A stretch of DNA of 64,000 nucleotides from an uncultured delta proteobacterium (GCA_963775425.1 CAVZJB010000016.1:1-64000); one strand, 5' to 3'; counted from the stretch's first letter, positions 1-64,000 are shown. Numbers and translations: made by a program. The notes: generated from the sequence alone by a model not told the origin.

Positions 1-140
1 AGCCGGTGCGGCGAGCGATGGCGCGGACGCTCTTGCGGACGTCGACATCGCGTCACGGCTCGTTGCGCCTCAAGCGCAACACGCGGAGCGTGCCGGCTGC
101 CGAGTGCCCCTATTGGGCGCGAGGCAGGAGGTCGCTGGCA

Positions 141-228
141 CATGTCCTCATCATGTCCTCACATGATGATTCAAGTGGTTAGACCTTGTGAAAATGTCCT
201 CCGTGGTCCCACGTCATCAGGACATGAT
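141..228. repeat. Short direct/inverted ATGTCCTC motifs in an AT-richer patch (possible res/recombinase or operator site)
   Basis: ATGTCCTC at 142, 153 and 194; inverted TCAGGACATGA at about 217-227. Confidence 0.4.
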
Positions 229-443
229 CAGGCACTTAAATAAGCAAGCCACCAGTGGCCGAATTCGGCCTCCACGCGCTCGTTGCCATCCTCGCCGTCG
301 GCGTCGCCCACCCCGTGGCGACGACGATGGCGGACTCGGGAGGACTGGGACATCGATGTCCCGTCCGCCCATCCGAGCCTGAGCGCCGAGCCCACGGTCG
401 GAGAATTATCCACGTTTCACAATATCACTGATCGTGTATCGGT

Positions 444-722
444 TCACTTCCAATCGCTGCGTCCGTCGACGACACACACGACGACCACCTCGCTGCGAGC
501 GTCGTCAACCACGTACACGACGATGTACGGCGTGCCACCGACGACAAGCTCACGCGTGCCGGCGACGACGCCAGCGCGGCCGAGCTCGGGATGCTGCTCC
601 AGATGCGTTGCGATCTCGAACAGCCGCACGCCCGTAGTCTTTGCGCGCTTCTTGTTCGTGAATCGTTGTCGGATCGCGCTGACGTCGCCGAGCGCCCGCT
701 TCGACCACCTTACTCGGGGCAA
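444..722 (-). CDS. Type II toxin, RelE/ParE family
   Basis: 92 aa; VRWSKRALGDV...HPELGRAG...GTRELVV..PYIVVY pattern; overlaps the upstream small gene. Confidence 0.88.
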   Translation of the reverse strand: MPRVRWSKRALGDVSAIRQRFTNKKRAKTTGVRLFEIATHLEQHPELGRAGVVAGTRELVVGGTPYIVVYVVDDARSEVVVVCVVDGRSDWK

Positions 723-961
723 GTCGGCGGATCCTTCTCGTCGTCGGAGCCCCAGCTTTCGAGCCAGGCCTTCATCGCGTCGTTGTCGACGGTGCGCCCG
801 GCGGCTGCATCGGCGAGGCCCTCGTCGACGAGTCGGCGCCGCTCGTTGTAGCGGCGGAGAAGCCCGTTGAGCGCCTCGTCGACGGACGTACCGGTAGCCT
901 TGGCCTCGGCCTCAAGGGCGGCGTTGGCGTCGTCGCTCAGGTTGACGGTGCGGGTGACCAT
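710..961 (-). CDS. Antitoxin, CopG/ribbon-helix-helix type
   Basis: 83 aa; N-terminal TVNLSDD..AALE beta/helix and EGLADAAAGRTV..AWLESWG tail; directly upstream of the toxin. Confidence 0.82.
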   Translation of the reverse strand: MVTRTVNLSDDANAALEAEAKATGTSVDEALNGLLRRYNERRRLVDEGLADAAAGRTVDNDAMKAWLESWGSDDEKDPPTCPE

Positions 962-1079
962 GGGGGCATCTTAGCCACCGGGTCCGGCAGCGTCGAGGTG
1001 GTCAGGAGCCGAGAGATCGCGCGCCAAGGTCGGACGATCATCGTCCCGACGTCGACGTCGGACCTGCTAACATGCGGAT

Positions 1080-2129
1080 GTGCGGATCGCAGTCACCGGG
1101 GTAGCATTGCTCGCGCTTGGCTGCGCTCGCGCCGCCGACATCAGCGTCGTTGTTTCGGACAACCTCGTCGAAGCGACGATTCGACCCGTCGGCACCGAAT
1201 GCAAGTGTGAAGGTGGATTCGCGCCGGTCGGCGAATGCACCTCAACCAGCGACGCCATCTTCGACTGCTCCTGCGTGGATGGGTCGCCCGTCACGGCGTG
1301 TGTTGCGGCGGTCCATCTCGAGTCGTCTGGGCAGACTCACGATCTCGGGCCGATCGACAAGATCACGCCTTTCGGCGCTGTCGGCTCAGCTCTCTCTGGA
1401 GACGCAACGCTCGTCTTCGATGGTTGCGGTGAGTCGTTGCGGGTGCCCGTCCATCCGGCAGCAGGAGGGGCAGCAACAGGCTCGCTCTCGTCGTCGAACG
1501 GAAACGTGACACTCAATATCGAGAGCGAGGCGACCCAATCTCAGGTCTGCGTCGGCGGCGCGTTTGTTTCGAGCTGTTGCGGCGCGGCGGGGCACGGCGA
1601 CCTTGCGCTCGCGGCAAACCAGTGCGGAGCGCAATCATCTGTTCGCCTCTTCACGCTCGTCGACGACATTGTGAAAGGGAGCGCGCACGCGCGCGTCTTT
1701 CAGAGCGATCAGGGTTTCGGCGGCACCGTGTGCGTGCCGACGATCGATGCGGATGGCCTCGCGTCGTGTGGCATCTGCGAGGGTCAGGTCATTGTTCAGC
1801 AGCAGTCCAGGCCAGATACCGTGGCCATCGACCTCTCGCGGCCGGAGCACTTCCGATTCGCCGGCCACGCTGGAACGGTCGAAGTCGACGGGACGACGCT
1901 CACCTTGAGCGGCATCGAGAACGACTTCATCGATTCCTCGCGGACGGGCACGTCGCACGGAACCGCCGCGAACGTGTCGATCACCGGCGGCCCTATAACG
2001 CCCGGTGCCTTCGCGACGATCGAGCTCAAGCTCGCGCCGCTACAGGTCACGATCGTCGATGACCAGGACGCGACGACCACGCAGATGACTGTCTCGTTCG
2101 ACGTCTTTGTCCCCCCGATCGCACCGTGA
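1080..2129 (+). CDS. Hypothetical Cys-rich exported lipoprotein
   Basis: 349 aa ORF with lipobox-like LALGC and paired Cys; codon usage visibly less GC3-biased than the core genes. Confidence 0.65.
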   Translation: MRIAVTGVALLALGCARAADISVVVSDNLVEATIRPVGTECKCEGGFAPVGECTSTSDAIFDCSCVDGSPVTACVAAVHLESSGQTHDLGPIDKITPFGAVGSALSGDATLVFDGCGESLRVPVHPAAGGAATGSLSSSNGNVTLNIESEATQSQVCVGGAFVSSCCGAAGHGDLALAANQCGAQSSVRLFTLVDDIVKGSAHARVFQSDQGFGGTVCVPTIDADGLASCGICEGQVIVQQQSRPDTVAIDLSRPEHFRFAGHAGTVEVDGTTLTLSGIENDFIDSSRTGTSHGTAANVSITGGPITPGAFATIELKLAPLQVTIVDDQDATTTQMTVSFDVFVPPIAP

Positions 2130-2282
2130 GTGTCTCCCCCACGTCTCCATGGACGTGGACGAAGCGGGCGGCTTCGAGGAGACTGCGGTCGACCGTGGCG
2201 GAAACGGTTTCCGTCGACGATTCGAGCCGTTGGGCAAATTCCCGTGCGCGGTCGCCATGTTCAACCACCTTGCCCAAGCCGT

Positions 2283-2305
2283 TTCAAATCCTGTCGCTCC
2301 GACCA
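2283..2305 (+). other. att site: 3' fragment of a tRNA-Pro-like gene
   Basis: TTCAAATCCTGTCGCTCCGACCA = T-loop, T-stem 3' strand, acceptor 3' strand and CCA, with no 5' half upstream. Confidence 0.8.
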
Positions 2306-2309
2306 AACA

Positions 2310-2343
2310 CGAAGACGGGCTCTCTCACGGGAGCCCGTCTTCG
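2310..2343 (+). terminator. Stem-loop after the tRNA fragment (probable tRNA terminator)
   Basis: Perfect 13-bp stem CGAAGACGGGCTC/GAGCCCGTCTTCG; no U-tract. Confidence 0.6.
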
Positions 2344-2363
2344 CGCAAGATGAAAGCGCGCGC

Positions 2364-3071
2364 ATGAGGATCTGCCTGACGAGCGTGTGCGCGGTCTGCG
2401 CTGGCACCGTCTGCGCTGCCGCCTTCTGCGTGGGCACCGCCTCGTGCACGACGGTGCGGCACCCGGGGGCGCCGGCGACGAGCGAGCCGCCGGCCGGCAC
2501 CTTCCACACCATGAGGCCCGGCGAGACCCTCTGGGACCTCTCACGGCAAAGCGGCCTCTCCGTCGACGAGATCGCCGAGGTGAACGGCATCCCCTCCGCC
2601 GACGACGTCGCCGCCGGCCAACGGATCTTCCTGCCTGCCGGCGCCATGTCCGAGGCCGCCGGCAGCGCGCCCGCCGAGCGCGCGGAGCCGGAGGCGCCGC
2701 CTGCCGGCCCCGCGGCGCTGTCGTGGCCCGTCGACGGCGTGGTGCTCCGCGACTTCAAGGCCGGCGCCTACGACGGGGTCCTCGTGGCCGCGCCCGCGGG
2801 CACGCCGGTGACGGCGGCGGCGGCCGGCGCCGTCGTGTTCACCGGCGACCAGCACACCTCCTACGGGCTCCTCGTCGTGGTCAAGCACGCCGGCGACCTC
2901 ACCACCGTCTACGGCGACCTCGGCGGCGTCGACGTCGCCGTCGGCGACACGGTGCAGGCCGGCCAGAAGCTCGGCGTCGTCGGGACGAGCGGGGGCCAGG
3001 AGACCCCCCGGTTGCACTTTCAGGTGCGGCGGGGTCGAACGGCCGTCGACCCGCTCCCCTTGTTGCCGTGA
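2364..3071 (+). CDS. nlpD: LysM + M23 peptidase protein (NlpD-like)
   Basis: LysM (HTMRPGETLWDLS...NGI) and M23 domain (WPVDG, YGLLVVVKH, LHFQVR); upstream of apt. Confidence 0.85.
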   Translation: MRICLTSVCAVCAGTVCAAAFCVGTASCTTVRHPGAPATSEPPAGTFHTMRPGETLWDLSRQSGLSVDEIAEVNGIPSADDVAAGQRIFLPAGAMSEAAGSAPAERAEPEAPPAGPAALSWPVDGVVLRDFKAGAYDGVLVAAPAGTPVTAAAAGAVVFTGDQHTSYGLLVVVKHAGDLTTVYGDLGGVDVAVGDTVQAGQKLGVVGTSGGQETPRLHFQVRRGRTAVDPLPLLP

Positions 3072-3077
3072 GCCGCC

Positions 3078-3620
3078 ATGCAGAACACCCGCCCCCTGAG
3101 CACCGAGCTCGCACGCGCCAAGGAGCTCGTGCGTGACATTCCGGACTTCCCGAAGAAGGGGATCCTCTTTCGCGATGTCACGCCGCTGTTGAAGGACCAC
3201 GGCGCGCTGCAGGCGGTGACGCAGTCGTTGGCGGAGCCGTGGCGCGGCAAGGTCGACGTCGTCGCGGGCATGGAGAGCCGCGGGTTCATCTTCGGCTCCG
3301 CCCTGGCGCTCGACCTCGGCGTCGGCTTCATCCCGGTGCGCAAGTCCGGGAAGCTGCCGTTCAAGACGGAGAGCGTGCGCTACGGCCTCGAGTACGGCCA
3401 GGACACGCTCGAGATCCACGTCGACGCGTGCAAGCCCAACGAGCGCGTCCTCATCTGCGACGACCTCATCGCCACCGGCGGCACGGCAGCGGCCACGGCG
3501 CAGCTCATCGAGCGCATCGGCGGCCGCGTCGCGGGCTACGCCTTCGTCATCGAGCTCGCCGAGCTCGGCGGCCGCAAGAAGCTCGGCGGCCGCACCGTCG
3601 AAGCCCTGTTCAGCTACTAG
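3078..3620 (+). CDS. apt: Adenine phosphoribosyltransferase
   Basis: PDFPKKGILFRD, ESRGF, RKSGKLP, LEYG and DDLIATGGT motifs. Confidence 0.97.
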   Translation: MQNTRPLSTELARAKELVRDIPDFPKKGILFRDVTPLLKDHGALQAVTQSLAEPWRGKVDVVAGMESRGFIFGSALALDLGVGFIPVRKSGKLPFKTESVRYGLEYGQDTLEIHVDACKPNERVLICDDLIATGGTAAATAQLIERIGGRVAGYAFVIELAELGGRKKLGGRTVEALFSY

Positions 3621-4344
3621 CCCCGGGAAAGCCGACGACGGCGCCGCGGCGGCACAGGTCCACCAGCGCCGCGTTGACGCGCGGGCGATCGAGGGTGTCG
3701 CCGGGGGCGAGCGACGCTTCGACGGCGGCGAAGGCGTCGCCGAGCGTGGCGCCCTCGGCGGTCTGCACGAGCACCTTGGCGGTGCCGCCCTCGAGCCGTT
3801 GCCAGACGAACCGCTCCGACGCGCGCCACGCGAGGAGGATGATGGGCTCCGGCGACGGCTCCGGGTAGCGATGGGCGCTCTTGGTGAGCCGATGCACGGC
3901 GTGTCGATACGCCACGATCCTCGTCGACGGATGGGTCTCCACCGTCGACGCCGGCGCGGGCGCGCGCGGGTGGGACGCGCCCTCGTGCTCGGGGGCGAGG
4001 CCGACGTCGATCTCGAGCGCCTCCCAGTGCGCGAGCTCGCCTGCGGCGGCGTGCGGGAGATCTTCGCGCGCCATCAGCCACGCCGCGAACTCGCCGGCCA
4101 CCTGGCGCACCAGCCGCGTGGACGGGCCCTGCTCGTCGAGCCAGCGGCTGATGAGCGCGTCGACGACGTCGTCGCTGAGGAGCTTGCGCGAGATGGGCAC
4201 CGCGCGACGCACGGCGCCGAACAGGTTGTTGCGCACGAGGCGGCGGTACAGCCGCTGCCGCACGGGGTCGGGCCCGCTGATCAGCTGCTCTTCGGGAGCG
4301 AGCAGCAGGCCGCGGAAGCCGCGCTCGGCGTCGTCGAGCTTCAT
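3610..4344 (-). CDS. DUF2063-type MNIO partner protein (HvfC/BufC-like)
   Basis: RLYRRLVRNN and ELAHWEALE motifs; 4-bp overlap with the DUF692 gene. Confidence 0.85.
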   Translation of the reverse strand: MKLDDAERGFRGLLLAPEEQLISGPDPVRQRLYRRLVRNNLFGAVRRAVPISRKLLSDDVVDALISRWLDEQGPSTRLVRQVAGEFAAWLMAREDLPHAAAGELAHWEALEIDVGLAPEHEGASHPRAPAPASTVETHPSTRIVAYRHAVHRLTKSAHRYPEPSPEPIILLAWRASERFVWQRLEGGTAKVLVQTAEGATLGDAFAAVEASLAPGDTLDRPRVNAALVDLCRRGAVVGFPGASS

Positions 4345-5183
4345 CCGATGATCCCCGCGATGCGTTGGAGCTCCGCCTCGAGCTCCGGGAGGGGGGGGAT
4401 GGCGTGGTCGCGCTCGAGGAGCACCGGCGGGCGGTGCGGCATCTTGTTCAGCGTGTACTCGAGCAGCTCGTACACGGGATCGATGACGGGGGCGCCGTGG
4501 GTGTCGACGACGAGCGTGGGGTCGCCGCGATCGTCGGTGAGCTCCACGTCGTGGCCCGCGATGTGGAACTGCACCACGCGATCGAGCGGAAGCGCGTCGA
4601 TGTACGCGCGGGCGTCGAGCTTGAAGTTCACCGCGTTGACGTAGACGTTGTTGATGTCGAGGAGCAGCTTGCAGTCCGCCTCCTCGACGACGCGCCGGAC
4701 GAACGTGGGCTCGTCCATGGTGCCGCCGGGGACGCGCAGGTACGCGGAGACGTTCTCGACGGCGACGGGCATCTCGAGGATGTCCTTCACCTCGCGCACG
4801 CGGCGCGCGGCGCGCGCGACGGCCTCGTCGGTGAAGGGCAGGGGCAACAGGTCGTGTGTCTCGACGCCGGCGACGTGGGTGAGGCAGAGGTGGTCGCTGT
4901 ACCAGCGCGCGCCGAGGCCGTTCAGGAAGCGCTTGAGCTCCTTGATGAGCGCCGTGTCGAGGGGCGCGGCGCCGGAGAAGTCGCCGCACAGCCCGTGCGA
5001 GACCACCGGCCAGCGCTCCGCCGCCATGGCGAGCCAGCGGCCGCGTTGGCCGCCGACGCCGAGGTAGTTCTCGGGCGCCACCTCGATGAACTGCGCGTGG
5101 CTCTCCGTCGACGACAGCAGCTCTTCGGCCAGGGCCGCGCGGAAGCCGAGGCCTGCGCCGGTGGGCTCGCGGGAAAGGGGCAT
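4341..5183 (-). CDS. DUF692 multinuclear non-heme iron oxidative enzyme (HvfB/BufB-like)
   Basis: GLGFR, EVAPENY, SDHLC, DLLPLP, ENVSAY, LLLDINNVYVN, HIAGH, DTHG and LERD motifs. Confidence 0.95.
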   Translation of the reverse strand: MPLSREPTGAGLGFRAALAEELLSSTESHAQFIEVAPENYLGVGGQRGRWLAMAAERWPVVSHGLCGDFSGAAPLDTALIKELKRFLNGLGARWYSDHLCLTHVAGVETHDLLPLPFTDEAVARAARRVREVKDILEMPVAVENVSAYLRVPGGTMDEPTFVRRVVEEADCKLLLDINNVYVNAVNFKLDARAYIDALPLDRVVQFHIAGHDVELTDDRGDPTLVVDTHGAPVIDPVYELLEYTLNKMPHRPPVLLERDHAIPPLPELEAELQRIAGIIG

Positions 5184-5219
5184 GCCCCGTGATAGCCGCC
5201 GCCGTCGCCGCACGCATGG

Positions 5220-5250
5220 AAAAAAACGGCGCGCCGTGTGGCGCGCCGTT
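5220..5250 (-). terminator. Intrinsic terminator/attenuator between precursor and DUF692
   Basis: On the minus strand, 11-bp stem AACGGCGCGCC-ACAC-GGCGCGCCGTT running into a T-tract. Confidence 0.8.
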
Positions 5251-5285
5251 CGCCCCCCTCGAGGAGGCTCAAACCGAAGCCCGGC

Positions 5286-5534
5286 TCAGTTCTGGGGCTT
5301 GGCGCCGCAGGAGCCCTCGGGCTTCTTGTCGCCACCGCAGGAACCCTCGGGGGTCTTGGCGGCGTCGGCAGCCGGAGCGTCGGCGGCGGGGGCCGCGTCG
5401 GCGGGGGCAGCGGCCGGGGCCGCGTCAGCGGCAGGGGCCTCTTCGGCGGGCTTCTCGGCGGGCTTGCTGCTGGCGCAACCGACAGCGACGAGACCGGCGA
5501 CGCCGAGGCTGGCGAGGAGAACAGACTTCTTCAT
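5286..5534 (-). CDS. Oxazolin/HvfA-like RiPP precursor, lipoprotein
   Basis: 82 aa: MKK signal ending VAVGC, Ala/Pro/Asp linker, two PEGSCG motifs; upstream of DUF692. Confidence 0.85.
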   Translation of the reverse strand: MKKSVLLASLGVAGLVAVGCASSKPAEKPAEEAPAADAAPAAAPADAAPAADAPAADAAKTPEGSCGGDKKPEGSCGAKPQN

Positions 5535-5656
5535 GGGGCTTACCTCATTTTGCCGTGATGACACGGCGGTTGTGGGTTCGAGTCGACTCAAAGGAGTTCA
5601 GCCGGCGAGCAAACCTCTCCAACGCCTCCTCGAGGCGGACTCTGGCCAAGATCGAG

Positions 5657-5682
5657 GACGGAAATCAAGCCGGGCTTGTTCA
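5657..5682 (-). promoter_or_regulatory. Possible ECF-sigma promoter of the RiPP operon
   Basis: TGAAC-N17-CGTC on the minus strand about 120 bp upstream of the precursor start. Confidence 0.3.
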
Positions 5683-5758
5683 CATCCGCCTTTTTACGAA
5701 GACGTGACCTGCTCGCGGAGGCGCGAAACGTGGCCCGGGCGATGCAGCCGGAACGAGG

Positions 5759-7045
5759 ATGGCGACCCGGACCCTTGCCCTCCGCGCCGTGGAGCTGGCG
5801 CGCGCGCCCGCGCAGGCGCTCGACGCCATCATCGCCCGCAGCCAACGACACCCCACCCGGGGCCTGCGCCTCGTCGCCGCCGGCGCCGTCCTGATTCGCG
5901 AGATCCTCGACGCGGATCTGCCCGGGCGCGCCGCCGCCAGCGCCTACACCCTCGTGCTCGCCCTGATCCCGCTGTTGACGACGTCGCTGGCGTTCTTCAC
6001 CGCGTTCCCCGGCCTCCAGGGCCAGCGGGCGTGGCTGCGCGACCGGCTGCTCGACTTCCTGTTGCCCGGGGCCGTGAAGAGCGTGGAGGGCTACCTCGCG
6101 CGCTTCAGCGAGCGGGCGGCGGCCGCGGGCGCCGTGAGCTCGCTCGCCTTCCTCGTGCTCGCCTTGCTCGTGCTCAAGAACGTCGAGCGGACCTTCAGCC
6201 GCGTCTGGCACGTCGACGCCGCCCGCACCTGGGCGGAGCGCGTCCGCGTCCTGGCGCTCGTGTTCCTCGGCGGCGCGGTGGCCGTGACGGCGATGGTGGC
6301 GGTGTCGGACCTCGGGGTCGCCGACCGCTTGGCAGCTTTTCCGACGCTGGTGGGCCTGTTGGCGTCGTGGGTGTTGTTCTTCGTGGTCATCACCCTGTTC
6401 CCCCCGACACGCGTGCGCCCCGGCCCCGCGCTCGCGGCCGCCGTGACGATGGGATCGGTGTGGCACCTGTCGCGCTGGGGCTTCACCTGGTACGTCACGA
6501 GCTCCGCGCACTACGAGACCCTCTACGGGCCCATCGGCGTCGCCTTCGCGTTCATCTTCTGGGTGTACCTGACGGTGCTGATGCTCCTCGTCGCCGGCAG
6601 CATCAGCTTCGTCGCGCAGAACTACGCGGCGTTGCGCGCCGAGCGGCGCCCCACGCTGTACCCTGCGGTGGCCGCCGCCGCCCTCCTCGCGCGCGCGTTC
6701 CTCGACGGAGATCCCGAGCGGCGCGTGCGTGACCTCGCCGGCGCGCTCGGCGTGTCCGCGCACGCCGTCGCGCACGCGCTCGTCGTGCTCAAGGACGACG
6801 GCGTGCTCCTGCGCACGGGGGGAACCTTCGAAGAGGCGGCCTACGCGATGGGGGCGCCGCCCGAGAGCATCACCGTCGCGCGCATCGTGCGCCTCACGGG
6901 TGCCGACGAATTCTGCGTCGAACAAAACGCGGCGCCGTCGGCCCTGCGCGACGAGGTCGCAGCGCTGTTCGTCGAGGCGAAAAGCGGCGCCGCGCGCCCG
7001 CTCGCCGCCGTGACTCTCGCCAATCTCGCCCGAGCCATCGCATGA
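5759..7045 (+). CDS. YihY/BrkB family membrane protein with C-terminal Rrf2-like HTH
   Basis: AAASAYTLVLALIP, VERTFSRVW, YETLYG, FWVYL motifs; C-terminal winged-helix-like segment. Confidence 0.88.
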   Translation: MATRTLALRAVELARAPAQALDAIIARSQRHPTRGLRLVAAGAVLIREILDADLPGRAAASAYTLVLALIPLLTTSLAFFTAFPGLQGQRAWLRDRLLDFLLPGAVKSVEGYLARFSERAAAAGAVSSLAFLVLALLVLKNVERTFSRVWHVDAARTWAERVRVLALVFLGGAVAVTAMVAVSDLGVADRLAAFPTLVGLLASWVLFFVVITLFPPTRVRPGPALAAAVTMGSVWHLSRWGFTWYVTSSAHYETLYGPIGVAFAFIFWVYLTVLMLLVAGSISFVAQNYAALRAERRPTLYPAVAAAALLARAFLDGDPERRVRDLAGALGVSAHAVAHALVVLKDDGVLLRTGGTFEEAAYAMGAPPESITVARIVRLTGADEFCVEQNAAPSALRDEVAALFVEAKSGAARPLAAVTLANLARAIA

Positions 7046-8228
7046 GCGGGCTCGCCGACAGCCCGTGGACGACGACGGACGCGAGCACCACCGCGCTCAC
7101 GACGCTCCACACCGGTTGAAACGACGGGCGCCTCAGCGCGATGAGCGCGTAGAGGATGCCCGCGGCGCCCATCGGCCCCATCCACCCGAACAACAACGCC
7201 CCCCGCCACGTGCGCAGGCGCGGGATGAGCGGCGCGAGCAGCAGCACGAAGGGCAGCCGGCGCACGACGAGGAAGCCCGCCGCGACGAGGAGGAAGCGCG
7301 CGGGGTGTGCGGCCCACGCGCTCCACGGGAGCGCGGCGCCGAAGACGATGAAGATCGCAGGCGTGAAGAAGCGGTCGACGGCCGAGTGCACGTGCACGCG
7401 CGGCTCGCGCATCTCGCCCGGCGAGATGGCGCTGAACACCGCGCCGGCGCAGAACGCGGCGAACACGCCGTCGGCGTCGATGACGCGCGCGGCGCCGGCG
7501 GCGGTGAGCGCGAGGGCGAGCGTGAGCGCGAAGTGCCCCTCACGCTCGACGGCGTCGCGCTCGTGGAGCCAGCGCAGCGTCCACGCGACGGCGCCGCCGA
7601 CGACGGCCCCGACGGCGCCGCCGGTGAGCACGTCCCACAGGAGCACGTGCGCCACGGTGTGCCCGAGGTTGCCGGCGACGCTCGCGGGGATGGCGACGAG
7701 GGGGTAGGCGAGGCCGTCGTTGGCGGCGCTCTCGGCGAGCAGCAGGTGGCGCCAGCGCGGCGAGGTCGAGCGCTCGGCGGTGCGGCCGGTGACGACGTCG
7801 CTGGCGAGGACCGGGTCCGTGGGCGCGAGCGCCGCACCGCACAGGAGCGCGAGCGTCACGGGCAGCCCTCCCGCCAGCCGGGCGACGCCGGCGCCGGCGA
7901 GCGCGGCGGCGGGCATGGCGACGAGCAGGAGCAGCGCCAGCGAGCGCCAGGCGCGGCAGGGGTAGCCGCGCGGCAGGCGCACCATGACGCCGACGACCTG
8001 GACCGCCAGCGCCATCCGCGTGAGCTCCTCGAGCCACACCCGGGTGGTGCCCTCCGCTTCGAGGTGCAGCGCGCCCGACGCCGACAGGGCGGCGCCGAGC
8101 GCGACGGCCGCGAGCGGCTCGGTGAGCCAGATGCGCTCCTTGAGCACGCGCGCGAACAGAGCGAAGACGAGGATGAACGCGGCGAGCACCGCGATGGCCG
8201 CGCTCAGGGTCCTGTCGTCCGCACCCAT
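6894..8228 (-). CDS. Cation:proton antiporter (CPA1/NhaP-like)
   Basis: LAPTDPVLA, ESAANDG, GWMGPMG, SVVVHG motifs; many TM segments; 3' end overlaps yihY. Confidence 0.88.
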   Translation of the reverse strand: MGADDRTLSAAIAVLAAFILVFALFARVLKERIWLTEPLAAVALGAALSASGALHLEAEGTTRVWLEELTRMALAVQVVGVMVRLPRGYPCRAWRSLALLLLVAMPAAALAGAGVARLAGGLPVTLALLCGAALAPTDPVLASDVVTGRTAERSTSPRWRHLLLAESAANDGLAYPLVAIPASVAGNLGHTVAHVLLWDVLTGGAVGAVVGGAVAWTLRWLHERDAVEREGHFALTLALALTAAGAARVIDADGVFAAFCAGAVFSAISPGEMREPRVHVHSAVDRFFTPAIFIVFGAALPWSAWAAHPARFLLVAAGFLVVRRLPFVLLLAPLIPRLRTWRGALLFGWMGPMGAAGILYALIALRRPSFQPVWSVVSAVVLASVVVHGLSASPLMRWLGRDWRESRRRAGARRRFSPRRTALRPRRAGPTAPRFVRRRIRRHP

Positions 8229-8358
8229 GTCCTCCGTCGGGGTAGGGACGCGCGCGCGCACGGGCAGGCGCGGGGCCCCGGACAGGAGTTTCGGGGTCGG
8301 ACGATCGACCAATCTGTGAGGTGTGGCACGCCTCCCGCAACTGACCGATACCCGACCG

Positions 8359-11300
8359 ATGCGCCGCGTCGCCACCGTCGTCGTCGTCCTGCTCCTGTCG
8401 CGCTGCACGTGCGACGCGCCCCCTGCGGAGGGCGCGCACGACTGCCGCCAGGACGCCGCGCTGTGCGCGTCGGGCGAGACCTGCAACGCCGACACCGGCG
8501 CCTGCAATCCGCCCGTCCAGGGCGGCTGCGACGCCGGCGAGACCGCGTGCGGCGACGCCTGCTGCGCCACCGGGCAGGCGTGCCAGGACGGCGCCTGCGT
8601 CGCCCCCGCCTGCACCGCCGGCGAGACCGCCTGCGGCGCCGCGTGCTGCACCGACGGCGAGACCACCTGCGTCTCCGACACCTGCGTCGACGACGCGCTC
8701 CTCACGCCGTGCACCACGAGCGACGACTGCGAGGGCGACACCTTCTGCGACGGCTCGGGGAGGTGCGTGCCCTACGACCTGCCCGGCGGGCCGGGCAGCG
8801 ACGATCAGTGCACCGTGCTCGTGCCCCTCGGCGTCTTCAACCCCGCCATCCAGTGCGAGTGGCACCCGGACGACTCGCTCACGCCGTGCACCGTCGCCGG
8901 CGTCACCGTCGGAAACGGAAACTACCCGCACGGCCTGGTGTCGCCCGACTGCCCCGGGCGCGAGGTGTGCGTCGATCCCGACGTCACCGATCAGGACACG
9001 TCGCGGGTGTGCATCGATCCGCACCGCCAGGTGCTGGCGACGCCCATGGTGATCAAGTTCCACTTCCCGCCCGGATCGAAGGGCAACCCTGACGGCACCG
9101 CGGCGGAGCGGCCGTCGTTGGTGTTCCCCTCCTACGACCAACTCGACGGCGGCGCGCCGTCGGGGACGTCCAACGGCGTCGTGCGCGTCGTCGACGGGCA
9201 GACCTGCCGGACGCTGTACACCATCGACGGCGTCGACGACGCCACCGGCCTGCCGCGCTTCACCATGGGCAGCTCGCCGGTGGCGCTCGGCGACATCGAC
9301 GGCGCCGCCGACGGCCGCCCGGAGATCGTCGCGCACGCGCACGGCGGCGGCCTGTGGGCCTTCACCTACGACGAGGCGAGCGACTCGTTCCGCGCGCTCT
9401 GGCACTCCAGGAACGCCGACGGCTCGCTCAACTTCCACAACGGCGGCGCGCGGTCCGTGGACGCCTTCGGCTTCGAGAGCTTCAGCGTCATCCACTGGAG
9501 CGGGCCCGCGCTCGCGGATCTCGACGACGACGGCTCGCCCGAAGTGTTGATGTCCGGCGCGGTCTTCGGCGCGGACGGCACCGTGCTGTTCGACGCGGAC
9601 GCCGCCTTCGAGAGCGACATGCGCTTCGTGTCCACCGGACAGTTCCCCGTCGTCGCCGACGTCGACCTCGACGGCAGCCCCGAGCTCGTCACGGGCGATC
9701 GCGTCTTCGACTTCGACACCGTCGCTCACGCGTGGACGCCGTCGCCGGCGTTCACCCTCGACGCGGGCGGCTTCGACGGCCTCGTCGCCGTGGGAGACTT
9801 CGGGGCGTTCCCACGCAGGGACGGCTCACCGGACACGGGCTTCCCCGAGATCGTCGTCGTCAACAACAACGGCGACCCGGCGGTCAGCGGCGACGGCGGC
9901 GTGTTCGTCGAGACCAACGAGGGCGCCATCGTGTTCGGGCCGGTGCCGGTCCCGGGCGGCGGCGTCGGCGGGCCGCCCACCATCGGCGACTTCGACGGCG
10001 ACGGGCAGGCGGAGTTCGCCGAGGCCGGCGGCCGCGCCTACACGGTGTTCGACTTCGAGTGCCGCGCGCCCTCGCCGCCGCAGGCCTGCGACGAGGCCAC
10101 GCCGTGCGCCGCGGGGCTCACGTGTCCGGCGCCGGGCCGCTGCTCGCTGTCGTCGACCCCGTGCACGGACACCGCGGCGGCGAGCGACTGCCCGGCGGGC
10201 GAGACGTGCATCGCGCTGTCGTCGTCGCGGGTGTGCGTGCCTGAGGGTTGCCAGGGCGACGGCTTCCGCTGGTCGCAGGTGTCACAGGACCTGTCCTCGA
10301 ACCGCACGGGCTCGTCCATCTTCGACTTCGAGGGCGACGGCGAGGTGGAGGCCGTCTACGCCGACGAGTGCTACACGCGCATCTACCGCGGGCGCGACGG
10401 CGTGGTGCTCTTCTCGCAGTTCCACTCGAGCTGCACCTGGTACGAAAACCCGATCATCGCCGATGTCGACGGCGACCTGCGCTCGGAGATCGTCGTCGCG
10501 AGCAACGAGAACTGCGCGTCGGCCAACACGTGCTTCCAAAACGCCTTCGTCGCCGACCCGGGCGCGGACGGCGTGCCGGAGACCGCCGACGACGTGCGCG
10601 TGGATCCCATCTTCCCCGGCTTGCGCTGCGACAGCGGGGCCGACTGCGCGAGCGGCACCTGCGTCGACGAGCTGTGCCGCTGCGAGGACGACGCCGGCTG
10701 CGGGGGCGGCGACTTCGTCTGTGCGCCCACGTTGGCGGGGTCCACGAGCGTGACGGATCAGCGCGTGTGCCGCGCCGTCTATCGGCTCGAGGACCAGGAC
10801 GGCCGCCCCGGCATCAGCGGCGTGCGTGTCTACAAGGACGTGCTCGATCGGTGGGTGGGCAGCCGGCCCATCTGGAACGAGCACACCTACTCCATCACCA
10901 ACGTTGACGACGACGGCCACATCCCACGCACCCGCGACGTGCAGAACAACTGGCAGGTCGCCGGCCTCGACAACTACCGGCAAAACGTCCAGGGCGACCT
11001 CGACCCGGCCGCGTTCCCCGATCTCACCGGGGGCGACCAGGGCGCGGGCATCTGCACGAGCAACGACGACGGGAGCCTCTCGCTCCCGCTCGCGCTGCGC
11101 GTGTGCAACCGCGGCACCGCCGACGTCGGCGCCGGCGTGCCGGTGGCCGTCTACGCGGGTGACGACGTCAATCCCGCGGCGCTCGCGTGTACCGTGGTGA
11201 CGACGGAGCAGCTCGCGCCGGGCGCGTGCGAGGCGCTCACCTGCGACGTCACGCCCGGACCCGTCGGCCCACCCGTCGACTTCCTCGTCAGCGTCGACGA

Positions 11301-11388
11301 CGACGGCACCGGCGCCGGCGACCGCGCCGAGTGCCACGAGGACAACAACCACGCCGTCATCCGCGGCAGTTGCGTCCCCGCCGGCTGA
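8359..11388 (+). CDS. Large exported FG-GAP/VCBS-repeat protein with Cys-rich repeats and CARDB-like C-terminus
   Basis: Repeated D-x-D-x-DG-x-x-E motifs (DIDGAADGRPE, DLDDDGSPE, DFDGDGQAE, DFEGDGEVE), CxAGETACG repeats, IWNEHTYSITN, ECHEDNN. Confidence 0.85.
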   Translation: MRRVATVVVVLLLSRCTCDAPPAEGAHDCRQDAALCASGETCNADTGACNPPVQGGCDAGETACGDACCATGQACQDGACVAPACTAGETACGAACCTDGETTCVSDTCVDDALLTPCTTSDDCEGDTFCDGSGRCVPYDLPGGPGSDDQCTVLVPLGVFNPAIQCEWHPDDSLTPCTVAGVTVGNGNYPHGLVSPDCPGREVCVDPDVTDQDTSRVCIDPHRQVLATPMVIKFHFPPGSKGNPDGTAAERPSLVFPSYDQLDGGAPSGTSNGVVRVVDGQTCRTLYTIDGVDDATGLPRFTMGSSPVALGDIDGAADGRPEIVAHAHGGGLWAFTYDEASDSFRALWHSRNADGSLNFHNGGARSVDAFGFESFSVIHWSGPALADLDDDGSPEVLMSGAVFGADGTVLFDADAAFESDMRFVSTGQFPVVADVDLDGSPELVTGDRVFDFDTVAHAWTPSPAFTLDAGGFDGLVAVGDFGAFPRRDGSPDTGFPEIVVVNNNGDPAVSGDGGVFVETNEGAIVFGPVPVPGGGVGGPPTIGDFDGDGQAEFAEAGGRAYTVFDFECRAPSPPQACDEATPCAAGLTCPAPGRCSLSSTPCTDTAAASDCPAGETCIALSSSRVCVPEGCQGDGFRWSQVSQDLSSNRTGSSIFDFEGDGEVEAVYADECYTRIYRGRDGVVLFSQFHSSCTWYENPIIADVDGDLRSEIVVASNENCASANTCFQNAFVADPGADGVPETADDVRVDPIFPGLRCDSGADCASGTCVDELCRCEDDAGCGGGDFVCAPTLAGSTSVTDQRVCRAVYRLEDQDGRPGISGVRVYKDVLDRWVGSRPIWNEHTYSITNVDDDGHIPRTRDVQNNWQVAGLDNYRQNVQGDLDPAAFPDLTGGDQGAGICTSNDDGSLSLPLALRVCNRGTADVGAGVPVAVYAGDDVNPAALACTVVTTEQLAPGACEALTCDVTPGPVGPPVDFLVSVDDDGTGAGDRAECHEDNNHAVIRGSCVPAG

Positions 11389-11395
11389 GCGCGCC

Positions 11396-11917
11396 TCACG
11401 CGGGGTGCGGCTTCGGCTCCGGCGGCGCCGCCGGTCGCACGGCGCGCTCGGTGATGCCGAGCATCAGGCCGAGCGGCAGCCCGAAGAAGAGCGCGTGCTT
11501 GATCAGCGCCTGGAGCTGGGGGACGTCGAGGAACCACGGGTACGCGATGCGGGCGATGACCTGGAAGTCCACGGCGTACAGGAGGGCGCCGTAGGCGAGG
11601 CCGAGCGCGGCCTGCGCGCCGAGGCGGCCGATGCTCCCGCGGAACAGTCCGGCGACGAGCACCGCGAAGATGAGGCCGAACAGCGCGGACAGCGCGAGGT
11701 GGGTGACGACGCCGACGGCGAGGATGGCGACGGTGTCCGCGGTGAGCGCGCCCTGGCCCGTGACCACGCTCGCGAACATGCGCAGCGGCACCACGGGGGA
11801 CACGCCCATCGAGGCGGAGATGACCATCTCGGCGGCGCCGAAGATCACGCCTGCGGCGACGCCGTAGCCGAGGCCTTCGCCGAGGACGCGGGCGGTGGAG
11901 ATCGCTTTCGGTTGCAT
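11396..11917 (-). CDS. Hypothetical 4-TM membrane protein
   Basis: Hydrophobic helices with His residues (VTHLALS, KHALFFG). Confidence 0.7.
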   Translation of the reverse strand: MQPKAISTARVLGEGLGYGVAAGVIFGAAEMVISASMGVSPVVPLRMFASVVTGQGALTADTVAILAVGVVTHLALSALFGLIFAVLVAGLFRGSIGRLGAQAALGLAYGALLYAVDFQVIARIAYPWFLDVPQLQALIKHALFFGLPLGLMLGITERAVRPAAPPEPKPHPA

Positions 11918-12075
11918 CTCGGACTCCCAAACCCCTTGCCAAGAACCTACCGACGCCGCCGCGTCTCCCCCTTGTGCGATCTCGACCGGCGCCGCGGCGC
12001 TCGTTCGTTCGGCTGCTTCGCGATCCGCGAGCGCGCCGGGCGGCAGCAAGGGAGCGCGGGCTATGCTCGCCGCCC

Positions 12076-12729
12076 GTGCCGACCCCACCGGACCGCCCGC
12101 GCCTTCGCGGCGTGCTGCATCAGGTCACCGCGCCGCTCGCGCTGGCGGCGGGCGCCGCGCTCGTCGCACTGGCTCCGTCGCTGCGGGCCGCGCTCGCCTG
12201 CGCCGTGCTCGCCGTGAGCCACGTCGCGCAGCTCACCGTGAGCGCGCTGTACCACCGCGTCACCTGGCGGCCATCGATGCGCGCGTGGATGCGCCGCGCG
12301 GACCACGCGATGATCTTCGTGCTCATCGCCGGGAGCGCCACCCCCTTCGCCGTCCTCTCGATGCCCGCGGACCTGGGCGCCATGCTGTTGTGGCTGTTCT
12401 GGGGCGGCGCCGCCGCCGGCGTCGGTGTGACGCTCTTGTGGCCCAAGCGGCCCAAGTGGGTGATGGCGGCGCTGTGCGTGGCGCTCGGCTGGGCGGGCGC
12501 CCCCCTCTGGCTCAACCCGCGCGGGGGCCTCGACGTGACCACGGTGACGCTGCTGGCGACGAGCGGCGTGCTGTACAGCCTCGGCGCCGTGTTCTACGCG
12601 CTCCGCCGGCCGAAGCTCGCGCCGGCGCTGTTCGGGTACCACGAGCTGTTCCACGCGTTGACGGTCGCCGCCGCCGCCGTGGTCTTCGTCGCGGCGGCGC
12701 GCGTGGCGCACGCGCCGCCGGTTCCGTAG
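12076..12729 (+). CDS. Hemolysin III / PAQR (TrhA-like) membrane protein
   Basis: SALYH, RRADHAMIF..IAGS.TP, FGYHELFH motifs; start codon uncertain. Confidence 0.9.
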   Translation: MPTPPDRPRLRGVLHQVTAPLALAAGAALVALAPSLRAALACAVLAVSHVAQLTVSALYHRVTWRPSMRAWMRRADHAMIFVLIAGSATPFAVLSMPADLGAMLLWLFWGGAAAGVGVTLLWPKRPKWVMAALCVALGWAGAPLWLNPRGGLDVTTVTLLATSGVLYSLGAVFYALRRPKLAPALFGYHELFHALTVAAAAVVFVAAARVAHAPPVP

Positions 12730-12769
12730 ACGCAGGCGGCCGGCTAGGGTCGCGGCCGCGGAGGCAACC

Positions 12770-13237
12770 GTGGTGAAAAGGAAGTCCTCGTCGACCGACG
12801 CCCTCTTGCAGGAGCTTCGCGCCTTCGGGCTCGCGTACCCGGGCGCGCACCTGAAGAGCCCGTGGCCGGGACACATGGACCTCGCCGTCAACGACAAGAC
12901 GTTCGCGTACCTCTCCATCGAGGGCGAGCCGTTGTCCATCAGTTGCAAGCTGCCCGTGTCCCACGAAAAGGCGATGATGCTGCCGGGGGCGGTGCCGACG
13001 GCGTACGGGCTCGGCAAGAGCGGTTGGGTCACCGCCTCGTTCCCGGATGGTGCGCCGCCCGTCGGACTCCTGCGCGACTGGATCGACGAGAGCTACCGCG
13101 CGCAGGCGCCCAAGCGGCTCCTGAAGTCGCTCGACGGCGCCGCGCCCGCGCCGGCAAAGGCGGCCCCCGCGAAGAAGGCCGCAAAGAAGGCCGCGAGGAA
13201 AGCCGAGAACAGCTCGTCTCGTCGCGGACGACGCTGA
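12770..13237 (+). CDS. MmcQ/YjbR family protein
   Basis: KSPW, VNDKTF, YGLGKSGWV, WIDESYR motifs; Lys/Ala-rich tail. Confidence 0.85.
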   Translation: MVKRKSSSTDALLQELRAFGLAYPGAHLKSPWPGHMDLAVNDKTFAYLSIEGEPLSISCKLPVSHEKAMMLPGAVPTAYGLGKSGWVTASFPDGAPPVGLLRDWIDESYRAQAPKRLLKSLDGAAPAPAKAAPAKKAAKKAARKAENSSSRRGRR

Positions 13238-13280
13238 GACGCTCCGGCGCGCCCCACGTCGAGCGCGCTACGATCGGGAC

Positions 13281-14543
13281 ATGGATCCCCGCGACTCCGC
13301 GGACACGGCGATCACCATCGCCCAGGACGTCTCCGAGCTCGACGACGGGCAGGGCAAGCCGCTCGACCTCGAGCGCACGTCCGTCGTCGACGAGCTCCTC
13401 GAGCCGGCCACGGGGCGCCCGCCCGCCAGGCGCTATCGCGTCGACAAGGAGATCGCGACCGGAGGCATGGGCCGCGTGGTGCTCGCCCACGACGGGGATC
13501 TGTCACGCCCGGTGGCGGTGAAGCTCAACCGGAGCAAGTCCGCGCACGCGCGCCGCCGCTTCGTCGAGGAGGTGCAGCTCGCCGGGCAGCTCCAACACCC
13601 GAACATCGTGCCCATCCACGACGTGGGCGTCGGTGAGGACGGCACGAGCTGGTACACCATGCGCTACGTCGAGGGCTCCACCCTCGCCGACATCATCACG
13701 CGCCTGCGCAGGGGCGACCGTGTGGCCCACGCGCTGTACTCGCCCGCGCGGCGCATGAGCCTCTTCTTCAACATCCTCGACGCCGTCGGCTACGCGCACG
13801 GGCGAGGCATCATCCACAGAGACCTCAAGCCCGGGAACATCCTTGTCGGCACCTACGGCGAGGTCTTCGTCACCGACTGGGGGATCGCCAAGCGCCGCGG
13901 CGCGCCCGCCGACCTCGACGCGCCTCCCGCCGACGACGACACCCGGGAGATCGCCGCTGGCGGCGGCGGGAAGGGCGCCGGCGGCAGCGCGGGCTCCGAC
14001 TCGGGCGGCGCGCTCACCAGCGACGGCGACGTCATCGGGACGCCGGCGTACATGGCGCCGGAGCAAGCGCGCGGTGAGCACGCGGCCGTCGACGAGCGCT
14101 CCGACGTCTACGCGCTGTCGGCCATCCTCTTCGAGCTCCTGTCCCTCAACCACTACCTGCGCTTGAAGGCCTCGGCGACGCGCGAGGAAGTGTTGCGCGA
14201 GGTGCGCGAGCAGGTGCCGTGGCTCGCGAGCACCGCGCGGCACCCCGCACAGGCGTTGGGCGTCCCCGTCGACGTCGCCCGCGTGCTCGCGCGGGGGCTG
14301 GCCAAGGACCCCGCGCTGCGCTTCCAGAGCGTCGCCGAGCTCCGCGCCGCGCTCCTCCGCATCGAGGAGGGCAAGCCCAAGGTCCAGTGCCCCTCCACCG
14401 CGGCGCTGTGGGGCCTCGGCGCGCTCAAGCGCGCGATGAGCCGCAGGCCGGTGCTCGGCTGGTTCCTCGTCGCCGGCTTCTTCGTCTGCGCCTTCTACGG
14501 CGCCGGGAGCCTCGTCGTGCAACTGCTCCACGCGGCGGGCTGA
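13281..14543 (+). CDS. Ser/Thr protein kinase with C-terminal TM
   Basis: GGMGRV, VAVK, HRDLKPGN, DWGIAK, GTPAYMAPEQ motifs. Confidence 0.95.
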   Translation: MDPRDSADTAITIAQDVSELDDGQGKPLDLERTSVVDELLEPATGRPPARRYRVDKEIATGGMGRVVLAHDGDLSRPVAVKLNRSKSAHARRRFVEEVQLAGQLQHPNIVPIHDVGVGEDGTSWYTMRYVEGSTLADIITRLRRGDRVAHALYSPARRMSLFFNILDAVGYAHGRGIIHRDLKPGNILVGTYGEVFVTDWGIAKRRGAPADLDAPPADDDTREIAAGGGGKGAGGSAGSDSGGALTSDGDVIGTPAYMAPEQARGEHAAVDERSDVYALSAILFELLSLNHYLRLKASATREEVLREVREQVPWLASTARHPAQALGVPVDVARVLARGLAKDPALRFQSVAELRAALLRIEEGKPKVQCPSTAALWGLGALKRAMSRRPVLGWFLVAGFFVCAFYGAGSLVVQLLHAAG

Positions 14544-14548
14544 ATCAA

Positions 14549-14732
14549 GCGCGCGGCCGCTCCCTCCGGTCGCTGCTCAAGCGCGGCCGCTCCCGGTCGC
14601 TGCTCAAGCGCGGCCGCTCCCTCCGGTCGCTGCTCGAGCGCGGCCGCTCCCTCCGGTCGCTGCTCAAGCGCGGCCGCTCCCTCCGGTCGCTGGTCGAGCG
14701 CGGCCGCTCCCTCCGCGCTCCCGGTCGCTGAT
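14549..14732. repeat. Tandem array of about six 30-bp REP-like units
   Basis: Unit GCGCGGCCGCTCCCTCCGGTCGCTGCTC(A/G)A; one unit is 27 bp, the last is rearranged; no spacers. Confidence 0.92.
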
Positions 14733-14826
14733 CCGCCCGGCAGAGATCGCCGGGTCGCCCCGCACGTTGAGTCCGGGAGCCGCGTCGTGCCACGGTCCGC
14801 CGACCCGCTTTCCCCTTGGAGCTCCC

Positions 14827-16158
14827 ATGCGCTCTCTGCTCTTCGTCCTCGCTCTCTGTCTCGCCGGCGGCCAGGCCAAGGCCTTCTGCGGTTTCTTCGT
14901 CGCCAAGGCGGACGCCAAGCTGTTCAACAAGGCGTCGCAGGTGGTCATCGTGCGTGACGAGGACAAGACCGTCCTCACCATGGCCAACGACTACCAGGGC
15001 AAGGTCAAGGACTTCGCCATGGTCATCCCGGTGCCCACCAAGATCGAAAAGGAACAGATCCACATCGGCGACATGGCCATGGTCGACCACGTCGACGCCT
15101 ACACCGTGCCGCGGCTCGTCGAGTACTACGACCCGAGCCCGTGCCCGCAGCCGATGCGCGAGTACGCGCCCGCGCCGGCTGGGTCGGTGGGGATGGCGGT
15201 GGAGGAGGACGAGGCGCCGATGAGGAAGAGCGCGAAGTCCCTCGGCGTGAAGATCGAGGCCAGTTACACCGTCGGCGAGTACGACATCCTGATCCTCTCC
15301 GCCAAGCAGTCCTCGGGGCTGGTCCAGTGGCTGACGCAGGAGGGCTACAAGATCCCCGCCGGCGCCGAGCCCGTCGTCGACAGCTACCTCAAACAGAAGA
15401 TGCATTGGTTCGTCGCCAAGGTGAACCTGAAGGAGCACGACAAGCTCGGCGGCGGGAAGCTTCGGCCCATCCAGGTGGCGTACCAGTCGCCCAAGTTCAT
15501 GCTGCCCATCCGCCTCGGCACCGTGAACGCCCAGGGGACCCAGGACCTCATCGCGTACGTGTTCACCAAGCACGGCCGCGTCGAGGTCACCAACTACCGC
15601 ACGGTGAAGCTCCCCACCGGCGAGAACGTCCCCGCGTACACCAAGGACGTCTTCGGCGACTTCTACAAGGCGCTGTTCTCCCGCGTCGTCGACAAGAACC
15701 GGATGAACGCGGTGGTCACCGAGTACGCGTGGAACCTCGCCCTCAACTGCGACCCGTGCAGCGCCGACCCCATCATCCCCGAGCTGCGCGGGCTCGGCGT
15801 GTGGTGGATCGGCAACGTCGACGACTACCACGCGTACAGCGGCGTCGTCGGCTTCGTCACCCGCTTGCACGTGCGCTACGACCGCCAGCACTTCCCCGAG
15901 GACCTCGTGTTCCAGGAGACGCGCGACAACCAGAACTTCCAGGGCCGCTACGTCATCCAGCACCCGTTCACGGGGCCGATGGAGTGCAAGGAGGCCGGTC
16001 CCTACAAAGTCGCCGTGTGGAAGCGGCAGCGGAAGGAGGCGGACACCCTCGCCGACCTCACGGGCTGGAAGGTCGGCGACATCCGCCACCGCATGGGCCT
16101 CGCGGACAACCCCCCGAAGACCGGCGGCGGCTCCTGGTACGAGAAGCTCTGGAAGTGA
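14827..16158 (+). CDS. DUF2330 domain exported protein (paralogue 1)
   Basis: Signal peptide ending AKA|FCGFFVAK; LTMANDY, VGEYDI.ILSA, FMLPIRLG, CDPC, TRLHVRY, NFQGRY. Confidence 0.88.
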   Translation: MRSLLFVLALCLAGGQAKAFCGFFVAKADAKLFNKASQVVIVRDEDKTVLTMANDYQGKVKDFAMVIPVPTKIEKEQIHIGDMAMVDHVDAYTVPRLVEYYDPSPCPQPMREYAPAPAGSVGMAVEEDEAPMRKSAKSLGVKIEASYTVGEYDILILSAKQSSGLVQWLTQEGYKIPAGAEPVVDSYLKQKMHWFVAKVNLKEHDKLGGGKLRPIQVAYQSPKFMLPIRLGTVNAQGTQDLIAYVFTKHGRVEVTNYRTVKLPTGENVPAYTKDVFGDFYKALFSRVVDKNRMNAVVTEYAWNLALNCDPCSADPIIPELRGLGVWWIGNVDDYHAYSGVVGFVTRLHVRYDRQHFPEDLVFQETRDNQNFQGRYVIQHPFTGPMECKEAGPYKVAVWKRQRKEADTLADLTGWKVGDIRHRMGLADNPPKTGGGSWYEKLWK

Positions 16159-16304
16159 GCGCGCGCGAGGGCGTCATGTAGGGGCATCGCGCCCTCCGCA
16201 TGACGTCCTCCTACGTTGGCCCTCCTGCAACCGGAGGATGGCCCGCAACGGCTCGTGGTCTGGTGCGATACCGGTGCCGCACGCTTTGACTCTTGGAGGC
16301 ATCG

Positions 16305-18299
16305 ATGGCGGATCTCAACGTAGCGAACAGGCGGACGCAGACGACCCCGACCCCGGGCGAGCAGACCAAGATCGACCAGGCCAAGACCGGCGAGGTCGAC
16401 GCGGGGAAGACCCCGGAGACGCCCGAAACCGTCGCGACGCCCGTTCCCGCCGAGCCGAAGCCGCAGGCGGCCCCCGAGGCCGTGACGGCCGCGCGCCGCC
16501 ACGCGCAGGCGGCGGAGCGCGCCCGGCAGGCGGCGATCCTGACGCGGCTGCCGGTCGAGAAGGCGCAGCAGGTGGTGGGCGCGTGGGATCCGAAGGTCGC
16601 GCAGCAGACCATCGACGACCTCAACGGCCGCCAGAGCCTCCTCGAGGGCGAAAAGAAGGAGCTCGGCGACACGATGAAGGAGCTCGGCGGCGAGATCAAG
16701 ACGCTCGAGGGCAAGAGCGGCCGCACCGCGGCCGAGGACGTGGTCCTCGAGAGCAAGAAGGTCCAACTGCAGTCCGACCAGCAGCTCGACAAGGTGCTCG
16801 ACGGCCGCATCGACCAGATGAAGCGCGCGAAGGGCGCGCTCAAGTTCGACAACTTCGGCAACGAGACCGCCAAAAACGAGCTGTCGTCGCAGGAGGCGTC
16901 GGCGTTGCAGCAGCAGGGCGCCATCCTCGACCGTGAGACCTCCGTCGTGAGCCAGCTCGGGCGCACCGCGGATCAGGACGCGGTGCGCGCGGCGGCGCTG
17001 GCGTCCGCGAAGCCGACGCCGTCGACGGATCCTGCGAAGGAGGCCCCCAAGACGCCGGAGACCACCAAGCCCACGGCGCCGCCGACGGAGACGCCCGCGG
17101 CGGAGCAGCGCATCCTGAAGCGCGGCGACCGCGGCGACGACGTCAAGGACCTCCAGCACCAGCTCAACGAAAACGGCGCCCACATCGAGGAGGACGGCAA
17201 GTTCGGTCCGCTCACGCTCGGGGCGCTCAGCGCCTACCAGCGCGCCCACGGCATGCGACCGGACGGCTCCGTCGGGCCTCGCGTGCGCGCGGCCTTCAAG
17301 CAGGACGCGGCGAAGCGCGCGCCGACGACGACCGCGCCGACGACGACCGCGCCGACGACGACCGCGCCGACGACGACCGCGCCGACGACGACGGCGCCGA
17401 CCACGGGGAAGCTGACGCCGCGCAAGGGCCTGACCAAGGCGCCCGTGGACACCAAGCCCGTCGAGGCCCCGAAGCTGTCGGATCAGCACGTGAGCGACGC
17501 CGTCGCCGCTGTCGCCGCCGGCGTCGGCCCGACCAAGGGCACGGTGCAAAACGCGAAGCAGATCTTCGACGCGGTCGGGGACCTCGCGCCGACGCAGCTC
17601 CAGCAGGTGAAGGACGCGTACAACAAGAAGTACGGCGCCGACGGGTGGAGCTTCGACAAGAACGTCACGGGCGCGATGTACCCGTGGAACCAGCGCGCGA
17701 TGCAGGCGCTCGAGAAGGGCGACCAGAAGAGCTTCCAGGCGCTGCGCGACGCCGGAGCGGCCGCCGACAAGCAGGTGCGCGCGGACACCGACGCGCTCCA
17801 CACGGCGATGGCCGGCGCGGGCACCGACGAAAACGCCATCTTCTCGGCGCTGAAGAAGAACGCCGACAACCCCGAGATGCGCGCCGCGATCGAGAAGGAC
17901 TACAAGGCCAACTACGGCGGCGACCTGCGCGCCGACCTCAAGAGCGAGCTCGGCAGCGTCGACTTCCTCGAGGGGAGAAACGGCCCCGACGACGTCACCC
18001 GCGCCAACGCGCTCCTCGACGGCAACCGCGAGCTGGGCAGCGCGGCGCTCCTGCACAGCCTGCTCGCCGACGGCAGCCGCAACACCGCGGTGGCGCAGCA
18101 GGTGATGACCAAGGAGATCCCCGCGGACAAGCGCGCCGCCGTGGCCGAGGCGTTCCGCAAGCAGTACGGCGTGTCCGTCGAGGACATGGTCCAGGCGCAG
18201 CCAGTCGGCACCGACGTCAAGGCGCAGCTCCTGCGCGCGGCCAAGGACATGCTGAGCACGCCCGCGCCCGCTCCGAAGCCCACCACGATGATCGCGTAG
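16305..18299 (+). CDS. Peptidoglycan-binding + annexin-like repeat protein
   Basis: GGAGG RBS; LKRGDRGDDVKDLQ..DGKFGPLT..YQ..DGSVGP (PG_binding_1); ALHTAMAGAGTDENAIF...YGGDLRADLKSEL (annexin-like). Confidence 0.8.
   Translation: MADLNVANRRTQTTPTPGEQTKIDQAKTGEVDAGKTPETPETVATPVPAEPKPQAAPEAVTAARRHAQAAERARQAAILTRLPVEKAQQVVGAWDPKVAQQTIDDLNGRQSLLEGEKKELGDTMKELGGEIKTLEGKSGRTAAEDVVLESKKVQLQSDQQLDKVLDGRIDQMKRAKGALKFDNFGNETAKNELSSQEASALQQQGAILDRETSVVSQLGRTADQDAVRAAALASAKPTPSTDPAKEAPKTPETTKPTAPPTETPAAEQRILKRGDRGDDVKDLQHQLNENGAHIEEDGKFGPLTLGALSAYQRAHGMRPDGSVGPRVRAAFKQDAAKRAPTTTAPTTTAPTTTAPTTTAPTTTAPTTGKLTPRKGLTKAPVDTKPVEAPKLSDQHVSDAVAAVAAGVGPTKGTVQNAKQIFDAVGDLAPTQLQQVKDAYNKKYGADGWSFDKNVTGAMYPWNQRAMQALEKGDQKSFQALRDAGAAADKQVRADTDALHTAMAGAGTDENAIFSALKKNADNPEMRAAIEKDYKANYGGDLRADLKSELGSVDFLEGRNGPDDVTRANALLDGNRELGSAALLHSLLADGSRNTAVAQQVMTKEIPADKRAAVAEAFRKQYGVSVEDMVQAQPVGTDVKAQLLRAAKDMLSTPAPAPKPTTMIA
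17319..17405 (+). repeat. Coding 15-bp tandem repeat (APTTT)
   Basis: GCGCCGACGACGACC x5-6. Confidence 0.9.
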
Positions 18300-18332
18300 C
18301 CGCCTCCGGCTGCGATCGTCGGTCCGGCGACC

Positions 18333-19562
18333 TCAGGGAGCGCGGCGCTGCACCGTGATCTCGGCGTCCACCGCGTGGCCGTCGACGTCGTGCGTGCTGA
18401 ACCACGCGAGGTACTCGACGCCGTCGAGGTCGACGTGCATGAGCTCGTCGTGCAACGTGTCCGTCGCGGACAGGGCCTTGGCGAGCGCCGCGGGGGGCTC
18501 GTCGCTCGCGTTCGAGACGTCGTAGACCGCCCGCAGCAGATCGGAGCCGCCGCCGGCCACCGCGCGCACGGCGAGGATGTGCACGTTGCCGGAGAGGTCG
18601 ACGGCGACGGAGCGGACGACGCTGCCGTCGTCGGCGACGACGCCGGGGCCGTCGAGGTCGACGCTCGCGTGGCTCACGAGGTCCGTGATGTTCGGGTGGA
18701 CGCCGTTGATGCCGCCCGCCCAGGCCGCGCCGCCGTCGCGCGCGACGGAGATGCCGGTGGTGATGAGGCGGCCGCCGATGGGATCGAGGGCGCTCCACGC
18801 GGCCGTCGCCGAGGGCAGCGCCGCGTGCACCAGGTCGTCGGAGGGGTTGGAGGCGAGCGCGTGTAGGCCGCCCGCGCCGGAGGCGACCGAGGCGTCGCCG
18901 TCGATGCCGAAGTCGACCTCCTGCGTCCACGCGGCGCCGTCGAAGGCGCTCGCGACAATCTCGCAGTTGCTGCCGAAGTCGCCGCGGGCCACGTAGTAGC
19001 GATCGCCGAGCACCGCGAGCACCGCGGAGTTCGCCCGCGCGGGCCCGGGCACGCCGTCGTCCCACACGCCGCTGTGCCGCGTAATGACGAGGAGGCTTCC
19101 GTCGTCGACGAGCGCGACGGGATCGCCCTCGCCGTCGATGGCGAGCGACACCGGCGTCGGCGTGCCCGCGCCGGAACGCGCGCGCGCGATCTCTGTGTGG
19201 AAGTCGCCGGTCGCGTGGAGCTCCACGTAGTCGAGCTCGCTCGAGCTGTCGTCGAACAGGACGTCGACGAGGGCGGCGACGCCGTCGTCGGCGCTCGCGA
19301 AGACGGCGACGAGCGGCACGGCGCCCGCCGCGAGCGGCAGCGTGACCGTGTCGGCGCCGCCTTCGCCTTCGCCCTCGCCCTCGCCTTCGCCTTCGCCCTC
19401 GCCCTCGCCCACCTGGCAGCGCCCGGCGACGCACGTGGGGAGCGCGGCCGGGCAGTTGTCGTCGCGGCGGCAGAGCACGTTCCTGCCGCTGAAGTCGCAG
19501 CCGCCGGCGAGGACGGCGAAGATCGAGAGGCCTGCGAGGAGCAAGCGCGCTTCGGCGTTCAT
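18333..19562 (-). CDS. Hypothetical lipoprotein with Cys motif, (GE)n linker and probable beta-propeller
   Basis: LAGGC lipobox, CRRDDNC..C...C, GEGEGE tract, beta-rich remainder. Confidence 0.7.
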   Translation of the reverse strand: MNAEARLLLAGLSIFAVLAGGCDFSGRNVLCRRDDNCPAALPTCVAGRCQVGEGEGEGEGEGEGEGEGGADTVTLPLAAGAVPLVAVFASADDGVAALVDVLFDDSSSELDYVELHATGDFHTEIARARSGAGTPTPVSLAIDGEGDPVALVDDGSLLVITRHSGVWDDGVPGPARANSAVLAVLGDRYYVARGDFGSNCEIVASAFDGAAWTQEVDFGIDGDASVASGAGGLHALASNPSDDLVHAALPSATAAWSALDPIGGRLITTGISVARDGGAAWAGGINGVHPNITDLVSHASVDLDGPGVVADDGSVVRSVAVDLSGNVHILAVRAVAGGGSDLLRAVYDVSNASDEPPAALAKALSATDTLHDELMHVDLDGVEYLAWFSTHDVDGHAVDAEITVQRRAP

Positions 19563-19698
19563 GGCCCGTGATAGCGCGTCGGTGCCGACGGGATCGAGCG
19601 AAGGCGCCCCACGCGCCGGGGCGCGGCGGCGGGTCGGTACTTCGCAGCACTTCGCCGCACACGCGCGCCGCACTTCGCGGCACGCCCTGCATCGGCAC

Positions 19699-19917
19699 GT
19701 AGGGCGTCCCCTTGTGGGGCGCGTCGAGGGGCGCGGCCCCGTCCACGGCGGGTGTTTCCGACGCGGGGGGGCAAGCCCCCGCCCGACGAACCGCGCTGCG
19801 AAACGACGACGGCATTGCGGCCGGCGCGTAGGGCGCCCCCTCGTGGGGCGCGTCGGGGGGACCGGCACGTTCGATGGCGCCGGGTCACTCCGATGCGGTG
19901 GCAAGCCCCCGCCCTAC
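19699..19917. repeat. Two REPIN-like pairs of GTAG-family REPs
   Basis: GTAGGGCG(T/C)CCCCT(T/C)GTGGGGCGC at 19699 and 19828, each followed by an inverted GGCAAGCCCCCGCCC(G/T)AC. Confidence 0.8.
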
Positions 19918-19979
19918 GGGTCCTCGATCGTGGCCGACGTCGCGAAGAGCGCACCCGGTGTGACGACTTTTCAAACGGC

Positions 19980-20028
19980 TGAGCAACCCGGGACATAGGT
20001 GACGTTTCAGACCGGAGACATAGGTGAC
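19980..20028. mobile_element. Isolated IS481-family-like terminal sequence
   Basis: TGAGCAACCCGGGACATAGGTGAC...CCGGAGACATAGGTGAC: two GACATAGGTGAC copies 25 bp apart, resembling IS481 ends; no transposase nearby. Confidence 0.6.
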
Positions 20029-20201
20029 GGGTGATGGGCGACGCGAGAGAGATCGAGGAGACGAGGAACGAGGAACGAAGAACACGAGGTGCGCTGAAGC
20101 GACATCGACTCGGACGCTCGGCCGGCGGCCAGCGGATCGCGGCCGGCGGAGATCGGACCTCGACGCGCGGCGAGGCCGAGCCCCGCCGCGCGCGCCGAGC
20201 C

Positions 20202-20534
20202 TCAGCGAAACTTGTAGAGCATGGCGCAGAAGTGGTCGCAGCGGTCCTGGCCGACGTCGCGCTCCGCGGCGGTGACGGCCTCGCTCAGGAACCCGATGTC
20301 GAGGATGGCGCTCACCTCGCGCGCGCTCCCGGCGGCGATGTCGAAGTACCGCGCGCGCTCCTTCGCCGACTGCTTGCGACAGCCCTCGGAGAAATTGAGC
20401 GTGATGGATGACGACGCGCGGCGCAGTTGGTCCTTGAGGTCCGCGAAGCCCGGCGGAAACTGCTTCGCGAGCTGGAAGCACTGGCCGTAGATCTCCAGCG
20501 ACTTCCCGTAGAGGCGAGTGTCTCGGTAGTCCAT
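20202..20534 (-). CDS. Four helix bundle protein (23S rRNA IVP / Avd-like family)
   Basis: LKDQLRRASSSITLNFSEG, RARYFDIAAGSARE motifs; GAAGGAGGA RBS. Confidence 0.92.
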   Translation of the reverse strand: MDYRDTRLYGKSLEIYGQCFQLAKQFPPGFADLKDQLRRASSSITLNFSEGCRKQSAKERARYFDIAAGSAREVSAILDIGFLSEAVTAAERDVGQDRCDHFCAMLYKFR

Positions 20535-20638
20535 GTTCAATCCTCCTTCGAAGGCCGAGCACGGCGGCCTTCAAAGCCTGCGTGGCCGCCGCGCGCAGGC
20601 CGAGAAGGAGGACGAACATGGCCTCGGGGTCACTCGCC
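20513..20638 (-). promoter_or_regulatory. Structured 5' leader pairing over the RBS/start of the left four-helix gene
   Basis: 20531-20549 pairs with 20604-20621; 20513-20520 pairs with 20631-20638; two internal hairpins. Confidence 0.7.
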
Positions 20639-20681
20639 GTTTCAGGAAGTGCTGTCGGTCGTAGGCCGGTTCTCGACGAGA

Positions 20682-20817
20682 GAGTGCTCGCGCTTCATGG
20701 CCTGGCCCGTGTGGTCTTCGCGAACCCCGACGTGGGGCCCTCAAGCGCTTCGCGCTTTTGACGAGGGCCCCACGTCGGGGATCCGCAAGGAGACCAGGCC
20801 ATGAAGCACGAGCACTC
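20682..20817 (+). promoter_or_regulatory. Structured 5' leader pairing over the start of the right four-helix gene
   Basis: 20682-20705 vs 20794-20817 is a 23/24 inverted repeat; inner perfect 18-bp stem 20725-20742/20763-20780. Confidence 0.75.
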
Positions 20818-21133
20818 CCGCATCTACCTCACCTCGCGCGCGCTCAACCGCGAGGCTGCCGCGCTCGCCAACCGGCTGCCGCGTGGCTTCAGCAACCTGA
20901 AGGACCAGCTTCGCCGCGCGTCGGCCTCGGTGACGTTGAACTTCTGCGAGGGGAGCCGGCACGAGTCGCTCGCGGAGCGTGGGCGCTACTTCCGGATCGC
21001 GTCCGGGAGCGCCGCCGAGGTGAGCGCCATCGCGGATGTCGCGGAGGACTTCGGCGTCATCGCTCCCGAGCAGCACGCGGCCATCAAGGACTACTGCAAT
21101 CACCTGTGCGCGATGCTGCGGCTGTACCGGTGA
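20801..21133 (+). CDS. Four helix bundle protein (23S rRNA IVP / Avd-like family)
   Basis: LKDQLRRASASVTLNFCEG, RGRYFRIASGSAAE motifs; AAGGAG RBS; paralogue of 20202-20534. Confidence 0.92.
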   Translation: MKHEHSRIYLTSRALNREAAALANRLPRGFSNLKDQLRRASASVTLNFCEGSRHESLAERGRYFRIASGSAAEVSAIADVAEDFGVIAPEQHAAIKDYCNHLCAMLRLYR

Positions 21134-21336
21134 TGGCCGCTCGGCGGCGGAGCTCTGCGGAGCTTCGCCGCTCTCTCGATCGGGAAGGGCGACGCGAGAG
21201 ATGCGGGAGGGGTCGAGGGCCCGACAGAACGAGGACACGAGGGACACGAGGGCGGCCCGGATCGGATCCGCGGCCGGCGGCAAGCGGCTCGCGGCCGGCG
21301 GAGATCGGAGCGAGATCGCCCCCAGGCTCAACGGGT

Positions 21337-21640
21337 TCGAGACGCGCGCCCGGGTGTGACGATTTGCGAACCGCGGTGCGTAGGGCGGGGGCTTGTCCCC
21401 CCGCATCCCCACGCGCGCCCGCCGACGGAAAAGGCGGGGGACGAGCCCCCGCCCTACGGGTCGTCGACGTAGCCGACGTCGCGAATGGCTCGAAACGCGC
21501 GCCCGGGTGTGACGATTTGCGAACCGCGGTGCGTAGGGCGGGGGCTTGTCCCCCGCATCCCCACGTGCGCCCGCCGACGGAAAGGCGGGGGACGAGCCCC
21601 CGCCCTACGGGTCCTCGATCGTGGCCGCCGTCGCGGATGG
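21337..21640. repeat. Two tandem ~153-bp units, each containing a REP pair, abutting the tRNA 3' end
   Basis: Units start at 21337 and 21490; GTAGGGCGGGGGCTTGTCCCCC...GGGGGACGAGCCCCCGCCCTAC in each; partial third copy at about 19900-19975. Confidence 0.9.
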
Positions 21641-21714
21641 CGCGCCCGGCGCGACTCGAACGCGCGACCCCCGGTTTAGGAAACCGATGCTCTGTCCAGC
21701 TGAGCTACGGGCGC
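21638..21714 (-). tRNA. tRNA-Arg(CCT)
   Basis: Reverse complement GCGCCCGTAGCTCAGCTGGACAGAGCATCGGTTTCCTAAACCGGGGGTCGCGCGTTCGAGTCGCGCCGGGCGCGCCA; cloverleaf, anticodon CCT, encoded CCA. Confidence 0.96.
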
Positions 21715-21763
21715 AGAGGCGCCTGTTTGCCACGGCGCGCCGCGGGGGGAAAGAGGGCTCGGC

Positions 21764-22876
21764 TCATGCGTGGGCGCACGACCAGCGGACGAGATCGAGG
21801 GCGCTGACGATGCCGACGACGTGGCGCTCCGCGTTGATCACCGGGAGGCGGTGGATGCCCTCGTAGGCGAGCAGGCGGGCGGCGTCGTCGATGGAGGTGT
21901 CCTCGTAGACCACGAACGGCGCGTGCATCATCAGGCCGCCGACGTCGATCTTGTCGAGGTCGGCGTGGCGCGCGAGCGCCTGCACGAGGTCCGTCTGGGA
22001 GATGACGCCCACCGGTGCGCCGTCGTCGTCGATGACGGGGACGCCGCGGACGCCGCCCTCGGCGAGGATGCCGACGAGGCGGCTGGCGGGGACGTCGCGG
22101 CTCACGCAGTGGACGTCGCGGGTCATCACGTCGCCGACGCGGGCGGCGGCGGCGGTCTCCTCGATGTTGCAATGCAACCCGCCGCGCCGGTCGATGTCCT
22201 CGAAGAAGCGGCAGGAGGTGCAGGTGTGCTCGACGTCCACCGTGCACCTCCGCGGGCAGTCGGCGTACACGCGCGTGCGCGAGCCGCCGGCGCCGTGGGT
22301 GCGCACCACGCCGAGCCTGCGCGCGCGGGGCGGGGGCACCTCGAGGAGCCCGGTGTCCAGCGGCCGCGCGGCCGCCGCTTCGAGCAGGCGCACGGCGAGC
22401 GCGTGCCGCTCGTCCTGATCGAGGAGCAGCCGCGCGGTGGGCAACATGACGTCGTCCTCGAAGCGCAGGGCTCGCTCCGCCTCGCGGGTGAGCGCCGACA
22501 CCGCCTCCTGCCACACGTCGGCGTCCACGGCGGCGCCGCGGGCGAGCTCGTCGATCAGGGGCGTGAGCGCCGACGCCGCCCGCTCGAGGGCCGCGTGGCC
22601 GCGCTCGGTGGACGACAGCGCGCCGTCCAGCCAGCTCCCGCGCCGCCCGCGCAGGGAGGGGACGACAAGCCCCCCCTCGTCGGCGAGGTGGTCTCTCAGG
22701 GGGCCCCCGAGGAAGGCCCGCAGGAGCCGGGCGTCGTCGGGGCGGGCGTGGCCCTCCGCGTCGACGATGCCGTGGGCCCAGCCCACCACGTCGCGGATGG
22801 CGTCGTGGAAGTCCTGGAGATGATCGAGCGGGTCGATCATGTCGTCGAGGCGCGGAAGGGTAAGCTCGGTGCGCAT
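21764..22876 (-). CDS. Hemerythrin-like + Cys cluster + CBS pair protein
   Basis: HLADE, H..LE and FEDDVMLP in the N-terminal part; VGDVMTRDV, GVISQTDL, IHRLPV, GIVSALD CBS motifs. Confidence 0.8.
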   Translation of the reverse strand: MRTELTLPRLDDMIDPLDHLQDFHDAIRDVVGWAHGIVDAEGHARPDDARLLRAFLGGPLRDHLADEGGLVVPSLRGRRGSWLDGALSSTERGHAALERAASALTPLIDELARGAAVDADVWQEAVSALTREAERALRFEDDVMLPTARLLLDQDERHALAVRLLEAAAARPLDTGLLEVPPPRARRLGVVRTHGAGGSRTRVYADCPRRCTVDVEHTCTSCRFFEDIDRRGGLHCNIEETAAAARVGDVMTRDVHCVSRDVPASRLVGILAEGGVRGVPVIDDDGAPVGVISQTDLVQALARHADLDKIDVGGLMMHAPFVVYEDTSIDDAARLLAYEGIHRLPVINAERHVVGIVSALDLVRWSCAHA

Positions 22877-22993
22877 ACGAACCCCCGGGTCTGCACACAT
22901 TGCACCCATCGTGCCTGGACGAGACGGCGCACGGGCGCGGCATCGCCCAATCGACGGGGGGAATTTCGCACGACGGCGCGGTAGCTTTGGCAC

Positions 22994-24439
22994 ATGCCCA
23001 TGAAGCCTCTGGCCTTCGCCATCGCGGCGCTCGCGTGCGTCCCCGCCCTGGCGCACATCGAGCTCGACTTCCCCTCCACGCGCTACCCGAACAACCCGAA
23101 CGAGGTGAACAAGAACTGTCCCTGCGGCGCGGGCACCGGCGGGCAGTACTGCCAGTCCGGCGTCACCAGCGATCCCAATCGCTCGGACAACGTCACCACG
23201 TTCGCGCCCGGCGACACCATCACCGTGCAGTGGCGCGAGACCATCGGGCACAGCGGCCGCTTCCGCGTCGCCTTCGATCCCGACGGCGCCGACCTCGCCG
23301 ACTTCAACGCCAACATCCTCGGCGACATCGCCGACCCCAACGACGGCACCGGCGCGCGCACCATGGACGTCACGCTCCCCGATACGCCGTGCGACAACTG
23401 CACCATCCAGCTCATCCAGGACATGAGCGGCGACACCATCGATCCCGTCTCCGACCCCACCGGCGACCGCACCTACTTCACCTGCGCCGACATCGTCATC
23501 AGCGGCGACGGCGGCGGCGGCGGCGGCGGTGGTGGTGGTGGGGGCGGCAACAACAACAACGCAGCGGCGGACTCGGGCGGCTGCTCGTCGACGTCGTCGT
23601 CGCAGGCGCCGCTGCTCGCGCTCCTGCCGCTCGTGGCTCTGCTCGCGCGCCGCCGCCGGCGCAGGACCAGCGCGCTGCCGGCGCTCGTCGTCGCCGTGGC
23701 CGCCTGCGCGGCGGGGACGGCGTCGGCGCACATCCAGATGGACTTCCCCACGCCGCGCTTCAACGATGGCCAGAACAAGTGGTGCCCGTGCGGCACCGGC
23801 GGCGACGGCACCCGCGCCAACAACGGCTGCGCCGTCTCCACCTCGGACCCGAACCCCGGCAACACCCGCAACGCCTTCACGGCGGGGCAGACCATCACCC
23901 TGCAGTGGCGCGAGACCATCGACCACACCGGGCGCTTCCGCGTGTCCTTCGATCCCGACGGGGCCGATCAGGGCGACTTCGATCAGCACATCCTCGCCGA
24001 CATCCCCGACCCCGCCGGCACCGCAGGGGCGCACACCCTCGACGTCACGCTGCCCAACATCGACTGCGACAACTGCACGCTCCAGCTCATCCAGGTGATG
24101 AACGGCGACACCATCGACCCCGTCCCCACGCCCACCAACAGCTACTTCCAGTGCGCGAACCTCTCGCTCAGCGGCGCTACGGCCGGCGAAGGCGAGGGCG
24201 AAGGCGAAGGCGAAGGCGAGGGCGAGGGTGACGTTGGCGAAGGCGAAGGCGAAGGCGAGGGTGAGGGTGAGGGTGACATCGGCGAAGGCGAAGGCGAGGG
24301 TGAAGGCGACGCGGGCGAGGGCGAGGGCGAGGGCGACGGCGCAGGCGCGCCGAGCTGCGCGTCGACGCCCGCGTCTCCGTGGCTCGCGCTCGCGGGGCTC
24401 ACCCTGCTCGCGCGCCGTCGACGGACATCCGCCCGCTGA
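22994..24439 (+). CDS. Tandem SCE4755-like (LPMO-like His-brace) protein with two signal peptides and two MYXO-CTERM-like tails
   Basis: Two ~150-aa domains each starting AxA|HI with PCG, H.GRFR..FD, CDNCT.QLIQ.M, YF.CA; each followed by linker-Cys-TM-RRRR. Confidence 0.82.
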   Translation: MPMKPLAFAIAALACVPALAHIELDFPSTRYPNNPNEVNKNCPCGAGTGGQYCQSGVTSDPNRSDNVTTFAPGDTITVQWRETIGHSGRFRVAFDPDGADLADFNANILGDIADPNDGTGARTMDVTLPDTPCDNCTIQLIQDMSGDTIDPVSDPTGDRTYFTCADIVISGDGGGGGGGGGGGGGNNNNAAADSGGCSSTSSSQAPLLALLPLVALLARRRRRRTSALPALVVAVAACAAGTASAHIQMDFPTPRFNDGQNKWCPCGTGGDGTRANNGCAVSTSDPNPGNTRNAFTAGQTITLQWRETIDHTGRFRVSFDPDGADQGDFDQHILADIPDPAGTAGAHTLDVTLPNIDCDNCTLQLIQVMNGDTIDPVPTPTNSYFQCANLSLSGATAGEGEGEGEGEGEGEGDVGEGEGEGEGEGEGDIGEGEGEGEGDAGEGEGEGDGAGAPSCASTPASPWLALAGLTLLARRRRTSAR

Positions 24440-24489
24440 CGGGTCGCCCCGGCCTCGACCGGCGACCGCTCGGGCGCTAGCCTGCGCGC

Positions 24490-25371
24490 ATGAAGACCCT
24501 CTTTGTCGTCGTGGCGTCGCTCGCGCTCTCCCTGCCCGCGTTCGCCCACATCCATCTCACGTCGCCGCCGCCGCGCTATCCGACAAACGGGCTCGACAAC
24601 AAGAACAAGAGCTGCCCCTGCGGCGCAACCGCGGGAGGCACGCAGAGCTGCAGCGGCGCCGTGACCAGCGACGCCGCGCGCAGCGCCAACGTGACGAGGT
24701 TCTCCCCGGGCCAGACCGTCACCATCTCGTGGAACGAGGACATCGCGCACACGGGCAGGTTTCGCGTCGCGTTCGATCCGGACGGCGCCGACCTCAGCGC
24801 CTTCAACGCGCACATCCTCGCGGACCTCGCCGACCCACCGGGCAGCAGCGGCAAGAACTGCGTCGTCGGCGCCAGCGCCACCGACGTGACCTGCACCGCG
24901 GGCACCGGCTCCGCCTGGTCCGTGCAGGTGACGCTGCCGGACACCCCCTGCAGCAACTGCACGCTCCAGCTCATCCAGGACATGAACAACGACACCGTCG
25001 ACCCGGTCACCGATCCCACGGGCGACAGCACCTACTTTCAGTGCGCCGACATCATCCTCGGTGACGCTGCCGGCGAAGGCGAAGGCGAAGGCGAAGGCGA
25101 AGGCGAAGGCGAAGGTGAGGGCGAGGGCGAGGGCGAGGGCGAGGGCGAGGGTGAAGGCGAGGGCGAGGGCGAGGGCGAAGGCGAAGGTGAGGGAGACGTC
25201 GGCGAAGGCGAGGGCGAAGGCGAAGGCGAAGGCGACGCCGGCGAGGGCGAGGGCGAGGGCGAGGGCGAGGTCCAGGGCTGCCAGGGCTGCACCGCGACCG
25301 GCACCGGCGGCGCCGTGATGTTCGTCGGGCTCCTCGGGCTCGCGGGCGTCCGTCGCCGTCGACGGGGCTGA
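24490..25371 (+). CDS. SCE4755-like (LPMO-like) protein with long (GE)n stalk and MYXO-CTERM-like tail
   Basis: AFA|[26 protein letters not shown]; GC...TM...RRRRR tail. Confidence 0.85.
25072..25270 (+). repeat. Coding hexamer repeat (Gly-Glu)n
   Basis: GGC/GGT-GAA/GAG repeats; similar tracts at about 19360-19390, 24185-24335 and 56282-56300. Confidence 0.92.
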
Positions 25372-25418
25372 GGCGGGGCAGGCCCGCACGCCGCCGATGT
25401 CCCGCGCGCCAGCGCGCA

Positions 25419-25497
25419 CCCCACCGGTCGAGCCCCACCGGTCGAGCCCCCACCGGTCGAGCTCGCCGTGATCAGCGACCGGAGGGAGCGGCCGCGC
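25419..25497. repeat. Three CCACCGGTCGAGC repeats plus one inverted copy of the 14.55-kb REP-like unit
   Basis: Direct reading of the intergenic region between convergent genes. Confidence 0.8.
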
Positions 25498-25510
25498 TGG
25501 TCGCGGCCGG

Positions 25511-26398
25511 TCAGAGGCCTTTGGCGGTGACGACGGCGGCGACGCGGTCCATGAGCTTGTTGTCGCCGAGGGTGCGGGCGAGGGAGCGCAGAGCGTCTTC
25601 GTCGGGGCCGCGCCAGCGGAGGTCGTCGACGGTCTCTTTCAGCGGGACGTCGAGGCGCAGGGTGGCCAGGGTCTTGTAGAGCGTCACCGCCTCGCGCGAC
25701 GACGACAGCGCCGCCGCGAGCTTGTCGGCGCCGCGCACCTTCACGCTGAAGCGCGCGGCGTCGTCGGGGATGTCCTCGACGTGGCCGTAGGCCGTGAGCA
25801 ACGCCGCGGCGCTCTTGGCGCCCCAGCCGGGGATGCCCGGGATGCCGTCGGCCGCGTCGCCGACGAGCGCGAGCCAGTCGGGGATGGACCCCGGATCGAC
25901 GCCGAACTTCGCGCGCACCTCGGCGGCGCCGAGGATCTTCTGCTGCTTGCGGTCGAAGAGCACCGCCGTGTCGTCGACGACGCACTGGCACAGGTCCTTG
26001 TCCGGCGAGCAGAGGAACACGCGCTCCACCCCGGGCGCGCCGCGGCACCTCTCGGCCATGGCGGCGACGGCGTCGTCGGCCTCGAATTCGATCATCGACC
26101 AGGTCACCAGGCCCAGCGCGCGCGTGGCCTCCTCGGCGAGCGGGAACTGCGCCCACAGGTTCGGGTCGATGCCGGCGCCGGTCTTGTAGCCGCCGAACAA
26201 ATCGTTCCTGAAGCTCTCGATGACGGTGTCGAACGCCACGCCCACGTGCGTGACGCCGTCGCCGCGCAGGAGGGACAGGAGCGTCGCGACGAGGCCGCGA
26301 ACGGCGCCCACCTCGCGCCCCGACGGCGACGTCGACGGCGGCGCGCCGAAGAAGCAGCGGAACAGCTCGTAGGTGCCGTCGACGAGGTGGATCTGCAC
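25511..26398 (-). CDS. 5'-3' exonuclease / flap endonuclease (PolA N-terminal-like)
   Basis: LVDGT, SFRN...[33 protein letters not shown] motifs. Confidence 0.93.
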
Positions 26399-26434
26399 GG
26401 CACATGCTCTACTCTCGGCCTCGAGAACCCGCCA

Positions 26435-27571
26435 GTGCGCTCCTCCGCCTCACCGTCCCTGGACCCGGCACCCGTCGACATCGAGGACGGCGTCGTCGAC
26501 GTCGGGCCGGCGCCGCGCCGGGCGAGCCGCCCGCTCGCGCCTGCGCGCCTGGGCGCCTGCGCGCCCGCCGCCGCCGTCGTCGCCGCCGTGGCCGTCGCCG
26601 TCGTCGTCGGCGGCGGAGTCGCCTGCGCGCCCGCCACCGTCCCCGGGGCCAAGGGCCTGCCGCCGCAAGGCGCGTTCGAGGCGTGCGCCATCGAGCCCGA
26701 GCGCTTCGTCGTCGTCGAGGCCGGCACCGTTCCCCTCGTCATCACCTCGACGCACGCCGGCACCACCGAGCCCCTCGGCTGCGACGCCGGCAGCTCCGTG
26801 CTGCGCGACCTCGCGCACCGTGCGTGCACACCTTCGCTCGACATGGTCTGCGAGAGCGGGCCGTGCCGCGCGGGCGGGCCCGACCACAACGCGCGTGAGC
26901 TCACCTTCGCCCTCCAAGACGACCTCGAGCAGTGCCTCGGGGGGCGCCCGTCGCTCGTCCTCACCGAGGTGGAGCGCACCGTCGTCGACATGAACCGCGA
27001 CGCGGCCGACCCCGGCGGCTTGCGCTGCGCCATGGAGGACCCGGCCGCCGCGCCGTACTGGGAGGCGTTTCAGCGCGCGGTCGAGGGCGAGGTCGCGCGC
27101 GCCGTCGACGCCGCCGGCGACGGCGCCTTGCTCATCGACGTGCACACGTACGCGTCGCTGCCGGCGGCGCCGCCCCCCGCGATGATGATCGGCACCGGCA
27201 ATCCCGTGGGGCTCACCACGCCGCACCGGCGCGCCGACGACCCCACGCTCGGCTTCCTCTTCGGTCCCGGCGGCCTGCGCGCGCACCTGCTCCAGGGGCT
27301 CCACGCCGAAGATCCTGCCGCCGCGGTCTACCCGCAGAGCGCGGGCCAAGCCCTCGACGGGCTGTTCAACGGCCGCTACATCGTGCGCCGCTACTCACGC
27401 AACGTCGACGACGACACCAGGGAAGCGGGCCCCGCCATCGACTCCATCCAGCTCGAGACCTCGAGCGGGCTGCGCGACGACGTCGACGCCACCGCCCTGA
27501 GCATCGCGTCCGCGCTGTGCGACGTGTTTGGCGACCGCCTGCGCGGCGGCGTGCGCGGAGGGACGCCTTGA
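26435..27571 (+). CDS. N-formylglutamate amidohydrolase-like exported protein
   Basis: PLVITSTHAG, VDMNR, LLIDVH, IQLE motifs; start uncertain. Confidence 0.65.
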   Translation: MRSSASPSLDPAPVDIEDGVVDVGPAPRRASRPLAPARLGACAPAAAVVAAVAVAVVVGGGVACAPATVPGAKGLPPQGAFEACAIEPERFVVVEAGTVPLVITSTHAGTTEPLGCDAGSSVLRDLAHRACTPSLDMVCESGPCRAGGPDHNARELTFALQDDLEQCLGGRPSLVLTEVERTVVDMNRDAADPGGLRCAMEDPAAAPYWEAFQRAVEGEVARAVDAAGDGALLIDVHTYASLPAAPPPAMMIGTGNPVGLTTPHRRADDPTLGFLFGPGGLRAHLLQGLHAEDPAAAVYPQSAGQALDGLFNGRYIVRRYSRNVDDDTREAGPAIDSIQLETSSGLRDDVDATALSIASALCDVFGDRLRGGVRGGTP

Positions 27572-29346
27572 GCCTCGAGCGCCGCGCCGTCGGCGAAGCC
27601 TTGAACCGGCTCGCGTTCGCGGCCGAGCTCCTCGACGATGACACCGTCGACGCCAAGCGCTGCGCTTCGCTCGCCTGGACCATTCGCTCGCTCGAGGGAG
27701 AGCTCACGCTCGAGCGCATCGCCACGCTCGACGGCGCCAGCCTGCCCGTGCTCGCCGTCGTCGACGACGTCGCCCACGGGCGCGCGCCGCCCCTCCTCGC
27801 CGCCCTCGAGGCCCAGGTGCCACGGGGGCTCCTCGAGGTGCGTCGCTTGAAGGGCCTCGGTCCCAAGAAGATCCGCGCGCTCTGGCAGGACCTCGACGTC
27901 ACCAGCGTCGGCGAGCTCGAGTACGCGTGCCGCGAGAACCGCCTCGTCGATCTCAAGGGCTTCGGCAAGAAGACCCAGGACGCCGTCCTCGAGCAGATCG
28001 AGACCCTGCGCGCGCAGGCCGGCCTCGTTCGCCTCGACCGCGCCGACGCCCTCGCCGCCGCCCTGCTGTCCGCGATCGGCGCTGCGGGAGGCGCGGGCGA
28101 GCCGCCGCGCCACGACGCGATGGTCGCCGGTGAGGTGCGCCGCCGCTGCGAGGTGGTCTCGGCCGTCGTCGTCGTCACCACGGCCCCCGTCGCCGTCGCG
28201 CGCGCCGCGCTCGCGTCGCTCACACCCGCGGGCGCCCCCGGCGACGTCGCGGGCGAGGCGGGCGCTGCCGTGGTCGCCGGCGACGGGGGCGTCGTCGAGG
28301 GGGCGACGGGCGGCGTCGCCGTCCGCATCCGAGCCGCGGTGGACCCCCGGCACCGGGGCCCGGTCGTCGCCGTGGAGACCGGAAGCGCCGCCCACGTCGA
28401 GGCCCTGCGGGAGCGGGGGCGCGCGCGCGGGCTCGTGCTCGAGGACATCGAGGCGGAAGACGAGGAGGCGGTCTACGACGCGCTCGGTCTCGCCTTCGTG
28501 GAGCCGGAGCGCCGTGAGGAGGGCGCCGTCCTCGTCGAAAAGGGCAGGGCGCGTCCGCGCCTCGTGCGCCTCGAGGACCTCAAGGGCTCGCTGCACAACC
28601 ACACCACCGCCTCCGACGGCACCGCGAGCATGGCGGAGATGCAGCAGGCCGCGGCCGGGCGCGGGCTCGCGTACCTCGCCGTCACCGACCACTCGCAGAG
28701 CGCCGTCTACGCTCGCGGCCTCGGGGCGTCCACGCTGGCGGCGCAGCGGGAGGAGGCGCGCGTGCTCAACGCGGGGAGCCCCGCGTGCACGCTGTTGTGC
28801 GGGGTCGAGAGCGACATCCTCAAGGACGGCGCCCTCGACTACCCGGCCGCCGTCCTCGATAAGCTCGACGTCGTCGTCGCCAGCGTCCACAGCCGCTTCG
28901 GCCAGAAGGGCCCGGACCTCACCGCGCGCATGACGGCCGCGGCCCAAAACCCGTGGAGCGACATCGTCGGCCACCCCACCGGCCGCTTGCTCCTCGGGCG
29001 CGCCCCGGCCGAATACGACGTTTCCGCACTTCTGGAAGTGTGCGCGATGACCGGCGCGGCGGTGGAGCTCAACGCCAACCCCGCCCGGCTCGACCTGAAC
29101 GAGCGCCACCTCGCGGAGGCCAAGGCGCGCGGCATCCCCGTGTCCATCGCCGCCGACGCGCACGCCACGCGCGAGCTCGACTACCTCGCCTACGGCGTCT
29201 CCATCGCGCGCCGCGCCGGTCTCACGGCCGAGGACGTGCTCAACACGCGCCCCCTCGAGGAGGTGCGCGCGTGGCTGGCGGCCCGCCGCGCACGAGCGGC
29301 TGCGCCCGCGGGCGAAGCACCGGGTGCCGAGACCCTCGCGGGGTGA
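27568..29346 (+). CDS. polX: PolX-PHP protein with degenerate polymerase site and intact PHP
   Basis: HhH GLGPKK and GFGKK; GEVRRRCEVVSAVVV lacks DxD; PHP HNH, TDH, GVE, SVH, GHPTGR, DAH present; TTG start overlapping the previous stop. Confidence 0.88.
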   Translation: MSLERRAVGEALNRLAFAAELLDDDTVDAKRCASLAWTIRSLEGELTLERIATLDGASLPVLAVVDDVAHGRAPPLLAALEAQVPRGLLEVRRLKGLGPKKIRALWQDLDVTSVGELEYACRENRLVDLKGFGKKTQDAVLEQIETLRAQAGLVRLDRADALAAALLSAIGAAGGAGEPPRHDAMVAGEVRRRCEVVSAVVVVTTAPVAVARAALASLTPAGAPGDVAGEAGAAVVAGDGGVVEGATGGVAVRIRAAVDPRHRGPVVAVETGSAAHVEALRERGRARGLVLEDIEAEDEEAVYDALGLAFVEPERREEGAVLVEKGRARPRLVRLEDLKGSLHNHTTASDGTASMAEMQQAAAGRGLAYLAVTDHSQSAVYARGLGASTLAAQREEARVLNAGSPACTLLCGVESDILKDGALDYPAAVLDKLDVVVASVHSRFGQKGPDLTARMTAAAQNPWSDIVGHPTGRLLLGRAPAEYDVSALLEVCAMTGAAVELNANPARLDLNERHLAEAKARGIPVSIAADAHATRELDYLAYGVSIARRAGLTAEDVLNTRPLEEVRAWLAARRARAAAPAGEAPGAETLAG

Positions 29347-29350
29347 GGCG

Positions 29351-31336
29351 ATGGACAACCGCGCGCTCGCCGCCGTGTTCCTCGAGATGGGAGAGCTCCT
29401 TCAAATCCAGGGCGGCGACCCCTACCGCGCTCGCGCGTTCAAGCGCACGGCGCAGATCCTCGAGGGCGTCCGCGAGCCCGTCGCGGAGAAGCTCAAGCAC
29501 GGCGGCCTCGCGCGCATCCCCGGCATCGGCCCCGGCTCCGTCGACCGCATCAAGTCCATCCTCGCGACCGGCACCTGTCCGGACCACCAGCGCCTGCTGG
29601 CGCGGCTGCCGCAAGGGCTGCGCGACGTCGTCAAGGTGCGCGGCATGGGCCCGCGTCACGCGCGGCTCGCGTTCGAGACGCTCGGGGTGCGGGACCTCGA
29701 GGGCCTCGCGCGCGCGGCGCGGTCGGGCGCGCTCCTGCTGGTGCCCGGCATCGGCGCGCGCACCGTCGAGCGGGTGCTCGCGCACCTCGATGACATCGCC
29801 CGCGGGCCCGCGCCGCGCCTGCGCCTCGACGACGCCGTCGCGCTCGGCGAACAGATCATCGAGCACATGCGCGAGGAGCCGGCGTGCGTGATGCTCGCGC
29901 AGACGGGGAGCGCGCGGCGCAAGAAGGAGACCGTCGGCGACCTCGACGTCCTCGTGGCCACGCGCCAGCCGGGGCCCGTGGTGCGGCGCTTCACGGTGTT
30001 CCCCGACGTCAAAGAGGTCATCCTCGCCGGCGACTCGCGCGCCACGGTGATCTTGAGGAGCGGCGTGCAAGTGGACCTGCGCGTGGTCACCGCCGAGACC
30101 TTCGGCGCCGGTCTGCACTACTTCACGGGCAACAAGCAGCACAACATCCAGATGCGGCTGCGCGCCAACCAGCACCGCCTGCAGCTCAGCGAGCACGGCG
30201 TATGGGAGCGCAAGCTCTTCGGCCGTGGCCAGGGCGAGGACAACCGCAAGATCGCCCGGCGCATCGTGGCCGGCCGCACGGAGGAGGAGATCTTCCTCGC
30301 GCTCGGACTGCCGTTCATCCCGCCCGAATTGCGCGAGGGCGACGGCGAGATCGAGGCCGCCGCCGCGGGCAAGCTCCCGCGCCTCGTCGACGCCGGCGAC
30401 CTCCAGGGCGATCTCCACCTGCGCGCGCGCTCGCTCGCCGAAGCGTCCGCGATGCTCCACGCCGCCAAGGCGGCGGGCCTCGCGTACGTCTGCTTCGTGC
30501 GCACCCTCGAGGAGCTGCGGGCCCCGGACGCGGAGTCGTTCGCGCGCGAGGTGGCGCTCGTCGAAGAGACCGTCGGCGTGCGCGCGCTCCTGGGCGCGCT
30601 CGTCCCGATCGCCGTCGACGGCGGCGTCGACGGGGCCCGTGTCGACGAGCTGCGCGAGCGAGTCGACCTCGTTGTCGGCGTGGTCGAGGGGGAGCGCGCC
30701 ATGCCCGCGGCGCAGATGACGGCGCGGGTGGTGAAGGCCGTGACCTCTGGCGCGGTCGACGTGCTCCACCATCCCACCGGCCGCGTGCTCTTGCCCGAGG
30801 ACGACGACGAGCCCGGCCTCGACGTCGAGATCTGGACCGTGTTGAAGGCGGCGGCCCGCGCGCGCGTCCTCATCGAGGTCGGCGGCGATCCGCGCCGCCT
30901 CGACCTCGACGCGCGCGGCTGCCGCACGAACACCGAGGTGGGCGCGCTGTTGTCCGTGGCCAGCGAGGCGACGGCGCCGGAGCAGATGGCGCCGCGGCTC
31001 GGCTATGCGCTCGGCCAGGCGCGCCGTGGCTGGATCGGCAAGGAGCTCGTGGGCAACTCCCTTCCGCTCGAGCGGCTGGAGGCGTGGCTGCGCGAGCGTC
31101 GCGCGGCGGGCGCGGCGCCGTCGACGGCGCGCCGCGCGATGTTGCAGGGGTGGGTCGCCGACAATCCCCTCGCGCGCGCGCTCGACGACACGCCGCTCCC
31201 GCCGGAGCTCGTCGAGCGCCTCGAGCGCTTCCTCCAGGGAGAGGCGGATCCGCCCCTCGAGCGTGCCCTCGCGCGCAGCGCCGGCAACGCCTTGCAGCGG
31301 GCGTTTGACCTCGTGATGCGCGCCCGCGGAGCGTGA
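29351..31336 (+). CDS. polX: PolX-PHP protein with intact polymerase site and degenerate PHP
   Basis: GSARRKKETVGDLDVL, QVDLRVV, YFTGNKQHN, IPPELRE; PHP ligands mostly lost (HLR, SEA). Confidence 0.9.
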   Translation: MDNRALAAVFLEMGELLQIQGGDPYRARAFKRTAQILEGVREPVAEKLKHGGLARIPGIGPGSVDRIKSILATGTCPDHQRLLARLPQGLRDVVKVRGMGPRHARLAFETLGVRDLEGLARAARSGALLLVPGIGARTVERVLAHLDDIARGPAPRLRLDDAVALGEQIIEHMREEPACVMLAQTGSARRKKETVGDLDVLVATRQPGPVVRRFTVFPDVKEVILAGDSRATVILRSGVQVDLRVVTAETFGAGLHYFTGNKQHNIQMRLRANQHRLQLSEHGVWERKLFGRGQGEDNRKIARRIVAGRTEEEIFLALGLPFIPPELREGDGEIEAAAAGKLPRLVDAGDLQGDLHLRARSLAEASAMLHAAKAAGLAYVCFVRTLEELRAPDAESFAREVALVEETVGVRALLGALVPIAVDGGVDGARVDELRERVDLVVGVVEGERAMPAAQMTARVVKAVTSGAVDVLHHPTGRVLLPEDDDEPGLDVEIWTVLKAAARARVLIEVGGDPRRLDLDARGCRTNTEVGALLSVASEATAPEQMAPRLGYALGQARRGWIGKELVGNSLPLERLEAWLRERRAAGAAPSTARRAMLQGWVADNPLARALDDTPLPPELVERLERFLQGEADPPLERALARSAGNALQRAFDLVMRARGA

Positions 31337-31464
31337 CGCCGGTCGTCGAGGCAAACGCGCCGCGGGCCCGGGATCGAGGCGCGGCGCGCGCACAGCGAGG
31401 GGATAGACCGGCGCGGCCGGTGGTCCGTTGACCCGTGCTACCGTTTCGCCGCCTGGGAGGCCCG

Positions 31465-33627
31465 ATGCTCGCTCGTCTGCGCTCGCTCGATCCGCGCTGG
31501 TACCAGATCATCTGCCTGAGCACACTCCTCGTGTGGGGGCTCCTCGGCCTCGGCTTCGAGGTGCCGCCGCCGCAGGCGGGTGTGACCCTGGCCACGGCGC
31601 TCCTCGTGCAATTCGCCTGCACGCGCCTGTGGCGACTGCCGCGCTTCGACCCGAAGAGCGCCCTCATCACCGGCCTCTCCCTGTGCCTGCTGTTGCGCGT
31701 GGACGCGCTGCCGTGGGCGGCGGCCGGTGCGGCCATCGCCATCGCGTCCAAGTTCATCGTGCGCTTCCGCGGCAAGCACGTCCTCAACCCCAGCGGCGGC
31801 GCCCTCGTCATCCTCCTCCTCGTGCACGCGCCCGCGTGGGTGTCGCCGGGGCAATGGGGCAACGTGGCGTTCCTCGGGTTCCTGATGGCCTGCCTCGGGG
31901 GCCTCGTGGTGATGCGGTCCGCGCGCGCCGACGTAGCCCTGTCGTTCCTCGCCTTCTTCGCCCTCGGGCTCGTCGCGCGCTCGCTGTGGGTGGGAGAGCC
32001 GATGACCATCCCGCTTCATCGGCTGCAGAGCGGCGGCCTGCTGCTGTTTGCCTTCTTCATGATCAGCGACCCCAAGACCACGCCCGACGCCCGCGCGGGT
32101 CGCGTGCTCTACGCGTTCATCGTCGCCGCCGGCGCGCTCTTCGTGCAGTTCGGCCTGTTCGGCACCAACGGCATCCTGTGGTCCCTGTTTCTGTGCGCGT
32201 TCCTCGTCCCGGTCATCGACCGCTTCTTCAAGGGGGAGCGCTACGTGTGGGCCCGCGCGCGCACCGCGCGTGTCTCGCGCGGCGGTGTGCTCGCCTCGCC
32301 CGTGGCGATCGCCGTCATCGCGCTCGTCGCTCTCGGCGCCGGCGACGCCAAGGCGTTTTGCGGCTTCTACGTCGCCAAGGCCGACGCCAAGCTGTTCAAC
32401 AAGGCGTCGCAGGTGGTGCTCGTGCGCGACGAGGAAAAGACCGTGCTCACCATGGCCAACGACTACCAGGGCAAGGTCAAGGACTTCGCCATGGTGGTGC
32501 CGGTGCCCACCGAGATCACCCGCGCGCAGATCCACATCGGCGACATGAAGACCATCGATCACCTCGACGGCTACACGGTGCCGCGGCTCGTCGAGTACTT
32601 CGACGGCGACCCGTGCTACCGGCCGCCGCCGCCGCGCCCCATGATGGCGCCCTCGGCGGCGCGGCGGGGCGCGGGAGCCGCCAGGAGCGAGGCGCTGGCG
32701 GACCGCGCGCGAGCCCTCGGCGTGACCATCGAGGCCACCTACACCGTCGGCGAGTACGACATCCTCATCCTGAGCGCCAAACAGAGCGACGGCCTGGTCA
32801 CCTGGCTGAAGGAGGAGGGCTACAAGATCCCCGACGGCGCCGAGCCCGTCGTCGACAGCTACCTCAAGCAGAAGATGCATTGGTTCGTCGCCAAGGTGAA
32901 CCTCGCCGAGCACGACAAGCTCGGCGGCGGGAAGCTTCGGCCCATCCAGGTCGCCTATGAGTCCCCGAAGTTCATGCTGCCCATCCGGCTCGGCACGGTG
33001 AACGCGCAGGGCACCCAGGACCTCATCATCTACGCGCTCACCAAGAGCGGGCGCGTGGAGACCACCAACTACAAGACCGTCAAGCTCCCCAGCGACCTCA
33101 ACGTCCCCGAGTACACCAAGGACGTCTTCGGCGACTTCTACAAGGCGATGTTCGGCCGTCAGGTGCAGAAGAACGACATGCGCTCCGTGATCACCGAGTA
33201 CGCCTGGGACATGAGCTTCTGCGATCCGTGCGCGGCGCAGCCGCTGTCGACGCAGGAGCTCAAAGACCTCGGCGTGTGGTGGATCGGGCAGGGCGACGGC
33301 TACCACGGCTACGGCGGCAACAACGCGTTCGTCACGCGCCTGCACGTCCGCTACGACCGCGGCCACTTCCCCGAGGATCTGGTGTTCCAGGCCACGAGCG
33401 ATCGGCAGAACTTCCAGGGGCGCTACATCCTGCAGCACCCGTTCAAGGGGGACCTGTCGTGTCCCGCCGGCAAGCAGTACAAGCGCGCGCTGTACGCGCG
33501 GGAGAAGAAGGAGGCCAAGACATTGGCCGACCTCACCGGCTGGAAGCTCGCCGACATCGAGAAAAAGATGCACCTCGGCCGAGCGCCGTCCGACGACAAC
33601 ACGTGGTACCAGAAGCTCTGGAAGTGA
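31465..33627 (+). CDS. RnfD/NqrB-like membrane domain fused to DUF2330 (paralogue 2)
   Basis: SALITGLSL, SKF...KHVLNPS, FFMISDPKTTP, then hydrophobic stretch and AKA|FCGFYVAK DUF2330 domain. Confidence 0.85.
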   Translation: MLARLRSLDPRWYQIICLSTLLVWGLLGLGFEVPPPQAGVTLATALLVQFACTRLWRLPRFDPKSALITGLSLCLLLRVDALPWAAAGAAIAIASKFIVRFRGKHVLNPSGGALVILLLVHAPAWVSPGQWGNVAFLGFLMACLGGLVVMRSARADVALSFLAFFALGLVARSLWVGEPMTIPLHRLQSGGLLLFAFFMISDPKTTPDARAGRVLYAFIVAAGALFVQFGLFGTNGILWSLFLCAFLVPVIDRFFKGERYVWARARTARVSRGGVLASPVAIAVIALVALGAGDAKAFCGFYVAKADAKLFNKASQVVLVRDEEKTVLTMANDYQGKVKDFAMVVPVPTEITRAQIHIGDMKTIDHLDGYTVPRLVEYFDGDPCYRPPPPRPMMAPSAARRGAGAARSEALADRARALGVTIEATYTVGEYDILILSAKQSDGLVTWLKEEGYKIPDGAEPVVDSYLKQKMHWFVAKVNLAEHDKLGGGKLRPIQVAYESPKFMLPIRLGTVNAQGTQDLIIYALTKSGRVETTNYKTVKLPSDLNVPEYTKDVFGDFYKAMFGRQVQKNDMRSVITEYAWDMSFCDPCAAQPLSTQELKDLGVWWIGQGDGYHGYGGNNAFVTRLHVRYDRGHFPEDLVFQATSDRQNFQGRYILQHPFKGDLSCPAGKQYKRALYAREKKEAKTLADLTGWKLADIEKKMHLGRAPSDDNTWYQKLWK

Positions 33628-33631
33628 ACCG

Positions 33632-34960
33632 ATGAACGCACGCACCCTCACCGTCGTCGCCGCAACCGTCCTCTTCAGCATGAAGGCGAGCGCCTTCTGC
33701 GGCTTCTTCGTGGCGAAGGCGGACGCCAAGCTGTTCAACAAGTCCTCGCAGGTGGTGCTGGTGCGCGACGAGGACAAGACCGTCCTCACCATGGCCAACG
33801 ACTACCAGGGCAAGGTCAAGGACTTCGCCGTCGTCGTGCCGGTGCCCACCGCCATCACCAAGCAGCAGATCCACATCGGCGACATGAAGGTGATCGATCA
33901 CCTCGACGGCTACACGGTGCCGCGCCTCGTCGAGTACTCGGATCGGAACCCGTGCGAGCCCATCTACAAGGACAAGGCGCGCCGCTACTCCAAGATGGCG
34001 CCGATGATGGAGTCCGCCAAGAAGGACAGCGCCGCCGAGCGCGCGAAGGCGCTCGGCGTGAAGATCGAGGCGAGCTACACCGTCGGCGAGTACGACATCC
34101 TCATCCTGAGCGCCAAGCAGAGCACGGGGCTCATCACCTGGCTCACCGAAGAGCACTACAAGATCCCCGCGGGCGCCGGCCCCGTCGTCGACAGCTACCT
34201 GAAGCAGAAGATGCATTGGTTCGTGGCCAAGGTGAACCTCGCGGAGCACGACAAGCTCGGCGGCGGCAAGCTCCGGCCCATCCAGATCGCCTACGAGTCA
34301 CCGAAGTTCATGCTGCCCATCCGCCTCGGCACGGTGAACGCGGACGGCACCCAGGACCTGATCGTCTACGCGCTGACCAAGAGCGGGCGCGTGGAGACCA
34401 CCAACTACAAGACCGTCAAGCTGCCGTCCGACGCCGAGATCCCGGAGTACACCAAGGACGTCTTCGGCGAATTCTACAAGGCGCTCTTCGCCCGCACCGT
34501 CGAGAAGAACGACATGCGCTCCGTGATCACGGAGTACGCGTGGGACATGAGCTTCTGCGACCCGTGCGCGGCGCAGCCCCTGTCCACGCAGGAGCTCAGG
34601 TCGCTCGGCGTGTGGTGGATCGGGCAGGGCGACGGCTACCACGGCTACGGCGGCAACAACGCCTTCGTTACGCGCCTGCACGTGCGCTACGACCAGGCCC
34701 ACTTCCCCGAGGACCTCGTCTTTCAACAGACGAGCGACCGCCAGAACTTCCAGGGGCGCTACATCATGCGCCACCCCTGGCGCGGCCCCATGAATTGCTC
34801 GGCCGCGGGCGCCTACAAAAAGCAGGTGTGGGAGCGGGAGAAGAAGCAGGCGCAGACGCTGGCCGACCTCACGGGTTGGAAGCTCGCCGACATCGAGAAG
34901 AAGATGAACCTCGGCGCCAAGCCCGCCGGGGACAAGTGGTACAACAAGCTCTGGAAGTAG
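33632..34960 (+). CDS. DUF2330 domain exported protein (paralogue 3)
   Basis: ASA|FCGFFVAK; highly similar to the other two copies. Confidence 0.88.
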   Translation: MNARTLTVVAATVLFSMKASAFCGFFVAKADAKLFNKSSQVVLVRDEDKTVLTMANDYQGKVKDFAVVVPVPTAITKQQIHIGDMKVIDHLDGYTVPRLVEYSDRNPCEPIYKDKARRYSKMAPMMESAKKDSAAERAKALGVKIEASYTVGEYDILILSAKQSTGLITWLTEEHYKIPAGAGPVVDSYLKQKMHWFVAKVNLAEHDKLGGGKLRPIQIAYESPKFMLPIRLGTVNADGTQDLIVYALTKSGRVETTNYKTVKLPSDAEIPEYTKDVFGEFYKALFARTVEKNDMRSVITEYAWDMSFCDPCAAQPLSTQELRSLGVWWIGQGDGYHGYGGNNAFVTRLHVRYDQAHFPEDLVFQQTSDRQNFQGRYIMRHPWRGPMNCSAAGAYKKQVWEREKKQAQTLADLTGWKLADIEKKMNLGAKPAGDKWYNKLWK

Positions 34961-34976
34961 GGCGGGCCCCGCGGCG

Positions 34977-35441
34977 TCACATCGAGGCGTCGTGCTTGAT
35001 GCGCCAGGCCTTTGCGCCCGGCGGCTTTACGAGGCCGATGACGGAGTAGCCCTCCGCGTGCGGCTTCTTCGCGAACGCGAGCTTCCACTTCATCGCCACC
35101 GATGCCGCCTGCGGGCCCGCGGCGACGTCGAGGATCTCGAACGACAGCGCGCCCATCTGCTCCCTGCTGGCGTACTTCTTCTTGTAACGCTCGAGGACGG
35201 CCTGGCGCGTGCGGGTGAGACCCGAGGGAGAGACGAAGACGGCGTCGTCGTCGTAGTGGCTGCAGAAGGCGTCGATGTCTCCCGCGGTCCATTCGCGCGC
35301 GGAGAGGTCGAGGAGGGCGCGGAGCTTGGTGTCGGCGTCGACGGGGATGCTGAGCGTGTCGGCTCGCGCGCCCCCCGACAGGACGGGCGACAGGACGGGC
35401 GCGAGCGCGAGCGGGAAGGCGAGGGCCTGGCGGCGCTTCAC
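34977..35441 (-). CDS. NTF2-like / DUF4440 (YybH) exported protein
   Basis: WTAGDIDAF..Y, RY...Y...MGALSF, WRIKHDAS motifs; GTG start overlapping the GNAT stop. Confidence 0.78.
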   Translation of the reverse strand: MKRRQALAFPLALAPVLSPVLSGGARADTLSIPVDADTKLRALLDLSAREWTAGDIDAFCSHYDDDAVFVSPSGLTRTRQAVLERYKKKYASREQMGALSFEILDVAAGPQAASVAMKWKLAFAKKPHAEGYSVIGLVKPPGAKAWRIKHDASM

Positions 35442-35974
35442 GGCACGTCCTTGAGCTCGCCGGGCAGGACGCTCATCAACGACAGCGATTGGAAACGGCC
35501 GTCGCGGAAGTACGCGTGGCGCCTGTCGCCTTCGTGCAAGAAGCCGAGCTTCTGGTAGCTCCGCACGGCGCTCGTGTTGGTCGGGAAGACCTCGAGCTCG
35601 ACGCGCACGAGCCCGAGCTCGCCGTGGGCGTACTTGACGAGGGTGTGCATGGCGTCGGTGCCATACCCCTTGCCGCGGTCGGCGGCGCGCCCGACGAGGA
35701 TGCCCACGAGGCAGCCGCGGTTCTTCCAGTCGATGCGATGGATGCCGCAGGTGCCGAGGAGCCGGGGCGCTCCGTCGTTTTCGGCTTCGAAGGCGAACAC
35801 TTGATCGGTCTGGCTGGTCTGGATGGCCTCGTACCAGCGGCTCTCGTCGGCGAGCGACAACGGCCGATACGACGCGAGCGTCGCGCGCGTTTGCGGATCG
35901 TTGAACCACGCGGTGATGGCCGGCAGGTCCTCGCGCTCGACGGCCCGCAGTCGAACCTTTTTCCCCATGAGCAC
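35438..35974 (-). CDS. GNAT acetyltransferase, RimJ/RimL type
   Basis: VRLRAVE, RGKGYG, N..AVRSYQKLGF..EG motifs; GAGGAGG RBS. Confidence 0.9.
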   Translation of the reverse strand: MLMGKKVRLRAVEREDLPAITAWFNDPQTRATLASYRPLSLADESRWYEAIQTSQTDQVFAFEAENDGAPRLLGTCGIHRIDWKNRGCLVGILVGRAADRGKGYGTDAMHTLVKYAHGELGLVRVELEVFPTNTSAVRSYQKLGFLHEGDRRHAYFRDGRFQSLSLMSVLPGELKDVP

Positions 35975-36125
35975 GGCGGCCTCCTCGTCGTCACCGCGGG
36001 CTACACCTGCAGCGTTCGTGTGCCAACAGGCCCGGCCGCTGTGTCGAACCGAACACGCTCGTGTGCGATGGACATCACGGGGGCGATCTTCGTCGACGCC
36101 GGCGCACCGGTCGTACGATCGAGGC

Positions 36126-37112
36126 ATGTCGAGCGACGGCGACTTGCCTCCGCTGCTGACGACCGCAGGCGCTCCTCCCTCGCGCCCCGCCCGAGACGCG
36201 TCCGCGCCGCGCGCGCGCCGGCGGCTCGACCCGACGGACGTCCGCCTGCGCCGCGCCCGGCGCCTCCAGCTCGCGCGGCGCGCCTGCCTCGCCGCGTCGT
36301 TCGGGTTCGCCGTCGTCGTGCCGCTCGCGCACGCCGCCGCCAACGCCGTCGACGACGGCCGCGCCGCCGCGGGCCTCCCGCGCCCCCCGCTCCTCGGGGC
36401 GCCGTGGTCGGTGTCGCTCTTCGGCCTCGAGCTCACAGACCCGCTCGCCCTCGCGAGCCTCGCCGCCGCCGGCGCCGGCGCGCACGCCCTCGCCGCGGCG
36501 GCGCTGGGCGCGCTCCCCGTGATCGCGCTCGTGATGCTCCTCGGGCGCTACTTCTGCGCCTGGCTGTGCCCGTACGCCGTCGTCGTCGCCGTCAGCAACG
36601 CCGCGCGCAGCATCCTGCGCAAGGCGGGCGTGCCGCTCCTCGACGTCCGCCTGCCGCGCGCGACGGCCTTCGTCGTGCTCGCCGCGCTCCTCGCCGCCAG
36701 CGCCGTGGCCGGCTTCGCGCTCGCGCCGCTCGTCTACCCGCCCGCCATCGCGGGCCGCGCCTTGTGGAGCTTCGCGGCGTTCGGGAGCGCGGGCGCCGGG
36801 GCCGTCGTCGTCGTCGCGCTCTTTGCGTTCGACACGTTCGTCTCGCGCGCCGGCTTCTGCCGATCGCTGTGCCCCGGCGGCGCGATGTTCCGCGCGCTCT
36901 CCGTGCTCTCGCCGGTGCGCGTGCGCCGGACGCCGGCGCGTTGCACCGACTGCGGCGTCTGCGACGCCGTCTGCAACATGGGCGAGTCCCCGATGACCGA
37001 CGCCGTCGACGCCGGCTGCGACCGCTGCGCGCGCTGCGTCTCATCCTGTCCCACGGGCGCGCTCGACCTCGTCGCCATCGGCCGGCCGCGCCGGAGAGGA
37101 CCCACGCCATGA
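36126..37112 (+). CDS. NapH/MauN-like membrane polyferredoxin
   Basis: GRYFCAWLCP, FCRSLCPGG and two CxxCxxCxxxC motifs. Confidence 0.88.
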   Translation: MSSDGDLPPLLTTAGAPPSRPARDASAPRARRRLDPTDVRLRRARRLQLARRACLAASFGFAVVVPLAHAAANAVDDGRAAAGLPRPPLLGAPWSVSLFGLELTDPLALASLAAAGAGAHALAAAALGALPVIALVMLLGRYFCAWLCPYAVVVAVSNAARSILRKAGVPLLDVRLPRATAFVVLAALLAASAVAGFALAPLVYPPAIAGRALWSFAAFGSAGAGAVVVVALFAFDTFVSRAGFCRSLCPGGAMFRALSVLSPVRVRRTPARCTDCGVCDAVCNMGESPMTDAVDAGCDRCARCVSSCPTGALDLVAIGRPRRRGPTP

Positions 37113-37687
37113 CGGGGGACTTCACCCGCCTCACCCGCCGCGAAGCCCTCGCCGCCGGTGCCGCCGGCGTCGCCGCCCTCGCCACGGTCGGCGTCGCGGG
37201 CGCCGCCGCCGCGCTCGCGGGCATGGGGCGCCTCGAGGCGCTCCGCCCGCCGGGGGCGCTGCCCGGCGCCGCGTTCGCGGCCGCGTGCATCGGCTGCTTC
37301 CGCTGCGCCGAGGTCTGCCCGCCCGGCGCCATCCGGCTCACGCCGCTGCCCTCCATCGACCCGTCCCGCAGCGCGTGCACGCTGTGTATGCAGTGCGGCC
37401 CGGCGTGTCCCACCGGCGCCCTCGGCGTCGTCGCGCTCGACGACGTCGCCCGCGTGGTGCGCATGGGGAGCCCCCACCTCGACGCCGACGCCTGCCGCGC
37501 CTGGCGCGCGCGCCCCTGCTCGCTCTGCTCCGACGTGTGCCCCGTCGACGGCGCCGTCGTCCTCGATGGGCGCCTCCGTCCTCACTTTGATAATTCAAAA
37601 TGTGTCGGCTGCGGCCAATGCACCCAGGCGTGCCCCGTGGAGCCGCAGGCCATCCGCATCCGCCCGCCGGAAGGAGCCCGCACATGA
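37109..37687 (+). CDS. NapG/MauM-like 4Fe-4S ferredoxin with Tat signal
   Basis: TRREAL, LRPPGA, four Cys clusters. Confidence 0.88.
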   Translation: MTGDFTRLTRREALAAGAAGVAALATVGVAGAAAALAGMGRLEALRPPGALPGAAFAAACIGCFRCAEVCPPGAIRLTPLPSIDPSRSACTLCMQCGPACPTGALGVVALDDVARVVRMGSPHLDADACRAWRARPCSLCSDVCPVDGAVVLDGRLRPHFDNSKCVGCGQCTQACPVEPQAIRIRPPEGART

Positions 37688-39678
37688 CCGCGGGCCCACC
37701 GTCGCGGTGGAAGCGGCGCGACGCGCTCAAGCTCGGCGTGGTCGGCGGGGCAGGGGCCGCCGCGGCGGCGCTCGGTGTCGCCGGCACCGTCGCCGCGCGC
37801 GAGGTGGAGCGCAAGGGGGAGTGCCGCTTCTGCACCATGCACTGCGGCACGCTCGCCACCGTCCGCGCCGGCCGCGTCACGTCGGTGCGCGGTGACCCCG
37901 AGGCCCGCACGCGCGGCTTCCTCTGCGCCCACGGCCGGGCGCTCCCCGAGGTCATCAACGGGGATGCGAGACTTTCACAACCATGGAACTGTATGACCGG
38001 CGGCGCGAGCTGGGAGCGCGCCTTCGACGACATCGGCGGGCGCCTGCGCGCGCTGCGCGACGCCCACGGGCCGGAGTCGCTCGCGGTGATGACGGGGTGG
38101 CCCTTCGTCCGCCACCCCATGATCCACCTGCTTCACCGCTTCTGCCGCGCGTACGGCACCCCGAACCTCGCTACCGTCGCGAGCCTCTGCGAGGCCGCCG
38201 GGCGCATGGGGCGGACGCTTCTGTGGGGCAGGAGCTACACGCCGGACCTCGACAAGGTGCAGACCCTCCTCGTGTGGGGCGCCGACCCGCCGCGCACGGC
38301 ACCGCCGTTCGGCTTCCTCGTGGCGCGCGCGCGCACGCTCGTCGTCGTGGATCCCGTAAAGACCGAGCTCGCCAAAAACGCCCACCGCTGGGTCCGGGTC
38401 CGACCGGGCACCGACGCCGCGTTTGCGCTCGGCCTCATCCGCGCCGTCTTCGACGCGGGTCTGCAGGACGAGGCGTTCCTCGCCGCGCACACCGTGAACG
38501 TGGCGTCGCTGCGGCAGCTCGTCGAGCCGTGGACGCCGCAGCGCACCGCCGAGGTCACCGGCTGCGGCGGCGACGACGTCACCGCCGTCGCCGCCCTGTT
38601 CGCCCGCGCCCCCGCCGGCGTCTGGGACGGGCTCGGCGTCGAGCACCACAAAGACGGCGTCGACACCGCGCGCGCCATCTCCGCGCTGGTGGCCGTGTGC
38701 GGGCACAAGGACGCCCAGCGCTTCGAGCGGGCGGACCCGCTGTTGCGCATCGAGCAGCAGGGCCCCGTGCCGCCGGCGCCGAGCACCCCGCCGCTCGGCG
38801 TCGAGGAGCACTCGCTGTTCTGCGCGCTTCATCGCCAGGCGCACGCGAGCGCGCTGTGGCCGGGCATCCTCGACGGCCGCGTGCGCGGGCTCGTGTGCTT
38901 CGGCGCCAACCCCGCGCTCACGTCGCCGGACAGCGCGCTGGTGCGACGCGCGCTCGCGAAGCTCGACCTCGCCGTCGTCGTCGATCCGTTTTTCTCCGAG
39001 ACCGCGGCGCTCGCGCACTGGGCGCTGCCGGCGGCGAGCTTCGCCGAGGGCACGCCCGGCGACGGCCCGGCGGTGGTGCCGCCGCAAGGGGACAGCCGCA
39101 CCGACGCGGACATCCTGTTTTCGCTCGCGCGCGCCTGCGGGCTCGGCGCGTATTTCCCGTGGCGGGGAATGGCCGAGGCCTTCCGCGGCCCGCGCACGGT
39201 CGTCGACGACAAGTGGGCGAGCGACATCGTGGCGGCCCAGGTCCCGCGCTTCGGCGACCCCATCGACCTGTCGTTCCCCTGCGCGGTGCCCTCGAGCGCG
39301 CCCCCCTCGGGGGCCGGCGTCGACGGCGCCGGGCCAGCGTTCCCCCTGCGGCTCGTGACGGGGCCGCGGCAGCGGGCGTACATCAACTCGCAGTTCCACG
39401 AGGTGCGGGCCGTCGCCCGGCTGCTCCCGCGGCCGCTCGCCCGCCTGCACCCGGCCCACGGCGTCGCCGACGGCGCCCCGGTGGTCGTCGAGACCGCGCG
39501 GGGGCGCGCGACGTTCTTCGCGGAGGTCACCGAGGACGTGGCGCCCGACGTCGTCGTCGTCCCCCACGGCTGGCCCGGCGACGCCGACGCCAACCGCCTG
39601 ACGTCGTGGGACGGGCGCGACCCGATCTCGGGCTTCCCCGAGCTGCGGGCGCTCGCGTGCCGCCTCGTTTCCAGCTAG
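37684..39678 (+). CDS. Molybdopterin oxidoreductase, DMSO reductase family, Tat-exported
   Basis: KRRDALK; CRFCTMHC...C; PGTDAA; GANP; D.FFSETA; LPAA; C-terminal dinucleotide-binding domain. Confidence 0.9.
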   Translation: MTAGPPSRWKRRDALKLGVVGGAGAAAAALGVAGTVAAREVERKGECRFCTMHCGTLATVRAGRVTSVRGDPEARTRGFLCAHGRALPEVINGDARLSQPWNCMTGGASWERAFDDIGGRLRALRDAHGPESLAVMTGWPFVRHPMIHLLHRFCRAYGTPNLATVASLCEAAGRMGRTLLWGRSYTPDLDKVQTLLVWGADPPRTAPPFGFLVARARTLVVVDPVKTELAKNAHRWVRVRPGTDAAFALGLIRAVFDAGLQDEAFLAAHTVNVASLRQLVEPWTPQRTAEVTGCGGDDVTAVAALFARAPAGVWDGLGVEHHKDGVDTARAISALVAVCGHKDAQRFERADPLLRIEQQGPVPPAPSTPPLGVEEHSLFCALHRQAHASALWPGILDGRVRGLVCFGANPALTSPDSALVRRALAKLDLAVVVDPFFSETAALAHWALPAASFAEGTPGDGPAVVPPQGDSRTDADILFSLARACGLGAYFPWRGMAEAFRGPRTVVDDKWASDIVAAQVPRFGDPIDLSFPCAVPSSAPPSGAGVDGAGPAFPLRLVTGPRQRAYINSQFHEVRAVARLLPRPLARLHPAHGVADGAPVVVETARGRATFFAEVTEDVAPDVVVVPHGWPGDADANRLTSWDGRDPISGFPELRALACRLVSS

Positions 39679-39727
39679 CGCTCCTCGCCCGCTGGCGTCG
39701 GCGGCGCTCCTCGGGTAGGTCAGCGCC

Positions 39728-43098
<3,371 letters not shown>

Positions 43099-43102
<4 letters not shown>

Positions 43103-43836
43103 ACGGCCCAGGCGCGCGTCCCGTGTTCGCTTCGATGGGGCCGCGCGGGGCGGGCCCGCGCCCCACGTCGAGCGCGCCTTCGCGGCGCGGGCCCGCGGCC
43201 TGCGCGCTCGGCGCCGCGGCGCTCGCGGTGTGCACCGCGGGGTGCCCCAAGCACGCCAAGCTCAACGAGCACCCGGACGTCCCCGCGTGCCGGGCGGCGG
43301 CGACCTCGACGGCGTCGGTGCCGCTGTGGACCGGGGGCGCCATCGCCGTGCGCTTCGCGAACGAGGCGGCGCCCACGTGTCCGGCGCCGGGCCGGATCTT
43401 CGTCGACGCCGCCGCCGGCAAGGGGCTGCGCTTCATCCAGGTCGTCGACGTCGACGTGCCCGCTCCGGACAAGGACGCCCCCGGCGCGCCGCTCACCCTC
43501 GTGCGCGCGCCGCACCGCTGGGTGTTCCTCGACGTCGCCCCCGAGGTGCGCAAGGACAACGCGCCCTTCGTGAACGGCAGCGACGACGGCACCTTCTGGG
43601 ACAACCCGGCTTGGCTCGACGCCGCCAAGGAAGACCAGCGCTGGGCCGCGCGCAGCTACGCCGTCGTCGCCCACGGCACCGAGGTCGACGCCGTCGGCGG
43701 CTTCACGTGGGGCTTCACCCGCCACGCGGGCGAGACCGCGGCGACGGCGGTGGCGCCGGCGCCCCTCGACGCCGCCGCCTGGCGCGCCGACCGCGCGCTG
43801 CTCGAGAAGGCGTTTTCGTCGTGGAGCTTCGAGTAG
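43099..43836 (+). CDS. Hypothetical lipoprotein
   Basis: TAGC lipobox-like, host-like codon bias, lies between carB and the crotonase gene; start uncertain. Confidence 0.6.
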
Positions 43837-43867
43837 CCCCGCGCGCGCGTTCGTCGTAGACGGCGGC

Positions 43868-44665
43868 ATGACCCTCGTCGACATCAACAAGAGCGAAGGC
43901 GTCGCCGTGCTCACGCTCGAGAACGCGCCGGCCAACTGTTACAGCTACGAGATGATGAAGGAGCTCGACGCCGCCGTGCTCGACGTGCGTATGGACGAGA
44001 GCGTCCACGCCGTCGTCGTCACCGGCGCCGCGGGCGCGGCCGACAAGCCGCAGTTCTTCTGCGCTGGCGCCGACATCGCCATGCTCGAGACGGCCACGCC
44101 GGCGTTCAAGTACGCCTTCTGCCTCCACGCCAACGAGACGCTCAACCGCCTCGAGCAAACGCCCAAGGTCGTCGTCGCCGCGCTGAACGGCCACTGCGTC
44201 GGCGGGGGCCTCGAGGTCGCCCTCGCGTGCGATCTCCGCTTCGCCGTGCGCCCGGCGGGCAAGCCGTACAAGATCGGCCTTCCCGAGATGAAGCTCGGCG
44301 TGCTCCCCGGCACCGGCGGCACCGCGCGCCTCACGCGCCTGCTCGGCAAGTCCAAGGCGCTCGAGCTCATGCTCGAGGCAAAGACCGTCGCCGTCGACGA
44401 GGCGCTCGCGCTCGGCCTGGTCAACCGCGTCGTCGACTCCCTCGATGACGTCGTCGCGTTCGCCCGCTCGCTGTGTCCGCCCGCGTCGCCGTCCCTGGCC
44501 GCCGGGCTCATCAAGCGCTCGGTGCAGTCCGGCGGCGAGATGAGCTTCGAGGGCCACCTCGCCCTCGAGCGCGAGCTGCAGCAGCGCCTCTTCACGTCCG
44601 CCGACGCCATGGAAGGCATCAAGGCCTACGTCGACAAGCGACCCGCGAAGTTCACGGGTCGCTGA
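43868..44665 (+). CDS. Enoyl-CoA hydratase/isomerase family protein
   Basis: FCAGADI, GGGLEVALACD, GLPE..LGVLPG.GG motifs. Confidence 0.95.
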   Translation: MTLVDINKSEGVAVLTLENAPANCYSYEMMKELDAAVLDVRMDESVHAVVVTGAAGAADKPQFFCAGADIAMLETATPAFKYAFCLHANETLNRLEQTPKVVVAALNGHCVGGGLEVALACDLRFAVRPAGKPYKIGLPEMKLGVLPGTGGTARLTRLLGKSKALELMLEAKTVAVDEALALGLVNRVVDSLDDVVAFARSLCPPASPSLAAGLIKRSVQSGGEMSFEGHLALERELQQRLFTSADAMEGIKAYVDKRPAKFTGR

Positions 44666-44673
44666 CGCGCCGC

Positions 44674-45642
44674 TCAGCTCGTGACGCGGTAGAAGTGCAT
44701 CCCGGATTGGATGTTCGACAGGTTCACGAACGCCGCGTGCGACGAGGAGTTGTTCGCGACCTTCCCGTTGCCCATGTAGATGCCGATGTGGTGGCCGTTG
44801 GGGAAGATCACGACGTCCCCGGGCTTCAAGTCCTTCTGCGCGACGGCGACGCCGCGGCCGTTTTGCAGCGCGGCCTCCACCGAGGGGACGTAGTTCGGGT
44901 TGGAGCCGACCTTGGCGAGGCCCGCGTTCGACAGGATGTTGTTCACGGACCAGGCGCAGGCGAGGTTGCCGCCGTCGGGGCCCGCCGCCGTCGACGTGCC
45001 CATGTAGTTCTTGGCTGCATCGGCGATGCGGGCGTTGATGGAGCCAGCGGGCGGAGGCGGGTCCGCGGTGGCGATGGCCTGGGCCGCCTGTTGCTGGAGC
45101 GCGCCGCTGTTTTTCGACGGTCCCTGGGCGGCGTAGCTGCCGCTCGACGGGAGCATGCCCGGGCGGCGCGCGGGGCTCTGGCCGCTCCACGCGGGGGCGC
45201 GGTTGTTGCGGGCGTTGTCCTCGGCGATCAGGCGGTCGAGCAGCGCGAAGAGATCGTCGATGTCGTTGACGCCGGAGAGATCGTCTTTGTGATCCTGGAT
45301 GAACTTCTTGGCGGCGGCGTCGAACTGCGGCTTGGAGATCTTTCCGTCGCTGGGCAGGTAGCCGAGCTTTTGCAGCTTCTCGGTCATCTGCTGGGTGAGC
45401 GCCTGCTCCTCCGGCGACGGCGGCGGCGGCATCTCGACGCGCTGCATGCCCTGGCTCGAGAGCACGCCGCGCGCGCCGGCGCGGTCGACGGGCTTCGGGC
45501 CGGTGGAGGTCGGGGCTGGGACCTCGGACGACGTCCCGGTCGCGGCCGCGGCGTCCATTGCCATCTTCTCCTTGAGTCGCTCGATTTCGGCGAGCTGCTG
45601 CGGGTCGAGCCCGCCTGCGCCGCCGCCAACCTTGATCGCCAT
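44674..45642 (-). CDS. NlpC/P60-CHAP-like amidase with low-complexity N-terminus
   Basis: LACAWSV, PGDVVIF, HIGIY motifs; LQKLGY segment; no signal peptide. Confidence 0.78.
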   Translation of the reverse strand: MAIKVGGGAGGLDPQQLAEIERLKEKMAMDAAAATGTSSEVPAPTSTGPKPVDRAGARGVLSSQGMQRVEMPPPPSPEEQALTQQMTEKLQKLGYLPSDGKISKPQFDAAAKKFIQDHKDDLSGVNDIDDLFALLDRLIAEDNARNNRAPAWSGQSPARRPGMLPSSGSYAAQGPSKNSGALQQQAAQAIATADPPPPAGSINARIADAAKNYMGTSTAAGPDGGNLACAWSVNNILSNAGLAKVGSNPNYVPSVEAALQNGRGVAVAQKDLKPGDVVIFPNGHHIGIYMGNGKVANNSSSHAAFVNLSNIQSGMHFYRVTS

Positions 45643-45779
45643 GAGGGCCTCCGGGGGGAGTAGGGGTGAACCTGGTGGTTTTCGGCCCCACGCCGGTGGG
45701 GGTCCGTCGGACAAGAGGCGGAGCCCTCCGATTCGGCGTAGTCTCGGGAGGACGATGGTGAGTTGACGGTTTCGACGTT

Positions 45780-47444
45780 ATGGTAACCCGGGCGCCGGTC
45801 ATCGACGGGAAGTACACGCTGCTGCGCAAGCTCGGCGCAGGCGGCATGGCCGAGGTGTTCCTCGCCAAGCAGCTCTCCGAAGGGAACTTCGAAAAGCTCG
45901 TCGTCATCAAGCGCATCCTGCCGCAGCTCGCGTCGGGCCACTCCAACACCGACTTCGTGCGCATGTTCCTCGACGAGGCGCGGCTCGCGAGCGATCTGCG
46001 GCACCCGAACATCGTCACGGTCATCGACGTCGGCAAGACCAACGAGACCTACTACATCGTCATGGAGTTCCTGCACGGGCAGGACGTCCGGAAGATGCAG
46101 CGCAAGAACGCGGCGTGGGGCGAGCAGATCCCCCTCGGGCACTGCTGCCAGATCGCCATCGACGGCGCCGCAGGCCTCCACTACGCCCACAAGAAGGTCG
46201 ACCTGCAGGGACAGCCCCTGTCCATCGTGCACCGCGACGTCAGCCCGCAGAACATCCTCGTCACCTACGAGGGCGCCACCAAGATCGTCGACTTCGGCAT
46301 CGCCAAGGCGGCCACGCAGACGACGCATACGTCCACCGGCGTGCTGAAGGGCAAGTACACGTACATGAGCCCGGAGCAGGCCCAGGGCGACGTCGTCGAC
46401 GCGCGCACCGACCAGTTCGCGCTCGGCATCGTGCTGTGGGAGCTGTTGACGATGCGGCGCCTCTTCAAGCGCGAGACCGAGGTGCTCACGCTCGAAGCCA
46501 TCATCATGGGCAACATCCCGAAGGCCTCGCGCTTTCGCGAGGACCTGCCCAAGAGCATCGACGACATCGTCATGAAGTCCCTGGCCAGGGACAAGAAGGA
46601 CCGCTTCGCGGACTGCGAGGAGATGGCGCTCGCGCTCGAGGACGCGCTGGCGAAGGAGGGCGTCGTCCACTCGCAGAGCCGGCTCGCGCAGTACATGCGC
46701 CGGCTGTTCGCCGACGCGCTCGCTGAGGAGGCCACGCTCGGCCTCGTGAACCCCGACGGCAGCGTCTCCAAGAACTTCACTCCGTTCACGCTGCCGGCGC
46801 AGGGGGAGGCGGCGGCCGCGTTCGAAAAGGCGGCGGAGCCACCGCCGCCGGACGCCACCACCGCCGATCGCAAGAACGCCCGCAGCAAGGACGACACCGC
46901 GTCCAAGAAGCCGGAGACCTCGCCCAAGGCCACCGCCGACAGCAACACCGAGCCCACCGTCGCCAACGAGCCCAGGCCGAAGGACCGCACCTCGGACGCC
47001 CGGCGCGAGGACCGCAGCGACTCGCGACGCCGCGATCGCGATCGACCCCGCGATCGACCCCGCGATCGCGGCGCCGATCGCGATCAGGCCCGCGATCGCG
47101 ATCGGCGGGATCGCGATCGGGGCGGGGAGCGCGTGCGCATGCCCTGGGCGGTGCTCGGTGCCGGGGCGCTGGCGGCCGTCGCCGTCGTCGGTGGCTACGC
47201 GGGCTACGCCACGTGGTCCAGGAGCGGTCCGGCGACGCTCATCATCCGCTCGGAGCCCCGCGGCGCGGAGGTGAGCGTGGACGGCAAGCCCACCGGCCAG
47301 ACCACGCCCGCGCTCCTGCGCGACGTCGAGGCCGGCATCCCGCACAAGGTGCGCGTCGAGGTCGAGGGCAAGCCGGCCGTCGAAGAGATCTTCACCATCG
47401 GGCACCGCGGCGAGACCCTCGAGCTCAAGCTCGACATCCGTTGA
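45780..47444 (+). CDS. Ser/Thr protein kinase with TM and PEGA domain
   Basis: GAGGMAEV, HRDVSPQN, DFGIAK, YMSPEQ; RSEPRGAEVSVDG..G.TTP PEGA motif. Confidence 0.95.
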   Translation: MVTRAPVIDGKYTLLRKLGAGGMAEVFLAKQLSEGNFEKLVVIKRILPQLASGHSNTDFVRMFLDEARLASDLRHPNIVTVIDVGKTNETYYIVMEFLHGQDVRKMQRKNAAWGEQIPLGHCCQIAIDGAAGLHYAHKKVDLQGQPLSIVHRDVSPQNILVTYEGATKIVDFGIAKAATQTTHTSTGVLKGKYTYMSPEQAQGDVVDARTDQFALGIVLWELLTMRRLFKRETEVLTLEAIIMGNIPKASRFREDLPKSIDDIVMKSLARDKKDRFADCEEMALALEDALAKEGVVHSQSRLAQYMRRLFADALAEEATLGLVNPDGSVSKNFTPFTLPAQGEAAAAFEKAAEPPPPDATTADRKNARSKDDTASKKPETSPKATADSNTEPTVANEPRPKDRTSDARREDRSDSRRRDRDRPRDRPRDRGADRDQARDRDRRDRDRGGERVRMPWAVLGAGALAAVAVVGGYAGYATWSRSGPATLIIRSEPRGAEVSVDGKPTGQTTPALLRDVEAGIPHKVRVEVEGKPAVEEIFTIGHRGETLELKLDIR

Positions 47445-47489
47445 CGTTCGCGCCCGCCATCTTCTCCGGCACCTGCCCGAGAAGCTGGC

Positions 47490-48011
47490 CTAGAAGAGGC
47501 CGCCCTTCTGCTTCTGCTCCGCGGCGAACTCGTCCTTGGTGAGCACCTCGGTGCGCAGCAGGTACTCGGCGGTGGCGTCGGAGCGGACCGCGATGAGGTG
47601 ATCGCCCGCGCGGAACACGCGCTGCTCCTTGACGAACACGCCCTGCTCGTTGGTGTCGCGGAAGATGTCGGCGCCCTGGCTGTCGAAGTCGAAGTCGTCG
47701 ACGCACGCTGGCTCGAACCAGGTGATCTCGGTGTCGGCGCCCGGGCCGAGCTGGGTGCGCCAGAAGAGCTTCACGCGGATGACGGCCTCGCCCTCCGTGG
47801 GAACGATGAAGAAGCGTTGCCCGGGGAAGTTGCCCTCCAGGTACGACTCCTCCTCGACCATCTTGCAGCCCGCGGTGGTGTTGCAGATGGGGATCTCGTC
47901 GAGGCAGTCCGACAGCGTGGCCTTGTCGATGAAGGCGGCCTCGCTCCCGAAATCACACCCGAGCGTGGCCGCGAGCGCGGCGGTGCCAAGGGCGCCGGTG
48001 AGCAGACGCAT
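47490..48011 (-). CDS. Hypothetical lipoprotein
   Basis: MRLL...TLGC lipobox; alternative in-frame start at 48062 reads through a REP-like copy. Confidence 0.72.
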   Translation of the reverse strand: MRLLTGALGTAALAATLGCDFGSEAAFIDKATLSDCLDEIPICNTTAGCKMVEEESYLEGNFPGQRFFIVPTEGEAVIRVKLFWRTQLGPGADTEITWFEPACVDDFDFDSQGADIFRDTNEQGVFVKEQRVFRAGDHLIAVRSDATAEYLLRTEVLTKDEFAAEQKQKGGLF

Positions 48012-48037
48012 CAGCGACCGGAGGGAGCGGCCGCGCG
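48010..48037. repeat. Dispersed copy of the 14.55-kb REP-like unit
   Basis: ATCAGCGACCGGAGGGAGCGGCCGCGC, identical to 25471-25497. Confidence 0.85.
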
Positions 48038-48067
48038 TAATGAGGGTGCAGGTGGTGCGCATGGGGG

Positions 48068-50056
48068 TCACTCGAACAGGACGAAGCGGAAGTCGTCGAC
48101 CAACTGCTCGGCGAGGTCGGGGTCCTTCTTGTCCGGCTTGATGAACGTGTACGGGAGCTGCGCCACGCGGAAGATGCCGAACGCGTCGGGCACCTCGCCG
48201 GGGACCTCGCCGAAGTAGATGCGGATGTCGTTGAAGCCCTTCGGGCGGCCGTCGGCGGCCAGGGTCTGCACGAGCGTGACGTTCCGGACGCGAAAGTCGA
48301 TGCACTGCCGCTGCGCCGACGCGACGCGCAGGAACTCGTCGACGGGGAAGGGCGGCAGGATGGCCTGAGACACCGTCACCGTGATGCTGCGCTTGCACGG
48401 GTCGACGTCCTTGCACTTGGCCCGCAGCGTGTACGTGCCGTCCTTGCCGACGTCGACGGCGGCGCCGAAGTCGGCCTCCGCGGCGTCGCGCCAGGCGAGG
48501 ACGCGGCGGCCGTCGGGCGCGATGGCGAAGCTGAGCTGGCCGTTGCCGAGGGTGGAGCCGGCGCTGACGTCCTCGATGGTGACGCCCGTGATGTCGCGCG
48601 GCTGCGACGCGAACACCAAATCGCGGATGCCGAGGTCGGTCTCGCGGTAGAGGTACCCGAGCTCGTTGCGCGCCTTGGCGTCGGCGCTGCGCGGGTCCGT
48701 GTGGTTCTTGAGCTCGACGTTGTTGGGCGTGCCGTCGAAGTCGCTGTCGGTGAGGCCGTCGTCGAGGAGGAAGTTGGTGCCGGAGAGCACCTCGAGGAGA
48801 TCGGGGCTGCCGTCGGCGTCGGTGTCGAACAGCGTGGCGTCGAGGCGGAGCAGGGCCTCCTCGCAGTCGGTCAGGCCGTCGCCGTCGCTGTCGAGGGTGG
48901 TGACCACCGCCGGATCGATGGGCTCGCACGGCGTGGGCGTGTCGGGCACGAGCGGGTCGAGGCCTACGGTGGACAAGAGCAGCTCGACCTTGTCGCCGAT
49001 GCCGTCGCCGTCGGTGTCGCGCTTGGTGGGATCGGTGCCGTAGATGAGCTCGTCGTCGTCGGACAGGCCGTCCTCGTCGCTGTCGGCGACGGCGCCGTCG
49101 TCGGTGGCGATGGCGTTGAGGTTGGTGACGATGAAGGTCTTTTCGAGGAAGACGTTGCGCGCGCTGTTGATGTCGACGGAGACGAGGTTGAAGGCGGTGG
49201 GCGAGCAGTTGCCGGAGACGATGGCGCCGGTGTCGTCGCGCTGACAGATCGGGCGGTACTCGCCGGCGCCGGCGAAGGCCATCCCCTGCAGCTCCGTCGC
49301 CGTCGGCTGGAAGGTGGCGGGGTTGGCCGACAGCTCCGACAGGTCGATGGCGTGGAGCTGGAAGTCGGCGCCGCCATTGTCGAGGACGAACTGGCGGAGG
49401 CTGGCGACGCGCGTGGACAGCTCGCAGGCCGTGTCGCAGTCGGGGGTGGTGGACAGGACGTTGTCGTCGGTGGGGCCGCCCTGGACGACGACGATGACGT
49501 ACTTGGTGCGCGAGCGCGGGCCCTTGGGCGTGGACAGCAGATCGCCGTCGACGAGGCTGGTGGCGAGCGAGAGCGCCTCACCGAGGCGGCGGCCGCCGTC
49601 GGTGGTGGGCGGCATGGGGACCGTCAGCGCGCCGGCGGCCTCGACGATCGCCTGCGTGTTGGACGTGAAGCCGCCGTCGGGCGCGACCTGGCTCTCGCCG
49701 CCGTAGCGGATGAGCGCGAACTCGGCGTCTGGGGCGCGCAGGATGCCGACCTCGTCGCGGATGGCGTTCACGCGCTGCGTGGAATACGCGGCGAGCACCG
49801 TGGGGTCTGCCGGCTGATCGATGGGCACGTTGGCCGACGCGTCCACCACGAACACGACGCGCAAGGGGAAGCTGCGCTCCGCGGGGTTGTCGGTGCACAC
49901 CTGCCCGACGAACGCCACCTTGTCCGCCTGCGACGGCACGTCGACGGGGTCGTAGAGCGTGGCGGCGGAGCACGAGGCCACGCACAGCGCCGCCACCCCG
50001 ACGAGGGCGACGAGCGACACGCGTGCGGCGAAGTTTTGCAGGTGGGCTCGGCGCAT
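48068..50056 (-). CDS. VWA + thrombospondin type 3-like Ca-binding repeat lipoprotein (MtsD-like)
   Basis: GQVCT...FPLRVVFVVDAS; several D(S/T)DxDGxxDxxE repeats. Confidence 0.78.
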   Translation of the reverse strand: MRRAHLQNFAARVSLVALVGVAALCVASCSAATLYDPVDVPSQADKVAFVGQVCTDNPAERSFPLRVVFVVDASANVPIDQPADPTVLAAYSTQRVNAIRDEVGILRAPDAEFALIRYGGESQVAPDGGFTSNTQAIVEAAGALTVPMPPTTDGGRRLGEALSLATSLVDGDLLSTPKGPRSRTKYVIVVVQGGPTDDNVLSTTPDCDTACELSTRVASLRQFVLDNGGADFQLHAIDLSELSANPATFQPTATELQGMAFAGAGEYRPICQRDDTGAIVSGNCSPTAFNLVSVDINSARNVFLEKTFIVTNLNAIATDDGAVADSDEDGLSDDDELIYGTDPTKRDTDGDGIGDKVELLLSTVGLDPLVPDTPTPCEPIDPAVVTTLDSDGDGLTDCEEALLRLDATLFDTDADGSPDLLEVLSGTNFLLDDGLTDSDFDGTPNNVELKNHTDPRSADAKARNELGYLYRETDLGIRDLVFASQPRDITGVTIEDVSAGSTLGNGQLSFAIAPDGRRVLAWRDAAEADFGAAVDVGKDGTYTLRAKCKDVDPCKRSITVTVSQAILPPFPVDEFLRVASAQRQCIDFRVRNVTLVQTLAADGRPKGFNDIRIYFGEVPGEVPDAFGIFRVAQLPYTFIKPDKKDPDLAEQLVDDFRFVLFE

Positions 50057-50207
50057 CGCGCGAGCATAGCGCGCTCGTCGTGGCTGCCGCACGCCGGCGC
50101 CTGGGGGCGGCGGCCCCGCCCAGCACGGGGATGCATGCCCCGCGTGTGCCCGTGTGCGCCTCGCGGCCCGCGGGCGCGCGGCCCGCGGCTTCGGCTAGGA
50201 TGCGGGG

Positions 50208-51368
50208 ATGCGCAACGCCTGGCTCGCGTCGTCGTCCGCGTCGTTGTTGTTCCTCGCCTGCGGCTGCGAGGTGCTGCAGCCGGCGAAGCCGCCGCCCGAG
50301 CCCCAGCCCGGCACGTTCCTGTCGACGCCGTTTCCCGACGTGCGATCGCTCAACGACGTGATCGTGCTGAAGCCCGGCCTCGCCTACGCCGTCGGCACCG
50401 GCGGCACCATCCTCAAGCTCACGGGCACCACGTGGAGCAAGGAGGACAGCGGCGTCACCGACAATCTCGAGTCCATCTCGGGCTTCCTCAAGGACGCCGG
50501 CAGCGACACCGAGACCGAGGTGATGCTCGCGTGCGGCTTCAACGGCGTCGTCCTGCAGCGCACGGATCCGGGCGCCTGGGCGGTGGTCCCGTCGGGCACC
50601 ACCAACGTGCTGTTCTCCGTCGCCGTTCGCAGCGAGACCGACGGCTTCGTCGTCGGCGACGCCGGGACGGTGTTGCGCTGGGACGGAACGCAGCTCGTCG
50701 ATCAGACCACGCAGACGCTGCAGCTGGTCGTCGGCCTCACCTGCAGCGTCGACACGGACTGCGGCGGCGGCAGCGTCTGCAACGGCGGCACGTGCAACAG
50801 CTTCTTCCCCATCCCCGAGCCCTTGAAGGGCGTCGGCGGCGGCAGCACCATGCTCGCCGTCGGCGCGCGCGGCGCCGTCTACAGCTTCGACGCCGACGGC
50901 GATCCGGTGAGCGGCCGCTGGCAGCGCGAGGACTCCGGCACCACGCGTCCGCTCGCGGGGATCTTCACCGAGTCGGGCGTGTGGATGCCGGCCACCGACG
51001 GCGTGCTGCTGTTCAGGAACGGCGCCGACGACTACGACGACGAGAGCTTCCGCACGCCGGCGCCCGTGTTCCTCCAGGACGTGTGGGTCGACGGCGGCAA
51101 CATCTTCGCGGTCGGCCTCGGCCAGGACATTTTCCATCGCGACGGCAGCGGGGCCTGGAGCCTCACCACGGTGGCGGAGGACGCCGAGATGCGCGGGATC
51201 GACGGCTTCGAGGCGCCGCCGGACGACGATCCCAAGGGCGATCCCATCGCCACCTTCATCGCCGTCGGCGGCGGCGGCCGCATCGTGCGCGGACCGTTCG
51301 TCCTTCCCGTCGACGGCGAATCGGTGCTCAGCACCCGCCTGAGCGACACGGACTTCGTATCGCCCTGA
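50208..51368 (+). CDS. Beta-propeller lipoprotein (YCF48/WD40-like repeats)
   Basis: LACGC lipobox; repeated AVGxxGxI/V...W...SGxT.xL blades. Confidence 0.75.
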   Translation: MRNAWLASSSASLLFLACGCEVLQPAKPPPEPQPGTFLSTPFPDVRSLNDVIVLKPGLAYAVGTGGTILKLTGTTWSKEDSGVTDNLESISGFLKDAGSDTETEVMLACGFNGVVLQRTDPGAWAVVPSGTTNVLFSVAVRSETDGFVVGDAGTVLRWDGTQLVDQTTQTLQLVVGLTCSVDTDCGGGSVCNGGTCNSFFPIPEPLKGVGGGSTMLAVGARGAVYSFDADGDPVSGRWQREDSGTTRPLAGIFTESGVWMPATDGVLLFRNGADDYDDESFRTPAPVFLQDVWVDGGNIFAVGLGQDIFHRDGSGAWSLTTVAEDAEMRGIDGFEAPPDDDPKGDPIATFIAVGGGGRIVRGPFVLPVDGESVLSTRLSDTDFVSP

Positions 51369-51421
51369 CGCCTACAGCGGTGCCCTCGTCTTCGGCGGCC
51401 GGCCTCCGCTATGCTGCCGCC

Positions 51422-51820
51422 ATGCTGAAGGCGCTCCTCGTCGCTTCCCTGGTCTGTTTCTCCGGCTCGGCCCTCGCGGCCCACCATGCGCCGCACGCGA
51501 AGGCGTCGTCGTCGGTGAAGCTCGCCAAGAGGTCGCGCCACTCGAAGAAAGCCGACAAGGCCAAGGAGAAGGAGAAGGCGGAGCCGGCGGACCGGCCCGG
51601 GCCCCACTCCGATCCTCGCGCGGCGGCCCCCGCGGCGGTGACGCCGGCGGCGGAGGCGCGGCACGGGATGTCCCGCATCGAGTTCGATGATCGCCTCGTG
51701 CAGGGGCAGACCAACAAGGCCAACGCCATCTATCTCTTCGAGCGCCGCGCGAGCGCCCTGCGGTCACTGCTCAAGAAGCGCACGAACTTCCACGAAGAGA
51801 TCGACGAGACCCTCGAGTAG
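51422..51820 (+). CDS. GltF/CglF-like small exported protein
   Basis: Signal peptide; IEFDDRLVQGQ...SLLKKRTNF..EI C-terminus; directly upstream of a gltG-like gene. Confidence 0.7.
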   Translation: MLKALLVASLVCFSGSALAAHHAPHAKASSSVKLAKRSRHSKKADKAKEKEKAEPADRPGPHSDPRAAAPAAVTPAAEARHGMSRIEFDDRLVQGQTNKANAIYLFERRASALRSLLKKRTNFHEEIDETLE

Positions 51821-51862
51821 CCGCCCGGTCCTCGCCGTTCGAACGTGAAAAAGGAGTAGGGC

Positions 51863-54076
51863 GTGCTCGTCCTCCAGGTCTTCATCATGAGAAACGGTGC
51901 CTTCGAGGGCACCGAGATGGTCACCGGCGATCGCATCGAGATCGGCCGCGACCCGCAAAACGCGCTCGTCCTCGACGACGAGTCTTGCTCGCGCCGCCAC
52001 GCGGCGATCTTCGAGCACGACGGCAAGCTCGCCATCCAGGACCTCGGCAGCGCCAACGGCACGCGGATCAACGGCGAGCCGGTGGGCAACGGGCGTTTCA
52101 TCGGACCGCGCGACGACATCGCCGTCGGCGTCTTCATGCTCAAGGTGAAGCTGATGTCGGGCGCCGCGCGCGCGGCGGCGCCGGCGCCCATGGCGCCTGA
52201 TCCCACGCGCATCGTGCAGGTGCCGCAGCCGGTGCTGCCGCAGCCGTCGCGCGCCCCGGTGCCGAGCGCGGGCTCGCTCGCCATCGGCAGCGCCGACAAC
52301 GAGCGCACCGCCGTGGGCCTCGAGATGGCGATGACCGAGGCGTCGACGCCCGGCGCCATCTCGGGCAGCTCGAGCGAGGCCACGTTGACGGTGCCCGGCC
52401 CGCCGCCGGTGCCGATGTCGATGTCGGAGCCGTCGTCGCCGAGCCTGCGGCCCGAGCTCGAGTCGCACCCCGACGTCACCGCGCCCGAGGCGTCGCTGCC
52501 GGCGCTCGCGGAGGCGCCCACCGTGCCGAGGGGCACGCAGCGGCCGCAGCTCACCAGCCCGACGCCGCAGGCGGCGCCGGGCCGGCACCTCCCGCGCCCG
52601 GCGGCGCCCGACGTGCCGATGCCGATGGCGATGGACGACTTCCCCATCCCCGCGGCGCCCGTCAACACCGACGGTGAGCCGCTGCCGGCGCTGCGCTTCG
52701 CCCCGCGCTTCCTCGAGGAGGAGCTCGTCGAGGAGGAGACCGAGCCCGTGTGGTCGCTGGTGCAGCGGCTGGTGAAGCCGAGCGGCCCGGAGAAGAGCAA
52801 GGAGCCGCTGCTCGAGGTGCTGCACTACCGCGGCGAGCACGTCGTCGACCACAGCGTCTTGCGTCCCGGTGACACCTTCCGCCTCGGCGCGGGCATGAGC
52901 CGCGCCGAGCGACGGGAGGCGGGCATCGACAAGGTGGTGCCCATCGCGCGCCTGAAGAAGGGTGGCGTCGCGGAGGTGTTTCAGCGTGAAGAGGTGTCGG
53001 GGCGCTTGCTGCGCGGCAACCAGCAGACCGAGGTGAAGCCCGGCGGCGGCCCGGTGCCCATCACCGAGGGCGAGCTCGCGAGCCTGCGCGTGGGCAACGA
53101 GCGGGTGTTCCTGCGCTTCGCCGGCGCGCCTCAGCTCGTGTGGACGCGCGACGACGCCGCCGAGGATCGCTTCAACCGCCGCTTGAACGGCATCGCCGCC
53201 GGAGCGTCGGTGGGGTTGTTCCTCATCTTCGCGCTCATCTCGTGGATCCTGCAGTACCGAAACGCCGATCAGGAGATCATCGCGCTCGAGGACGACAGCT
53301 TCGCCGAGGTGGAGATGAAGCCCCTCGAGATGGAGAAGCCGCCGGAGCCGGAGAAGCCGCCGGAGCCCGTGGAGACCAAGGAGCCCGAGGCCGTCCCCGA
53401 CAAGAACCCCACGCCCGTCACCAAGGCGGACAACAAGCCCGCGCCCAAGGAGCAGGCGGCGAAGAAGCCCGGCGTGATGGACATCCTCAACAACATCCCG
53501 AAGGTGAATTCGTCGGCGTCGAACCAGAACCTCACGGCGGCGCTCTCGAACATCAAGGGCGTGCGCGTGCCCGGCGGCGCCGCCGGCGTGAAGGTGAGCG
53601 CGCTGATCGGCAAGGCGCCGACGTCGGGCGTGCAGATCGGCGGCGCGGCGGGCGGCTTGTCGACGAGCGGCATCAACTCGCTGTTCCGCAAGGACGGGCA
53701 GGCGGGCGCGCTCGGGGGCAAGGGGGACAGGAAGGTCGCCGGACGCGTCACCACGCTGCCCCGTCAGATCGTGCGCAAGGGCGAGGGCTCGCTGTCGAAG
53801 GAGGAGATCCAGAAGGTCATCCAGCGGCACATCGGCGAGATTCAGTACTGCTACGAGAAGCAGTTGCGGACGCAGCCGGGCCTCGCGGGTCGCGTGCAGC
53901 TCGAGTGGGTGGTGGCGCCCGGAGGTCGCGTCACCGTCGTCAAGGTGGCGAACTCGTCGCTGCCGAGCGCCGCCGCCACGGGCTGCATGGTGTCCAAGGT
54001 GAAGCGGTGGAAGTTCCCGTCGCCGAAGGGCGGGTCCGTCACCGTGGTGTTCCCCTTCGTGTTCAACACCGTCTAA
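51863..54076 (+). CDS. GltG/AgmX-like protein (FHA - TM - TonB C-terminal-like)
   Basis: IGRD, SRRHA, DLGSANGT FHA motifs; IQYCYE..L...P.LAG, WKFPSPKGG..V.FPF C-terminus. Confidence 0.88.
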   Translation: MLVLQVFIMRNGAFEGTEMVTGDRIEIGRDPQNALVLDDESCSRRHAAIFEHDGKLAIQDLGSANGTRINGEPVGNGRFIGPRDDIAVGVFMLKVKLMSGAARAAAPAPMAPDPTRIVQVPQPVLPQPSRAPVPSAGSLAIGSADNERTAVGLEMAMTEASTPGAISGSSSEATLTVPGPPPVPMSMSEPSSPSLRPELESHPDVTAPEASLPALAEAPTVPRGTQRPQLTSPTPQAAPGRHLPRPAAPDVPMPMAMDDFPIPAAPVNTDGEPLPALRFAPRFLEEELVEEETEPVWSLVQRLVKPSGPEKSKEPLLEVLHYRGEHVVDHSVLRPGDTFRLGAGMSRAERREAGIDKVVPIARLKKGGVAEVFQREEVSGRLLRGNQQTEVKPGGGPVPITEGELASLRVGNERVFLRFAGAPQLVWTRDDAAEDRFNRRLNGIAAGASVGLFLIFALISWILQYRNADQEIIALEDDSFAEVEMKPLEMEKPPEPEKPPEPVETKEPEAVPDKNPTPVTKADNKPAPKEQAAKKPGVMDILNNIPKVNSSASNQNLTAALSNIKGVRVPGGAAGVKVSALIGKAPTSGVQIGGAAGGLSTSGINSLFRKDGQAGALGGKGDRKVAGRVTTLPRQIVRKGEGSLSKEEIQKVIQRHIGEIQYCYEKQLRTQPGLAGRVQLEWVVAPGGRVTVVKVANSSLPSAAATGCMVSKVKRWKFPSPKGGSVTVVFPFVFNTV

Positions 54077-54079
54077 GCC

Positions 54080-54589
54080 GTGCTGTCACTCGCCCTCCTC
54101 GTCGCGCTGCAGGCGCCGCTTGCACCCACGCCCATCGGCGCGCCGCCGCCGGCGCCGGCGGCGGCGGCGCGTGCCGAGGACGCCGTCGTCATCGCCCTCG
54201 ACAATCGGATCGTGAAGGACCAGGCGCCGGGGGCGTTTTTGACGCGCACCGTCGCCGCGCTCGAGAAGCTCCGCGGCGTGCGCGTGCTGCGCATCTCCGA
54301 CGGCAGGAAGCGCCTCGACGCGCGCGGTGACAAGGAGCTGTCGCGCTGCGCCGACGACGCGGGCTGCCTCGCCACCGCGGCGCGGGAGATCGGCGCGGAC
54401 ATCGTCGTCACCGTGCGCCTCACGCGCCGAACCGGGGCCTACTTCCTCGCGCTCACGCGCATCAGCGCCCTGCGCCCGCAGATGAGCGATGACGCCGCGA
54501 CGCTCGCGGGCAGCGAGCAGGACGCGTTGAAATTCGTCGCCGACGCCGTCGCGGAGCTTTTCCCCGACACGGAGGAAAAGGCCCCGTAG
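54080..54589 (+). CDS. Hypothetical exported protein
   Basis: Signal-like N-terminus, C....CL...AR.IGAD motif; operonic position. Confidence 0.7.
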   Translation: MLSLALLVALQAPLAPTPIGAPPPAPAAAARAEDAVVIALDNRIVKDQAPGAFLTRTVAALEKLRGVRVLRISDGRKRLDARGDKELSRCADDAGCLATAAREIGADIVVTVRLTRRTGAYFLALTRISALRPQMSDDAATLAGSEQDALKFVADAVAELFPDTEEKAP

Positions 54590-54795
54590 CGCAGCCCCCG
54601 CGCCCCGAGGACTCCGTGCGACGGCGTGCGCGCGACCCGCGCTGCGCGCAGGTGCGGCCGGGCAGGCGCGATGTCGGCGCCGGGTGTGCGCCTCCGCGCG
54701 AACGCCGTGCGTACGTCGCCCGCCGCGGACGGCGTGGCGCCGCAAAGAACGTCCCACGCTCGCGCCGAGGCGCCGAACGGATGTAGAACCACGAC

Positions 54796-55485
54796 GTGCA
54801 TTCCATCGCGAACCCCACCGCACCACGCGGTCGTGCCTGCACCGCAGCCGCCGTCCTCGCCGCGTTGACGCCTCTTTTGGCCTCAACGCATGCGCGCGCC
54901 GACTACGACGATGAGGACAGCGGCGGCAACGCCGTCGTCATCCAGGAGCGCGAGTTCAAGATGGCGAACGAGTTCACGCTGTCGACGGGCATCCTGCCGC
55001 TCGATGCGTTCCAGAAGGGCATCCCGCTCACGGCCCGCTACACGCTGCACTTCGACGACTTCAACGCCTGGGAGATCATCGGCGGCACCTACAGCCTCAA
55101 CCTCGACAGCGGGCTGTCGGGCATCCTCGCCGACAAGTTTGCGGTGCAGGCCGAGATCCTGCCCAAGCTCCTCGTCGTCGCCGACACCAACTACGTCGCC
55201 AAACCGTTCTACGGAAAGTTCGCGCTCTTCAACAAGATGATCATCTACGAGGAGCTCTTCCTGAACGCGGGCTTGACCGTCAGCTACTGGTCCGACGGCT
55301 CCTTCCGGCCGGGACCCGACTTCGGCGCCGCCATCCGCTTCTTCGTCTGGGACTTCCTGTCCTTGCGCTTCGATATCCGGCACGCGCTCGTCATGAACGG
55401 CATCCCCTACTTCGACCCGAACGCGCAGGTCGACGGCGTCCTGCAGTTGCTCGCCGGCGTCTCGTTCAACGTGGGAGGCGGCTGA
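54796..55485 (+). CDS. Outer-membrane beta-barrel protein (GltA/B-like)
   Basis: VIQER.F, DAFQK, KPFYGKFAL, GVSF C-terminus. Confidence 0.85.
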   Translation: MHSIANPTAPRGRACTAAAVLAALTPLLASTHARADYDDEDSGGNAVVIQEREFKMANEFTLSTGILPLDAFQKGIPLTARYTLHFDDFNAWEIIGGTYSLNLDSGLSGILADKFAVQAEILPKLLVVADTNYVAKPFYGKFALFNKMIIYEELFLNAGLTVSYWSDGSFRPGPDFGAAIRFFVWDFLSLRFDIRHALVMNGIPYFDPNAQVDGVLQLLAGVSFNVGGG

Positions 55486-56138
55486 TGCCCGCCGTCCTTC
55501 GCACCGTCCTTTGCACCGTCCTCGCGCTCGCGGCGGCGGCGCCCGCGCTCGCCGACAACGATGACACGGACATCAAAGAGCCCACGCGCGTGGTGATCCA
55601 AAACCGCAAGTACAAGCTCGGCACGGAGCTGACGTTCGAGGCGGCCACCCTCCCGCTCGATCCCTTCTACAAGGGCATCGCGGGCACCGCGCGGCTCACG
55701 TTCCACTTCAACGACTTCAACGCCTGGGAGGTCGCCGGCGGCACCTACAGCTTCAACCTCAACTCGAGCCTCACCGATCAGCTCGAGAAGAACTTCGGCG
55801 TGCAGGCTGCGCAGCTCCCGGGGCTGCAGTTCATGGTCGAGAGCGACTACATCATGAAGCCGTTCTACGGAAAGTTCGCCCTCGCCAACCGCACGCTGCT
55901 GTACCAGGAGGTCTACCTGGCCGTCGGCGGCACCGCGTCGTTCTGGACGGACAACTCGCTGCGCTACGGACCCAACTACGGCGGCGGCATCCGCTTCTTC
56001 CTCGCGGAGTGGTTCAGCTTGCGCTTCGACATCCGCCACGCGGTCGTGTTCTCCAAGATCCCGTTCGTCGACAAGGACGCCACCCTCGACGGCGTCCTCT
56101 ATCTGGGCGTGGGCGCGTCCTTCAACCTCGGAGGCTGA
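55485..56138 (+). CDS. Outer-membrane beta-barrel protein (GltA/B-like)
   Basis: VIQNRKY, DPFYK, KPFYGKFAL; paralogue of the preceding gene. Confidence 0.85.
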   Translation: MPAVLRTVLCTVLALAAAAPALADNDDTDIKEPTRVVIQNRKYKLGTELTFEAATLPLDPFYKGIAGTARLTFHFNDFNAWEVAGGTYSFNLNSSLTDQLEKNFGVQAAQLPGLQFMVESDYIMKPFYGKFALANRTLLYQEVYLAVGGTASFWTDNSLRYGPNYGGGIRFFLAEWFSLRFDIRHAVVFSKIPFVDKDATLDGVLYLGVGASFNLGG

Positions 56139-56140
56139 CG

Positions 56141-57745
56141 ATGATCCTCGCGCTCACCGTCGCCCTCTCCTTCGGGCTGGCCGGCGCCGACGCCAAGGCG
56201 TCGCCCGCCCCCGCGGCCGCGCCGGCCGCCGGGGCGCAGCCCGCCCCAGGTGACAAGCCCGCCGACGCCGACAAGCCCGCCGAGGGCGAAGGCGAAGGCG
56301 ACGACAACGAGACCGTCGTCTCCACCGTGCCCGACAGCGTCTTCGACGAGGCCGTGCAGGACTTCGACCAGGGCAAATACAAGAGCGCCGCCGAGAAGTT
56401 CTGGCACTACCTGAGCGGCAACGAGCAGACCGCCGACCACTACGAGTGGGCCGAGTTCTACATCGCGCGCTCGTTCCTGCGGATGGGCCTGAACCACGCC
56501 GGCGTCGAGTACCTGTACAACGTCGCCAAGGAGCGCAAGCGCCCGGAGCTGCTGCCGGAGGCGCTGCGCGAGATCGAGCACATCCGCGACACCGTGCCTT
56601 TCGATTCGGAGCTGCTCGACACGGACCTCCTGCGCGGCGGCGACTTCGGCGCCCTCCCGCCCGACGTGAAGAGCTTCGTCGAATACCAGCAGGGCCGGCT
56701 CGACCTGCTCGACGGCCGGCGCGAATGGGCCCAGCGCCACTTTGATCGCCTCGCCCACACGAGTGACGACGAGCAACGCGTGCAGCGCTACGCCCTGCGG
56801 GCGCGTCTGGCGGAGGCCATCGCCGACCTCAAGGCCACGCACGCGCAGGACACCAAGGCCAAGCGCGACAAGCGCATGCACGCGCAGGAGATGCTCGTCG
56901 ACGTCGCCAAGTCCAAGATCGACGACTTCAAGGTGAAGAACGACGCCAAGCGCGTGGTGGCGGAGCTGCTGTTCGAGGAGAAGGACTTCGACGGCGCCCT
57001 CAAGATGTACAACTCCATCGAGGTGCCGTTCCTGTCCGAGGAGGAGGCCAACCTCTTCCTGGAGAAGGCGTGGACCCGCTACTACAAGGGAGACGCGCGC
57101 GGCACGCTCGGCATCCTCCTGACGCTCGACGCGCCGTCGTACCGCAAGTTCTTCAAGCCGGAGCGCTTCGTGCTGAAGGCGCTCGCGTACAAGTCGCTGT
57201 GCCACTACGCGGCGGCCAAGGCGGCGGCGCGGGAGTTCCTGCGGCGCTACGGGTCGTCGCTCGAGGAGATCCGGCGCTCACGCGACCCGCTCACCGATCC
57301 CGTCGTGCGCACCGCCGCGGTGCAGAGGAAGAAGCCCAAGCGCATGTACGCGTTCCTCGATTCGCTCCAGCACGAGCGCGACAACGTCGACCGCTTCTCC
57401 GACGAGTTCGGGCTCGCCACCCACCTGGCCCGGATCTACGACCTCAAGATCGCCGAGGTGAATCGCTCCCTCAATCGCGTGGTCAAGGACGAGGCCGTCA
57501 AGGTGGCCACGGAGCTGCTCGACTACGAGGAGCAGGCCCGCCTCGTCGACTACGAGGTGAGCCTCGAGGTGTTCAAGCGCCTCAAGAAGGGCAATGGCAA
57601 GAAGGTGGTGGACCAGGAGCCACCCATCCCGCTCGGCTCGCGGCAGGTCTACTACCGCTTCGACGGTGAATATTGGAACGACGAGCTGCACGACTACCGC
57701 TTCCGCATCGACAACCGCTGCTTCGGCGAGGAGCTGTTCGAATGA
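56141..57745 (+). CDS. GltC-like TPR protein
   Basis: TPR-like helices; C-terminal FDGEYWNDEL..YRF.I..RC motif. Confidence 0.82.
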   Translation: MILALTVALSFGLAGADAKASPAPAAAPAAGAQPAPGDKPADADKPAEGEGEGDDNETVVSTVPDSVFDEAVQDFDQGKYKSAAEKFWHYLSGNEQTADHYEWAEFYIARSFLRMGLNHAGVEYLYNVAKERKRPELLPEALREIEHIRDTVPFDSELLDTDLLRGGDFGALPPDVKSFVEYQQGRLDLLDGRREWAQRHFDRLAHTSDDEQRVQRYALRARLAEAIADLKATHAQDTKAKRDKRMHAQEMLVDVAKSKIDDFKVKNDAKRVVAELLFEEKDFDGALKMYNSIEVPFLSEEEANLFLEKAWTRYYKGDARGTLGILLTLDAPSYRKFFKPERFVLKALAYKSLCHYAAAKAAAREFLRRYGSSLEEIRRSRDPLTDPVVRTAAVQRKKPKRMYAFLDSLQHERDNVDRFSDEFGLATHLARIYDLKIAEVNRSLNRVVKDEAVKVATELLDYEEQARLVDYEVSLEVFKRLKKGNGKKVVDQEPPIPLGSRQVYYRFDGEYWNDELHDYRFRIDNRCFGEELFE

Positions 57746-60700
57746 GGCCCCGCGCTCCTTCCCGTGTCGCGCGCCCGACGGTCGCGCTCGCCGGCGCCCT
57801 CCTGTGCGGCACCGTCGTGTGCACGTTTGCGACGTCTTGCGGCACCACCACCGCCGCCAGCGGCGCCATGGGCAAGCTCGAGAGCGAGAAGCAGGAGCTG
57901 ATGCGCCTCAAGCGCGACATCGTCAAGGTCGACAAGTCCGTCGAGGTCACCAAGCAGCTCATCCAGCGCAGCAAGGGCGAGCGCTATCTCCCCGACCTCT
58001 ACTTCCGCCTGGCCGAGCTCTACATTGAGAAGTCGCGCCTGGTGTACTTCCGCATCCTCGAGGAGGCAGGCGCCGACGACAAGGCCGCGGTGGTCGCGCC
58101 CGAGGCCCGCCTGTTGAAGGACCAGGCCATCGCCGTGTACCGGCGCATCCTGTCGGAGTTCCCGGACTACCCGGACAACGACAAGATCACGTTCTTCATC
58201 GCGCACGAGTACCGCGAGCTCGGCAACTTCCAGGAGATGATCAAGACGTACGAGGAGCTCATCTCCAAGTACCCCAAGAGCAACTTCCGCTTCGAGGCGT
58301 GGCTCATCCTCGGCGACTACCACTTCGACAAGGGCGACATCGACGAGGCCATCGCCAACTATCGCTCCATCCTGAAGGGGCCGGAGACGTACGCGCACAA
58401 CATGGCGCGCTACAAGCTCGCCTGGTGCTACATCAACAAGGACAAGACCAACCTCGCCGTCGACCTGTGGGAACAGGCGGTCAAGACGCCGACCCCGCCG
58501 GAGCCGGGGGCGGAGCAGACGGGGTCGTCGCTCATCGAGAAGCCCGCGCGCCTCGACGTGCGCCAGGACGCGCTGCGCGACCTCGCCTACTACTACGCCG
58601 AGGCCCGTGACCCGCGCACCGCGCTGCCGTTCTTCCAGAACCTCACGGTGTCGAGGTCCGAGTACAAGATGGCGCTCGAGAAGCTCGCCAAGCGCTTCCA
58701 GATCAAGACCATGTACGAGGAGTCGGCCAAGGTGTACCGCGAGCTCATCCGCGTGTCCGCCGACGTCGACCGCGACCTCGAGTGGGCGGAGGCGGTCTAC
58801 GAGGCGGCGGTGGCGGCCAAGGATCTCGCGCACGCCGACGACGACGTCGTCATGCTCTCGGAGGTGTCCGCCCGCTACAAGTACTGGTGGCGTGCGAACG
58901 AGGAGGACAAGAAGGTCCTCAAGGACTTCGAGCTCCTCACGCGCAATCTCTCCACCCGCCTGCACGCGCTGGCCAAGGAGAAGAAGGATCCCGACCTCTA
59001 CGCGCGCGCCGCCACGGCGTACAAGAGCTACCTCTCGGTGTTCGAGGACAGCCCCGAGCGCTTGGCGATGGAGTGGAACTACGCGGAGACGCTGTTCTCC
59101 GCCAAGCAGTTCGTGAAGGCGGGCCGCCAGTACGAGCAGGTGCTCAAGGACCTCTCGCCCGCCGGCAAGCCGTCCGCGGCCGGCAAGAAGCCCGCGGACG
59201 CCAAGGGCAAGCCGGACGCCAAGGCCGGCAAGCCGGACGCCAAGGCCGGCAAGCCGGACGCCAAGAAGGGTGACGTGAAGGTCGCCAAGGCGGACGACAA
59301 GAAGGCCAAGCCGACGGCGCCGGCGCCGTCGGACCTCGCCAACACCTCGGGCTCCCTCGAGGGCGACCGCAAGCAGGCGATGTACTCGGCCATCCTCAGC
59401 TACTTCGAGGCGTTGAAGAACGAGGAGAAGGGCACGCGCTTCGACTCCATGATGGCGCGCGAGGGCATCAAGGACCTCGGCGGAAAATTCGTCGCCAAGT
59501 ATCCCGACGATCCCAACACGCCCAACGTGAAGTTCAACGTCGCGCGCGCGTATTACGAGCAGGGCCTGTACGACAAGGCCATCGAGCTGTTCGTCGCGTT
59601 CGTCAAAGAGCACCCCACCAACAAGGACGCCAACACCGCCGCCGAGCTCACGCTCGACTCGTACTCCCAGAAGGAGGACTTCCTCGGCCTCGCCAAGCAG
59701 GCCAAGGAGTTCGCCACCATGCCGCTGCCCGACGCCGCCAAGTTCACCAAGATGGCGAGCGACGCCGAGCAGGAAGAGATCAACCGCAAGACCATCAACG
59801 CCGAGAGCGGCAAGGTGGCCGAGGCGCTGTCTTCCTTCGTCGGCGCGCACAAGGGTGACGCGGTCGCGGCCAAGGCGCTGTACCAGGCCTTCGTCATCGC
59901 CAAGGACCGCCGGAACATCTCCGACATGGAGAAGACCGGGCGCCAGCTCCTCGCCGACTACGGCAACACCAAGTACGCCAAGGAGGTGCTGCCCGGGCTC
60001 GCCGAGCAGGCCATCCGCGTCAGCCAGATCGAGCACGCCGCGCAGCTGTACGAGGAGTACGCGCGCCGCTATCCCGAGGGCCAGGCCTCCGACGACCTGC
60101 TCGAGGGCGCCGCCGGCATCCGCACCGGCCTCGGTCAGTTCCCTGAGGCCATGAGCGACTACGAGCGCCTCACCAAGCAGGGCGAAGAGGGCAGGCGGCC
60201 GGGGTGGTTCGCCAAGCTCGCCGAGATCGCGGCGCGCAGCGGCGACTGGCGTCGCGCCGAAGACGCCGCGCTCGCCATCGCCGACAACGGCGCCCACGCG
60301 GTGCTCGCCAACTGCATCGCGGGCGAGGCCGCGCTCCGCACCGCCAAGCCCGACGTCGCCAACGAGCGGCTCCAGGCCGCGGTCATGGCCGCGCAGAAGA
60401 ACCGCGGCAACGAGGACGGCCCCGAGTGGGTCGCGCGCGCGCTCTATCTGCTCGGCGAGATCGTGCGCACCGACTACGAGCGCGTGCAGTTCGGCGTCGG
60501 CGACGAGGGCGCCGCGCTCCAACAGAAGTTCCAGCTCCTCGACGAGCTGCAGGCCACGTACGTCGAAGCCATCAAGGTCGGCGATCCCGAGTGGGCCATG
60601 GGCGGCCTCTACCGCGTGGCCAACGCGTACAAGCAGGCCGCCGACTTCCTGGACAACGCGCCGTCGCCGCAGGGCGCGTCGCCGGAGGACGAAAAGCAGT

Positions 60701-61284
60701 ACCGCGCGGCCCTCGCCGAGCGCTCCGGCCCGCTGCGCAAGCAGGCGGCGGAGGCGCTGCAGGCGTGCAAGGACCAGGCGAAGAAGCTGGAGGCGTTCAA
60801 CCGCTTCACCAAGGCGTGCATGTCGGGCGCGCAGGTGCAGGACGACGGGGACAACCCCCGGCCGCGCCCGGCCGGCGTGGCCATCCCGAACCGCGACAAG
60901 CTCGAGGCCAAGCTCGTCGAGAGCCCCAAGGACGTGAACACCCTCACGCAGCTCATCCGGGCCGCCATCTCGGTGAAGGACTACCCGCTCGCGGGCGTCC
61001 TCGCCGAGCGCGCGCTCGAGATCGACGAGCGCAGCTCGGCGCTCAACAACCTCCGCGGCGTCGCCTTCGCCGGCTCCAACCAGATGCAGGCGGCGGCGGG
61101 CGCGTTCAAGAAGGCCACCAAGCTCGACAGCCACAACAGCGCGGCGTGGGCCAACCTGGGCACGCTCTACTCGCTGTACGGCAACGAGGACCGCGCGCGG
61201 GAGGCTTTCTTCCACGCGGGCAACTTCGACGCGTCGTCGCCCGACGTCATGACCGGCGCCGCAGCCGCGAAAGGAGGCCGCTGA
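57742..61284 (+). CDS. GltD/AgmU-like large TPR protein
   Basis: FRLAELY, LGDYHF, YKLAWC and many TPRs; KPDAKAG repeat insert. Confidence 0.85.
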   Translation: MRPRAPSRVARPTVALAGALLCGTVVCTFATSCGTTTAASGAMGKLESEKQELMRLKRDIVKVDKSVEVTKQLIQRSKGERYLPDLYFRLAELYIEKSRLVYFRILEEAGADDKAAVVAPEARLLKDQAIAVYRRILSEFPDYPDNDKITFFIAHEYRELGNFQEMIKTYEELISKYPKSNFRFEAWLILGDYHFDKGDIDEAIANYRSILKGPETYAHNMARYKLAWCYINKDKTNLAVDLWEQAVKTPTPPEPGAEQTGSSLIEKPARLDVRQDALRDLAYYYAEARDPRTALPFFQNLTVSRSEYKMALEKLAKRFQIKTMYEESAKVYRELIRVSADVDRDLEWAEAVYEAAVAAKDLAHADDDVVMLSEVSARYKYWWRANEEDKKVLKDFELLTRNLSTRLHALAKEKKDPDLYARAATAYKSYLSVFEDSPERLAMEWNYAETLFSAKQFVKAGRQYEQVLKDLSPAGKPSAAGKKPADAKGKPDAKAGKPDAKAGKPDAKKGDVKVAKADDKKAKPTAPAPSDLANTSGSLEGDRKQAMYSAILSYFEALKNEEKGTRFDSMMAREGIKDLGGKFVAKYPDDPNTPNVKFNVARAYYEQGLYDKAIELFVAFVKEHPTNKDANTAAELTLDSYSQKEDFLGLAKQAKEFATMPLPDAAKFTKMASDAEQEEINRKTINAESGKVAEALSSFVGAHKGDAVAAKALYQAFVIAKDRRNISDMEKTGRQLLADYGNTKYAKEVLPGLAEQAIRVSQIEHAAQLYEEYARRYPEGQASDDLLEGAAGIRTGLGQFPEAMSDYERLTKQGEEGRRPGWFAKLAEIAARSGDWRRAEDAALAIADNGAHAVLANCIAGEAALRTAKPDVANERLQAAVMAAQKNRGNEDGPEWVARALYLLGEIVRTDYERVQFGVGDEGAALQQKFQLLDELQATYVEAIKVGDPEWAMGGLYRVANAYKQAADFLDNAPSPQGASPEDEKQYRAALAERSGPLRKQAAEALQACKDQAKKLEAFNRFTKACMSGAQVQDDGDNPRPRPAGVAIPNRDKLEAKLVESPKDVNTLTQLIRAAISVKDYPLAGVLAERALEIDERSSALNNLRGVAFAGSNQMQAAAGAFKKATKLDSHNSAAWANLGTLYSLYGNEDRAREAFFHAGNFDASSPDVMTGAAAAKGGR

Positions 61285-61922
61285 TGCGTGCGTTCGTCGC
61301 CGTCCTCGCGCTCGGGCTCGCGAGCGGGTGCGCGGGCTTGTCCCACCGCGTGGATCGCTCGCTCCTCGACCAGGTCCCCAACGAAGAGCTGCTCTTGCTC
61401 TTCGACGCCGAAAACGCCGTGTTCATCGCGCGCGACGAGTCCGACCTCGCCACGCGCAACCTCGAGGACGCGCGCAAGGCGCTCAAGCGCGCAGACGCCT
61501 ACAAGAAGGTCATCGAGGAGCGCCGCACCTCGGGCGCCGCCATCGACAGCGCCGAGGTGCTCCAGCTCCTCGAGCAATGGAACGACGCGCGCATCGAGAT
61601 GCGCAAGAAGGAGGTCGCGCTGCGCGAAGAGGAGCTCAGCACCTCCGGCGTCCGGCTGTGGGCGGCGCGCGCGCGCTACGAGCGAGCCAAGGCCAAGCTG
61701 GTCAAGGACTTCAACCCCGCCGGCGGCGCCAACATCGACCTCGCGGACTTCGACGAGCAGGTGAAGGACTGGGAGGCGAAGGAGCAGGAGGTCCTCAAGG
61801 GCTTGAAGAAGCGCGAGGACGCCATGCTCGCCGCGCGCGAGGCCTACATCGCGCTCGCCGTCCAACTGCAAAAGGCCTCCAAGGGCGCCTACGGCGGCCC
61901 CTGGGCCAATCTCCTCGATTGA
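61284..61922 (+). CDS. Coiled-coil lipoprotein
   Basis: LASGC lipobox, AGGAGG RBS, helical composition. Confidence 0.8.
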   Translation: MRAFVAVLALGLASGCAGLSHRVDRSLLDQVPNEELLLLFDAENAVFIARDESDLATRNLEDARKALKRADAYKKVIEERRTSGAAIDSAEVLQLLEQWNDARIEMRKKEVALREEELSTSGVRLWAARARYERAKAKLVKDFNPAGGANIDLADFDEQVKDWEAKEQEVLKGLKKREDAMLAAREAYIALAVQLQKASKGAYGGPWANLLD

Positions 61923-61935
61923 GCTAGTTTCGCAA

Positions 61936-61956
61936 GCGGCCGCTCCCGCCGGTCGC
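61936..61956. repeat. Variant copy of the REP-like unit
   Basis: GCGGCCGCTCCCGCCGGTCGC (one mismatch). Confidence 0.7.
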
Positions 61957-61976
61957 AGTGACAGAGGCCCCTTGCC

Positions 61977-64000
61977 GTGATCTTCGCCTCCCTCGTGCTC
62001 GCCCTCGCCGCCGCTCCCGATGCGGGCGTCCCCGCGCCGCCGCCGGCTCCTGTCGAGGGGGGCTCGCGCGACGAGGTCCACCTCTCCGACGGCCCCGCCG
62101 AGGTGCCCCCCAAGAAGGCCGGCATCCCGTTTTACGAAGACCTGGTGAAGAAGACGCCGGGCAATCCCAACGCGCACCAGCAGCTCGCCGCCGCCTTCGC
62201 GCGCCAGGGCAAGACCGACGACGCCCGCCGGGAGGCGCGGCGGGCCATCGAGCTCGCTTCCGCGCTCAACCCGGGCGACGAGGGCGCCAGGGCCGCGGTG
62301 GCGGAGGCGCACCAGGCGCTGGCGCTCGTCGAGGAGGGCGCCGGCAACCTCGCCGCCGCCGAGAAGGAGCTGAACGAGGCCACGGCCGCCGACGGGAACG
62401 TCGAGTACAAGCTCGACCTCGCCCGCGTGCTCTTCCTCCAGTCCAAGATTGGCGGTGATCACGGGGCGGAGGCGGTGTGGAACGACATCGCGCAGAGCTT
62501 CGCCGCCGACGTCGACGTGCAGTTCGCGCTCGCCGACGCCTACAAGGACCTCGGCCGCTACGAGGACGCGTCCGCCGCCTACGAGCGGGCGCTCGCCCTG
62601 GCCACCGAGCCGGGCAGCGAGAAGCGCATCGATATCCTCCTCGAGGAGGGGCGCATGCTCGCAGACCGCGGCAACAACACGCAGGCGCTCGGGCTGTTCA
62701 CGCAGGCCCGCTCCGAGGCGCCCGGGTCCGCGGAGGTGCTCTACAACCTTGGCGTGCTCTACGTGCGGCTCGGCCAGAACGACGCCGCCGTGAACGCGTT
62801 CAAGGATGCGCTCAAGATCGACCCCGACCTCGTGAAGGGGCACAACAACCTCGGCGTCGCCCTCGACAAGGCCGGGCGCCACGACGAGGCCATGGCGGCC
62901 TTCCAGAAGGCCGTCGAGCTCGACGCGCGCTTCGCCGACGCCGCCTACAACCTCGGCCTCGTCAGCTTCAAGCTGCACAAGTTCAAGGAGGCGCGGGCCG
63001 CGTTCGAGAAGGCGCTCACCATCAATCCCGAGATGGCCGACGCCAAGTTCTACCTGGGCGAGGTCTACTACCAGCTCGGCGACCACAAAAAGGCGCTGCA
63101 GGTCTACAAGGAGGCGCTCCGCAGCAACCCCGAGGACGGCTCCTCGCACCGCCGGCTGGGCGACATCTACCTCGAGAAGGGCGACGTCAGCCTGGCCATC
63201 GGCGAGTACTGGGCCGCCGTCGACGCCGACGAGAAGGACACCTCCAACCGCGCGCAGTTGATGCGTGTGCTGCTGGTCCGCAACGACGAGGGAGACGTCC
63301 GGCGCGCCGTGAAGCTCGGCGACGACGGCCTCGACCTCGACCCTTCGGCGCTCGAGGTGCGCGAGGCGCTCTCCGAGGCCGAGGTGCAATACGGGCGCTC
63401 CAAGCGGGCGGAGCAGGTCCTCGAGGCCGGCACCAAGGTGATGCCGGCGGACCCGCGCACCCACGTGTTGCTCGGGCGCTTCCTCCTCGACCAGGGCAAC
63501 CTGCCGGGGGCCAAGCTGAGCATCGATCAGGCGCTCAAGCTCGATCCGAAGAACGCGCCGGCGTTGGCGGCGTCCGGCAAGCTCGCGGAGCTCGGCGGCG
63601 ACAGCAAGACGGCCATCAAGCTCTTCAAGCAGGCGCTCGCCCTCGACGCCACCCTCACCGACGCCCGCGCCGACCTCGGGCGCATCCTGTACGTCGAGGA
63701 CAAGAACACCGAGGCGCTCAAGGAGCTCAAGCGCGCCACCGAGGACGCACCCAAGCTCGGCAAGGCGTGGTTCTACCTCGCGTTCGCGCAAAACAAGGCA
63801 GGCCGAGGCGAAGCGGCCGTGGAGAAGTCGCTCAAAAAGGCGGTGGAAAACCAGCCGGACCTCGCCGAGGCGCACTTCCAGCTCGGCTGCATCGCCCTGC
63901 ACCAGCATCGCCTCAACGACGCCAAGAAGGCCTTCGAGGCCGCGGTGAAGGCGCGCGATTCGTACGAGGAGCCGCGCACCTATCTGGAGCTCATCGCCTC
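61977..64000 (+). CDS. Exported multi-TPR protein (truncated by window end)
   Basis: GTG start, hydrophobic N-terminus, YNLG/NNLG/FYLG TPR repeats; absent from the ORF track, apparently because it has no stop in the window. Confidence 0.88.
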   Translation, partial: MIFASLVLALAAAPDAGVPAPPPAPVEGGSRDEVHLSDGPAEVPPKKAGIPFYEDLVKKTPGNPNAHQQLAAAFARQGKTDDARREARRAIELASALNPGDEGARAAVAEAHQALALVEEGAGNLAAAEKELNEATAADGNVEYKLDLARVLFLQSKIGGDHGAEAVWNDIAQSFAADVDVQFALADAYKDLGRYEDASAAYERALALATEPGSEKRIDILLEEGRMLADRGNNTQALGLFTQARSEAPGSAEVLYNLGVLYVRLGQNDAAVNAFKDALKIDPDLVKGHNNLGVALDKAGRHDEAMAAFQKAVELDARFADAAYNLGLVSFKLHKFKEARAAFEKALTINPEMADAKFYLGEVYYQLGDHKKALQVYKEALRSNPEDGSSHRRLGDIYLEKGDVSLAIGEYWAAVDADEKDTSNRAQLMRVLLVRNDEGDVRRAVKLGDDGLDLDPSALEVREALSEAEVQYGRSKRAEQVLEAGTKVMPADPRTHVLLGRFLLDQGNLPGAKLSIDQALKLDPKNAPALAASGKLAELGGDSKTAIKLFKQALALDATLTDARADLGRILYVEDKNTEALKELKRATEDAPKLGKAWFYLAFAQNKAGRGEAAVEKSLKKAVENQPDLAEAHFQLGCIALHQHRLNDAKKAFEAAVKARDSYEEPRTYLELIA

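What the first reader, a model, noticed from the sequence alone, without database searches (positions are those of the whole stretch)
20513..20817. Both four-helix-bundle genes carry an upstream antisense copy of their own translation start
Seen: for the right gene, 20682-20705 (GAGTGCTCGCGCTTCATGGCCTGG) is a 23/24 inverted copy of 20794-20817, covering the ATG and first codons. It encloses a perfect 18-bp stem capped by an AAGCGC-TTC-GCGCTT hairpin; TGGTCTT (20712-20718) could alternatively pair with the RBS region. For the left gene, RBS+ATG (20531-20549) pair with 20604-20621, pairing resumes in the CDS (20513-20520 with 20631-20638), and two hairpins make a three-way junction. The two leaders differ in sequence but keep the same design. 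Known: this family includes the 23S rRNA intervening-sequence protein, encoded inside an RNase III-excised stem, and the RNA-binding DGR protein Avd. Inference: a selected translational lock or processing signal, possibly bound by the protein itself, defining an RNA+protein module I do not recognise as described.
Basis: partly seen in the sequence, partly recalled or inferred. Interest (0 to 1): 0.82.

Follow-up and report, generated by a model that had tools for sequence, protein, structure and literature searches.

The report
Start-burying hairpins before four-helix-bundle genes
Two small back-to-back genes of a widespread, unexplained family each sit behind a long, nearly perfect hairpin that buries their ribosome-binding site and start codon; relatives in several bacterial phyla keep this design while the sequence changes, so it is probably a built-in expression lock or processing site.

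Summary
Both PF05635/TIGR02436 genes (20202-20534 minus, 20801-21133 plus) have a fold-back whose 3' arm carries the ribosome-binding site, the ATG and the first codons (RNA folds -97.5 and -116.2 kcal/mol, z -8.3 and -9.3).

It is not chance. Among 384 strong-SD gene starts in this genome, only the 10 PF05635 genes reach this score.

It is a clade trait. 35 of 41 distinct leaders of the close subfamily have it, as do 23 of 106 other PF05635 leaders. Carriers include MAG records labelled Myxococcota, Bdellovibrionales-type, Holophagales, Solibacter and Pseudomonadota. Compensatory changes keep the stem paired.

The constant part is a 60-130-nt near-perfect hairpin with the Shine-Dalgarno at the base of its 3' arm. 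It occurs only beside these genes. It mostly replaces the ORF-enclosing stem of the IVS-type cassettes that this scan reported earlier on other DNA.

The pairing across the ATG here probably descends from a head-to-head twin-gene palindrome, a common form in this family.

An RNA-level lock or RNase III site is the best reading but is unproven. There is no RNA data, no promoter call and no G-U strand bias. The proposed three-way junction and protein binding are unsupported.

The pair lies in a ~1.8-kb multicopy unit beside tRNA-Arg.

The parts
20202..20534 (-). Left four-helix-bundle gene (110 aa, ATG 20534-20532, SD GGAGGA 6 nt upstream)
   Evidence: PF05635 E 8.3e-19; TIGR02436 E 8.5e-19; ORF listed
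20801..21133 (+). Right four-helix-bundle gene (110 aa), about 46% identical to the left one
   Evidence: PF05635 E 5.5e-18; TIGR02436 E 6.9e-17; tblastn 46%
20675..20824 (+). Right leader fold-back. The outer arms are 20675-20705 / 20794-20824; the 3' arm holds the ATG and codons 1-8. The SD 20789-20794 pairs with 20706-20720.
20725..20780 (+). Inner perfect 18-bp stem with a small apical hairpin (AAGCGC-TTC-GCGCTT)
   Evidence: I11
20501..20650 (-). Left leader fold-back. The 3' arm (20501-20569 on the + axis) holds SD, ATG and codons 1-11. The 5' arm is 20584-20650.
20604..20650 (+). Mirror copy of the left gene's SD, ATG and first codons. It is out of frame after 4 nt and opens a 47-codon ORF (20618-20761) with no family match.
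   Evidence: sequence
20675..20705 (-). Mirror copy of the right gene's start (reads MKREHS..., stops after 18 codons)
20033..20157 (+). Segment X, copy 1: heptamer-like (ACGAGGA)n run plus a GGCCGGCGG-rich stretch. It is a direct repeat of 21184-21309.
   Evidence: D9/D18; 76.7% over 129 nt; similar to the arms of the enclosing stem in G004 (orientation ambiguous)
21184..21309 (+). Segment X, copy 2
19787..21640 (.). Multicopy unit that carries the gene pair; 87-99% identical copies or deletion derivatives lie on six other contigs
21334..21640 (+). Two ~152-bp tandem repeats that contain copies of the tRNA-Arg 3' end (tRNA-tail array)
   Evidence: D3/D10
21638..21714 (-). tRNA-Arg(CCT); the unit starts at its 3' end
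19897..19964 (+). Direct repeat (85%) of 21588-21655, which includes the tRNA 3' end. Together they bracket the unit like att-type repeats.
   Evidence: D4

Best explanation
Each gene is preceded by a leader fold-back typical of its family. The core is a near-perfect hairpin of 60-130 nt whose 3' arm carries the Shine-Dalgarno sequence at its base. In this genome the pairing continues across the ATG and the first 8-11 codons.

I read the core as an RNA element. These genes have no recognisable promoter of their own. In head-to-head relatives the 73-87 nt between the two start codons is entirely palindrome, so an SD-containing mRNA most likely starts upstream of or inside the hairpin. A transcript that enters from upstream has its ribosome-binding site locked in a duplex of about -80 to -116 kcal/mol. 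A double-strand-specific nuclease would cut the stem, detach the mRNA from the upstream RNA and free the ribosome-binding site. RNase III is the candidate, because it was shown to excise the 23S rRNA intervening sequences that carry this same protein family.

The leader fold-back is a second topology of that IVS-type cassette: the arms are side by side upstream of the ORF instead of around it.

The antisense copy of the gene's own start codon and first codons is probably inherited from a head-to-head twin-gene palindrome whose partner copy was truncated. It adds stability to the lock.

Shown: the structure, its significance, its conservation with compensatory change, its exclusivity to the family, and its anticorrelation with the enclosing stem. 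Inferred: action in RNA, cleavage by RNase III and the unlocking of translation.
For: The structure is real and extreme.

It is specific. 0 of 374 other SD-bearing ORF starts in this genome score 34 or more, against 10 of 10 PF05635 starts. 2 of 77 control windows (inside the genes or 500 nt upstream) reach z 3.4 or more. The hairpins occur only beside PF05635 genes in G000 and in G082.

It is conserved. 35 of 41 distinct leaders of the close subfamily have z 3.5 or more (12 of 16 clusters), as do 23 of 106 other PF05635 leaders (16 of 75 clusters).

The sequences differ completely, from GC-rich arms to A/T-run arms, yet the SD always sits at the base of the 3' arm.

There is compensatory change. 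In A2, 7 of 27 pairs changed on both sides, 95.9% of cells are paired, 0 of 500 shuffles reach this, and slid controls pair 35-43%. In A3 (G000 left leader against G004), 10 of 41 pairs changed on both sides.

The AUG is fully paired only when the 5' arm is present.

The two architectures are alternatives: leader+/enclosing+ 3, +/- 41, -/+ 34, -/- 45 of 123 genes. In G004 the hairpin lies inside an enclosing stem.

RNase III cleaves the 28-bp stem of the Coxiella IVS that holds S23p (PMC4990558, passages read).
Against: No transcript evidence could be obtained, so whether the 5' arm is transcribed is unknown.

The stems are almost pure Watson-Crick pairs. Across 18 non-head-to-head clusters there are 742 WC pairs, 22 G-U-type and 29 A-C-type mismatches (p 0.40). 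In A2 there is 1 U-G against 6 C-A/A-C cells. Hairpin energies on the sense and antisense strands differ in both directions. A sense-strand RNA under selection should tolerate G-U pairs; this pattern fits a DNA palindrome or arm-to-arm homogenisation equally well.

No sigma-70-like promoter was found upstream of the arms, though that scan is weak for this phylum.

In the enclosing class the best-aligned 5' arm often ends 20-70 nt before the ATG (5-arm end -3 to -213), so sequestering the SD is not a family-wide rule.

Relatives are kin and are not independent.
Confidence: 0.45

Rival explanations
1. The feature is a DNA-level palindrome. The fold-back would be a recombination, replication or duplication structure of a mobile cassette: a hairpin site read in single-stranded DNA (as integron attC sites are), or a quasipalindrome that seeds fold-back inverted duplications and is kept perfect by arm-to-arm repair. 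The SD lies in the arm only because the cassette boundary abuts the gene.
For: The arms are near-perfect Watson-Crick with no G-U bias. Head-to-head twin genes around one palindrome are common. The genes are multicopy in many genomes. Here they ride in a ~1.8-kb repeat bracketed by tRNA-tail direct repeats. Deletion derivatives have microhomology junctions inside the hairpin.
Against: No recombinase lies within about 3 kb. No solo hairpins occur without the gene. The SD is consistently placed at the stem base, even in singletons and convergent pairs. The enclosing stems of the sister class have loops of 400 nt or more, which cannot extrude from duplex DNA but do fold in RNA.
Confidence: 0.28
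2. The feature is a neutral vestige. The antisense start copies would simply be what remains of truncated inverted duplicates of each gene and would have no present role.
For: The left mirror copy is about 70-80% matched and frame-shifted. In singletons of other lineages the mirror of the coding part is decayed, for example 12-13 transversion mismatches in L139/L140. In true divergent pairs the mirror is just the partner gene.
Against: The core hairpin stays near-perfect across lineages whose proteins are only 35-60% identical, and it does so by compensatory change. The right mirror copy is 23 of 24. A neutral remnant would not stay specific to one gene family genome-wide.
Confidence: 0.12
3. 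The feature is a symmetric promoter or operator. The palindrome would be a compact bidirectional control region, transcripts would start inside it, and the RNA would never contain both arms.
For: It sits between divergent genes here and in many relatives. It is symmetric, so one element could serve both strands.
Against: There are no -35/-10-like hexamers in the window or in two AT-rich loci of relative G082 (L099, L101). Arms of 20-30 bp are far longer than operator half-sites. Singleton and convergent genes keep the hairpin with nothing to drive on the other side.
Confidence: 0.1

Closest known systems
ORF-bearing 23S rRNA intervening sequences (Coxiella burnetii, Leptospira; S23p cargo)
   Same: The protein family is the same (PF05635). 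A long near-perfect stem lies next to the ORF. The IVS has no promoter of its own. RNase III cleavage of the stem was shown for the Coxiella IVS (PMC4990558, passages read).
   Different: In an IVS the two arms enclose the ORF and the element sits in helix 45 of 23S rRNA. Here both arms lie upstream, the 3' arm holds the SD and ATG, and the locus lies between a protein gene and a tRNA gene. This genome's 23S rRNA gene is 2964 nt against a 2925-position model, which leaves no room for an ORF-bearing insertion.
IVS-type stem-enclosed four-helix-bundle cassettes with 6-7-base repeat arms
   Same: The gene family is the same, short tandem repeats flank the gene, and the cassettes are multicopy. 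37 of 123 relatives tested here have that build. G004 has both the enclosing stem and the leader hairpin.
   Different: In this window the flanking repeat segments are direct, not inverted. No enclosing stem exists (z -0.2 to -0.6). The leader fold-back takes its place.
RNase III-processed leaders that unmask a ribosome-binding site (lambda N, T7 early mRNAs, E. coli adhE; recalled, not read here)
   Same: A long stem contains the translation start, and cleavage would free it.
   Different: Cleavage and activation are not shown here. The stems here are much longer and nearly perfect.
Integron attC sites (recalled)
   Same: They are 60-140-nt imperfect palindromes that lie just upstream of the next promoter-less cassette ORF and can influence its translation.
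   Different: No integrase is nearby, the attC core motifs were not examined, and the arms here are near-perfect.
Avd of diversity-generating retroelements
   Same: Same Pfam family; a small four-helix bundle. The closest solved relative by sequence is the X. campestris protein 2GSC, described as a homopentamer in PMC4990558.
   Different: No reverse transcriptase domain was found in the four large neighbouring ORFs scanned within about 4.5 kb; template and variable repeats were not sought specifically.

Membership tests
PF05635 / TIGR02436 four-helix-bundle protein | Profile match above the curated cut-off | tested here: met
   68.2 and 65.6 bits against a cut-off of 33.8; 67.8 and 61.7 bits against 24
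PF05635 / TIGR02436 four-helix-bundle protein | Sequence relation to a solved pentameric four-helix bundle | tested here: met
   Subfamily profile A1 hits 2GSC at E 3.4e-14. No fold was predicted here.
ORF-bearing 23S rRNA IVS | Inserted in a 23S rRNA helix | tested here: not met
   The locus lies between a 523-aa ORF and tRNA-Arg. The only 23S gene found is on contig C3. None of 188 fetched loci matches the rRNA region.
ORF-bearing 23S rRNA IVS | Terminal inverted repeats that enclose the ORF | tested here: not met
   Upstream 300 nt against downstream 300 nt gives z -0.2 to -0.6 for the G000 genes. One 17-nt match between codons 4-8 and 21199-21215 (I24) was not tested for significance.
ORF-bearing 23S rRNA IVS | Excision by RNase III | not testable with these tools
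   No RNA runs were listed
IVS-type stem-enclosed cassette (scan class) | Complementary 6-7-base repeat arrays on both sides of the gene | tested here: not met
   Here the repeat-bearing segments 20033-20157 and 21184-21309 are direct repeats (D9/D18). The feature is met in 37 of 123 relatives.
DGR accessory protein Avd | Adjacent reverse transcriptase with template and variable repeats | tested here: not met
   Neighbouring ORFs carry annexin/PG-binding, no-family, hemerythrin-CBS and LPMO domains. TR/VR repeats were not sought specifically.
Intrinsic terminator | GC-rich stem followed by a U-tract | tested here: not met
   0 terminator-like sites in 19700-21800. Some AT-rich relatives do have A-run/hairpin/T-run forms.
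Any Rfam family | Covariance-model match at the gathering score | tested here: not met
   Only the tRNA passes. The hairpin gives a sub-threshold chance hit to a miRNA model (30.3 against 62 bits).
Integron attC | Integrase nearby; R/L core sites with extrahelical bases | not tested
   No recombinase domain was found in the four large neighbouring ORFs scanned. The attC motifs were not examined.

The most novel reading that the evidence does not exclude
PF05635 genes, including the rRNA IVS proteins, are the cargo of one very widespread class of promoter-less, self-releasing RNA cassettes. These cassettes come in two interchangeable topologies: a stem around the ORF, or a fold-back in front of it. 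Both are cut by RNase III out of whatever host transcript reads through them. In the fold-back type translation is strictly conditional on that cut, and the nucleic-acid-binding pentamer may feed back on its own stem.
Probability: 0.27. Interest if true: 0.8.

Novelty: new variant of a known kind. Interest (0 to 1): 0.58.

Why it matters
PF05635/TIGR02436 is a very common family of small proteins. Only Avd has an assigned role; the rRNA IVS proteins have none. A cis-element that is conserved, family-specific and maintained by compensatory change gives the first concrete handle on how these genes are expressed. It links the free-standing copies mechanistically to the RNase III-excised rRNA insertions. 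It is directly testable with transcript-end mapping, an rnc mutant and stem or compensatory mutants. It also gives annotators a signature for a selfish-looking cassette class that breaks assemblies and sits in operons and tRNA-tail arrays.

Tried and rejected
- RNA evidence: no RNA holder was listed for 20000-21400. Only three DNA metagenome runs held small shares, and none was laid.
- Promoter and terminator scans of the window and of two AT-rich relatives found nothing above shuffles.
- Rfam: no family matched. PADLOC: no match.
- A genome scan for exact 12-nt anti-SD arms did not recover even the PF05635 hairpins, because they have bulges near the SD. I discarded it and replaced it with the score-based control.
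- Sense against antisense folding energies and wobble counts were meant to separate RNA from DNA. The result was inconclusive, leaning slightly against a sense-RNA bias.
- An ungapped profile of arm identity along divergent pairs was uninformative for three loci because of one-codon offsets.
- I tried to orient segment X relative to the enclosing arms of G004. It is ambiguous because X is itself quasi-palindromic, so my reconstruction of two cassettes fused head to head with loss of the inner arms stays speculation.
- tRNA adjacency is not a family trait: 9 of 188 loci carry a tRNA, and 5 of those are copies from G000.
- No fetched locus lies in 23S rRNA.
- No solo hairpins were found without the gene.
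- Literature: 'rRNA intervening sequence protein', PF05635, TIGR02436 and 'S23 ribosomal protein' gave 4 papers (3 listed). An IVS/RNase III/S23p search gave 39. A TAACTGA/heptamer search gave 100, and PMC4679880 has no mention of IVS or four-helix proteins. None of the listings or passages I saw describes a leader fold-back of these genes. Supplements were not seen.

Full report
WHAT IS THERE. The window is the first 64 kb of contig C16 of an 8.26-Mb genome with about 72% G+C. Earlier notes of this scan place the genome in an uncultured branch of Myxococcota. Two 110-codon genes lie head to head: 20202-20534 on the minus strand and 20801-21133 on the plus strand. Both match PF05635 (23S_rRNA_IVP; E 8.3e-19 and 5.5e-18) and TIGR02436 'four helix bundle protein'. 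They are about 46% identical to each other. A profile of their subfamily hits the solved X. campestris protein 2GSC at E 3.4e-14. Of the four large neighbouring ORFs scanned, three carry unrelated domains (annexin/peptidoglycan-binding, hemerythrin-CBS, LPMO) and the 523-aa one has no family match. No reverse transcriptase or recombinase domain was found in them.

THE OBSERVATION. The right outer arms match at 23 of 24, the inner stem at 18 of 18, the apical hairpin at 6 of 6 and TGGTCTT at 6 of 7. On the left, 20513-20 pairs with 20631-38 at 8 of 8, and the SD+ATG arms match apart from a one-base length difference and one adjacent mismatch. The repeat finder extends the right arms to 31 nt. 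As RNA the right leader folds at -116.2 kcal/mol (z -9.27) and the left at -97.5 (z -8.30); none of 200 shuffles does as well in either case. In the full leaders the AUG is paired with probability 1.00. Transcripts that lack the 5' arm partly free it, with about 0.1-1.0 unpaired per base. The proposed three-way junction on the left is not the predicted fold; the MFE and the centroid are one long hairpin.

MORE THAN CHANCE, AND SPECIFIC TO THE FAMILY. I scored complementarity between the start region (-30 to +35) and the 170-300 nt upstream with a local alignment and dinucleotide shuffles.
- In this genome, 384 distinct ORF starts have a strong SD. The 374 non-PF05635 starts score a mean of 17.3 (sd 3.5, max 33), while the 10 PF05635 genes score 41-46.
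- Control windows inside the genes or 500 nt upstream reached z 3.4 or more in 2 of 77 cases.
- The two hairpins occur nowhere else in the genome except beside copies or remnants of these genes. The same holds for the palindrome of a distant relative, G082: all 8 places lie next to PF05635 matches.

CONSERVATION. PF05635 was found in 70 of 301 sampled genomes of the phylum at E up to 1e-8. Matches of 110 bits or more to a profile of the close subfamily (A1) came from 11 of 401 genomes. I added 15 fetched regions and 79 loci from a scan of species genomes, which gave 147 distinct leaders in 91 sequence clusters. Before counting I dropped HMM hits that start beyond model position 12, hits with under 200 nt upstream or with N, and leaders identical from -100 to +45. 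For example, 135 hits in the first 109 loci gave 86 leaders.
- In the close subfamily, 35 of 41 leaders (12 of 16 clusters) have z 3.5 or more. The exceptions include two evidently decayed copies (no intact start or an in-frame stop), a third without any fold-back (L106), and one lineage (G017) with only a short SD/anti-SD stem.
- Among other PF05635 genes, 23 of 106 leaders (16 of 75 clusters) reach that score.
- By record label, positives include MAGs called Myxococcota or Myxococcales, Bdellovibrionales-type (UBA2409, Silvanigrella), Holophagales, Solibacter and Pseudomonadota.

The folds show one constant: a near-perfect hairpin of 60-130 nt with the SD at the base of its 3' arm. Arm sequences range from GC-rich to A-run/T-run forms. 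In many lineages the stem ends 4-8 nt before the ATG. In G000, in G004 and in head-to-head pairs the pairing runs on to +20 or +35.

Two alignments of homologous hairpins show compensatory change.
- In A2 (three genomes, two paralogues, 9 sequences), 7 of 27 pairs changed on both sides and 95.9% of cells are paired. No shuffle of 500 reaches this, and slid controls pair 35-43%.
- In A3 (G000 left leader against four G004 copies), 10 of 41 pairs changed on both sides, including the spacer between SD and ATG. A3 is in effect one divergence between two lineages.

WHERE THE ANTISENSE START COPY COMES FROM. In G082, G077, L129, L131, L133 and L151 two paralogues lie head to head with only 73-87 nt between their ATGs (measured for L129, L131, L133 and L151). 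That interval is a single palindrome flanked by the two SDs, so each gene's 'anti-start' is simply the partner's start. In this window each gene instead has a truncated mirror of its own start. The right mirror is 23 of 24 and reads MKREHS before stopping after 18 codons. The left mirror is about 70-80% matched, shifts frame after four bases and opens a 47-codon ORF with no family match. In singletons of other lineages the mirror of the coding part is visibly decayed while the core stem stays perfect. I therefore separate two layers. The core hairpin with the SD is the maintained element. The extension over the ATG and first codons is most simply a leftover of a twin-gene palindrome, although it does add pairing.

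RELATION TO THE CASSETTES THIS SCAN FOUND BEFORE. Earlier notes on other genomes describe PF05635 genes enclosed by two complementary arrays of 6-7-base repeats, built like the rRNA intervening sequences. I tested this by comparing the 300 nt upstream with the 300 nt downstream for 123 genes with enough flank; 24 of the 147 were dropped. 37 genes have an enclosing stem at z 5 or more, with hexamer or heptamer arms in the examples I read. The two builds are largely alternatives: leader and enclosing together 3, leader only 41, enclosing only 34, neither 45. Relatives are kin, so this is not a formal test. The G000 genes have no enclosing stem (z -0.2 to -0.6). G004, the closest relative, has both, with the leader hairpin inside the enclosing stem. 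Short repeat runs and a GGCCGGCGG-rich segment X flank the pair here, but as direct repeats (20033-20157 and 21184-21309). X resembles the G004 arms, though its orientation is ambiguous.

GENOMIC SETTING. The pair sits in a unit of roughly 1.8 kb (19787-21640) that recurs on contigs C10, C13, C18, C6 and C2 at 91-99% identity. Some of these copies are deletion derivatives: C2 and one C13 copy lack the left gene, and C6 lacks 99 nt of the right gene. An 87-97% identical derivative on C11 lacks both genes. All junctions show at most a few bases of microhomology. Three copies abut the 3' end of different tRNA-Arg genes (CCT here, TCT, ACG). The unit is bracketed by an 85% direct repeat that includes the tRNA 3' end and contains two 152-bp tail repeats. 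tRNA adjacency is not general in the family (9 of 188 loci), and no fetched locus lies in 23S rRNA.

MECHANISM. The best-supported reading is an RNA leader that locks the ribosome-binding site until a double-strand-specific nuclease cuts the stem.
- For it: the position of the SD in the stem is kept relative to the gene in every arrangement. In head-to-head relatives there is no room for a promoter between the hairpin and the SD. The sister architecture has loops of 400 nt or more, which can fold only in single strands. RNase III was shown to cut the 28-bp stem of the Coxiella IVS that carries a protein of this family (PMC4990558, passages read).
- Against it: no RNA run was available and no promoter was predicted. 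The stems are almost pure Watson-Crick, with no excess of G-U over A-C mismatches: 22 against 29 in 18 independent non-mirrored clusters (p 0.40), and 1 against 6 in A2. That pattern is what a DNA palindrome kept perfect by arm-to-arm repair would give. A requirement for a perfect RNase III duplex would give the same.

I put the RNA lock and processing model at 0.45, a DNA-level palindrome at 0.28, a functionless vestige at 0.12 and a symmetric promoter or operator at 0.10. Binding by the protein itself is untested.

NOVELTY. SD-sequestering leaders, RNase III-unmasked starts and stem-closed IVS elements are all known kinds. What I could not find in Rfam or in the papers searched is a conserved, family-specific leader fold-back of PF05635 genes, or the fact that it alternates with the enclosing stem. 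I could see only listings and passages, not supplements. This scan had already met the enclosing form on other DNA, but not this form. I class it as a new variant of a known kind.

Noticed in passing
window 19787-21640; G000 contigs C10, C13, C18, C6, C2, C11: The gene pair is part of a ~1.8-kb dispersed repeat (87-99% identity). Several deletion derivatives exist, with junctions of at most a few bases of microhomology. No recombinase gene lies inside the unit.
   Followed up: partly
window 21334-21714 and 19897-19964: Two 152-bp tandem repeats carry copies of the tRNA-Arg(CCT) 3' end. An 85% direct repeat of the tRNA tail lies on the far side of the unit. Three copies of the unit abut three different tRNA-Arg genes. 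This looks like an integrase-less passenger in a tRNA-tail array.
   Followed up: partly
related loci, e.g. L099 430-510 and 1340-1400; L016, L037, L034, L115, L139/L140, L171; window 20040-20085 and 21229-21252: Short tandem arrays of 6-7-base units flank PF05635 genes in many lineages, for example CCGATNN, TTTCGAC, CCGGTT and ACGAGGA. In the leader-hairpin class the two flanking arrays are direct repeats in the two cases examined (this window and L099). In the enclosing class they are complementary.
   Followed up: partly
genomes G040, G082, G064, G098, G194, G197: PF05635 genes very often come as paralogue pairs, divergent in some genomes and convergent in others. They are highly multicopy in some genomes: 35 matches in G040 and 159 first-look candidates in G134. 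Whether the two paralogues co-assemble was not tested.
   Followed up: no
window 20618-20761 (+): A 47-codon ORF with a strong mirrored SD spans both hairpins. It has no Pfam match. It is probably an artefact of the mirror copy, but it is conserved in all copies of the unit.
   Followed up: partly
window 19358-19410 and hundreds of sites genome-wide: A hexanucleotide repeat (GGCGAG-type) that encodes Gly-Glu runs in the 523-aa ORF recurs in very many loci of the genome.
   Followed up: no
G000 C6:58150-58577 (L011): A diverged copy (83%) of the right gene has an in-frame stop and keeps only half of the inner hairpin. It is a decaying cassette.
   Followed up: partly
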